Below, piece by piece: positions 1 through 11,465 of a stretch of DNA of 11,465 nucleotides. This DNA comes from a virus (taxonomy: Duplodnaviria; Heunggongvirae; Uroviricota; Caudoviricetes), in IMG/VR virus record IMGVR_UViG_2534681766_000006; one strand, given 5' to 3'. A program made the position numbers and the translations under genes. The notes beneath the pieces were generated by a model. The model was not told the origin of the DNA. It did not search any database and saw nothing but the letters and a program-made list of their open reading frames with translations. How positions within the stretch are numbered: position 1 is the first letter of the stretch; the number at the start of each line of letters is the position of its first letter.

Positions 1-1164
1 TTACGCCTTCTTTATATCCTCCATAATTCCACAGTGGGACATATTTGGGACATTATCACCAAAAATGTCGTCTATTTTCCTTGCATGCTCTGTCAAATGA
101 TTAGGCGCAAGGTGAGCATACCTACGAACCATTTCTATGGACTCCCATCCGCCCATTTCCTGAAGCACAGATAATGGGACGCCTGACTGGATCAGCCAGC
201 TTGCCCAGGTGTGTCTGAGGTCATGGAAACGGAAATCTTCAATTCCTGCACGACGACAAGCTGATAGCCATGATGTCTTGCTGTCGATGCGCATCTTCCT
301 GACCGCAGGCGTTGATGTTCCATCTGCTCGCTTAGCCGCCTTGGTATGTACAAACACCCATTTGTGATGCTTGCCTATTTGATCACGCAACACTTTACAG
401 GCGGTATCGTTCAGCGCCACACCAATGGCGCGGTTTGATTTGCTCTCTTCTGGATTCACCCAGGCAACTCGTCGCTGCATGTCGATTTGTTGCCATTCCA
501 GATTTATGATGTTCGACTTTCTCAGACCAGTTGCCAGCGCAAACTTGACGACAGATTTCAGTGGTTCGGGGCACTCATCAATAAGGCGTTTTGCTTCCTC
601 CTTTTCCAGCCATCTGACTCGCTTGTTTCTGACCGCTGGTATCTTGATGACAGGCGCTTTTTCCAGCCACTTCCAGTCGCGTTCTGCAGCACGGAGAATG
701 GCCTTTATCATGGCAAGATGCTTTGCCTTTGTCTGAGTTGATACTGGCTTTGGTTCATAAACAGGCGGTTCTTTACCTTTCCTGATGGCGGCCTGAACTT
801 TCTGTTTCCATATTTCTTTCGTCTTTCTGTTATGCATTCTGCTTACAGCAGAGTAAATCTTTGCCTCCGAGATATCTTTAAGCCTTATACCCTCAAAATG
901 TTCAAGCCAGAACTCAATCCGGCTTTTATCTGAATCGAGAGATTTTTTATCAGCTTTTTCCTCAAGCCATCTTAGGCAGGCCTCTTCAAAAGTGACATCA
1001 GGTAAATCCCCTAGCTTTTCTACTCGCCAGAGTTCTGCTTTTCGCTTGTCGTGCAACTCCTGAGCTTGCCGCTTGTCCTTTGTGCCAAGAGATTCCTTAA
1101 TTCGTTTCCCGCCCGGGAGCGAATACGAGGCATACCATATTTCATTTCTGCGGAAGAGTGACAT
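1..1164 (-). CDS. int: Phage tyrosine integrase (P22 Int / DLP12 IntD family), 387 aa, complete
   Basis: N-terminus [25 protein letters not shown] and C-terminal catalytic region [23 protein letters not shown] are typical of P22-type integrases; stop codon at 1-3, so attL lies left of the window. Confidence 0.93.
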
Positions 1165-1391
1165 TTTCTTTCCTCTGTTATGCCATCACCCGCGCTCACC
1201 TGGACAGTATGCAGCGGAGACTGAAGCGCCGCAATGCAAGCTTGCCGTGTTGTGAGGTAAGGAGATTTTGGCTTGGTTGGATCTTTACGTGTTGCCTGTA
1301 GGCGGCCTGTGCGTATCCAGTTAATGGCAGTCGGTCTGGATATTTTGAGAAAATGACAGGCCTCATCGAGTGTGAGGCTGTATGGCTCCAT
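1020..1391 (-). CDS. xis: Excisionase (Xis, long P22-like form), about 123 aa, 3' end overlapping int
   Basis: ORF 1020..1475 with internal Met giving [31 protein letters not shown] (excisionase/AlpA-type HTH); this ATG overlaps the upstream stop as TAATG (1389-1393); 145-nt overlap with int start. Start codon choice (1391 vs 1475) uncertain. Confidence 0.6.
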
Positions 1392-1696
1392 TATTTCACC
1401 TCTTGCTGTGACATTGTTGAAAAATGGATACCAGCTCGTTGCTGCCAGACGATCCAACCGAGAGTCATATCCCATGCCATGTATTCGTTATCGCCGTTTT
1501 TTGCTCTCCGACGATCTACTAAGTCACCGAAACGCTTTTCCATGAATAATTCATAGGCTTCGCGTTCATCTGGCTCTACTTCCAGAGATACGAGTGCGAT
1601 TTCATAAGCACGGCGCTCAATATCGTCTCGAACCTCTAGGCTGCTGATTCGTTCTTTGATTTCTTTAATCAGTTCTTTATTGGTAAATGTGGTCAT
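1391..1696 (-). CDS. yfdT: Early-left operon protein, 101 aa, acidic; YfdT-like by size and position
   Basis: ORF with TAATG coupling to both neighbours; matches CPS-53 YfdT by length and gene order as I recall them, not by sequence comparison. Confidence 0.55.
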   Translation of the reverse strand: MTTFTNKELIKEIKERISSLEVRDDIERRAYEIALVSLEVEPDEREAYELFMEKRFGDLVDRRRAKNGDNEYMAWDMTLGWIVWQQRAGIHFSTMSQQEVK

Positions 1697-2058
1697 TATG
1701 CTCCAGCCTCCGGTGCTTTTGGCATTACTGCCCAGTGAGTGATATTGACGTTTTCAAGGTCCCCGACCTGAAATGTCCACTGCCATTCTCCGGTTTCTTT
1801 TTGTCCCCAGGTGTACCAGAGAGAACGCCAGCCAATCAGCCAGCCTTCTCCATTAGCATCAAATAACAGAACACTTTCATTTGCTGGTGGCAGTTCAGCT
1901 GACACTGGTATTATTTTGTTTTCCAGTGCCGCACATTTAGCTTCAAGCGCGTCGAATTTACGTAACAGGTACTCAGCATTTGTTTCGTTCACTTTCAGAT
2001 CTCGCGGTACACATTTCCCGCGAAGAAACCCTTCCATTTCGAAAACATTCATGCGCAT
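1696..2058 (-). CDS. yfdS: Early-left operon protein, 120 aa, Trp-rich C-terminus (possibly DUF551); YfdS-like
   Basis: ORF with GGAG 9 nt upstream of the ATG at 2056-2058; stop overlaps the next start; size and order match CPS-53 YfdS as recalled. Confidence 0.55.
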   Translation of the reverse strand: MRMNVFEMEGFLRGKCVPRDLKVNETNAEYLLRKFDALEAKCAALENKIIPVSAELPPANESVLLFDANGEGWLIGWRSLWYTWGQKETGEWQWTFQVGDLENVNITHWAVMPKAPEAGA

Positions 2059-2255
2059 TTGCGTAACTCCGATAAATCGTTAAAACGTTCCATAAACATC
2101 CCGTAGGCATGACCCGGTGCCAGTGGAATCACGTTGAACATCTCTGTTGCCGGGATGCCTTCCAGTACAGGCCAGAAAGAGCCATCATCAAGCCCGAGAT
2201 CGCGGCGTTCGGTTGCCAGCATGATGAGATCGGCATATTTCACGGGTGTACTCAT
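2049..2255 (-). CDS. yfdR: C-terminal portion (68 aa) of an HD-domain phosphohydrolase (YfdR/YfbR-like), in a different frame from the N-terminal portion
   Basis: MSTPVKYADLIMLATERRDLGL resembles the region after the HD motif in YfbR-type 5'-deoxynucleotidases; its ATG sits in an ATGA overlap with the stop of ORF 2252..2584. Confidence 0.5.
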   Translation of the reverse strand: MSTPVKYADLIMLATERRDLGLDDGSFWPVLEGIPATEMFNVIPLAPGHAYGMFMERFNDLSELRKCA

Positions 2256-2584
2256 AACCGGGGTAACCCGTATTTCTCACGGATTACGGCGTCTATTTTT
2301 TCTTCCATCCGTTTATAGTCAGGAAGAAGGCGTTTCAGTGGTGCGGGAATGTCCTGGCAATACGCTTCTGTTGCATCATGCATTAACGCTTCAAAAGCAA
2401 ATTCCTGCGGCACCAGCTGGCTGCAAAGAACCGCATGTTGGGCGACGCTGTAGAAGTGCGAAAGATGACCGGCAAAGCGACAGATATTTGAAAGGGAAAC
2501 CGCGATATCGTTAATATCGATGTCGTCTTTATTTATCCTGTCATAATAAAAATGCTTCCCGGAAAAAGTTTTAATAAATGACAT
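2252..2584 (-). CDS. yfdR: N-terminal portion (110 aa) of an HD-domain phosphohydrolase (YfdR-like); start at internal Met with GGAGAACAAA-ATG
   Basis: HD motif residues H..HD..D (HAVLCSQL, EALMHDATEAY, QDIPAPLK). The two parts sum to about 178 aa, the size I recall for YfdR. Adding one C to the CCCC run (plus 2260-2263 GGGG) would fuse them as ..EKYGLPPVMSTPVKY.. Confidence 0.6.
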   Translation of the reverse strand: MSFIKTFSGKHFYYDRINKDDIDINDIAVSLSNICRFAGHLSHFYSVAQHAVLCSQLVPQEFAFEALMHDATEAYCQDIPAPLKRLLPDYKRMEEKIDAVIREKYGLPRL

Positions 2585-2677
2585 TTTGTTCTCCACGTAT
2601 ATGCACTGCACCGCGCTGAATTCTGGTAAAAGGAAGCCCTCACCATCCGGTGATTATTGAGTTAATTACGTTTCCAT

Positions 2678-2699
2678 AAATGCCCCCGCAGGGGCATTT
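2678..2699. terminator. Perfect 9-bp-stem palindrome AAATGCCCC-cgca-GGGGCATTT between yfdQ-like and yfdR-like genes; possible attenuator or protein-binding site
   Basis: Read directly; no clean U-tract on either strand, so terminator function is uncertain. Confidence 0.3.
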
Positions 2700-2711
2700 G
2701 CAGTAATGAAA

Positions 2712-3536
2712 TCAGGCGGTGAAAGTACCAATAAAGGTTTCTACTTTGCTGTCCTTGAATTTCTCAACAAGCAGATCACGAAATTCGTTAGCCATTTCTT
2801 CCTGCACCGCCTCCAGCTGAATAATGCGCAGAACCAGTACAGGACGATCGCCAGTGATAATACTGAGGCGTAATTTAAACGGACGTTCTTTCAGGCCTTC
2901 AAACGGAACGCATTTAAATTCAAATGCCACTGGCATAATGTCTTTGGTCTTCGCTTCGACAGACTCCATCAGGGAGCGTTTGCCGCTGAAGTCATTGTCT
3001 TCAAAATCAGCGGTCTGGTTTGCTTCAATCGTGATTTTACGGACTGCCGCAGCCGCTTTTGTTGCCTGAATGGCATCACCATTAGCATCAAAGCCCACAA
3101 GGTAGTCGGCCCAGTCTTCGATCCATTCTGCCAGTGACTTCTGGGAGTTACGCTCGCCGTTAACAGACAACAGAGCAGAGAACGGTGCTGTCTTTTTCAG
3201 TTTGAGAGTGGCAGTGTTATCTGCGTGACCTGGCTCATCAATAGTACCCAGGTTAAGCACACTGACGGCACGCATATTATCGGCATCGATAAAGCAGCGG
3301 GTGCCTTCATCTGCAAGATCTTTAGAATAACGGGTAAAGTCATCGATGCTGGCAGTGGAAAGCGCACCACGGAAACGGAAACGATTTAAATTAAATTTTT
3401 CCAGATCATGAATGCGGAAATTCTCAGGCAATGCCACAGCATCGGCACCAATCTTACTGATAATTTCATTAACACCCTGAGCAGAAATAAGGGCATGGAT
3501 TTGATTAATTGCGGTTGCGTCTAAGTTCTGAGACAT
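2712..3536 (-). CDS. yfdQ: YfdQ-like protein (DUF2303 family), 274 aa
   Basis: Full-length 274-aa ORF with GAGGA RBS; size and neighbourhood (P-Q-R-S-T order) match CPS-53 YfdQ. Confidence 0.85.
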
Positions 3537-3601
3537 AATAAGTCCTCACTATATAAAGATATTCAGTGATGAGATAAATAATCAGTTTATTACGAACGAT
3601 A

Positions 3602-3964
3602 TTAACGACCTGCTGCGCGGAGTTTTCCGTCAGGTTCACCGGCAAGAGTCAGTAATTGTCCCTGGTCTTCCTGCAGAATAGTCAGGCGACCACCGCGATT
3701 GACATACATCGGCGTTTCGGTGGTGTCTTCTTCGGAAATTTTCCCGCGGTTAGTTGGGCGAACATATGAGAGTTTGTGTTTGATTTTCACACGGTTCTCA
3801 TCAAACGGTTCGATTTCCAGATTGAGTGAGACCTTCCCTTTGGTTTTCGTGTTCATCACACCGGAAGCGACCTCACTGAGAACTGCGCCGATTTTGGTTT
3901 CAAATACGCCGCCGTCCAGCCCCCCGATAAATGCCTGCACATCAGTACTGCGTTCGCTAGCCAT
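3602..3964 (-). CDS. yfdP: YfdP-like early protein, 120 aa
   Basis: Start chosen at internal ATG 3962-3964 with GAGGAG 8 nt upstream; the N-terminal extension of ORF 3602..4129 is Arg/Cys-rich GC-region junk. Confidence 0.7.
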   Translation of the reverse strand: MASERSTDVQAFIGGLDGGVFETKIGAVLSEVASGVMNTKTKGKVSLNLEIEPFDENRVKIKHKLSYVRPTNRGKISEEDTTETPMYVNRGGRLTILQEDQGQLLTLAGEPDGKLRAAGR

Positions 3965-3979
3965 TTTGCTGCTCCTCAT

Positions 3980-4430
3980 CATATCGACCCTGCAAGGTCG
4001 GTTGGTTTCTCCACAAAACAGAGAAGAACACCTGCGGTGGCAGCCGCCCGGATGGATTGGGTTATGAGCCCGTCGTCCGGTGATGCTCTTCTCTGTTTTG
4101 CAAAAAAGGACGGTACCAGCCGGAAGCAAGGGTACAAACTGGTACCGCCAGGACTACACACAGCATAAAGTTGTGGTGCCGGGTGCCTCCCGGTGCCTGG
4201 CGAAGGTTGCACACCAGGCGGGGGGGTATCCACAGAAGGTCGACTGTCAGCCTCAACCTTAACCCGCGTGCGCTGAGCCGCATTCACCACAACGCTAAGG
4301 ATTCTCTCTGGTTGAAAATACTTAGCTGTTATGTGCCTGCTTTTAGCCACATCAGGCGAGGTGGACCTGGTTATTCCCCAACAACAAGGATTCGGTTAAT
4401 CTGGATATCCCCAACAACAATAAGAGTATT
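3980..4430. other. GC-rich, ORF-poor, inverted-repeat-rich region; candidate structured RNA or leader of the early-left operon, or long 5' region of the convergent moron
   Basis: 14-bp perfect inverted repeat CAAAACAGAGAAGA (4014-4027) / TCTTCTCTGTTTTG (4087-4100); 9-bp stem CGGTACCAG (4111-4119) / CTGGTACCG (4139-4147); further CCGGG/CCCGG and CCTGG/CCAGG pairs; ORFs here are Pro/Gly/Arg-rich and implausible. Confidence 0.35.
4375..4420 (+). repeat. Two copies of the direct repeat TCCCCAACAACAA (4375-4387 and 4408-4420), 33 bp apart, just upstream of the moron start
   Basis: Exact 13-mer duplication read directly; flanking TAT(T) also conserved; GGA motifs lie between the copies. Confidence 0.6.
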
Positions 4431-4458
4431 CAATGTGATCGCTGAATTAACGGCAGCA

Positions 4459-4950
4459 ATGACGGCTATTCGTGAAACAGCCCAGATTGCAAAACTAATG
4501 AACGAGGCAAAAACTCAAGCTGAAGTAAATGCGGCTATTGGTGAGCTGAACTCAAAGCTTGCGTCTATTCAGCGCGAATGCGTGTCTCTCGTTGAACTGG
4601 TGGGCTCTTATCAAGAAATAAATGCTTCTCTCAAAGCTAAAATTGCAGAATTCGAAAACTTTGAGGCTCAGACGGAAGGCTATATCCTTAACCAACTTGA
4701 GTCGGGTACTTTTGTATACTCGAAGGAGGTAATCGTGAACGGTGGCAGCATAACCATGCATCTTTGCCCAAAATGTTTTGGACAAAAGATAGTATCGATA
4801 CTTCAACCATTCCCGGTTAGCGAAGATGAGCTTTTTCATAAAAGCAGGTGCCTCCACTGTGAAAATAAGTTTCTGATGAATAAAAATCCGGATTACGTAT
4901 CGCCTCCATCCATTGAGGAGTTGTCCAGAAAACTTAACGGCAATCTGTAG
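4459..4950 (+). CDS. Hypothetical moron protein, 163 aa: N-terminal coiled-coil plus C-terminal C4 zinc ribbon (CPKC-x24-CLHC); function unknown
   Basis: Low-GC ORF (about 42% by eye) convergent with PL, followed by its own terminator. Start uncertain (ATG 4459 or GTG 4435, both with weak RBS); in-frame GTG 4735 has a perfect AAGGAGG SD 5 nt upstream. Confidence 0.65.
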   Translation: MTAIRETAQIAKLMNEAKTQAEVNAAIGELNSKLASIQRECVSLVELVGSYQEINASLKAKIAEFENFEAQTEGYILNQLESGTFVYSKEVIVNGGSITMHLCPKCFGQKIVSILQPFPVSEDELFHKSRCLHCENKFLMNKNPDYVSPPSIEELSRKLNGNL

Positions 4951-4988
4951 ATTACTACTGTTGTGGATATCCAGATTGTTAAAGAGCT

Positions 4989-5013
4989 AAGCGTCCTGTA
5001 GGGCGCTTTTTTG
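4989..5013 (+). terminator. Rho-independent terminator of the moron gene
   Basis: Stem GCGUCC / GGGCGC (one G-U pair), loop UGUA, followed by UUUUUU (5007-5012); weaker and without a U-tract in antisense. Confidence 0.6.
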
Positions 5014-5089
5014 TTGCTAACGAATCATCCTGGACTTCATATGCCCCAGGCGGCTACTTCGTGGGCGTCCTGCCTGTTTGTTGTTTCTC

Positions 5090-5126
5090 TTGGGTACATT
5101 ATGTATCTCATAGGTACATTGTCAAG
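5090..5126 (-). promoter_or_regulatory. OL/PL-like region: sigma70 promoter reading leftward with overlapping operator repeats
   Basis: Minus strand TTGACA (plus 5120-5125), 17-nt spacer, ATAATG (plus 5097-5102). Operator-like GGTACAT motifs: GGTACATTATGTATC (includes palindrome TACATtATGTA) and GGTACATTGTCAAG. Confidence 0.6.
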
Positions 5127-5128
5127 TA

Positions 5129-5151
5129 TAAAAAAACCTGCCGAAGCAGGT
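5129..5151 (-). terminator. Rho-independent terminator downstream of cI
   Basis: Hairpin ACCTGC-cgaa-GCAGGT (5136-5151); minus-strand RNA follows it with UUUUUUUAU (plus A-run 5129-5135). Confidence 0.6.
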
Positions 5152-5164
5152 TCATAAACATTGA

Positions 5165-5839
5165 TTAGGCTTTGATTTTGTATCTTCTTGGTTTTCCTGA
5201 GAAAATCACAGTTCCAATTATAGAGCAATTACCGTTGATCTTAATGTAAGGCTCAGGCCAGTTTGGGTTTAACGCTTTGAGATAACGCTGTGTCCCATCT
5301 TCTATCAACCTTTTGAAGGTGGTTTCACCTGTATCGTGCATCAATGCAATAACGTCGTCACCGTGGCAGGCAGGTACTTCAGGATCGACAAAAATCATGT
5401 CTCCCGGGCGGTACTCATCAATCATTGAATCACCTATCACCCGCAAGATATAAGTCATTTCCCCACAGGGTACAGGGCAGGGATACGTTTCTGCTGTGCT
5501 CAAATCAACCTCAGAATATCCAACTTCTTTCCATGCTCCGGCCTGTACCCATGATATGACAGGGACTAATGTGATTTGTTTATTAGTGATTGAAACATCA
5601 GGTTTTTTTGTGATGTTCGTTGTCTGGTGTTCTTGATCGAGCCATCCGACAGGCAGGGCGAAACATTTTTCGATGTGTCGTGCCATGCTGTCACCGATAT
5701 TTTTAGTAGCACCATCTCCCATAAACCTGCTGGTCTGGGTTGGCTCGCGATCAATCATAGTGGCAAAGGAAGAATTCCCTCCAACACCATCTCTCAGTTT
5801 TCTGGCGTTAGACCGCCGGATGTCATGGATTGTTTTCAT
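5165..5839 (-). CDS. cI: CI-type prophage repressor with C-terminal S24 (LexA-like) autopeptidase domain, 224 aa
   Basis: C-terminal half aligns with P22 C2 (WVQAG.W, GDSM Ser nucleophile, TFKRL Lys, NGNCSIIG); ATG at 5837-5839 has essentially no SD, consistent with leaderless translation from PRM. Confidence 0.9.
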   Translation of the reverse strand: MKTIHDIRRSNARKLRDGVGGNSSFATMIDREPTQTSRFMGDGATKNIGDSMARHIEKCFALPVGWLDQEHQTTNITKKPDVSITNKQITLVPVISWVQAGAWKEVGYSEVDLSTAETYPCPVPCGEMTYILRVIGDSMIDEYRPGDMIFVDPEVPACHGDDVIALMHDTGETTFKRLIEDGTQRYLKALNPNWPEPYIKINGNCSIIGTVIFSGKPRRYKIKA

Positions 5840-5929
5840 AACGAAATTAAAACCCTTGTACCGTTAAGGTACAAGTATCTTGAAGGTTCATTTCAATCAT
5901 GTAATATGTACACCGGAGGTACATATTGT
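5840..5929. promoter_or_regulatory. OR region with divergent PRM (leftward) and PR (rightward) and palindromic operators
   Basis: Operators CTTGTACC-gttaa-GGTACAAG (5855-5875) and ATGTAC-accggag-GTACAT (5906-5924); PR TTGAAG (5880-5885), 16 nt, TAATAT (5902-5907); PRM on minus TTGTAC (plus 5869-5874), 17 nt, TTTAAT (plus 5846-5851). Confidence 0.6.
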
Positions 5930-6130
5930 ATGAAAGCGTATTGGGACTCTTTAACCAAAGAACAGCAGGGCGAGTTGGCCGGAAAAGTTGGCTCAACTCC
6001 TGGCTACTTACGGCTGGTTTTCAATGGCTATAAAAAAGCCAGTTTTGTGCTGGCTAAAAAACTTGAGCAATGCACGTCAGGTGCAATTACGAAATCTGAC
6101 TTAAGACCGGATATCTATCCGAAAGATTAG
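5930..6130 (+). CDS. cro: Cro-like HTH (XRE family) repressor, 66 aa
   Basis: Start ATG 5930 with GGAGG 11 nt upstream; HTH QGELAGKVGSTPGYLRLVFNGY; the longer ORF 5627..6130 would overlap cI and is rejected. Confidence 0.8.
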   Translation: MKAYWDSLTKEQQGELAGKVGSTPGYLRLVFNGYKKASFVLAKKLEQCTSGAITKSDLRPDIYPKD

Positions 6131-6161
6131 CAGAACACTTTCAATTTTTAACCACAGAACG

Positions 6162-6731
6162 ATGAGGCTAATCGTGGGTAAGCATCACTGGAAAATAGAA
6201 AAACAGCCTGAGTGGTACGTGAAAGCTGTCAGAAAAACTATCGCGGCGTTGCCGGGTGGTTACGCTGAAGCGGCTGACTGGCTCGATGTAACAGAAAACG
6301 CTTTATTCAACCGCCTTCGTGCAGATGGCGATCAGATTTTCCCGCTGGGATGGGCAATGGTTTTACAGCGTGCTGGTGGCACTCACTTCATTGCTGATGC
6401 TGTGGCGCAGTCTGCAAATGGCGTCTTTGTGTCGCTTCCTGACGTCGAGGATGTGGACAACGCCGATATTAACCAGCGTCTGCTGGAAGTCATTGAACAG
6501 ATCGGCAGTTATTCAAAACAGATTCGTTCAGCAATCGAAGACGGTGTAGTGGAACCGCATGAGAAGACAGCAATTAACGACGAGCTGTATCTCTCAATTT
6601 CGAAGCTGCAGGAGCATGCAGCACTGGTCTACAAAATCTTTTGCATTTCAGAAAGTAATGACGCCCGCGAGTGTGCAGCTCCGGGCGTCGTGGCGTCGAT
6701 TGCTTCTGGTTGTGGAGAAACTAACGCATGA
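6162..6731 (+). CDS. cII-position regulatory protein, 189 aa (possibly YdaT / phage-CII CP76-like; family not verified)
   Basis: ORF directly after cro; alternative start GTG 6174 has a better SD (GAGG, 6-nt spacing); stop overlaps the next ATG (ATGA at 6728-6731). Confidence 0.65.
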
Positions 6732-7066
6732 ACAGTTTAACAACACACTACCGTCGCTCGCAACTGATTGCGCTTCCTGTACCGGGTGGAAAAGCGAAGG
6801 GGGAATATTGCTATGCAGTGAATGTACCAGGTGACAGGGAAATTGTAACCCACAGCTTTGCAGAGTGGGCTGTGGGGGATTTCAACCGGCAGAAGGAGAC
6901 AGTCCTTTGCGACAAGTTAACCGCTGGTTCAAAGATCACTACGGAGTGCCCGTCAGAGTCATTCGTTGGGAACCGGAAACACAACGGGTTATCTACCTCC
7001 GCGAAGGCTATGAGCATGAGTGCTTCAGTCCGCTCGAACAGTTTCGTCGTAAATTCAGGGAAATAG
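6728..7066 (+). CDS. Hypothetical protein; the N-terminal ~63 aa look genuine, the C-terminal Ser-rich tail looks off-frame
   Basis: ATGA-coupled to the upstream gene; protein-like until ..VLCDK (about 6915), then low-complexity. Confidence 0.4.
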
Positions 7067-7086
7067 AGGTCGGTCATGAGCACTAA
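6865..7086 (+). CDS. Hypothetical protein, probably the C-terminal part of the same gene as 6728..7066 (frame -1); the region [37 protein letters not shown] looks genuine
   Basis: Frame open from 6835; the listed start is GTG; stop overlaps the O-like start by 11 nt; one extra nucleotide near 6913-6917 would fuse the two ORFs (..CDK-VNRWF..). Confidence 0.4.
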
Positions 7087-8017
7087 ATTAACCGGCTATG
7101 TATGGGATGGTTGCGCAGCGTCAGGCATGAAATTATCCAGCGTGGCAATTATGGCCCGCCTGGCTGATTTCAGTAATGACGAAGGTGTGTGCTGGCCATC
7201 GATTGAAACCATTGCCCGCCAGATTGGCGCGGGGATGAGTACCGTCAGAACGGCTATCGCACGGCTGGAAGCAGAAGGCTGGTTAACGCGTAAGGCGCGT
7301 CGCCAGGGTAACCGCAATGCGTCGAATGTTTATCAGCTTAACGTTGCGAAGCTTCAGGCAGCGGCATTTTCTCAAGTGTCAGATTCTGACCCGTCAAAAT
7401 CTGACGCATCAAAATCTGACCCGTCAAAATTTGATGCGTCGAAATCTGGCAAAAAAGCGGGTTTTCACCCGTCAGAATCTGGCGGGGATCCGTCAGTAAA
7501 ATCAAAACATGATCCGTCAGATAAAAAACCTTCTCGTCCGGACTCTTCGCAACCGGACACGCAGACGGCTGAACAGGATTTTTTAACTCGCCATCCTGAT
7601 GCGGTTGTATTCAGCCCTAAAAAGCGCCAGTGGGGGACGCAGGATGATTTGACCTGCGCACAGTGGCTCTGGAAAAAAATCATCGCCCTGTACGAGCATG
7701 CCGCCGAATGTGACGGCGAGGTGGTTCGTCCCAAAGAACCGAACTGGACAGCCTGGGCAAACGAAATTCGCCTGATGTGTGTGCAGGATGGTCGTACTCA
7801 TAAACAAATCTGCGAGATGTACAGCCGCGTCAGTCGCGATCCGTTCTGGTGCCGTAACGTGCTCAGCCCGTCGAAGCTGCGGGAAAAATGGGATGAGCTT
7901 TCCCTGCGCTTATCGCCGTCCGTCAGCACGTACACCGAAAAACGCGAAGACCCGTACTTCAAAGCCAGTTACGACAACGTGGACTACAGCCAGATCCCGG
8001 CAGGATTCAGGGGGTGA
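7076..8017 (+). CDS. Replication initiation protein: O-like N-terminal HTH, iteron-encoded Ser/Asp/Lys linker, DnaT-like C-terminal domain; 313 aa
   Basis: N-terminus has an HTH (TVRTAIARLEAEGWL); the C-terminus ..DYSQIPAGFRG resembles the E. coli DnaT C-terminus (..SEPDSQIPPGFRG, recalled); GAGGT RBS 5 nt upstream. Confidence 0.85.
   Translation: MSTKLTGYVWDGCAASGMKLSSVAIMARLADFSNDEGVCWPSIETIARQIGAGMSTVRTAIARLEAEGWLTRKARRQGNRNASNVYQLNVAKLQAAAFSQVSDSDPSKSDASKSDPSKFDASKSGKKAGFHPSESGGDPSVKSKHDPSDKKPSRPDSSQPDTQTAEQDFLTRHPDAVVFSPKKRQWGTQDDLTCAQWLWKKIIALYEHAAECDGEVVRPKEPNWTAWANEIRLMCVQDGRTHKQICEMYSRVSRDPFWCRNVLSPSKLREKWDELSLRLSPSVSTYTEKREDPYFKASYDNVDYSQIPAGFRG
7383..7520 (+). repeat. Origin-of-replication iterons inside the initiator gene: four 15-16-bp repeats (ATYTGAC[C/G]C[G/A]TCAAA), then CCGTCAG repeats and an A-rich tract
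   Basis: Repeats at 7383-7398, 7399-7413, 7414-7428, 7429-7444; CCGTCAG at 7468-7474, 7490-7496, 7513-7519; AAAAAA at 7450-7456 and 7522-7527; classic lambdoid ori-in-O arrangement. Confidence 0.65.
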
Positions 8018-8019
8018 TC

Positions 8020-8508
8020 ATGAGTCTTTTGAATGACGTTCAGAAATTCATTGAAGCCCATCCGGGGTGTACTTCCGGAGACATTGCGGATGCTTTTGCA
8101 GGTTACTCACGACAGCGCGTTCTGCAGTCAGCAAGCAAGTTACGTCAGAGTGGGCGTGTGGCTCACCGTTGTGAAGGGGATACACGCAGACATTTCCCGC
8201 GGCTGACTGAGATACCGCAGGAGCCGGAACCGCAACCAGTTCGTGAATCCAGACCTGTGCGCAATTTCTATGTCGGCACTAACGATCCCCGGGTGATTTT
8301 GTGCCTGACCCGCCAGGCGGAAGAACTGGAGTCCAGGGGCTTATACCGTCGTGCTGCAACGGTGTGGATGGCGGCATTCCGTGAAAGCCACTCCCAGCAA
8401 GAGCGAAACAATTTTCTTGCGCGTCGTGAGCGGTGTTTACGGAAAAGCAGCAAGCGCGCTGCATCGGGTGAAGAGTGGTATCTGTCAGGGAATTACGTGG
8501 GGGCTTAA
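8020..8508 (+). CDS. PerC-family transcriptional regulator-like protein (N-terminal winged-helix-like region plus PerC-like motif), 162 aa
   Basis: Motif AEELESRGLYRRAATVWMAAF..RNNFLARRERCL resembles the PerC/Pch signature (LE..GLWRRAA..W, recalled); start ATG 8020 with GGGGG SD; stop overlaps the Dam start (TAATG). Confidence 0.6.
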   Translation: MSLLNDVQKFIEAHPGCTSGDIADAFAGYSRQRVLQSASKLRQSGRVAHRCEGDTRRHFPRLTEIPQEPEPQPVRESRPVRNFYVGTNDPRVILCLTRQAEELESRGLYRRAATVWMAAFRESHSQQERNNFLARRERCLRKSSKRAASGEEWYLSGNYVGA

Positions 8509-9161
8509 TGAGTAATAAATATTGCCAGGCGCTGGTGGAGCTGCGGAACAAACCAGCCCATGAACTGAAGGAAGTGGGCGATCAGTGGCGCACGCCGGAC
8601 AACATTTTCTGGGGAATTAACACCCTGTTTGGCCCGTTTGTTCTGGATCTGTTTACTGATGGTGATAACGCCAAATGCGCCGCGTATTACACTGCGGAAG
8701 ACAACGCGCTGGCGCATGACTGGTCAGAACGTCTTGCGGAGCTTAAAGGTGCTGCCTTTGGTAATCCCCCGTACAGCCGCGCCAGTCAGCATGAGGGGCA
8801 ATACATCACCGGCATGCGTTACATCATGAAGCATGCCAGTGCCATGCGTGATAAAGGCGGGCGCTATGTTTTCCTGATCAAAGCTGCCACCAGCGAAGTG
8901 TGGTGGCCGGAAGATGCAGACCATATTGCTTTTATTCGCGGGCGTATTGGTTTTGAACTGCCAGCCTGGTTTATCCCGAAGGACGAGAAGCAGGTGCCGA
9001 CAGGCGCTTTCTTCGCTGGTGCTATTGCTGTTTTCGACAAGACCTGGAAGGGACCGGCAATCAGCTACATCGGGCGCGATGAACTTGAGGCATGTGGTGA
9101 GGCCTTTCTGGCGCAGGTTCGCCAGCAGGCGGAAAAACTGGTCAGGGAGATGGCGGCATGA
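8508..9161 (+). CDS. Phage DNA N6-adenine methyltransferase (Dam-like), 217 aa
   Basis: Motif IV FGNPPY plus surrounding conserved context typical of phage Dam methyltransferases. Confidence 0.88.
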   Translation: MSNKYCQALVELRNKPAHELKEVGDQWRTPDNIFWGINTLFGPFVLDLFTDGDNAKCAAYYTAEDNALAHDWSERLAELKGAAFGNPPYSRASQHEGQYITGMRYIMKHASAMRDKGGRYVFLIKAATSEVWWPEDADHIAFIRGRIGFELPAWFIPKDEKQVPTGAFFAGAIAVFDKTWKGPAISYIGRDELEACGEAFLAQVRQQAEKLVREMAA

Positions 9162-9484
9162 CGACGTTAACTCAATGCCAGCAGCAGGGGCTGGATATGC
9201 TGATTTCTTACCAGCAAGAACGTGGCTTTCCGCCAACCAATCAGGAGGTGGCAACCATGCTGGGATACCGTTCGGTGAATGCAGCGGTGGAGCATCTTCG
9301 CGCACTGGAGAAAAAAGGCGTCATCACGATAAAGCGTGGCGTGGCCCGGGGGATAACTCTTCATACCGCGGTGAAGGACGACGACAGCGAGGCGGTCGGG
9401 ATTATCCGCGCACTGCTTGCCGGTGAGGAAAACGCCAGGCTGCGTGCAGCCCACTGGTTACATGAGAGGGGCCTGAAAGTATGA
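9158..9484 (+). CDS. LexA N-terminal DNA-binding-domain homolog lacking the S24 peptidase domain, 108 aa
   Basis: LTQCQQQGLDMLISYQQERGFPPTNQEVATMLGYRSVNAAVEHLRALEKKGVITI aligns at roughly 40-45% identity by eye with E. coli LexA residues ~4-70; no Ser/Lys catalytic domain; ATGA coupling to Dam. Confidence 0.8.
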   Translation: MTTLTQCQQQGLDMLISYQQERGFPPTNQEVATMLGYRSVNAAVEHLRALEKKGVITIKRGVARGITLHTAVKDDDSEAVGIIRALLAGEENARLRAAHWLHERGLKV

Positions 9485-9777
9485 AGCTGATCTTGCCTTT
9501 CCCTCCCAGCGTGAACACGTACTGGCGACACCCCAACAAAGGGGCGTTTGCTGGTAAGAGTCTGATAAGCGCAGCGGGGCGCAAATTCCAGAGCGCGGCG
9601 TGCGCAGCAATAGTTGAGCAGTTACGTCGTCTGCCGAAACCAACGTCGGCACCTGCTTCAGTGGAGATCGTGTTGTTTCCTCCGGATACCGTGGCATTTG
9701 AAGAGAAGTATGGCTCCCAGCTGGAGCTGATATTTCGTTTTATCGATCGCGCACTGGCGATTGGTGTGCTGGCCTGA
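9481..9777 (+). CDS. RusA-family (Holliday-junction resolvase)-like protein, 98 aa, with divergent or shortened C-terminal half
   Basis: N-terminus [13 protein letters not shown] matches RusA LPWPPS.N.YYRH, and ..VEIVLFPPD matches ..IECHMPD; the Asp-rich catalytic segment (RRRRDLDN.. in RusA, recalled) is not recognisable. Confidence 0.6.
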
Positions 9778-9794
9778 TTTTGTGGAGAAAGTTA

Positions 9795-10178
9795 ATGCGT
9801 GATATTCAGATGGTTCTTGAACGTTGGGGAGCGTGGGCGGCTAATAATCATGAAGATGTGACCTGGTCGTCCATTGCCGCCGGTTTTAAGGGATTAATTC
9901 CTTCAAAAGTAAAATCTCGCCCGCAATGTTGTGACGATGACGCGATGATCATTTGCGGGTGCATGGCCCGTCTGAAAAAGAACAACAGCGATTTGCACGA
10001 TTTATTAGTAGATTATTATGTAGTCGGTATGACATTCATGTCACTGGCAGGTAAGCATTGCTGCTCTGATGGTTATATCGGGAAAAGGTTACAGAAGGCT
10101 GAGGGCATAATTGAAGGGATGTTAATGGCATTAGATATCCGGTTAGAGATGGATATCGTTGTTAATAACTCTAATTAA
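9795..10178 (+). CDS. Q: Late-gene antiterminator Q (small DLP12 QuuD-like type), 127 aa
   Basis: Start ATG 9795 with GGAG SD (the track's TTG 9780 is rejected); Cys-rich (CCDDD..CGC..CC); position immediately upstream of the nmpC-type porin as in DLP12. Confidence 0.75.
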
Positions 10179-10198
10179 TATGCCAATTGTTTACTGAA

Positions 10199-10229
10199 AG
10201 TTATTAAAAATGGGGCGTTGCAACGCCCC
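10199..10229 (-). terminator. Rho-independent terminator of the porin transcript
   Basis: Perfect hairpin GGGGCGTTG/CAACGCCCC (10212-10229); minus-strand RNA follows it with AUUUUUAAU; the plus strand has an A-tract instead, so it is minus-specific. Confidence 0.65.
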
Positions 10230-10367
10230 CAAAAATAAAGGGTAATATATAACAGAAGGTTTATATAGTTAGAAGCAAGGTTGTGCTCCTAAAGGAAGTG
10301 GCTTGAGGGAGCCACTTATATGTTGGGGAGGCAACGCCTCCCGCAACATATCTTTTTCGTAATCAGA
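10199..10367 (-). ncRNA. ipeX: IpeX-like 3'-UTR sRNA region of the porin gene (about 168 nt from stop to terminator)
   Basis: Two more hairpins (10296-10317 and 10326-10342) between the stop and the terminator. From my recollection of the published ipeX description, it maps between the nmpC/lc stop and its terminator in DLP12 and PA-2. Confidence 0.4.
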
Positions 10368-11465
10368 TTAGAACTGGTAAACCAGACCTACAGCAACGAT
10401 GTCATCAGTGCTTACACCGAGTGCTTTAGTGAAGTCATTTTTGTCAAGCAGGTTGATTTTGTAATCAACGAAAGTAGACATATTTTTGTTGAAGTAATAG
10501 GTTGCACCTACATCAACATATTTGACTAAGTCCTGATCGCCCCATACTCCAAGATCCTTACCTTTAGATTGCAGGTAAGCAACGGACGGACGCAGACCGA
10601 AATCGAACTGATATTGTGCAACAGCTTCGAAGTTTTGAGCTTTATTAGCAACGAAGTGATCAGCAAATACAGTCATATTCTGGGTTTCAGAATAGGTAGT
10701 GGCCAGGTAAATGTTGTTAGCGTCATATTTCAGACCTGCGGCCCAAACTTCTGCATTTTTACCGGAAGCAAATACTTCAGGAAGAACTTTCCCTGCATTA
10801 ACTTGAGTGTCGGTACGATCAGATTTCGCATAAGTTGCACCGATACCGAATCCTTCGTATTCATAGGTAGCAGAGAAACCGAAGCCATCACCGTTACCTT
10901 CGGTGTAGTTATCGAAATCGCTACGATCGTTTTTGCCTTGGTACTGAGCAGCAAAGTTCAGACCATCAACCAGACCAAAGAAGTCGTTGTTACGATAGGT
11001 TGCAACACCAGTGGTGCGACCAGTCATGAACACATCTGTTTGGGTCCAGGTATCGCCACCGAATTCTGGCAGAACGTCAGTCCACGCACCGATGTCGTAT
11101 GCTACACCGTAGTTACGGCCGTAATCGATTGAGCCGTAGTCACCGAATTTCAGGCCTGCAAATGCAAGACGGGTTTTGTCTTTGGAGGAACCTTGAGATT
11201 CAGCGCGGTTGCCTTTGAATTCATATTCCCACTGACCGAAACCAGTCAGCTGATCGTTGATTTGGGTTTCGCCTTTGAAGCCCAGACGAACATAAGTAGT
11301 ATCACCATCATCTGCATCGTTAGAGGAAAAGTAGTGCTTGGCATTAACTTTCCCGTACAGATCCAGCTTGTTACTGTCTTTATTATAAATTTCAGCTGCC
11401 TGAGCAGACATCGCCATCAGTACTGATGCAGCTACAGCAGAAATTGCCACTGTTAATTTTTTCAT
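10368..11465 (-). CDS. nmpC: Outer-membrane general porin of the OmpC/OmpF family (prophage NmpC/Lc type), 365 aa, complete
   Basis: Signal peptide [38 protein letters not shown] start, C-terminal ..VGLVYQF; start codon at the window end (11463-11465), so the promoter is outside the window. Confidence 0.93.

Follow-up and report, generated by a model that had tools for sequence, protein, structure and literature searches.

The question raised by this locus is whether a prophage yfdR gene that appears in two pieces represents a genuine mutation, an error of sequencing or a two-piece arrangement that works as such. The window, which is the whole stretch of 11,465 nucleotides that was analyzed, contained two open reading frames (ORFs) of 110 and 68 aa at 2049-2584 on the minus strand, and these overlapped in the tetranucleotide ATGA. 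A sequence-only reading had described the two ORFs as one YfdR-like HD-domain gene split by a 1-nt frame change at a G4/C4 run, and had offered three explanations: an inactivating frameshift, a homopolymer sequencing error or an ATGA-coupled design. Translation and alignment confirmed both ORFs, and the evidence selected the genuine frameshift over the other two explanations. It is very probable that the window carries an inherited 1-nt deletion in yfdR, which made the gene a pseudogene with loss of function. The features of the locus are the following.

2712..3536, minus strand: yfdQ (DUF2303), the upstream neighbor in the yfdP-Q-R-S-T module (ORF list, annotation of relatives).
2252..2584, minus strand: upstream piece of yfdR, a 110-aa ORF ending in EKYGLPRL and a stop (translation, alignment to intact yfdR); it consists of YfdR residues 1-108, two out-of-frame residues (RL) and the TGA stop, and holds H40 and H69-D70, with weak Pfam YfbR-like and HD_3 matches.
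2263..2287, minus strand: imperfect 10-bp hairpin, GUAAUCCGUG-AGAAA-UACGGGUUAC, reaching as far as the run's first C.
2260..2263: run of four G (plus strand) or four C (minus strand), the site of the 1-nt deletion; five in intact alleles.
2259..2259: polymorphic base beside the run, a minus-strand G in the window and A in the closest relatives (alignments).
2252..2255, minus strand: ATGA overlap, in which the TGA stop of the 110-aa ORF lies over the Met111 ATG that starts the 68-aa ORF.
2049..2255, minus strand: downstream piece of yfdR, a 68-aa ORF starting MSTPVKYADL and corresponding to YfdR residues 111-178 (translation, alignment); it holds D119, the fourth HD ligand, and helices 113-129 and 161-177 (structure model).
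1696..2058, minus strand: yfdS-like gene, its ATG lying over the final 10 nt of yfdR (ORF list, annotation of relatives).

In the gene region, the window differed from the intact yfdR of strain AMSCJX02 by two substitutions and by only one gap, which was 1 nt long and located at the run. As evident from the alignment, the run context was TTA-CCCC-GG in the window, whereas it was TTA-CCCCC-AG in AMSCJX02; other intact alleles read CCCCCGG, and their 91-nt surroundings matched the window except for a single base. The proposed loss of one nucleotide from the C-run was seen directly in these alignments to intact alleles. The prediction that an extra C would give a continuous ...EKYGLPPVMSTPVKYADL... 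reading also held, as the intact homologous protein reads exactly this across the break. Upon addition of one C at 2260-2263, the window encoded a 178-aa protein identical to K-12 YfdR at 176 of 178 positions, and the exact repaired protein was present on at least 1000 public contigs, compared with 11 contigs for the exact 110-aa product. The identity and the recurrence of the repaired protein place the split-yfdR reading far beyond chance. The window copy itself does not contain the single uninterrupted ORF of approximately 178 aa. The internal ATG of Met111 was already present in intact E. coli alleles, yet Met111 was not conserved across the wider family.

Over 11.4 kb of comparison with JNEC-KY175, the closest complete relative, no other small indel was found within any gene, and the only other 1-nt gap was at the junction of a 1.9-kb deletion. 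This deletion was located at window 9683-9691 relative to JNEC-KY175 (L002 11193-13103), where the aligned pieces overlapped by 9 nt, and it takes out the 3' end of a rusA-like gene, a KilA-N gene and most of a DUF968 gene. Additionally, a small minus-strand gene at approximately 3979-4290, between yfdP and a divergent 171-aa ORF, contained a G7 run at 4217-4223; of the six annotated relatives that were inspected, five list it as 'hypothetical protein, frameshifted'.

The neighborhood of the split gene comprised intD, yfdT, the yfdS-like gene, yfdR, yfdQ, yfdP, a LexA-family repressor gene, replication genes, quuD and a porin gene. When the ORFs were compared with annotated relatives and K-12, the yfdP-yfdQ-yfdR-yfdS-yfdT synteny was found to be present in the window; this neighborhood, the HD residues H40, H69-D70 and D119, and the near-identity to K-12 YfdR bore out the assignment of the gene as a YfdR-like HD protein. 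The K-12 YfdR (b2361, CPS-53/KpLE1) differed from the repaired window protein only by K16R and V23D, matched it at 519 of 537 nucleotides and had the same yfdP-Q-R-S-T neighborhood. In contrast to the window gene, the K-12 gene is intact, is located in a prophage at argW/dsdC rather than argU/intD, and has CCTCCT in place of the C-run, so that it is without this slippage site. The sequence-only reading had mentioned CPS-53, which is correct for K-12 YfdR itself but not for the window gene; the window element, a lambdoid prophage, occupies the argU/DLP12 site, with intD, and is not CPS-53. The label 'cryptic' was dropped for this prophage, since JNEC-KY175 has full head and tail genes and since two nearly identical phages, PhiR29 and PhiR49, whose yfdR was 99.4% identical, have been deposited as phage genomes.

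We compared YfdR with its homologs and with solved structures. The residues H40, H69, D70 and D119, which make up the H...HD...D signature, were invariant in 25 homologs, and in the window these ligands are divided between the two ORFs. The break falls within residues 109-114, a variable stretch and the least conserved part of the family, and in the AlphaFold model (pLDDT 86.7) it is located in the loop 105-112 between helices 88-104 and 113-129. The model showed an HD fold with 2GZ4 as the best match (TM 0.76-0.79) and weaker matches to OxsA, YfbR and HDDC2. This best match is the HD-fold protein Atu1052 from Agrobacterium tumefaciens, the closest solved structure (E = 4e-14 over residues 19-175), which is approximately 25% identical to YfdR, chromosomal and without known function. 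Among the profiles, the Pfam YfbR-like family PF12917 reached 24.3 bits, just under its gathering score of 25.9, and HD_3 scored 17 against 22.5, while the NCBIfam YfbR equivalog NF003009 scored 19.9 bits against a cut-off of 122. YfbR, the characterized E. coli 5'-deoxynucleotidase (PDB 2PAR/2PAU), shares the HD-type metal site with YfdR, whose match to the Pfam YfbR-like family is weak; it is only a distant relative in fold (TM ~0.45).

The 5'-deoxynucleotidase activity and DnaA binding discussed here are taken only from the literature on K-12 YfdR (PMC4776307). In that report, the nucleotide affinities of YfdR were far weaker than the ones found for YfbR, the protein bound DnaA domain I in a Phe46-dependent manner, and multicopy yfdQRST inhibited replication initiation; deletion of the yfdQRST cluster did not significantly alter how replication was regulated at 37 °C (PMC4776307). 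What the sequence-only reading had stated, namely that YfdR binds DnaA and that yfdQRST overexpression inhibits initiation, agrees with this report. A literature search pairing YfdR with deoxynucleotidase gave no match in the searchable literature.

Related assemblies deposited under other records carried the same C4 allele. It was present in the E. coli 2730350 draft (GCA_000356325.2), whose identity to the window was 100% across 8584 nt, and also in GCA_049985905.1 and the Logan assembly ERR4899327, which differed from the window by 6 and 4 SNPs, respectively. An exact-sequence look-up of the 110-aa product read 24 contigs, and the allele also occurred in metagenome and Logan assemblies. A homopolymer error in sequencing or assembly of the source is therefore highly improbable. 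What speaks for such an error is a set of four bases extending G/C runs, found in the window and in the identical 2730350 draft but missing from the sister assemblies; these sisters, L003 and L005, are without the suspect bases and still have C4, and the genes of the 11.4 kb hold no further small indel. The frameshift does not belong to the suspect base calls, because the sister assemblies share it.

The suspect bases are a separate observation. The bases at 3921, 4223, 5658 and 6801 were private to the window and the 2730350 draft and absent from L003 and L005; all four lengthen G/C runs, and three are changes of GGT to GGG. A fifth GGT to GGG difference, at 9189, was seen in the comparison with JNEC-KY175 alone. 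The pattern formed by these five positions resembles systematic base-call error, and the private bases look like either such an error or a mutT-like A:T to C:G signature.

To judge how common the split is, we examined its frequency. A megablast search with 1900-2750 against 5426 complete E. coli genomes indicated that approximately 3000 genomes hold the region, which is annotated as yfdQ, yfdR (5'-deoxynucleotidase) and a phage protein, and the best matches were 852 nt long against the 851-nt query. The C4 allele was then sought with a 45-mer centered on the run, such that every 28-nt seed word had to span the run, and was found in 14 of the 5426 genomes; intact alleles were found at about 2200 places (898 C5-GG and 1326 C5-AG). 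IMG/VR contained C4 on 4 contigs and C5 on at least 120, with no C6 allele, and one contig with C4 was found in metagenomes. None of the 49 deposited phage genomes that carry yfdR had C4. Homologs down to approximately 67% identity were all single proteins of 175-180 aa, and none of those at approximately 67-76% identity, from Enterobacter, Salmonella, Citrobacter, Buttiauxella and others, was split. A conserved two-gene arrangement was rejected on these allele frequencies and on the single-ORF distant homologs. The locus also does not behave as a phase-variable one, as the tract is only 4-5 nt long and C4 accounts for less than 1% of copies.

The sequence-only reading had held that the same two ORFs in other genomes, with a conserved stop, would indicate two real genes. 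The same two ORFs do occur in other genomes, but they are rare (<1%) and nested among intact alleles, and all four C4 copies inspected were annotated by RefSeq as a 'frameshifted' pseudogene, so that they do not represent two real genes. These RefSeq entries ('yfdR, 5'-deoxynucleotidase, frameshifted' in SCU-306, CFSAN061769, APEC E19057 and TW14425) have the same C4-GG lesion at the same position as the window, while they lie in other prophages at other integration sites and differ from the window haplotype by at least 8 nt outside the run. The window gene is an ordinary rare pseudogene allele, of a kind already flagged as 'frameshifted' in public annotations elsewhere. In five drafts (L018-L022), contigs start inside the yfdR C-run, 6 nt before the internal ATG. 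These breaks probably arose where assembly graphs split because multiple prophage yfdR copies diverge at the A/G site, and such contig starts probably account for some of the 68-aa 'protein' entries in databases.

We also compared the C4 copies with one another. The 16 copies formed 9 haplotypes, in which SNPs 10-25 nt from the run varied. Outside the run, L026 was identical to two intact alleles, while the window haplotype differed by 1 nt from intact C5-AG alleles, by 3 nt from the closest C5-GG allele and by 8 nt from the closest C4 haplotype besides itself. A single origin of all C4 alleles is contradicted by L026, by the distances of the window haplotype and by the run-flanking SNPs. In contrast, L009, L010, L006 and L150 had a common private synonymous variant 25 nt from the run, which makes them one lineage. 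From these groupings, the C4 alleles fall on roughly six haplotype backgrounds, and the inspected copies represented four or more prophage contexts, namely argU, tRNA-Pro, a phage with a PAPS reductase gene, and SCU-306. The best fit is slippage that recurred, possibly accompanied by some recombination among the prophage copies. The C4 haplotype of the tRNA-Pro-site prophage, which is probably behind 11 complete-genome matches with identical scores, was also present on 2 IMG/VR contigs, and its recurrence indicates that the split has been tolerated for some time. In every C4 allele found, GG came directly after the run; C4-AG was absent from the complete genomes, the IMG/VR contigs and the metagenome contigs, although C5-AG is the commoner intact form. 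This confinement of the deletion to the C5-GG context is the remaining curiosity of the locus. By inspection, no convincing quasi-palindrome or direct-repeat template was found that would join the A to G change and the C deletion as one event.

Other independent yfdR lesions were present in L013/L016, L014 and L143. In L013/L016 (5672-6207), whose prophage adjoins holD/rimI/yjjG, a 1-nt deletion approximately 30-40 nt upstream of the C-run, apparently in an A6 run, gave the same 110 + 68 aa split with a different tail. L014 (5670-6207), at the CPS-53 site, had a +1 insertion giving 102 + 68 aa, and in L143 an early frameshift led to a stop at codon 17. In SCU-306 (L147 3823-4345), the C4 yfdR was also shortened at its 3' end (523 nt), and the gene after it was frameshifted too, suggestive of further decay of this prophage.

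The split gene could still work as a two-piece protein, if termination at the TGA were followed by reinitiation at the ATG and the fragments reassembled the HD fold. The ATGA overlap fits this proposal, as do the position of the break in a surface loop between two helices of a confident model and the retention of all but two residues; moreover, among the 9 C4 haplotypes whose gene is full-length, neither piece had a secondary lesion, and 11 complete genomes probably carry one and the same C4 lineage. The two lost residues, the loop position, the missing secondary lesions and the tolerated tRNA-Pro-site haplotype also count against a pseudogene. Nevertheless, we consider functional reassembly unlikely, given that the allele is rare (<1%), is at the tips of the variation beside intact alleles, is missing from the phage genomes carrying yfdR and has no counterpart among distant homologs, in which Met111 is not conserved. 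The ATG is not preceded by a Shine-Dalgarno sequence, and the metal ligands would be divided between both chains; the substitutions private to C4 (two synonymous and two non-synonymous) gave no sign of constraint in a test without power. A related proposal is that C4 acts as a recurrent switch, limited to the C-run followed by GG, which either yields a two-chain YfdR via ATGA or serves as a reversible off-state of a DnaA-binding inhibitor and is tolerated or favored in several prophage lineages; to this we give only a slim chance.

Restoration of full-length YfdR by programmed recoding, either through a -1 ribosomal frameshift or through transcriptional slippage at the run, seems next to impossible. 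The location of the lesion in a homopolymer is its sole support. A -1 shift would be required, and, as reasoned from the sequence, A-CCC-CGG is not an X-XXY-YYZ slippery site, while a +1 slip on CCC-C would lead into the wrong frame. For transcriptional slippage, a run of four C is too short. The downstream region showed no stimulatory structure (fold z = -1.4), and the allele is rare rather than conserved, so that a programmed ribosomal frameshift site was rejected on slippery heptamer, structure and conservation alike. Adaptive loss, in which inactivation of yfdR would be favored since YfdR interferes with DnaA and replication initiation, is very unlikely as well. It would accommodate the several independent lesions (C-run, A-run, +1 insertion and early frameshift), the occurrence of C4 on about six backgrounds, and the reported DnaA binding and inhibition of initiation by overexpressed yfdQRST (PMC4776307). 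Disrupted alleles, however, make up approximately 1% or less of copies, and deletion of the cluster was without significant effect on replication regulation at 37 °C (PMC4776307).

Inherited inactivation by a 1-nt deletion accordingly remains the preferred reading, and its likely course can be outlined. The change from C5 to C4 most likely arose by replication slippage, to which the hairpin at 2263..2287 is no more than a possible aid; it is not a significant RNA structure (z = -1.4 over a 76-nt stretch). The reading frame then stops two codons past the deletion, and the predicted 110-aa product keeps H40, H69 and D70 and loses D119 and the two C-terminal helices. With D119 and these helices missing, the product is expected to be catalytically dead and is probably unstable, which makes the gene a pseudogene. 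We infer that the window YfdR has lost both its enzymatic and its DnaA-binding function. The 68-aa remainder could be made only by termination-reinitiation at a chance ATGA overlap. Translation of the yfdS-like gene may be coupled to the downstream yfdR piece through their overlap, and the split might possibly reduce translation of yfdS. Selection on the gene is presumably weak, as the early-left prophage operon would be repressed in lysogens and E. coli genomes often have more than one yfdR copy.

For annotation, these results mean that the 'hypothetical proteins' of 110 aa and 68 aa listed in databases derive from a single gene, of which each is a fragment; beyond annotation, their importance is small. 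The argU prophage copy of this DnaA-binding phage gene is most likely inactive in the source strain, and studies of yfdQRST in the lineage of the window should not assume a functional YfdR from the argU locus.

Follow-up and report, generated by a model that had tools for sequence, protein, structure and literature searches.

A conserved structured non-coding RNA module, probably the source of a phage-made small RNA, at the head of the early-left operon of an N-less lambdoid prophage

What is specified by the roughly 450 bp (positions 3980–4430) that lie between the 'moron' gene and yfdP in this prophage, where no gene is apparent and inverted repeats abound? The window analysed is the whole stretch of 11,465 nucleotides, and the initial annotation, made from its sequence, described this part of it as GC-rich, which it is (55–56 % GC in 3901–4350 versus 43–49 % in the flanks). 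Several possibilities were raised, namely an antitermination RNA of the put type known from phage HK022, a structured leader or non-coding RNA, a long 5′ untranslated region for the moron, and a distal CI site. We find that this GC-rich DNA encodes a conserved module of structured non-coding RNA that heads the early-left operon, and that it is probably a variant within known prophage small-RNA families, specifying a phage-made small RNA, and not an antiterminator of the HK022 type. Its features and those of its neighbourhood are collected in Table 1.

Table 1. Features of the RNA module and its surroundings (window coordinates)
Feature	Position	Strand	Evidence or remarks
yfdP, first early-left gene after the RNA module	3602..3964	-	phrog_204, E-value 8e-49; start same as SfV orf32
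yfdP ribosome-binding site GAGGAG	3972-3977	-	
Small hairpin directly upstream of the yfdP ribosome-binding site	3985..4000	-	Folds
Three-way-junction hairpin	4008..4106	-	RNAalifold; 25-bp outer stem including the 14-bp repeat
Invariant inner hairpin GACGGGCUCAUAACCCAAUCC	4054..4074	-	
Rho-independent terminator	4102..4149	-	13-bp stem 4137-4149/4109-4121 with the GGTACC repeat, then U6 4107-4102
Single-stranded seed UGCUGUGUGUAGUC	4152..4165	-	Identical to RprA nt 62-75 (anti-site Ib)
STnc100-type core	4170..4293	-	Rfam RF02076 and covariation
P1 hairpin GCUAAG...CUUAGC, stacked on the core	4294..4326	-	Inverted repeat
Box CCACCUCGCCUGAUGUGGCUAAAAGCAGGCACAUAACA, including hairpin GCCUG...CAGGC	4327..4364	-	Conservation
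Spacer beside the moron	4365..4434	+	Two 13-nt direct repeats TCCCCAACAACAA, 4375-4387 and 4408-4420
Moron gene, 171 aa, phrog_1244	4435..4950	+	PHROG E-value 9e-60, residues 5-156; antisense to the PL transcript
Terminator of the moron	4989-5008		Scan
PL promoter, TTGACA-16-CATAAT	5098..5125	-	11/12 matches; GGTAC-type operators on both sides

Coding sequences are annotated here in some public records, the 43-aa ORF 4037–4168 (+) in phage PhiR49_1 and ymfH in Escherichia coli K-12, whereas nothing is annotated at this position in ST64B, SfV or LLS. If the region were protein-coding, one of these frames or the 123-aa ORF 3979–4350 (−) would have to be real, but, as was judged from the window alone, no ORF is credible: every one of them is interrupted by stops or changes of frame in ST64B, LLS, phiES15, Kp4866-6 and other relatives, and no conserved coding frame was found among the relatives compared. 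Similarity jumps between frames, the indels among the variable parts preserve none, and the composition is rich in Pro, Gly and Arg. A protein product is thus extremely improbable. Any extension of the moron product at its N-terminus into the region is also non-coding, because the phrog_1244 match spans 5–153/157 from the GTG at 4435.

Transcription of the region runs leftward from PL, which is the only sigma-70 match found by the promoter scan in 3900–5200 and whose flanking operators were read directly from the sequence. A repressor gene lies upstream on the same strand in about 60 of the 67 window-type loci, a count that may err by one or two loci since alignment rows were read as sequences, and the interval from the repressor gene to yfdP carries no annotation in LLS and ST64B. 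The scan revealed no sigma-70 promoter belonging to a small RNA itself, and candidates picked by eye near the box are weak and inconsistent among relatives. No Pfam or PADLOC assignment could be made for the moron. The spacer beside it accompanies other plus-strand genes in phages of Klebsiella, Hafnia and E. coli, and is probably the promoter and leader of the moron, outside the RNA module; a 5′ untranslated region of that gene could thus occupy 4365–4434 at most, the remainder being conserved RNA of the opposite strand. At the other end of the region, variants of the module have different small hairpins in place of the one before yfdP. As the initial annotation stated, there is no evident N-like gene.

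Both inverted repeats noticed in the window are real, although each is part of something larger. The perfect 14-bp repeat (4014–4027/4087–4100) lengthens to arms of 24 nt (4014–4037/4077–4100) with 83 % complementarity and forms the core of a 25-bp stem with G-U pairs that can form only in minus-strand RNA, while the 9-bp GGTACC repeat (CGGTACCAG/CTGGTACCG, 4111–4119/4139–4147) belongs to a stem of 13 bp that is followed by six U residues. The minus-strand RNA of 3966–4160 has a predicted folding energy of −85.7 kcal/mol (z = −5.4, matched by 0 of 200 shuffles), as compared with z = −3.7 for the plus strand, and a leftward RNA is favoured both by this better folding and by the G-U pairs. Both hairpins are maintained by compensatory changes in diverged phages. 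The minimum free energy fold of a single 271-nt RNA did not reproduce the comparative structure, and the structural claims made here therefore rest on covariation, which is found, as the proposal of a structured leader or non-coding RNA had called for, in the core (7 compensatory pairs) and in the three-way junction (8), on the strand that is transcribed from PL.

The central part of the module resembles a known small-RNA family, STnc100. No Rfam family matches the window at the gathering thresholds, but a permissive scan brought up STnc100 (RF02076) at 4100–4323 (−) with 40.3 bits (E-value 2e-7), a match that covers model positions 1–206 of 206 while falling short of the gathering score of 47 bits; L115, a relative with the same core, scores 51.3 bits and so exceeds this cutoff. 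The full STnc100 architecture is present, with a closing helix (GUUGUGGUG/CACCACAAC, 4285–4293/4170–4178), inner hairpins and a 3′ intrinsic terminator, and its helices are backed by covariation; the core also has an invariant UGGUGAAUGCGGCUNAGCGCACGCGG and the hairpin CCGGGAGGCACCCGG. An alignment of 13 diverse cores gave 97 % pairing over 23 pairs, with compensatory changes at 7 pairs; the covariation score was reached by none of 500 shuffles, and slid controls paired at 27–49 %. The position of the P1 hairpin is taken in ST64B, phiES15, LLS, L091 and L108 by a helix of wholly different sequence. The box that precedes it is near-invariant in SfV, phiES15, LLS, Hafnia Pocitis76 and EcoM-689R2 and occurs once in the window versus none expected by chance; in LLS it lies about 15–20 nt from the start of the PL transcript, and in EcoM-689R2 and Pocitis76 a seed and terminator come straight after it, with no core between. 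It may belong to the leftward RNA as its 5′ hairpin, or else to a rightward promoter or operator.

The terminator coincides with the 3′ end of the STnc100 match. ST64B, phiES15 and LLS keep a hairpin and U-run of different sequence at this place, such that the terminator hairpin persists in four lineages. The DicF model (RF00039), the other match that surfaced in the permissive scan, gives 15.7 bits at 4108–4162 (−), far below its gathering score of 48 bits, whereas genuine DicF genes in L028 and L093 score 76 bits. The context is nevertheless that of DicF, with a repressor-controlled early-left operon, an intrinsic terminator at the end and the conserved core adjoining, and the same core is found directly after DicF and before dicB in operons of the Qin type, including that of K-12 itself. 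Targeting of ftsZ in the manner of DicF was considered and set aside, the complementarity to its translation-initiation region being within the shuffle distribution (69 % of shuffles were as good), although this crude test has low power and real DicF is also weak in it.

Between core and terminator lies a single-stranded seed that is identical at 14 of 14 positions to K-12 rprA (RprA sequence from PMC7311995), the likeness starting only at RprA nt 62. The nucleotides held in common with RprA number 14 in the window, 20 in phiES15 and 26 in LLS, where they reach into the RprA terminator stem, and the same seed occupies the dicF slot of the Qin-type operon L094; L089 and L091 have other sequence at the seed position, a point against an RprA-like small RNA. 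RprA nt 62–75 are the genetically validated pairing region for csgD site Ib and ydaM, and RprA60-105 is a known natural fragment (PMC3465796). The predicted duplex of the window seed with csgD site Ib has an energy of −23.7 kcal/mol, compared with −15.1 ± 2.4 for shuffles, and is better than 99.8 % of them. The Rfam RprA model (RF00034) has no match in the window at E ≤ 10. No RprA-like RNA of a prophage was found in the literature searched, whose incomplete coverage makes this weak evidence of novelty.

Just upstream of yfdP the terminator is followed by the three-way junction, in which the 5′ strand of the outer stem includes the terminator U-tract and the interior holds one invariant and one variable hairpin. 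RNAalifold applied to eight variants gave 39 pairs, with compensatory changes in 8, and invariant U-G pairs that fit the minus strand only; no Rfam family covers 4008–4106 at E ≤ 10. Hairpins processed by RNase III, such as those of the lambda N leader and the 72-nt end of DicF, present some two turns, at least 20 bp, of near-perfect double-stranded RNA, a length that the outer stem reaches, and the junction is a candidate for an RNase III site or a leader element. The invariant inner hairpin has the same sequence in 60 loci and differs by single bases in the others, and its positions 4059–4072 are identical to nt 29–42, the anticodon stem–loop, of initiator tRNA-fMet. This 14-nt stretch is the longest substring in common with metZ, and none of 1000 shuffles reached 14 (maximum 12). 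A tRNA gene or remnant was rejected, as ARAGORN was negative and the match is confined to the anticodon arm.

The element is widespread, with 2780 of the 5426 complete genomes of E. coli carrying it. One of these is K-12, where the copy in prophage e14 is 87–89 % identical and annotated as the CDS ymfH. DNA damage induces ymfH together with xisE and intE in a manner that depends on LexA cleavage (PMC11228462), and the region is therefore transcribed, with the terminator at least partly read through. We found no description of ymfH as an RNA in the incompletely covered literature that was searched, nor any paper on this RNA.

We consider it rather probable that the module gives rise to an RprA-mimicking small RNA of the DicF style, produced by termination and processing of the early-left transcript. 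On this reading the region is the non-coding head, on the minus strand, of the PL operon in a lambdoid prophage of the SfV/ST64B/e14 type that lacks N. Upon derepression of PL, RNA polymerase would cross the antisense moron and transcribe in turn the box and P1 hairpin, the STnc100-type core, the RprA seed and the intrinsic terminator, and termination at 4102–4149 would yield a small RNA of roughly 225–265 nt, from which a cut just upstream of the seed would release a short form equivalent to RprA60-105. The targets of this RNA in trans, reached presumably with the help of Hfq, would be mRNAs that RprA pairs with by the same seed, such as csgD and ydaM/dgcM. Where polymerase reads through, the second strand of the 25-bp stem would be made and would pair with the U-tract to form the three-way junction, which would likely be cut by RNase III, so parting the small RNA from the yfdP-yfdQ-...-xis-int mRNA as happens for DicF in the dicB operon of Qin. 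What the comparisons establish are the structures with their conservation and covariation, the likeness to known families, the identity of the seed and the surroundings in the genome; the transcript ends, the Hfq dependence, the processing by RNases E and III and the trans-regulation of RprA targets are inferred. Some observations count against such a small RNA: the STnc100 score is below the cutoff and the location is not the canonical one, the strict conservation of box, core and inner hairpin is unexplained by a simple seed-plus-terminator RNA, and the core lies about 800 nt from PL, beyond an antisense gene and that gene's terminator, for which reason RNA levels may be low.

A different view is that the RNA acts in cis as a processive antiterminator or anti-pausing RNA, put-like or of a new kind, with core, box or junction binding RNA polymerase in replacement of N, such that it would pass the terminator at 4102–4149 and those further on. 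No N-like gene exists, yet at least one good terminator precedes yfdP (two in LLS), and the authors of the LLS genome speculate on put-type antitermination in this phage group (PMC12315714). The core is always in a repressor-controlled early operon, in two types of element, its invariant loops suggest the binding of a macromolecule, and the e14 data show read-through to xisE and intE. The put RNAs render RNA polymerase resistant to terminators via the zinc-binding domain of the beta′ subunit, and rpoC mutations in that domain abolish their function. A put covariance model, which was built from the two sequences HK022 putL and putR with variants such as that of HK639 left out, scores these two at 91–92 bits but has no hit above 9 bits in the window, SfV, ST64B, LLS or phiES15, the best place in the window (6.4 bits) being an unrelated one. 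No putR-like partner was seen, box and core motifs occurring only once in the 11.5 kb, including the 5.5 kb to the right of PR. Members of the same core family are free, terminated small RNAs (STnc100, PasD) detected via Hfq-bound RNA–RNA interactions, the Qin core sits after the DicF terminator, EcoM-689R2 and Pocitis76 do without any core, and an antiterminator is not required for partial read-through of the kind seen in the dicB operon. The put-type proposal is not borne out by these results, and antitermination of any kind appears quite improbable. We note that CAGGAUGA, about 55 nt downstream of PL and outside the element, is common to put by eye; it was discarded, since in ST64B it contributes to a CCUGG/CCAGG stem that covaries and that differs from put stem II.

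Alternatively, the hairpins could serve a leader that acts purely in cis, processing, stabilizing or translationally controlling the yfdP mRNA, in the way of the RNase III site in the lambda N leader, the likeness to RprA then having no role in trans. The 25-bp stem stands directly upstream of the first gene, the small hairpin abuts the ribosome-binding site, the module precedes differing first genes in different phages, and the invariant inner hairpin suggests a specific ligand. This leaves unexplained 14–26 nt of identity to a host seed, single-stranded ahead of an intrinsic terminator in the standard layout of Hfq-dependent small RNAs, and the presence of the same seed in the dicF slot elsewhere; the part that concerns the junction is compatible with a small RNA, such that this is a partial rival only, and as a complete account it is unlikely. 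A role at the level of DNA, either as a distal CI operator for looping or as promoter and operator of the divergent moron, is very improbable. The GGTAC motifs of the hairpin recall OL and OR, but its GTAC spacing is N6, whereas it is N7 in both OR sites, and the GGTACC hairpin is found in 28 loci with only distantly related repressors, as compared with 17 with the cI of the window, and co-occurs with at least three other repressor types. It is moreover replaced by a hairpin of unrelated sequence, still with a U-run, in ST64B, LLS and phiES15, and the compensatory changes and G-U pairs indicate selection at the level of RNA. As for a promoter, 4365–4434 travels with plus-strand genes, and in the alignments SfV, phiES15 and some others have TATNCT behind the box, a combination resembling rightward −35 and −10 elements, but the box of the window has no TATNCT after it.

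If the small RNA is accepted, what has been recorded as a hypothetical protein (ymfH in K-12) or as a blank stretch becomes a defined RNA locus, and STnc100/PasD, DicF and RprA, so far treated apart, are linked as assemblies of exchangeable modules, these being scaffold, seed and terminator. For early-left expression in N-less phages of the SfV/ST64B/LLS type, the explanation at this site does not lie in a put homologue, and a leaky terminator combined with RNA processing, in the style of the dicB operon, suffices. A testable piracy of a host small-RNA seed by phages is suggested, which would tie prophage induction to the control of curli and biofilm, and the e14 copy in K-12 eases experiments. 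More tentatively, we raise the possibility that a prophage RNA in which an RprA seed has been grafted onto an STnc100-type scaffold is freed at induction and takes over the RprA-seed regulon (csgD, ydaM) with no Rcs signal, and that the adjacent junction, with its copy of the initiator-tRNA anticodon stem–loop, is a new cis element. Were this true, prophages present in about half of the complete E. coli genomes, e14 of K-12 among them, would have curli and biofilm under their control, and the junction could bind the ribosome, an initiation factor or MetRS, or substitute for antitermination of the N type.

Among known systems, the put RNAs of HK022 are comparable in that they too are structured RNAs with irregular stems and, in a lambdoid phage without N, lie downstream of an early promoter, but they match the window element in neither sequence nor structure, occur as two copies and not one, and are about 70 nt in length, as opposed to roughly 260–360 nt for an element that is far from the promoter and ends in a terminator. 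RprA, a core-genome small RNA that works with Hfq, likewise has its single-stranded seed directly before the terminator, and 13 nt of the window seed are perfectly complementary to csgD site Ib; unlike RprA, however, the window RNA has no 5′ domain, and thus neither the rpoS-activating site (around C42) nor csgD anti-site II, it has no Rcs-controlled promoter, and its terminator differs. StxS, the small RNA from the PR′ leader of Shiga-toxin phages, is also a phage RNA made by termination in a regulated phage operon, and it imitates core-genome small RNAs, binding the same rpoS site as RprA, DsrA and ArcZ (PMC7547250); it comes from a late operon (PR′/tR′) and has another sequence, and it mimics rpoS activation where the window RNA copies the other seed of RprA.

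STnc100 and PasD, which are likewise prophage-borne, have in common with the window element the full-length model match, the closing helix UGGUG.../...CACCA, the invariant hairpin CCGGGAGGCACCCGG and an intrinsic terminator preceded by a variable single-stranded stretch. The first inner hairpin of the window differs in sequence from that of STnc100, the canonical site of STnc100 and PasD is the late region, close to Q, stx and the genes for esterase and lysis, and not between PL/cI and yfdP, and the window element has an RprA-type seed and a conserved three-way junction behind it. DicF arises solely from its repressor-controlled operon promoter, through termination and cleavage with RNases E and III, and its 72-nt form has its end where RNase III cuts downstream of the terminator (PMC5069750; bioRxiv 10.1101/2023.04.14.536235); by arithmetic only (53 + 19 nt), we assign this end to the class-B closing helix. 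Here, in common with the dicB operon, a small RNA would be embedded in a repressor-controlled early-left operon that continues beyond an intrinsic terminator, with long helices suited to RNase III next to it; an identical STnc100-type core lies in the dicF–dicB spacer, and the seed of the window occupies the dicF slot of some Qin-type operons. The two systems differ in their downstream genes, yfdP and yfdQ as against dicB, and in order, the core preceding the small-RNA seed in the window and the small RNA preceding the core in Qin.

This is lambdoid prophage DNA: the window spans the early region, shares 99.5 % identity with Escherichia phage PhiR49_1 and has close relatives in the Shigella phages SfV and SfIV. 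We propose that the region between yfdP and the next rightward gene is an sRNA locus of the DicF type within the early-left operon. PL is the sole sigma-70 match in a promoter scan of 3900-5200, and lies on the minus strand, so the region is transcribed leftward and is to be read on that strand. The initial annotation had described the region (about 3980-4430) as GC-rich, without a credible ORF and with two inverted repeats, and all of this holds. Its ORFs all fail in comparison with ST64B, LLS, phiES15, Kp4866-6 and three viral contigs, where they meet stops or a similarity that jumps between frames. Both repeats are present, the 14-bp repeat (4014-4027/4087-4100) being the core of the outer stem of a three-way junction and the GGTACC-centred repeat (4111-4147) lying in a terminator stem. 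The minus-strand RNA 3966-4160 is far more stably folded than shuffled sequence (z = -5.4; plus strand, z = -3.7).

Features of the early-left region and its RNA module
Feature	Position	Strand	Remarks
int, yfdT, eaE, HD hydrolase, yfdQ (DUF2303)		minus	leftward genes
yfdP	3602-3964	minus	leftward gene
Small hairpin, then RBS and start codon of yfdP	3' of junction	minus
Three-way junction	4106-4008	minus	25-bp outer stem, two inner hairpins
Terminator	4149-4102	minus	13-bp stem with GGTACC repeat, then U6
Seed	4165-4152	minus	UGCUGUGUGUAGUC, single-stranded
Core	4293-4170	minus	STnc100-type
P1 hairpin	4326-4294	minus	always a helix abutting the core; sequence wholly different in relatives
Box	4364-4327	minus	38 nt; almost unchanged in SfV, phiES15, LLS, a Hafnia phage and further E. 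coli phages
Plus-strand gene	4435-4950	plus	phrog_1244
PL	5125-5098	minus	TTGACA-16-CATAAT
cI	5165-5839	minus
OR/PR, cro, CII-like gene			rightward of cI

The structures of the module, its homologies and its context are shown by this analysis. The sequence of the P1 helix differs completely in ST64B, phiES15, LLS and two viral contigs (L091 and L108), and in L108 an insertion with a motif resembling a tRNA T-arm, CUGGUUCGAUUCCAG, lies inside the helix. The terminator hairpins of ST64B, phiES15 and LLS are unrelated in sequence to that of the window, with hairpin and U-run kept in each. The outer stem of the junction begins in the terminator U-tract and includes invariant U-G pairs, and eight junction pairs show compensatory change among the window, ST64B, Kp4866-6, LLS and contig L067; of the two inner hairpins, one has an invariant sequence and the other a variable sequence with a constant shape. 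Within the inner hairpin at 4054-4074 (minus), 4059-4072, CGGGCUCAUAACCC, matches E. coli initiator tRNA-fMet exactly over nt 29-42, the anticodon stem's three G-C pairs and the loop CUCAUAA; prediction gives the same stem-loop and no tRNA gene. This sequence is invariant in 60 loci, has single-base variants in ST64B/Kp-type copies and is degenerate in e14.

A permissive Rfam scan matches the whole STnc100 model (RF02076) to 4100-4323(-) at 40.3 bits (E-value 2e-7), which falls below the curated cutoff of 47 bits. Scanning viral contigs with an invariant 24-mer yielded 120 loci, and an alignment of 13 diverse cores contains 23 consensus pairs, in which 97 % of cells are paired, and seven of these pairs show compensatory changes (for example, CCGGG/CCCGG to CCUGG/CCAGG); its covariation score was reached by none of 500 shuffles, and slid controls were 27-49 % paired. 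The viral contigs split into two arrangements. In class A, which is window-like, the core is followed by seed, terminator and junction; in class B, the arrangement of K-12 Qin, a terminator precedes the core and an ORF follows it directly. One class-B core (L115) scores 51.3 bits, above the STnc100 cutoff. DicF (76 bits, Rfam) is the RNA preceding the class-B core and DicB the product of the ORF following it, which makes the STnc100-type core the spacer between dicF and dicB. The Qin copy lies at L130:2436-2609, with others in L028 and L093, and in one class-B contig an Rfam tRNA match (L118:4506-4632, minus) lies ~300 nt upstream of the core. In some Qin-type operons (L094, L024 and L057) the dicF slot is occupied by an RprA-type seed that is joined to a terminator of the DicF type.

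The dicB operon is Qin's PL-type operon, repressed by DicA and without an internal promoter, and DicF arises by termination together with RNase E and RNase III cleavage, the 3' end of its 72-nt form being an RNase III cut past the terminator. By arithmetic (53 + 19 nt), the end of the 72-nt K-12 form would fall in the 16-bp helix that closes the core, on the 5' strand, which suggests that this helix is an RNase III site.

In a literature string search GCUGUGUGUAGUC occurs only in papers listing RprA. Aligned with K-12 rprA, the window shares RprA nt 62-75, phiES15 shares 20 nt and LLS 26 nt, the LLS identity (AUUGCUGUGUGUAGUCUUUGCCCAUC) extending into the RprA terminator stem. Judged by sequence, the window seed is RprA anti-site Ib, whose pairing with csgD mRNA (about -96 to -87) and with ydaM was shown by compensatory mutations; RprA60-105 is a known natural fragment (PMC3465796). 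The predicted duplex of the window seed with csgD has the same 13 bp as that of RprA (-23.7 kcal/mol vs -15.1 +/- 2.4 for shuffles), and the rpoS-activating 5' domain of RprA is absent from the window RNA. Some class-A relatives (L089 and L091) carry AGCCACUGCUU and CCAUGCCAGUGCAAUCUU after the core in place of this seed, and these replacements suggest seeds swapped on a constant scaffold. In phages vB_EcoM-689R2 (L134:1440-1560) and Hafnia phage Pocitis76 (L133:1440-1550), on the minus strand, the box is followed by ~15-30 nt, a short seed (RprA-type in 689R2, different in Pocitis76) and an intrinsic terminator; the STnc100-type core is missing between box and seed. These units resemble compact sRNA genes that diverge from a plus-strand neighbour (sieB in Pocitis76). 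Since the box here directly precedes seed and terminator, it may be the 5' end of an sRNA unit, although in some phages the box and a following TATNCT resemble a rightward promoter. In LLS the box starts about 15-20 nt past the PL start.

Among the roles first suggested for the region, a structured leader or non-coding RNA is supported by these features. A put-type antiterminator of the HK022 kind is opposed by a covariance model built from putL and putR, positioned by the residue numbering in PMC9378689: it recovers both at 91-92 bits and scores no more than 9 bits anywhere in the window, SfV, ST64B, LLS or phiES15, and the box and core motifs are single-copy in the window. A distal CI site was suggested by the GTAC motifs, but their spacing is N6, not N7, and several repressor types co-occur with the GGTACC hairpin. 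A 5' UTR for the plus-strand gene (the 'moron') is conceivable at most for 4365-4434, the sole part of the region that travels with plus-strand genes.

That gene is inserted between PL and the RNA module, convergent with PL transcription, and unrelated plus-strand genes occupy its slot in other phages. Its 171-aa product, beginning at GTG 4435, has a coiled coil and a CxxC motif, belongs to a family of unknown function and has no PADLOC or Pfam assignment; an open 5' extension of the frame into the region is non-coding. Just 5' of the gene lie two exact 13-nt direct repeats, TCCCCAACAACAA, at 4375-4387 and 4408-4420 (plus), 33 bp apart, and related phages have CCCCTACAG repeats at equal spacing; a regulator may bind these repeats, or they may serve the moron as an unstructured translation leader. 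The leader at the start of the PL transcript (~70 nt, 5020-5089, minus), ACAGGCAGGACGCCCACGAAGUAGCCGCCUGGGGCAUAUGAAGUCCAGGAUGAUUCG, is shared with SfV and Salmonella phage ST64B, although the ST64B operators differ from those of the window. It contains a covarying stem (CCUGG/CCAGG vs CCGGU/ACCGG) and a motif, CAGGAUGA, at about the promoter distance of HK022 putL, although the put model does not match; the leader may be a cis-acting element. ST64B carries the Hfq-binding RNA isrK (RF01394, 64 bits) in its early-right region (L004:5232-5308, plus).

A same-strand repressor gene lies upstream in ~60 of 67 class-A loci (median ~1 kb), most others having no upstream sequence; LLS and ST64B have zero annotated genes between repressor gene and yfdP, and the first gene after the module varies (yfdP, kil and others). 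Of 5426 complete E. coli genomes, 2780 have the module, 1824 of them at >=80 % coverage. The K-12 e14 copy, 87-89 % identical, lies between ymfI and xisE, where the CDS ymfH is annotated, probably in error for a non-coding region. This copy (L135:2469-2780) includes box and core, the RprA-type seed, the terminator and the junction, and lies directly upstream of xisE-intE. DNA damage induces the e14 ymfH region together with xisE and intE, and this induction depends on LexA cleavage (PMC11228462), so that the homologous region is transcribed on induction and transcription passes the terminator.

In a DicF-style locus, termination at 4102-4107 would yield an RNA like STnc100, and a cut 5' of the seed would produce a short form like RprA60-105, acting on RprA-seed targets. 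The read-through transcript would form the long stem, a likely RNase III substrate, and continue as the yfdP operon mRNA. For the window RNA, we infer transcript ends, processing, Hfq dependence and targets. This simple mechanism leaves the strict conservation of core, box and inner hairpin unexplained. The combination of STnc100 scaffold and RprA seed in a PL operon, the conserved three-way junction attached to the module and the identity of K-12 'ymfH' as a copy of the window RNA are apparently undescribed in the searchable literature. The locus would belong to kinds with precedents: sRNAs of the Hfq type encoded by prophages, sRNAs that lie within operons and are released by termination and processing, and phage RNAs imitating those of the host, such as StxS.

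Follow-up and report, generated by a model that had tools for sequence, protein, structure and literature searches.

The window, that is, the whole 11,465-nucleotide stretch of Caudoviricetes DNA that was analysed (IMG/VR record IMGVR_UViG_2534681766_000006), carries within a prophage a plus-strand open reading frame (ORF) that converges on a PL-like promoter beside the prophage repressor gene. The ORF stands alone between a leader and a terminator, with no partner gene in this cassette. The locus comprises the following features.

4335-4434, plus strand: conserved leader of about 100 nt with an abrupt start, GCCTG(T)CTTTT, and ending at a Shine-Dalgarno-like AAGAG (4422-4426)
4375-4387 and 4408-4420, plus strand: two copies of a 13-nt direct repeat, TCCCCAACAACAA, within the leader and conserved across genera
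4398-4423, plus strand: left arm of a 26-nt inverted repeat, AATCTGGATATCCCCAACAACAATAA, ending 12 nt before the start codon
4435-4950, plus strand: probable Rip1-family gene, 171 amino acids from GTG 4435, stop codon TAG at 4948-4950
4952-4977, plus strand: right arm of the inverted repeat, TTACTACTGTTGTGGATATCCAGATT, beginning 2 nt past the stop codon
4978-5014, plus strand: conserved 3' block, GTTAAAGAGC and an intrinsic terminator (stem 4989-5008, T-run), forming the right end of the cassette
5098-5125, minus strand: PL-like promoter TTGACA-16-CATAAT, matching 11 of 12 consensus positions and reading leftward into the gene, antisense to it
5101-5119: operator palindrome ATGTACC-N5-GATACAT in and around the PL spacer, with an extra ATGTACC at 5093-5099
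5134-5153, minus strand: terminator of the repressor transcript
5165-5839, minus strand: S24/LexA-family prophage repressor (ymfK-like), outside the cassette
5856-5874 and 5906-5924, plus strand: OR-side operators TTGTACC-N5-GGTACAA and ATGTACA-N5-GGTACAT, upstream of the cro-like gene

All relatives open with MIAELSAAM and align at GTG 4435, which is thus the start codon, and RefSeq likewise gives 516 bp. Because translation begins there, the protein has 171 residues; the first-pass annotation had recognised the plus-strand ORF correctly, but its length of 163 amino acids was counted from an internal ATG at 4459. Relatives measure 150-175 amino acids. The protein is identical to RefSeq WP_000559922.1, annotated 'hypothetical protein' as are all its close relatives, and the same allele is present, with the gene intact, in 373 complete Escherichia coli genomes. 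The ORF had also been described as more AT-rich than its neighbours, which is only half true: at 42.8% GC it lies below the left neighbour (52.9%) and the window (48.2%), but the right neighbour has 44.6%.

Kinship and architecture of the encoded protein

A profile of 51 relatives aligned over its positions 5-151 with residues 15-160 of chain L in PDB entry 9oox, 'HK446 Rip1 in complex with T6 small terminase' (E=1.4e-20), and the window sequence on its own found the same entry at E=2.7e-7. By BLASTP the protein is 27% identical to the full HK446 protein over 148 amino acids (E=4e-11). Foldseek against the PDB returned only 9oox_L and 9oox_M at E≤1e-3, with a probability of 1.00, 28% identity and TM-scores of 0.53-0.72 when normalised to the target. 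The protein belongs in addition to PHROG 1244 (E=2.4e-58), which is listed under 'unknown function'. HkaP of HK620 and gp30 of JBD30, each about 30% identical to the window protein, match the 9oox Rip1 at E=2.4e-10 and E=1.5e-19, respectively, and the Rip1-type family as a whole numbers 2802 representative clusters at E≤1e-3. Scans against Pfam, NCBIfam and PADLOC gave only sub-threshold coiled-coil noise. The earlier statement that the protein matches no family is superseded by PHROG 1244 and by Rip1; this confident match to a characterised family removes the claimed novelty and at the same time confirms the functional class. We consider it quite probable that the ORF encodes a prophage member of the Rip1 ('ring interacting pore 1') family, Rip1 being a single-protein abortive-infection defence. 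As identity to the sole structurally characterised member is only 27-28%, trigger specificity, and even activity, may differ from those of HK446 Rip1.

The AlphaFold2 model of the window protein (mean pLDDT 91.1) is divided into two parts.

4438-4671, plus strand: N-terminal helical half, residues 2-24 and 28-79 (DSSP on the model), moderately amphipathic
4684-4884, plus strand: C-terminal beta-rich, zinc-ribbon-like domain, residues 84-150, with CPKC at 4765-4776 and CLHC at 4849-4860

This architecture bears out the first-pass annotation, which had described a heptad-like coiled coil followed by CPKC-x24-CLHC: the long N-terminal helices recur in the confident model, hydrophobic residues occupy 71% of the a/d positions in the best heptad register, and the two Cys pairs, 24 residues apart, can be read straight off the sequence. 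The calculated helical hydrophobic moment reaches 0.44, compared with 0.38 for HK446 Rip1, 0.36 for gp30 and 0.48 for HkaP. No transmembrane segment was found in the window protein, the highest 19-residue Kyte-Doolittle mean being 0.85. The helical half is predicted to be the membrane-active, pore-lining part.

Cys111, Cys114, Cys139 and Cys142 are invariant among the 51 aligned relatives and align with Cys residues of HK446 Rip1. The pattern C-x2-C...(S/T)ILQP...C-x2-C is kept in about 100 full-length relatives as well as in HkaP and JBD30 gp30; in HK446 Rip1 the Pro of the motif is replaced (SILQY). The spacing between the two CxxC pairs varies across the family from 24 to 33 residues, and the predicted C-terminal domain contains a beta-hairpin 'knuckle' topology. 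Judged from these alignments, the four-Cys motif is not a chance arrangement, and the domain that holds it is predicted to be the ring-contacting sensor part. In full-length similarity, fold, size, amphipathic N-terminal helices and four-Cys C-terminal domain the window protein agrees with Rip1, and it does so too in being prophage-encoded and set against the lytic operon, with its own terminator and a convergent PL.

Placement against PL and proposed mode of action

The strong PL-like promoter, about 85 bp from the ORF with its terminator, scores 13 bits, as opposed to 4.7-5.8 bits for the best candidates in the leader of the ORF itself. The same operator motif is found twice between the repressor and cro-like genes, which validates the OL/PL assignment; the position immediately left of OL/PL and opposite to PL transcription, as claimed at the outset, is upheld by the minus-strand TTGACA-16-CATAAT (5125-5098) with its operator palindrome, and so is the intrinsic plus-strand terminator, with its stem at 4989-5008 followed by a T-run. 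The remark that the ORF sits where the N gene would be holds for position only. Here the stretch from PL to the ORF is devoid of genes; HK446 and HK620 carry both N and, just beyond it, the homologous gene. Relatives of the repressor follow the cassette directly, on the minus strand, in 38 viral loci, and of 45 viral loci that carry a Rip-type cassette, 36 have it flanked on either side by genes of the opposite strand. Consensus and weight-matrix scans upstream of the ORF revealed no convincing sigma-70 promoter of its own, and by eye the leader fits none of the sigma-32, sigma-E and sigma-54 consensus sequences. PL points into the ORF, and the stretch separating the two yielded no minus-strand terminator. 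This geometry suits the proposal that expression of the gene is coupled to lysogeny through antisense read-through from PL.

Rip1, a prophage protein of HK446, was reportedly described by Patel, McCarthy, Taylor et al. in Nature (2026, 651:1060). Its mechanism is given here second-hand, as outlined in a review (PMC13434031) and a meeting report (PMC12908700): Rip1 senses portal or small-terminase rings, forms a 12-mer pore around the ring and causes early lysis. According to the review, its N-terminal amphipathic helix has the membrane role and its C-terminal half touches the small-terminase ring; phages escape Rip1 by mutations in portal or small terminase, escapers of the Pseudomonas system being mapped there to portal and not to small terminase; and the characterised members, non-toxic alone, confer phage resistance via membrane permeabilisation or premature lysis (PMC13434031).

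By analogy, we propose that the lysogen would make the window protein, which by itself would be harmless. Ring-shaped oligomeric assembly proteins of a superinfecting phage, small terminase or portal, would act as the trigger at the time of late gene expression. The four-Cys C-terminal beta domain would wrap the ring, the N-terminal amphipathic helices of about 12 subunits would create a pore in the inner membrane, and the cell would be permeabilised or lysed before progeny are complete. Upon prophage induction, derepressed early-left transcription would run antisense through the gene and could lower its expression, because the gene is convergent to PL. The earlier suggestion of an opposite-strand, lysogen-type anti-phage gene by the immunity region is supported by the sequence and fold homology to Rip1 and by the identical placement of HK446 rip1, though the kind of system is one already known.

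Classical superinfection exclusion, in which the protein would block entry or injection of phage DNA as a functional analogue of SieB/Sie, is improbable in our view. The slot of the gene, which we take to be the one where lambda and P22 carry sieB, speaks for it, as do the HK620 record, in which hkaP is labelled 'putative superinfection exclusion protein', and the JBD30 structure paper with its Appendix Table, where, with reference to Tsao et al. 2018, the gp30 moron is listed as one that 'blocks phage genome injection'. Such a block would be a mechanism different from pore-mediated abortive infection. However, the HK620 label was discounted, being derived from position, and the JBD30 statement is second-hand. 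Furthermore, the window protein has no match to SieB or any Sie family in Pfam at E≤1 and none in PADLOC, and it lacks a transmembrane segment, whereas Sie proteins that block entry usually reside in the membrane. In the solved structure the homologue is complexed with small terminase, a late cytoplasmic protein, and the escapers in portal or small terminase described in the review (PMC13434031) point to late sensing.

It is very unlikely that the protein is instead a nucleic-acid-binding zinc-ribbon regulator of the prophage, acting for instance on early-left transcription or lysogeny maintenance and using the coiled coil for dimerisation only. The gene does adjoin the immunity region, many transcription and translation factors contain zinc ribbons, and RNA polymerase subunit P shows a weak similarity (E=0.02) that stays below threshold. 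Matches of this kind fall far under curated cut-offs, however; Rip1 alone is matched over the full length in both sequence and fold. Occurrence at positions as unrelated as the PR side in Salmonella and the interval between terminase genes in Mu-like phages of Pseudomonas, together with cargo swapping, is the behaviour of an accessory gene and not of a core regulator. It is just as unlikely that the ORF is silent or decaying, a passenger that no longer has a function: this could account for the missing recognisable sigma-70 promoter, the frameshift in the neighbouring leftward gene and the partial degradation of many prophages at the same site, but the ORF has kept its full length and all ten residues that are invariant in the family, an identical protein is encoded by the inducible phages PhiR49_1 and PhiR29_2, the flanks are more conserved than random DNA, and amino-acid conservation of the family extends across genera.

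Under the Rip1 reading, WP_000559922.1 and its relatives, PHROG 1244 and HkaP can now be given the putative label of Rip1-family pore-forming abortive-infection proteins. Enterobacterial members differ widely in the C-terminal segment that separates the Cys pairs and would offer a natural panel for the evolution of ring recognition specificity.

A conserved leader, inverted repeat and terminator

In 17 of 18 loci from 14 genera the leader is near-invariant, and the sequence farther upstream is unrelated. Its median identity is 86%, compared with 64% for the coding DNA and 52% for the protein. It occurs in 1413 of 5426 complete E. coli genomes (26%), where it is never annotated, and a search against Rfam retrieved no family. 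In the 17 loci that were retrieved through the protein and have a leader, it lies upstream of the gene on the same strand. Motifs resembling binding sites of CsrA (ACAAGGAU) and Hfq (ARN; AAC repeats) are present in the leader.

The arms of the inverted repeat are 85% complementary, pair in both the minimum-free-energy and centroid folds of the predicted mRNA, and flank homologues in Salmonella, Citrobacter and about ten other genera. They are highly conserved; single changes at three loci (L021, L025 and L026) are non-compensatory, and one in Izhakiella (L020) may, by eye, be compensatory (A-U to G-C). By such pairing the repeat could join the two ends of the mRNA in a long stem, a possible RNase III or stability element. 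On the right, conservation ends past the T-run, and the GTTAAAGA block also closes cassettes with other cargo.

Among 80 viral loci with the leader motif, the adjacent forward ORF is Rip1-like in 60, and about 16 of the remaining 20 have other forward cargo. Unrelated genes swap with the Rip1-type gene at the same slot: the leader also precedes ECs1072/PHROG 5286, and elsewhere a tiny Pro-rich peptide followed by a PHROG 6315 protein with two transmembrane segments. Comparison of these alternative cargos with Pfam and PADLOC gave no identity. Somewhat speculatively, we suggest that enterobacterial prophages possess a portable 'defence cassette' not described before, for which the Rip1 homologue is one of several cargos; it would be made up of the leader, an inverted repeat of 19-26 nt around the cargo and the terminator. 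If so, the same module would drive at least three unrelated cargos, the conserved ends would mediate cargo exchange and a common regulation that is not obviously of the sigma-70 type, and the leader could serve as bait for new prophage defence genes. This arrangement of leader, inverted repeat and terminator, a by-product of the analysis, may be new and may mark a defence-gene hotspot with a common regulatory element; ECs1072/PHROG 5286 and PHROG 6315 with its leader peptide would then be two candidate defence families.

Two other types of mobile or switching element were considered and set aside. As to an invertible segment, the ORF beside the leader reads forward in the 80 viral loci, none of which was noticed to carry a flipped copy, and the arms are, to our knowledge, unlike the hix/gix consensus. 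In integrons, the attC core sites read RYYYAAC...GTTRRRY and attC lies downstream of the ORF; here CCCCAAC lies ahead of the ORF and GTTGTGG behind it, opposite to the arrangement in integrons, and the cores are imperfect.

Comparison with known systems

HK446 Rip1 is the closest parallel. It has 164 residues compared with 171, the same succession of long N-terminal helices and a C-terminal beta domain, and the C-x2-C...(S/T)ILQ...C-x2-C pattern; its gene likewise lies on the plus strand of a lambdoid phage, antisense in the PL operon and beside the immunity region. In HK446, however, N separates rip1 from PL, whereas the window gene is the first one after PL, and HK446 rip1 is without the conserved leader and the inverted-repeat cassette. 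HkaP, found in HK620, HK630 and HK629, is a Rip1-family protein in the same antisense slot of the PL operon; its gene differs in lying between cIII and hkaQ/N and in lacking the shared leader. Literature searches for 'HkaP' found only unrelated papers.

The family is not confined to this slot: in Salmonella a member lies on the PR side, and in Mu-like phages of Pseudomonas the terminase genes flank it. JBD30 gp30 resembles the window gene as a single antisense Rip1-family gene within a lytic operon, but this is the late operon, where gp30 lies between a small-terminase-like gene and terL and not beside the repressor. Related Rip1-type genes occur in Pseudomonas Casadabanvirus prophages (DMS3, D3112 orf25 and MP38 ORF25).

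SieB of lambda and P22 and RexAB of lambda are lysogen-expressed exclusion or abortive-infection functions beside the immunity region. Neither has a sequence relationship to the window protein by Pfam and PADLOC. SieB is a membrane protein and RexAB consists of two proteins, whereas the window protein is a single protein of soluble type. A SieB-type protein was rejected, with no match in Pfam, NCBIfam or PADLOC and no hydrophobic segment, and so was a RexAB-type system, as a single gene is present on the strand opposite to the repressor, while rexA and rexB, for a sensor and a membrane channel, are co-transcribed downstream of cI. Zip (JBD26 gp61), PlzR (PA2560) and the overlapping exclusion genes of Fc02 are different proteins at different loci.

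Tab, of the Tab/anti-Tab system of JBD26, occupies the same inter-terminase slot as JBD30 gp30 and thereby represents alternative defence cargo, in parallel to the alternative cargos behind one shared leader described here; Tab itself is unrelated in sequence and blocks tail assembly. As a class, the cassette may be compared with the defence hotspots of P2 and P4 prophages (Rousset et al. 2022); the putative hotspot reported here is set by a short leader, an inverted repeat and a terminator, and not by conserved flanking genes.

The ORF and its setting in the prophage

The window represents an E. coli lambdoid prophage at the argU/intD site. Left of the ORF lie intD, an xis remnant, yfdT, yfdR, yfdQ, yfdP and a frameshifted ORF, all leftward; the ORF runs rightward between the frameshifted ORF and the repressor gene, after which follow, in order, a cro-like gene, ymfL, replication genes, a Dam methylase, RusA, a Q-type antiterminator and a porin gene.

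3979-4350, minus strand: first leftward ORF past the cassette, in a stretch of 55-56% GC
4398-4423 and 4952-4977: arms of a 26-nt inverted repeat
4435-4950, plus strand: the ORF, stop codon TAG 4948-4950
4989-5008, plus strand: intrinsic terminator 3' of the ORF
5125-5098, minus strand: promoter-like TTGACA-16-CATAAT
5165-5839, leftward: S24/LexA-type repressor gene, ymfK-like
7076-8017: replication gene; at 7385-7448, about four tandem copies of the 15-nt unit TCTGACCCGTCAAAA
9481-9777: RusA-like ORF
9780-10178: Q-type antiterminator gene, directly after the RusA-like ORF
10368-11465, minus strand: OmpC/NmpC-like porin gene, 365 aa, reaching the window edge

The first-pass annotation had assigned the ORF 163 residues. 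The gene is real, with a start shared by its relatives; because the MIAELSAAM that opens all of them aligns to GTG 4435, the protein is 171 residues long, in line with RefSeq WP_000559922.1. The motif CPKC-x24-CLHC reads in the sequence exactly as claimed, and the gene does have its own terminator. Its supposedly low GC content (42.8%; window, 48.2%) holds against the left side (52.9%) but not against the right (44.6%). The minus-strand promoter-like site is strong (13 bits in a PWM scan) and contains the palindrome ATGTACC-N5-GATACAT in its spacer; two further copies of this type of motif lie between the repressor and cro-like genes. This score and the recurring palindrome make the earlier assignment of OL/PL beside the ORF credible. 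PL is directed into the ORF, antisense, and no minus-strand terminator was detected between the two.

Other parts of the prophage deserve brief mention. The TCTGACCCGTCAAAA repeats encode a repetitive SKSDPSK... stretch of the O-like replication protein and are probably origin iterons within the initiator gene, as in lambda. The RusA-like ORF has 98 aa, versus 129 aa in a related genome, so that its boundary with the antiterminator gene looks like a mosaic junction truncating or replacing the RusA C-terminus. Downstream of the Q antiterminator, the porin gene occupies a classic site for a lambdoid moron (compare nmpC in DLP12).

Relationship to Rip1

Scans of the protein against Pfam, NCBIfam and PADLOC gave nothing significant, and its 123 Enterobacterales relatives from a database search are all labelled hypothetical. 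The view that it matches no recognised family is nevertheless superseded by matches to PHROG 1244 (unknown function; E=2.4e-58) and to Rip1 (ring interacting pore 1) in PDB entry 9oox, the cryo-EM structure of Escherichia phage HK446 Rip1 with the phage T6 small terminase. A profile of the 51-sequence alignment matches 9oox chain L over almost its full length (E=1.4e-20), and the single window sequence also matches it, at E=2.7e-7; JBD30 gp30 (E=1.5e-19) and HkaP (E=2.4e-10) also match this Rip1. In the confident AlphaFold2 model built from the alignment (pLDDT 91.1), residues 2-24 and 28-79 form long N-terminal helices, and residues 84-150 a C-terminal domain rich in beta structure. Foldseek retrieved only two PDB chains at E<=1e-3, both from 9oox (probability 1.00, TM up to 0.72, 28% identity). 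No transmembrane segment is predicted in the window protein, and its calculated N-terminal helix moment reaches 0.44, compared with 0.38 in HK446 Rip1.

In phage genomes, tblastn identified identical copies in E. coli phages PhiR49_1 and PhiR29_2, relatives of 48% identity in Klebsiella phages, and relatives of ~30% in HkaP of HK620, HK630 and HK629 and in the Pseudomonas Mu-like phages DMS3, JBD30 and D3112 (orf25). The family is large, since an exhaustive profile search yielded 2802 representative clusters at E<=1e-3. Ten residues, the four cysteines among them, are invariant in the alignment of 51 relatives. The segment between the CxxC pairs varies in sequence and in length (24 to 33 residues) and is less conserved than the N-terminal half, a pattern that would fit a variable recognition surface.

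Section 5 of a 2026 review (PMC13434031) gives an account of Patel et al. (Nature 651:1060). It describes Rip1 as a prophage protein that protects against superinfection without being toxic by itself; in a Pseudomonas prophage it lies between the terminase genes. As described there, infected cells round up with Rip1, and escape mutations affect the portal in Pseudomonas phages or the small terminase in E. coli phages. Cryo-EM visualized 12 Rip1 subunits around an 11-mer small-terminase ring, which is contacted by the C-terminal half, the N-terminal part being an amphipathic helix. The complex forms a pore, which punctures cells and lets dye out of liposomes, and homologues are common across proteobacteria, mainly in prophages (PMC13434031). 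What a meeting report (PMC12908700) says of Rip1 agrees.

The ORF belongs to this family, characterised in 2026. The homology is secure, and at 27-28% identity an equivalent function is likely; overall, we consider it probable that the protein works like Rip1. The anti-phage role suggested before is supported by this homology in sequence and modelled fold. We propose that the protein would be made in the lysogen and stay inert until a superinfecting phage supplies a ring of small terminase or portal; the four-Cys domain at the C-terminus would dock around this ring, and the N-terminal amphipathic helices would form a multimeric inner-membrane pore, aborting infection. The main rival, an exclusion protein that blocks entry, is favoured by the positional annotation in the HK620 record and a second-hand statement on JBD30 gp30, but is a poor fit for a protein of soluble type with a homologue bound to a late cytoplasmic protein. 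Convergent PL transcription could damp the ORF during the prophage's own induction.

A conserved cassette around the gene

With the ORF family already characterised, the cassette is the part worth following up. The arms of the inverted repeat, 85% complementary, bracket the ORF, with 12 nt from the left arm to the start codon and 2 nt from the stop to the right arm; the same arms surround relatives in Salmonella, Citrobacter and about ten more genera. In a flank alignment of 18 loci retrieved by protein similarity, a leader of ~100 nt upstream of the gene is nearly invariant in 17 and begins abruptly at GCCTG(T)CTTTT (window ~4335). On the 3' side, conservation covers the right arm, then GTTAAAGAGC, then the terminator; past either end of the conserved unit the loci show unrelated sequence. 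Relative to the window, the leader reaches a median identity of 86%, the coding DNA 64% and the protein 52%; unrelated upstream DNA gives ~50%. The flanks (4335-4434, 4952-5014) are far better conserved between genera than the protein, and accompany the gene when it moves to other operons.

Of 5426 complete E. coli genomes, 1413 (26%) carry the leader, which is annotated in none; it has no Rfam match and no convincing sigma-70 promoter (best 4.7-5.8 bits). The MFE and centroid folds of the predicted mRNA both pair the two arms with each other around the coding region (z=-2.5). Natural arm changes are few and mostly not compensatory; one in Izhakiella we read as possibly compensatory. The leader also carries two TCCCCAACAACAA repeats (4375-4420). 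By eye, we take its ACAAGGAUU stretch to resemble the CsrA binding consensus and its (AAC)n runs to resemble Hfq ARN motifs.

Our working view is of a portable cassette: through its conserved ends, recombination would exchange the cargo, and the same ends would give the cargos a common control, either post-transcriptional or dependent on a regulator. That it is a really new, functional element is a tentative and somewhat doubtful proposition.

Alternative cargos and comparison with characterised members

The leader 22-mer is present in 111 IMG/VR contigs, from which 80 loci were fetched. A Rip1-type ORF follows 17-20 nt downstream in 60 of these, and the remaining 20 hold mostly two other cargo types. 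No flipped ORF beside the leader was noticed in incidental reading of the 80.

Other cargos behind the leader (L-numbers denote fetched comparison loci)
Cargo 2: ~145-151 aa, PHROG 5286, RefSeq 'ECs1072 family phage-associated protein', unrelated to Rip1; viral contigs L030, L040, L060, L070, L075, L086; also L143 2300-2734 and L141 2600-3034 (SfIV_36)
Cargo 3: 25-33-aa proline-rich peptide (...DYEERHMPPFKRPEPPPKPDD...), then 2-TM protein PHROG 6315; viral contigs L038, L051, L057, L058, L061, L065, L067, L087, L094, L106

The ECs1072-type protein, without Pfam or PADLOC match, is a candidate defence gene; one annotated example has a small convergent ORF beside it. In cargo 3, 3-9 nt separate the peptide from a protein of 150-162 aa (function unknown in PHROG), for which two hydrophobic helices are predicted and which matches the PADLOC '4TM effector' only faintly (E=0.008). 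A GTTAAAGA block again closes several non-Rip1 loci, with examples from both types. SfIV and E. coli strain L3452210II carry the ECs1072-type cargo behind the leader in the slot of the window's ORF, the order in all three being yfdP, frameshifted ORF, cassette, repressor. The leftward ORF at 3979-4350 is labelled a frameshifted pseudogene by RefSeq in two related genomes; one annotated 226-aa ORF of SfIV spans its region and the yfdP-like gene. Another 171-aa Rip1 relative lies behind the leader in a RacR-type immunity region of O157:H7.

HK446 rip1 (HK446_037, 164 aa) lies on the plus strand within the leftward PL operon, abutting the N 3' end a short distance from the immunity region. HK620/HK630 hkaP is likewise antisense, between cIII and hkaQ/N, and JBD30 gp30 is antisense between a small-terminase-like gene and terL. 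Although their proteins differ, HK446 rip1 (L005 3307-3354) and HK620 hkaP (L002 3825-3872) are both preceded, at a distance of ~110 nt, by an identical inverted repeat of 22 nt that forms a hairpin; this branch may have a different conserved element of its own upstream. A 75%-identical Salmonella prophage relative is antisense with cro and replication genes on either side, and a Citrobacter relative lies between xis and the repressor. The window differs in having nothing, and no N, between PL and the ORF. Its arrangement otherwise matches the family habit, given these layouts and the 36 of 45 Rip-type cassettes in viral contigs with both neighbours on the opposite strand.

Follow-up and report, generated by a model that had tools for sequence, protein, structure and literature searches.

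The replication region of an 11,465-nucleotide stretch of phage DNA (hereafter the window) was analysed. The analysis revealed that the initiator encoded here is of the lambda O type and carries a short DnaT-like terminal peptide, and is not a domain fusion. The comparison of initiators with homologous bodies further revealed that this tail co-varies with the type of helicase loader, which is a new comparative result. The reading that we favour, with somewhat better than even confidence, is that of an initiator-only lambdoid module, in which the initiator would act on iterons in its own gene, the host DnaC-DnaB would be obtained through the tail and the yfdN gene would be an accessory. Two tempting over-readings that a preliminary description of this DNA invites are thereby corrected; the initiator is not a fusion with DnaT, and the PerC-like gene that follows it is neither a substitute for P nor a demonstrated virulence regulator. 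The block itself is an ordinary and very common replication module of lambda-like E. coli prophages and is already annotated, the RefSeq names being 'helix-turn-helix domain-containing protein' and 'PerC family transcriptional regulator (yfdN)'. Taken as a feature of the genome, the block has little weight, being among the commonest prophage blocks of E. coli and present in phages sequenced since 2002. The covariation offers a cheap testable handle on the DnaB supply of loader-less lambdoid phages and on the recruitment of DnaB/DnaC by DnaT.

The initiator and the iterons within its gene

The replication initiator gene (7076..8017, plus strand) encodes an O-like protein of 313 aa, which matched PHROG 391, named 'replication initiation O-like', over its full length (3e-135) and was 99.7% identical to the 'DNA replication protein O' of phage PhiR29_1. 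The protein consists of an N-terminal winged helix, a repetitive linker and a C-terminal domain. The winged-helix DNA-binding domain (core aa 23-70; 7142..7285, plus strand) was matched by Pfam HTH_36 above the cut-off (4e-11), and the same stretch was also matched, more weakly, by GntR, DnaD_N and RP-C. The HTH_36 and PHROG matches are in accordance with the preliminary description, which had proposed an O-like initiator and named HTH_36 among the profiles to search. The C-terminal globular domain (aa 166-282; 7571..7921, plus strand) is of the lambda O C-terminal type, as aa 166-277 share 39% identity with that domain of lambda O (E 1e-17; direct tblastn E 2.5e-23). This domain was modelled with AlphaFold2 on aa 165-313, with a pLDDT of about 95 for aa 165-282, and has a weak DnaD/G39P-like fold. 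A phmmer search against PDB sequences returned only MarR-type winged helices, and DnaT was not found by it. The window-type body is also present in PhiR29_1, vB_EcoM-689R6 and Klebsiella phage Kp4878-1. Full-length homologues of the initiator (56-98% identity) are conserved through ...SPSKLREKWDEL and carry alternative tails beyond this point. The search of viral contigs with the initiator profile gave near-identical copies only and added no diversity.

The putative origin is formed by six 13-bp near-palindromes of the GTCAAAATCTGAC type at 7378..7483, which start at 7378, 7393, 7408, 7423, 7438 and 7471. Five of these follow one another at an exact spacing of 15 bp, equal to one SD(P/A)SK pentapeptide, and the iterons thus encode the repeat of the linker. 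TRF described the array with a period of 15 and 4.3 copies. With up to 3 mismatches, 13 matches of the GTCAAAATCTGAC type were counted against 3.9 expected, and none of 200 shuffles reached 13. The iterons that had been reported in-frame inside the initiator gene were hence found again by the repeat search, TRF and the shuffle test. The number of 5-aa units differs between homologues of the initiator, which is what iteron arrays would be expected to show. Beside the iterons, the repeat search and the GC profile located another two GATCCGTCAG half-sites together with the A-rich stretch of lowest GC content (7487..7535); the GC content at 7500-7539 is 0.375, compared to 0.55-0.62 in the flanks, and by analogy with the lambda ori this stretch is a candidate unwinding region. 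DnaA boxes were not enriched and no perfect one was found near the iterons, giving no sign of DnaA dependence.

The arrangement resembles that of lambda O-P in three respects: the putative origin iterons lie in the linker-coding part of the initiator gene, the C-terminal domains of the two initiators are homologous, and the module is placed after cII in the pR operon. It differs from lambda in the absence of a P gene, in the N-terminal domain, which is of the HTH_36 type and not of the lambda O N-terminal family, and in the last ~30 residues, where lambda O ends in ...TDWIYGVDL. Reasoning from lambda, we infer that the initiator binds the iterons and that the array functions as the origin. The N-terminal winged helix would then contact the 13-bp iterons within its own gene, and the lambda-O-type C-terminal domain would organise the origin complex.

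The C-terminal tail and the helicase loader

Pfam searches on all ORFs of the window revealed no lambda P (PF06992) and no IstB/DnaC (PF01695), and tblastn with lambda P, K-12 DnaC and K-12 DnaB gave nothing credible in the window, PhiR29_1 or mEp390; the single match in the two phages (E 0.004) lay inside a tail gene. No lambda-P-family loader is found directly 3' of the initiator, and according to tblastn and the annotation tables no helicase or loader gene is present anywhere in the genomes of PhiR29_1 (46 kb) and mEp390 (40 kb). The claim that the module has no P or DnaC-type loader was therefore sustained both for the window and for the 46-kb PhiR29_1. The same loader-less layout was seen in SfV, SfII, SfIV, ST64B, mEp460, cdtI, the Stx2c phages and several PhiR phages. 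The tail of the window initiator is also found in PhiR40.1, PhiR47.1 and PhiR55.1, phages that serve in plaque assays (PMC13190303), and the module hence supports lytic growth. As the phage encodes no loader, it is the host DnaC that would have to deliver the host DnaB.

The tail comprises aa 283-313 (7922..8014, plus strand) and is probably flexible, its predicted pLDDT being 48-69. It terminates in SQIPAGFRG (7988-8014), which is identical in 8 of 9 residues to the SQIPPGFRG end of E. coli K-12 DnaT, so the DnaT-like ending ..QIPAGFRG noted earlier is real. The pairwise BLAST of the tail with DnaT gave an E of 0.009 only. When the profile of 69 initiator sequences was compared with the DnaT profile by hhalign, the last 18 residues aligned and nothing else; the window tail is a shorter variant, for which the match with DnaT spans only about 9-14 residues. 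On the C-terminal half of the initiator no match to the Pfam family of DnaT was obtained, even at E<=10. The BLASTP search against DnaT gave no alignment beyond the tail and did not reveal the N-terminal oligomerisation domain of DnaT, and the three-helix ssDNA-binding C-terminal domain (Pfam PF17948) is likewise missing from the initiator. The window initiator is thus not homologous to either domain of DnaT, and DnaT itself, unlike the initiator, has no sequence-specific DNA-binding domain. The earlier view of an initiator fused to a DnaT-like domain has to be given up, as the domain in question is that shared with lambda O and the likeness to DnaT is confined to the terminal peptide.

This peptide is found well beyond the window. 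The ...IPxGFRG end is conserved in 99 of 107 DnaT orthologues, and the GFRG tail occurs on three unrelated initiator bodies, namely those of the window type, SfV orf39 and mEp390 gp42, and also across genera. The initiator bodies of SfV, ST64B and mEp460 are unrelated to that of the window except for the HTH_36-type N-terminal domain, and the last ~33 residues agree at 82%.

The relation of the tail to the loader was determined on representatives of each tail class and 80 species-level loci, of which 83 non-redundant loci were classified. Lambda P, DnaC, DnaB, YfdN and Dam were used in tblastn searches of the 3.5 kb downstream of each initiator; a locus was scored as having no loader when no homologue of lambda P, DnaC or DnaB was present in these 3.5 kb, so that an unrecognised loader could be missed. 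All the 10 loci with tails of the lambda O type (TDWIYG) or of the ...W..(T/V)L type had lambda P, and none of them had a DnaC-type loader or lacked a recognisable one. The 55 loci with ...GFR(G/S/T/V) tails had lambda P in no case, a DnaC-type loader in 2 and no recognisable loader in 53. Among the 18 loci with ...RWNxIWKE... tails neither lambda P nor a DnaC-type loader was recognised (none recognisable in 18). The loci are not phylogenetically independent, and the Fisher p of 6e-12 for lambda P downstream of the initiator (10/10 lambda-type and W..L loci vs 0/55 GFR loci) is based on counts that ignore kinship. The close homologues of the window initiator that end in a lambda O or W..L tail are those that are then followed by P. 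One locus (L091), whose tail is IPEGF with an extension, was left unclassified and has a DnaC-type loader downstream.

A DnaC-type loader comes after the tails that are most similar to DnaT (...VN.IS.PD..IPPGFRG), the examples being locus L014, Rac ydaU-ydaV, Gifsy-2 and Shigella phage 75/02. The initiator P0102 of E. coli, from the DnaC-type loader module of locus L014, is a full-length homologue of the window initiator with 62% identity. The initiators of Rac, Gifsy-2 and the Stx phage 75/02 end in ...VN.(V/I)S.PD..IPPGFRG and in this respect resemble that of the window, and differ from it in having their own IstB/DnaC-family loader directly 3'. In 75 of the 76 IMG/VR loci that carry a DnaC-type loader, this loader is preceded by a DnaT-like tail. 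The host dnaT gene lies directly upstream of dnaC, which parallels the position of tail-bearing phage initiators upstream of DnaC-type loaders.

The DnaB that has to be loaded is the same host protein in all these modules, while the tail goes with the type of loader. The simplest reading is that the tail is a loader-specific recruiting peptide. In the absence of a phage loader, a GFRG tail would then point to use of the host DnaC-DnaB. The flexible tail (...NVDYSQIPAGFRG) would recruit the DnaC-DnaB complex, this partner being suggested by the occurrence of the same peptide in DnaT and in phage initiators upstream of DnaC-type loaders. The preliminary description had proposed that host machinery is recruited in place of a phage loader; this part is plausible, since GFRG tails are never accompanied by lambda P and are found only with a DnaC-type loader or with none, and the part that assigned the recruitment to a DnaT-like domain did not stand, a short peptide being all that is shared. 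The RWNxIWKE class also lacks a loader, and loader-less replication hence has routes other than the GFRG tail.

A wider reading may be put forward tentatively, at rather less than even confidence. The ...IPxGFRG peptide may be a portable recruitment tag for a DnaC-type loader or for DnaB-DnaC, used in DnaT and in unrelated phage initiators, whereby loader-less phages would mimic the tail of DnaT to capture the host DnaC-DnaB, and the dnaT-dnaC operon may descend from a phage module of initiator plus DnaC. If true, the element by which DnaT hands off to DnaB/DnaC would be identified. Two published studies (PMC13377028 and PMC4132743) assign no function to the tail of DnaT, and a literature search on the PGFRG-type tail with DnaT, DnaC and prophage returned nothing relevant to the tail. 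The preprimosome study of 2026 suggested the N-terminal domain of DnaT as the recruiter and stated that the mechanism of DnaB/DnaC recruitment is unknown (PMC13377028).

The tail could alternatively connect the initiator with the restart primosome of PriA and PriB, DnaB being loaded through the restart pathway and not by direct capture of DnaC-DnaB. DnaT is a restart protein and shares the tail, and many public records name such initiators 'primosomal protein I', which would fit with this route. The cryo-EM structures, however, showed PriA and PriB in contact with the C-terminal globular domain and the linker of DnaT, no role of the tail being described (PMC13377028), and the window initiator has neither of the two contacted elements. 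The same tail is moreover present on initiators whose modules encode a DnaC-type loader of their own. We therefore consider loading through the restart pathway unlikely and retain the direct recruitment of DnaC-DnaB as the preferred reading.

Prophage context and integrity of the module

The window represents the left arm of a lambdoid E. coli prophage that is located at the argU/DLP12 attachment site. Apart from one deletion of 1.9 kb, its sequence and that of phage PhiR29_1 (PV340556) are colinear, with 99.4% identity. In its left part the integrase is followed by early-left genes of the yfdT, yfdR, yfdQ and yfdP types in this order. The middle part contains the immunity and early-right control region (5165..6731; Pfam Peptidase_S24, YdaS_toxin/HTH_3 and Phage_CP76, NCBIfam YmfL), comprising a cI-like repressor gene (5165-5839, minus strand), a Cro/YdaS-like gene (5939-6130) and a cII/YmfL-like gene (6162-6731), followed by a DUF4222 gene. 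The latter (6907..7086, plus strand; Pfam DUF4222 3e-19) overlaps the start of the initiator and is kept directly 5' of homologous initiators in other genera (loci L011, L018, L019 and L022). The right part contains, in order, the initiator, yfdN, Dam, a LexA-like gene, a truncated RusA, Q and a porin. The Dam gene (RefSeq coordinates 8508..9161, plus strand) encodes a phage N6-adenine methyltransferase (Pfam Dam 1e-45; TIGR01712 2e-76), and its start overlaps the stop of yfdN (TAATG). The initiator, YfdN, the LexA-like protein and the ORF at 4384-4950 gave no match to a defence system with PADLOC.

The block at 7000-8600 was matched in 3363 of 5426 complete E. coli genomes, with a query coverage of at least 80% in 1909. 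This frequency, together with the layout shared by SfV, SfII/IV, ST64B, mEp460 and CPS-53 (yfdN), makes the module a known one. The gene order of the window recurs in SfV orf39-orf40, ST64B sb42-sb43, mEp460 gp43-gp44 and K-12 CPS-53 yfdN, the shared order being an initiator with a ...NVDYSQIP(A/T)GFRG tail, a PerC-family gene, Dam, a LexA-like gene and RusA. SfV orf40 differs from the window yfdN in only a handful of residues.

It may also be considered that the module has decayed to a non-functional remnant in this prophage and that the likeness of the tail to DnaT is due to chance or is neutral. The prophage is indeed damaged, carrying the 1.9-kb rusA-ydfU deletion and a frameshifted yfdR, and the high pairwise E of the tail is in line with a chance likeness. 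Against this, the genes for the initiator, YfdN and Dam are all intact, and their identity to the counterparts in sequenced phages and thousands of genomes is 99.4-99.9%. The tail, moreover, has been kept on three unrelated bodies and across genera, and within the sample it tracks the type of loader perfectly. A dead module with a meaningless tail is thus judged highly improbable, and a functional initiator-only module remains the favoured explanation.

The yfdN gene

The gene that follows the initiator is a PerC-family gene of the yfdN type (8020..8508, plus strand; PHROG 1324), which encodes 162 aa when read from the ATG at 8020. An AGGGGG is better placed with respect to this ATG than to the GTG at 8014, the start used in RefSeq. 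The ATG lies 2 nt past the stop of the initiator. The Pfam PerC family (PF06069) matched aa 100-151 of the 164-aa form with 37.8 bits against a gathering score of 22.6, which upholds the PerC-like assignment, and the match to the ANR family was below the threshold (24 bits vs a cut-off of 32) and counts as no more than a lead. The model of the YfdN protein predicts a winged helix at aa 1-60 and a three-helix PerC domain at aa 90-143, joined by a disordered linker. The preliminary description had itself named a helicase-loader signature within 8020-8508 as evidence that would count against it; in the Pfam searches PerC was the only family found, even at E<=10 on both halves.

Between the immunity region and Dam, the plus strand showed no notable terminator or promoter. 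The promoter scan of 5800-9300 gave no sigma-70-like site; as the scan also missed pR, this negative is weak evidence only. The lack of a promoter-like site between pR and yfdN suggests that yfdN is expressed together with the early lytic operon.

It had been remarked that yfdN sits where P or DnaC would be. The gene is the next one in 18 of the 55 GFR-tail loci and is absent from 34; in mEp390 the GFRG-tail initiator is followed directly by a LexA-like gene, and in Stx2a_WGPS2, an Stx2a phage, yfdN is split by an IS. It is also found 3' of P in 3 of the 9 W..L loci. Being missing from mEp390 and from ~60% of the related GFR-tail loci, and occurring behind P in P-type modules, yfdN does not take the place of P; it stands at this position only because P is absent. 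The idea that the PerC-like protein is a new adaptor or loader coupling the initiator to DnaB, which draws on its position, on a start that fits translational coupling and on its company with the tail in SfV, ST64B and mEp460, is largely refuted by the dispensability of yfdN in related phages and hardly credible for a protein with a predicted winged helix and three-helix PerC fold and with no AAA+ or lambda P similarity. As judged from its distribution among these loci, yfdN is an optional accessory gene not tied to replication, and in the initiator-only module it would be an accessory of the early-right operon that replication does not need.

The preliminary description had also raised a regulatory role of the gene by reference to the virulence activators of EHEC prophages. 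In the literature consulted, strong activation of ler was reported for the group-1 Pch proteins (PchA, PchB and PchC) and only for these, PchD and PchE activating it barely (PMC5931665) and having little effect on it (PMC5931665, PMC6265319). No activity of YfdN on ler or another target is reported in either study, and the K-12 yfdN was deleted merely as a precaution for a clean background (PMC5931665). YfdN resembles PerC of EPEC and the prophage Pch proteins of EHEC in its C-terminal ~55 residues, which fit the Pfam PerC model above the threshold, and yfdN is prophage-borne like the EHEC pch genes (PMC5931665). It differs from PerC/Pch in its size and in the extra N-terminal winged helix, the ler-activating group-1 pch genes being 315 bp long and encoding ~104 aa (PMC5931665). 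YfdN is probably a regulator or a protein-binding factor.

C-terminal tails of other initiators

The C-terminal tails of initiators were compared across the genomic loci collected for the window. Besides the GFRG class, to which the tail SQIPAGFRG of the window initiator belongs, a third class of the form ...RWNxIWKE... was observed in Providencia, Yersinia, Rahnella, Buttiauxella and Ewingella. Downstream of the initiators of this class (loci L031, L034-L041, L061, L070, L074, L082, L083, L090, L092 and L096-L102) no homologue of P, DnaC or DnaB was found, and therefore GFRG is not the sole tail type on initiators that lack a loader. The initiator of the epsilon15-like Salmonella phage SPN1S_0046 (L187:848-1663) showed the C-terminal end WQQKLARSVQLSRS...RDVNAVPEPDSEIPPGFRG, which is nearly identical to the stretch of DnaT that comprises the last part of its C-terminal domain and the tail. 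Because of this near identity, a genuine C-terminal domain of DnaT may be present in some phage initiators. The gene following the L187 initiator was DUF1064 and not a loader.

Genes flanking the initiator

On the 5' side of the window initiator, two ORFs in different frames overlap within 6728-7086. The YmfM-like ORF (6728-7066; PHROG 1170, 9e-69) is annotated in phage PhiR29_1, and the DUF4222 ORF (6865/6907-7086; Pfam, 3e-19) is annotated by RefSeq. DUF4222 likewise lies just 5' of homologous initiators in Pantoea and Klebsiella. On the 3' side, the PerC domain of YfdN (8311-8466) gave a sub-threshold match to the NCBIfam family ANR (AraC negative regulator), scoring 24.1 bits (cut-off 32; E value 2.4e-5). 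It is a hint of a possible relationship between PerC-domain and ANR proteins as small helical modules that bind proteins.

Altered and accessory genes of the window prophage

Compared with PhiR29_1, the window prophage showed a 1.9-kb deletion with its junction near 9683-9691. Through this deletion the KilA-N gene was lost, and the 5' part of rusA became fused to the 3' part of the ydfU/DUF968 gene. The resulting fused ORF of 98 aa (9481-9777) matched RusA over aa 3-45 and DUF968 over aa 69-95.

In the window, a 259-aa ORF (4171-4950, + strand) separates the early-left genes from the repressor, a position in which prophages often carry accessory or defence genes. It is annotated with 242 aa in PhiR29_1 and in a shorter 171-aa form in RefSeq. 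The ORF was assigned to no family, as only a weak coiled-coil-like Pfam match was obtained, and the PADLOC search gave no match.

The yfdR gene, encoding an HD-domain 5'-deoxynucleotidase (2049-2611, - strand), is broken in the window into one ORF at 2049-2255 and a second one, in another frame, at 2252-2611. This split is probably a frameshift, since yfdR is one intact 178-aa gene in both locus L001 and PhiR29_1. PMC4776307 reports that the K-12 YfdR homologue binds DnaA and that chromosomal initiation is inhibited when the yfdQRST cluster is overexpressed.

Follow-up and report, generated by a model that had tools for sequence, protein, structure and literature searches.

Phage-Encoded LexA Homologues and Related Systems

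The only experimentally characterised phage-encoded truncated LexA homologue is gp6 of GIL01, a Bacillus tectivirus with a Gram-positive host. The protein appears early after induction; its binding site is a palindrome of its own, GaCACAnnTGTGaC, and it acts as an activator of the late promoter P3 (PMC6182141). The LexA-like ORF analysed here can be likened to gp6 by description, both being phage-encoded and having only the DNA-binding domain of LexA. However, gp6 stops immediately behind the wing and lacks a helical hairpin of the kind the ORF has; unlike gp6, the ORF carries gamma-proteobacterial LexA contact residues and lies in a lambdoid nin region.

The N-terminal domain of E. coli LexA (1lea/1leb, 3jso) shares residues S39, N41, A42, E45, R64 and G65 with the ORF, and in both proteins a flexible linker follows the head. 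The ORF differs from LexA in lacking the S24 autopeptidase-dimerisation domain with its Ser/Lys pair (Ser119/Lys156) and a conserved Ala-Gly site, a 30-residue hairpin being predicted in place of the C-terminal domain; within the head, P40 and E44 are replaced by Val and R28 by Asn. Moreover, the ORF is phage-borne, and its subfamily is found in the pR operon and not behind an SOS-box promoter of its own.

Gifsy prophages possess a LexA-controlled operon, dinI-antirepressor-irsA (PMC3121763), whereas the gene studied here belongs to the pR operon and does not follow an SOS box. NinH of lambda, which mimics Fis, is likewise a small nin-region protein copying the DNA-binding part of a host protein, but it has a Fis-type HTH fold, follows another host model and binds DNA with little specificity (PMC7166090). 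The last system, SfV orf42 (PHROG 362), is the same kind of protein as the ORF, with no protein difference between them, and it occupies the same place directly upstream of rusA.

Genomic Context of the LexA-like ORF

The window, i.e., the whole analysed stretch of 11,465 nucleotides from virus record IMGVR_UViG_2534681766_000006, is an SfV/CPS-53-type lambdoid prophage (Table 1). The integrase gene is followed by an excisionase gene and yfdT/S/R/Q-like genes, and a porin gene lies on the opposite strand after Q. Positions 9795–11465 are DLP12-like, with a quuD-type Q gene and then the convergent porin gene (nmpC/ompC-like, running off the window), and many E. coli genomes contain them at 100% identity. 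Since this DLP12-like right end is combined with an SfV/CPS-53-like left part, the prophage is a mosaic.

Table 1. Coordinates of the LexA-like ORF, its parts and its neighbours in the window, and of SOS-box features in related loci.
Feature	Position	Strand	Basis or remark
Integrase	1–1164	-	
S24-type cI repressor	5165–5839	-	followed by cro and a cII-like gene
O-type replication gene	7076–8017		
PerC/yfdN homologue	8014–8508		PerC-family activator type, 164 aa
Phage N-6-adenine methyltransferase (Dam)	8508–9161	+	PF05869, TIGR01712
Shine-Dalgarno AGGGAG (9144–9149) and ATGA overlap of dam stop with ORF start	9144–9161	+	read from sequence
LexA-like ORF	9158–9484	+	ATG start, 108 aa plus stop; homologue of SfV orf42, PHROG 362; ORF list, Pfam, NCBIfam, PHROG
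LexA-type winged helix-turn-helix DNA-binding domain	9158–9367	+	residues 1–70
Recognition helix, SVNAAVEH	9272–9295	+	residues 39–46; alignments and family residue counts; V replaces E44
Predicted flexible linker	9368–9379	+	residues 71–74; pLDDT <50 (diverse-alignment model); indels among relatives here
Predicted helical hairpin	9380–9466	+	residues 75–103 (helices 75–88, 93–103); candidate dimerisation element replacing the S24 domain
rusA remnant	9481–9777	+	RusA N-terminal 69 aa plus last 30 aa of DUF968/HNH protein; PHROG 34 residues 1–69, PF06147 residues 69–95
QuuD-type antiterminator Q	9795–10178	+	end of the early-right operon containing the ORF; PF06530, E 1e-53; quuD in E. coli genomes
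Sister-clade loci	L170 4560; L173 4561; L174 513; L255–L281; L288		
Methylase SOS box	L003 (SfV) 34170–34189; L004 (cdtI) 44083; L005 (mEp460) 41021; L166 8071; L167 9067; L173 7739		

A preliminary description of the window had placed the ORF in a nin-equivalent region, translationally coupled between Dam and a RusA-like gene, and the analysis agrees on both points, with the qualification that the RusA-like gene is a remnant. The dam stop codon TGA (9159–9161) overlaps the ATG of the ORF (9158–9160) with AGGGAG 8 nt upstream, and the stop codon of the ORF (9482–9484) overlaps the ATG of the next ORF at 9481 in a second ATGA junction, directly upstream of rusA. No sigma-70-like site was found just upstream of the ORF, which, together with the ATGA overlaps, assigns it to the early-right operon. 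A further stop/start overlap, TAATG (8506–8510), joins the PerC/yfdN homologue to dam; given this overlap and the ATGA junctions, the PerC homologue, dam, the LexA-like gene and rusA constitute a translationally coupled chain.

The fusion of rusA to DUF968 results from a deletion of ~1.9 kb in the rusA/kilA-N/DUF968 block relative to SfV (SfV 30795–32707, blastn). The deletion junction lies at 9683–9688, where two SfV alignments overlap by 6 bp, and connects 69 codons of rusA with 30 codons of DUF968/HNH; the 3′ end of rusA, orf44 (the kilA-N gene) and the greater part of DUF968 were removed. The contiguous rusA/DUF968 fusion is absent from every complete E. coli genome in the collection. The dam coding sequence contains a 7+7 bp inverted repeat, GCCACCAG-N6-TGGTGGC, within its ATSEVWWP motif (window 8886–8907, L168 2546, L169 4210). 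Diverged dam genes preserve its arms and vary in the spacer, a pattern that may simply reflect Trp-Trp codons.

Domain Organisation of the LexA-like Protein

The 108-aa protein had been described as a LexA winged-helix domain devoid of the S24 domain and ending in a short helical tail, a picture that profile searches and structure prediction reproduce. Pfam LexA_DNA_bind aligns end to end with the head (ORF residues 1–65 to profile positions 1–65 of 65; E 1.7e-17, 63.4 bits with a cutoff of 23.7), and the nearest solved structures are entries of the E. coli LexA N-terminal domain, 1lea, 1jhh and 3jso (E about 1e-14). In the Pfam search, Peptidase_S24 (PF00717) gave no match in the ORF; the same search recovers the prophage cI repressor with E 1.5e-26. 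TIGR00498, an equivalog model of true LexA, aligned only over residues 1–91 of 203 and scored 65.3 bits, below its cutoff of 110.95. The protein terminates at residue 108, and the next ORF is rusA rather than an S24 domain. This absence is not a truncation artefact, because proteins of the family are 104–118 aa long in close and distant relatives alike. A search with PADLOC models of anti-phage defence returned no match for the ORF.

The tail of the 108-aa protein reads AVGIIRALLAGEENARLRAAHWL. AlphaFold2 supplied with a diverse alignment (mean pLDDT 85) predicts the winged helix at ~90, residues 71–74 below 50, and two tail helices, residues 75–88 and 93–103, again at ~90. The protein is thereby modelled as a head, a flexible hinge and a helical hairpin, in other words as LexA with its S24 domain swapped for the hairpin. 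The hairpin pattern is kept in relatives at 40–50% identity; the tail helices have an unremarkable hydrophobic moment, not different from that of shuffled sequence. Over 92 distinct alleles, pN/pS amounts to 0.03 for residues 1–70 and 0.17 for residues 71–108 (linker plus tail). The ORF is a functional gene under purifying selection on both head and tail.

HMMER pairs the ORF segment LLAGE with VAAGE of LexA, which contains the Ala84-Gly85 cleavage site; in the AlphaFold2 prediction, this segment forms a helix end and a turn. Across relatives the Ala-Gly site is unconserved, with Gly changing to Asn or Asp and Ala being replaceable by Val. Given such variation, we rejected the idea that the tail preserves a relic of the LexA cleavage site or acts as a pseudo-substrate. 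As the protein has neither an S24 protease nor a conserved Ala-Gly site, RecA* should be unable to inactivate it. Judging from its sequence, the ORF product is a conserved, functional, phage-borne DNA-binding protein of the LexA type, predicted to be insensitive to RecA.

Family Distribution and Gene Neighbourhood

The preliminary description implied novelty, which the database searches do not bear out: the ORF sequence is not new and belongs to a common, already annotated family, although the names are annotations only. PHROG 362 ("transcriptional repressor") matches over the full length (E 4e-58; residues 1–108 to 1–106 of 106), and the ORF is 94–99% identical to SfV orf42 (94.4%), cdtI orf48, mEp460 gp46 and genes of SfII, SfIV and Stx2a/2c/2k phages. 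Copies that are at least 95% identical are present in 2232 of 5426 complete E. coli genomes, under the names "LexA family transcriptional regulator", "LexA family protein" or the incorrect "LexA repressor". A literature search found no study of SfV orf42 or of enterobacterial LexA-like phage proteins, and no DNA-binding assay with any protein of the family.

An exhaustive profile search recovered the same architecture and tail at 40–50% identity in proteins of 104–118 aa from other enterobacterial prophages. Scanning contigs with a profile of the family alignment picked up chiefly lexA genes of bacterial hosts, Halomonas among them. Five proteins of other bacteria or metagenomes (P0132, P0136, P0146, P0154 and P0159) contain two tandem LexA-type winged-helix domains without S24. 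Their organisation suggests that two heads can be brought together without the LexA dimerisation domain and that a head normally needs a partner.

The surroundings of the gene are conserved on its downstream side. The rusA gene starts at the stop codon of the LexA-like gene in all 56 close loci, and the junction in the window is the same with rusA truncated; further downstream, kilA-N is found in 56/56 and DUF968 in 55/56 close loci. The preceding gene is dam in 42 loci and perC in 14, and the O, Q and lysis modules are variable. Among relatives at 40–50% identity, rusA is adjacent or one gene off in five of six contexts, and a DNA methyltransferase often precedes the LexA-like gene.

DNA-Contact Residues and SOS Boxes

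The DNA-contacting residues of LexA were taken from secondary sources. According to a 2024 review, CTGT is read by E. coli LexA mainly via S39, N41, A42 and E45 (PMC11442139); earlier work counts E44 among the DNA contacts as well (PMC3091678). Alignment with E. coli LexA gives S39, N41, A42, V44 and E45 in the window protein, so that the match to LexA at the DNA-contacting positions stands for the four primary contacts and fails at E44. The four are nearly invariant in the subfamily at 60% identity or above (S in 126, N in 126, A in 116 and E in 117 of ~128 close relatives), and R64 and G65 of the wing show no variation. Position 44, in contrast, is never Glu in any tail-bearing member, compared with Glu in 74 of 98 other LexA-type matches.

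Among distant members, positions 40, 43, 44 and 45 vary. Some of these proteins have lost E45 as well (SSPNAVALHL, RSQNTVFIHL) yet still sit behind SOS-box promoters, and the family as a whole therefore need not read CTGT. For the window protein itself, recognition of CTGT-type half-sites is plausible, because its recognition helix keeps the primary base contacts of LexA.

The window is free of SOS boxes, as had been noted by eye. It contains no exact match to CTGT-N8-ACAG, and five sites match with one mismatch, where chance alone would give 3.8; scored with an SOS-box matrix built from 20 sites, its best site reaches 6.9 bits, compared with 12.6–27 bits for real boxes. A search for operators as inverted repeats near the ORF and in its relatives revealed no convincing or conserved palindrome.

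Phages carrying the LexA-like gene have SOS boxes at the dinI promoters of cdtI, mEp460 and mEp390 (21–24 bits) and at the 5′ end of a methylase gene in SfV, cdtI and mEp460. The latter encodes an N6/N4 DNA methylase of the late region, between Q and the lysis genes, and its box, TACTGTAAAAATAAACAGTG, occupies codons 3–9 and scores 22.5 bits; it looks like a LexA site within the late operon. Klebsiella and Citrobacter phages as well as a distant prophage have kept the box, and the changed Klebsiella sequence is still high-scoring. The ORF and the SOS-box methylase co-occur in 28/29 phage records and 63/65 IMG/VR loci. This is no stronger than the co-occurrence of the ORF with rusA, kilA-N, DUF968 and perC (62–64 of 65 loci) and is therefore attributed to block linkage. 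The methylase box is also retained in phages without the LexA-like gene (phiNP, L103 and L145). We rejected the association as specific evidence that the ORF is a dedicated regulator of the methylase.

An almost perfect SOS box, with the sequence TACTGTTTTTACATACAGTA (25.8 bits) or TACTGTTTTTATATACAGTA (27.1 bits), is located 2.9–5.3 kb upstream of the LexA-like gene in ~22 IMG/VR loci. In mEp460 (L005) it is found at 31970–31989, inside the coding sequence of an S24-type immunity repressor.

A Sister Clade behind SOS-Box Promoters

A sister clade around protein P0135 is 42% identical to the ORF; it shares the tail and is extended at the N-terminus. Upstream of the LexA-like gene of this clade, 27 of 28 IMG/VR loci have a strong SOS box (17–30 bits), mostly 0.4–0.7 kb away from the gene and occasionally as far as ~1.5 kb. 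The sequence was read for two loci, L170 and L173, and in both the box comes directly after -35/-10 elements and a terminator. The operon comprises, in order, the SOS box, dinI (many loci) or a phage recA (L279), a phrog_1813 ORF, the LexA-like gene, a phrog_1212 ORF, rusA or DUF968, and Q. The phrog_1813 ORF is conserved, encodes 75–96 aa and always precedes the LexA-like gene. The recA candidate of L279, a 361-aa ORF recognised as a RecA homologue by eye, starts 1404 bp upstream of the LexA-like gene, directly behind the SOS box.

Co-transcription with dinI or phage recA from an SOS-box promoter indicates that the family is built into the SOS circuit, and in the sister clade the LexA-like gene is itself predicted to be SOS-induced. 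The Gifsy operon has the same layout, consisting of a terminator, an SOS-box promoter, dinI, a small ORF, the position of the LexA-like gene (third/second) and the phrog_1212 ORF; the last of these is present at the matching position in Gifsy-2. We considered and rejected the identity of the LexA-like gene with Gifsy irsA, as the Gifsy-2 irsA homologue STM1020 is a NinB-like protein of DUF1367/PHROG 319. No Gifsy phage was found by tblastn with LexA-like queries.

Proposed Function and Alternatives

We tentatively favour, as a possible but by no means assured function, a tail-mediated dimer that occupies CTGT-type operators and, being uncleavable, substitutes for LexA or competes with it during lytic growth. 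The protein would be synthesised from the pR operon in the delayed-early phase, coupled in translation between dam and rusA. Its hairpin would join two subunits into a dimer, and the recognition helix, with the primary base contacts of LexA, would read CTGT-type half-sites, either SOS boxes or close variants. Such a dimer could occupy these operators after the destruction of host LexA or alongside it, so that repression of LexA-controlled promoters would be re-imposed or retuned in lytic growth. Candidate target promoters lie in both host and phage DNA, the latter including those of dinI, the late-region methylase and antirepressor-type operons.

Domain identity, the kept primary contacts, the LexA-like layout, purifying selection, the SOS boxes of phages that carry the gene and the SOS-box-wired relatives favour SOS-box binding; the loss of E44, the additional loss of E45 in some distant members, a window without an SOS box, the unremarkable moment of the tail helices and the GIL01 gp6 precedent speak against it. 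The isolated N-terminal fragment of LexA reportedly binds operators weakly, as dimers formed on DNA (Kim and Little 1992).

If SOS-box binding is true, many E. coli and Shigella strains and Shiga-toxin phages encode a phage-borne uncleavable competitor of or substitute for LexA. It could then shape the duration of the SOS response after induction, mutagenesis and persistence under DNA-damaging antibiotics, as well as cross-talk between co-resident prophages and the induction of Stx phages. A far-reaching version, which we consider somewhat doubtful, is that ~40% of E. coli genomes, including those with Stx2-converting phages, carry a RecA-proof LexA surrogate that re-closes the SOS regulon after induction and silences host SOS functions, SOS-controlled toxins and the LexA-controlled antirepressor operons of rival prophages; the sister-clade protein would then exert SOS-induced negative feedback on its own operon.

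The main rival to SOS-box binding, in our estimate unlikely, is that a captured LexA head has diverged to recognise a palindrome of the phage itself, as in GIL01 gp6, which binds its own site and activates P3 (PMC6182141). The protein would then activate or repress a phage promoter, e.g., that of the lex-rusA-kilA-N-DUF968 block or one near Q/pR′. The family-wide loss of E44 and the variability of positions 40, 43, 44 and 45 in distant members are consistent with this, and rusA, kilA-N and DUF968 travel along with the ORF at the frequencies given above, so a linked operator could be located in the block. However, no conserved candidate palindrome was found near the gene, the four primary LexA contacts are retained in the window's subfamily under very strong purifying selection, and the ORF of the window is intact although its kilA-N and DUF968 genes are deleted. 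Late genes of lambdoid phages are under Q control. If a phage-specific site is bound, the ORF would be the second case after GIL01 gp6 of a LexA head recruited as a phage regulator, and the first in Gram-negative lambdoid phages.

Two other readings are less likely than binding to either SOS boxes or a phage operator. It is improbable that the protein serves as a RusA-linked accessory for recombination or junction resolution, in which a LexA-type head binds or bends DNA and does not control transcription. The constant association with rusA in close loci, its persistence in five of six contexts at 40–50% identity and the precedent of the nin-region protein NinH, which imitates a DNA-binding protein of the host (PMC7166090), could be taken this way. 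However, lambdoid nin gene order is conserved anyway, L174 and much of the SOS-promoter clade have no detectable adjacent SfV-type rusA, the rusA gene of the window is destroyed with the ORF intact, and conserved base-specific contacts argue for sequence-specific binding.

Modulation of the SOS or induction circuit chiefly through protein–protein contacts, with host LexA, RecA* or the phrog_1813 protein as partner and DNA binding being secondary, appears highly improbable: the invariable phrog_1813 neighbour in the SOS-box operon of the sister clade, the resemblance of that operon to the Gifsy dinI-antirepressor-irsA operon (PMC3121763) and the modulation of LexA through direct binding by GIL01 gp7 point to it, but the window's subfamily is without a phrog_1813 partner, the strongest purifying selection falls on the DNA-binding head, and searches, including PADLOC, revealed no known LexA- or RecA-binding protein as a homologue.

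The phrog_1813 ORF of the sister clade is itself a candidate antirepressor or a candidate partner of the LexA-like protein; GftA is only ~20% identical to the phrog_1813 ORFs. The repressor of the L170 prophage is short and HTH-only, which fits antirepressor-type induction.

Follow-up and report, generated by a model that had tools for sequence, protein, structure and literature searches.

The closest described system is found in lambdoid prophages of E. coli: the Lc/NmpC-IpeX module of lysogenic conversion, the function of which has been published (PMC12197685, PMC5069750, PMC8065619, PMC3333887). Lc of phage PA-2 and NmpC of the prophage DLP12 belong to the OmpD/NmpC clade of general porins (PF00267); their genes lie on the opposite strand between Q and the lysis genes, and immediately 3' of the stop codon of the porin gene lies the RNA IpeX. 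The abstract of the original IpeX paper (Castillo-Keller, Vuong and Misra 2006, J Bacteriol 188:576) reportedly found no complementarity, and is also said to have found that Hfq is needed for ompF. IpeX is 167 nt long (PMC12197685), is carried by PA-2 as well (PMC8065619) and represses both OmpC and OmpF (PMC5069750, PMC3333887, PMC7177473). Concerning its mechanism, base-pairing by IpeX is denied in a 2013 review (PMC3617542); the RNA has also been described as Hfq-independent with a single likely-direct target, the regulation of ompC being Hfq-independent (PMC8313858), and as not relying only on complementarity (PMC12197685).

We analysed a stretch of 11,465 nt of viral DNA (hereafter the window), in which a Q antiterminator gene is followed on the other strand by a porin gene. 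Because the porin and its 3' UTR are nearly identical to those of PA-2 and DLP12, we identify the locus, with a probability of about 0.9, as this same published Lc/NmpC-IpeX module. The module is already known and was rediscovered here; the single new point is a mechanistic hypothesis of pairing between IpeX and its reported targets. The features of the region are the following:

9795-10178, plus strand: Q antiterminator gene of the QuuD type (PF06530, 181 bits; RefSeq name quuD)
10368-11465, minus strand: Lc/NmpC-type general porin gene (intact ORF and translation; stop codon TAA at 10368-10370)
10201-10367, minus strand: IpeX region, the 3' UTR of the porin mRNA (98% identity to DLP12 ipeX and to the PA-2 lc 3' region; published length)
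10318-10351, minus strand: hairpin 1 (predicted fold; 15 bp with one bulged C)
10296-10317, minus strand: hairpin 2 (predicted fold; 8 bp, 6-nt loop)
10269-10292, minus strand: hairpin 3 (predicted fold; 9 bp, 6-nt loop)
10246-10267, minus strand: hairpin 4 (predicted fold; weak 7-bp A-U stem, 8-nt loop ACCUUCUG)
10234-10261, minus strand: predicted seed, IpeX nt 110-137 (energies, shuffles, background scan, paralogue survey and conservation)
10212-10229, minus strand: intrinsic terminator hairpin of the porin/IpeX transcript (terminator scan; tail AUUUUUAAUAA at 10201-10211)

The porin ORF encodes 365 aa from an ATG start with zero internal stops in its translation, and Pfam Porin_1 (PF00267) covers the protein over the whole model (1-337 of 337, 521 bits). 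The earlier note had described an intact 365-aa porin on the opposite strand just after Q, and the uninterrupted ORF with its full-length domain bears this out. The protein also passes the NCBIfam OmpC-subfamily model (527.8 bits against a cutoff of 484). It has a signal peptide of 23 aa, with cleavage between AQA and AE and a mature start AEIYNK, and ends in VYQF, the last residue being aromatic. In total, 362 of the 365 residues are identical to those of PA-2 Lc (the three substitutions are V59A, R99H and V154F), and the same number to those of DLP12 NmpC, reconstructed by joining the two fragments on either side of IS5 in K-12 (V59A, G149Q and T151A). The identity to the K-12 chromosomal porins is 64% for OmpC and 59.5% for OmpF. 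Many prophage copies of this porin carry the PGAP label 'ompC: porin OmpC' (RefSeq E. coli, H119-H143), which could mislead counts of ompC copy number.

The last bases of the window are the ATG of the porin, so the porin promoter and 5' UTR lie outside it. The porin leader of phage PhiR29_1 reads ...AAAAAAAAGGGCUCACGAUG, and the PA-2 record annotates two CRP sites upstream of lc. It is very improbable that the porin and its tail have decayed into a silent remnant of the kind that nmpC is in K-12. Such decay has precedents in K-12 DLP12 and phage 434B, where IS5 is inserted in the gene after codon 346, whereas the ORF is intact and full length here, as it is in PA-2; over its entire length, moreover, the window shares 99.5% identity with the left and early arm of PhiR29_1 (integrase to Q and porin), which was deposited as a complete phage genome.

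An alignment to DLP12 ipeX had been proposed earlier as a check; when run, it revealed a clear similarity. Positions 10150-10420 align to the quuD-nmpC intergenic region of DLP12 in MG1655 with 0 indels and five substitutions in 271 aligned bases, and the 3' UTR is 98.2% identical to the DLP12 ipeX locus over 170 nt. The same value over 170 nt is found downstream of lc in the PA-2 record (J02580.1), with an identical set of five differences. Of these, one falls within hairpin 3 (G-U instead of A-U), two are located past the terminator and two in its loop; none touches the proposed seed, which the IpeX of DLP12 and PA-2 shares with the window. In all three loci the RNA occupies the same site, directly 3' of the porin stop, with the same terminator at its end. 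With 362 of 365 porin residues shared with each of the two and a 3' UTR at 98%, the earlier reading of a lysogenic-conversion porin module like DLP12 nmpC and PA-2 lc is supported. We infer from this near-identity that IpeX is expressed and represses OmpC and OmpF in this lysogen as well.

The distance from the stop codon to the end of the terminator tail is 167 nt, which fits the published length of IpeX (PMC12197685). On the basis of that length, IpeX would extend over about 10201-10367, beginning with the base next to the stop codon and running on for 11 nt beyond the stem of the terminator.

The distribution of the tail was followed through bacterial and phage genomes. The 172-nt tail is present, at an identity of at least 91%, in approximately 2,510 of 5,426 complete E. 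coli genomes, that is, in nearly half of them. It is also found in 36 phage records, all of Escherichia or 'Enterobacteria' phages, and in a majority of the 120 IMG/VR contigs that matched the pattern of the porin 3' end. All copies are limited to Escherichia, including E. albertii, and are at least 87% identical. No relatives of IpeX outside Escherichia were found in 80 porin loci of other Enterobacterales or by BLAST in distant mode against phages and E. coli genomes, and the chromosomal porin genes of other Enterobacterales have a short terminator only past the stop codon. The IpeX tail seems to be an addition specific to phages. The closest chromosomal relatives of the porin are the OmpD/NmpC-like genes of Citrobacter, Enterobacter, Salmonella and Lelliottia (loci L005-L022; 73-79% aa identity); they contain no IpeX-like tail, and their leaders are not complementary to the IpeX seed.

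Two main forms of IpeX are seen among the IMG/VR loci (L166-L205 and L086-L165). The window and DLP12 have a tail like type A; in type B there is one additional C at nt 9, hairpin 2 is altered and the terminator is preceded by one or two U fewer. Some phage porin genes (L148, L188 and L090/L105) have an unrelated short 3' end with a terminator only. In Rfam 15 the tail had 0 matches at the gathering score, and no family is named IpeX; a permissive search returned chance-level matches only (RsaOG, TarB and AniS, E 0.2 to 0.8). The ipeX annotation is also absent from the RefSeq records listed, MG1655 included. The lack of both an Rfam model and a RefSeq annotation is probably the reason why the module looked unannotated.

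Concerning the phage context, Q comprises 127 aa with its ATG at 9795 and is separated from the porin gene by 189 bp (10179-10367); as Q is on the plus strand and the porin on the minus strand, the two genes are convergent. In both PhiR29_1 and DLP12 the holin-endolysin-spanin cassette comes after the porin gene, on the other strand. The placement of the porin moron, on the opposite strand between Q and the lysis cassette, can therefore be read on the Q side within the window and on the holin side from the 100%-identical stretch of PhiR29_1 and from DLP12; it is the placement of Lc/NmpC in PA-2 and DLP12. A promoter scan of 10179-10367 found no promoter-like site that could be the late promoter PR'. 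Work on DLP12 reportedly places the late promoter upstream of the holin gene, past the porin, which would put it beyond the end of the window.

Compared with PhiR29_1, the window is without approximately 1.9 kb (L003 1075-2983), with the junction at about 9683-9691. The resulting chimeric ORF of 98 aa (9481-9777) begins with the N-terminal part of rusA and continues into the C-terminal end of the YdfU/DUF968 gene. As rusA is truncated by this deletion, the Holliday-junction resolvase is probably inactive in this prophage. A plus-strand ORF of 69 aa (10320-10529) runs antisense to the 3' end of the porin gene. Its counterparts are 'ORF1' in the old GenBank record of PA-2 and a 'hypothetical protein' in that of phage 434B; we found no support for this ORF as a gene.

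The minus-strand RNA of 10199-10370 is predicted to fold into four hairpins and a terminator hairpin with an energy of -62.4 kcal/mol. The average of 200 dinucleotide shuffles is -33.8 +/- 3.8 kcal/mol, and 0 of the 200 match the fold of the 3' UTR (z = -7.6). The terminator (GGGGCGU-UGCA-ACGCCCC followed by AUUUUUAAUAA, -13.9 kcal/mol) is the sole terminator-like site on the minus strand across this stretch according to the scan. The 3' UTR spans 138 nt between the stop codon (10368-10370) and the stem of the terminator at 10229, against the roughly 140 nt given in the earlier note, and the four hairpins predicted before the terminator are in line with its count of at least two. Its 'strong terminator' is indeed an intrinsic terminator at 10212-10229; its strength was overstated, and we grade it as moderate because the U tail has five U only.

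The four hairpins differ in how they vary between copies. In the E. albertii copy, one pair of hairpin 1 is U-A in place of C-G, a compensatory change. The top two pairs of hairpin 2 are disrupted in the type B variants, so this hairpin is without covariation support. Hairpin 3 has one change of G-U to A-U, and one of its pairs is disrupted in type B. Hairpin 4 on its own has an energy of -2.1 kcal/mol. The copies of IpeX, none of them below 87% identity, are too similar to give the hairpins more than negligible support from covariation; this, together with the pairs broken in type B, leaves them as purely thermodynamic predictions.

Read on the plus strand, the palindrome of hairpin 1 is followed by CTTTTTCG and has a hairpin energy of -21.3 kcal/mol. 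It is plausible, judging from the sequence, that it serves as the intrinsic terminator of the rightward Q transcript; the terminator scan missed it because of the bulge. At 10318-10358 the plus strand reads hairpin 1 and then CUUUUUCG. The candidate terminator lies beyond the body of IpeX, so Q transcripts would be antisense to IpeX: a Q mRNA that ended at this terminator would be complementary, in its 3' part, to the entire IpeX body, the proposed seed included. Such an antisense Q transcript might counteract IpeX or switch it off during induction.

These elements also bear on the possibility that the 3' UTR acts in cis only, its structures being convergent terminators or insulators between Q and the porin and hairpins that stabilise the 3' end of the mRNA, with no role in trans. 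The terminator on the minus strand and hairpin 1 with its T run on the plus strand would both suit such a role, and stable 3' hairpins commonly protect against exonucleases. We nevertheless consider a role in cis alone improbable. It leaves the invariant anti-Shine-Dalgarno stretch described below unexplained; cis and trans roles are not mutually exclusive; and repression of OmpC and OmpF in trans has been reported for the nearly identical sequences of DLP12 and PA-2 (PMC5069750, PMC8065619).

A BLAST search of the tail against the 80 porin loci of other Enterobacterales returned a 19-nt antisense match at the translation start of many ompC orthologues. A reading of the plus strand as a vestigial porin 5' leader was rejected, the similarity to ompC ending at 19 nt with no start codon after it. 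All pairing energies were calculated by windowed hybridisation combined with accessibility, in one pipeline throughout; RNAduplex on full-length sequences had produced unrealistic long-range duplexes and was replaced by this procedure.

IpeX nt 110-124 (AACCUUCUGUUAUAU; 10247-10261 in the window) extend from within the loop of hairpin 4 through its 3' arm, the loop ACCUUCUG being an anti-Shine-Dalgarno sequence. They are predicted to form 15 contiguous pairs, one of them G-U, with positions -21 to -7 of E. coli ompC, over the Shine-Dalgarno sequence GAGGG. Flanking pairs would stretch the ompC duplex to -31 to -6, with a total energy of -13.0 to -15.6 kcal/mol. For ompF, the best site is formed by IpeX nt 112-134 (which include UUACCCUUU) with -14 to +9, covering the Shine-Dalgarno sequence and the start codon at -11.4 kcal/mol. 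The cost of opening the seed stretch in IpeX is 3.3 to 4.3 kcal/mol. As a positive control, MicF paired with ompF at its known site at -13.3 kcal/mol; the negative controls gave +0.5 kcal/mol (IpeX with ompA), -2.2 to -4.3 kcal/mol (IpeX with the leader of its own porin) and -4.1 kcal/mol (MicF with ompC).

Chance helices are inflated here, as both IpeX and the leader sequences are rich in A and U. The 15-bp ompC helix was attained in 9 of 2000 dinucleotide shuffles of IpeX and the ompC hybrid energy in 5 of 300; the ompF match alone is not significant, being attained in 612 of 2000 shuffles for the helix and 66 of 300 for the energy. When the complement of the 15-nt stretch, with G-U allowed, was searched in the 3.28 Mb of DNA assembled for the analysis, on both strands, all 26 non-self matches were Shine-Dalgarno sites of ompC orthologues. 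The hybrid energy of IpeX nt 100-141 was also calculated with the leaders of the 80 porin loci. The lowest values are those of the 26 OmpC orthologue leaders (-21 to -25 kcal/mol), followed by the four Serratia OmpF-type leaders (-19.8 kcal/mol); the remaining paralogue leaders are at -5 to -15 kcal/mol, and the 13 OmpD/NmpC-type leaders, which belong to the clade of the phage porin, at -5 to -9 kcal/mol. In a set of 32 distinct IpeX variants, among them the E. albertii copy at 87% identity, no invariant run is longer than nt 110-130; the stretches predicted to pair with ompC and ompF both overlap this run.

The simplest reading of these pairing data is a loop-initiated anti-Shine-Dalgarno interaction that would hit both reported targets and spare the phage's own porin. 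We therefore propose, at about even odds, that IpeX acts by antisense occlusion of the ribosome-binding sites of ompC and ompF through one invariant stretch of approximately 25 nt, the proposed stretch consisting of the hairpin 4 loop, its 3' arm and the UUACCCUUU that follows. On this reading, the module would be a self-sparing device for porin replacement that tells porin paralogues apart. The long perfect duplex with ompC and the shorter one with ompF would also fit the two statements on Hfq: the need for Hfq that the original abstract reportedly gives for ompF would go with the shorter duplex. The reported Hfq independence of ompC would go with the long one (PMC8313858).

A serious though not favoured possibility is that IpeX represses OmpC and OmpF with no mRNA pairing, for example by titration of a protein through its hairpins or by an indirect envelope-stress route, the complementarity being fortuitous. 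The published statements that IpeX does not base-pair (PMC3617542), is Hfq-independent (PMC8313858) and does not act only through complementarity (PMC12197685) all speak for this, as does the ompF match, which is not significant alone, and the three stable hairpins could be protein-binding sites. A fortuitous match would, however, have to fall exactly on the Shine-Dalgarno sequence of both reported targets, overlap the longest invariant run of the RNA and reach energies on a par with the MicF-ompF control, while the complementarity is missing from ompA, from the leader of the own porin and from OmpD/NmpC-, PhoE- and OmpN-type leaders. Since the 2013 review denies base-pairing by IpeX, we put forward antisense occlusion as a testable mechanistic hypothesis and not as a new element. 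The conserved Shine-Dalgarno match to ompC and ompF goes beyond the published accounts of IpeX read for comparison, and the predicted 15-bp match to ompC offers a precise hypothesis for the mechanism of IpeX.

In the proposed sequence of events, the porin gene of the lysogen would be transcribed leftward from its own promoter beyond the end of the window, and the transcript would stop at the intrinsic terminator at 10212-10229. The 167-nt 3' UTR, either within the mRNA or processed from it, would be IpeX and would lower the synthesis of OmpC and OmpF post-transcriptionally, as published for the nearly identical sequences. If antisense occlusion holds, the loop and 3' arm of hairpin 4 and the single-stranded UUACCCUUU would pair with the ribosome-binding sites of ompC (15 contiguous bp) and ompF and block the initiation of translation; this step is computational and conflicts with the review statements. 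The phage porin would still be made and so would take the place of the host porins in the outer membrane. The module is in this sense textbook lysogenic conversion, in which a prophage swaps the major porins of its host for its own, and the swap would alter permeability to antibiotics and nutrients and take away OmpC as a phage receptor.

Small RNAs that derive from a 3' UTR and share the terminator of the mRNA, such as CpxQ, DapZ and MicL, are an established group. Like them, IpeX is embedded in the 3' end of a coding transcript, uses the terminator of that transcript and has a U-rich stretch just before the terminator hairpin; it differs in that its regulation of ompC has been reported as Hfq-independent (PMC8313858). 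The other comparison is with MicF and MicC, the chromosomal antisense sRNAs directed against ompF and ompC, respectively. These pair with their targets, whereas pairing by IpeX is denied in reviews (PMC3617542); if the predicted pairing is real, IpeX would occlude the same Shine-Dalgarno and start region, at a predicted energy similar to that of MicF with ompF. IpeX has no sequence relationship to either of them. MicF and MicC are free-standing genes, whereas IpeX is the 3' UTR of the mRNA of a competing porin, and, unlike MicF and MicC, a single IpeX RNA would cover both ompC and ompF.
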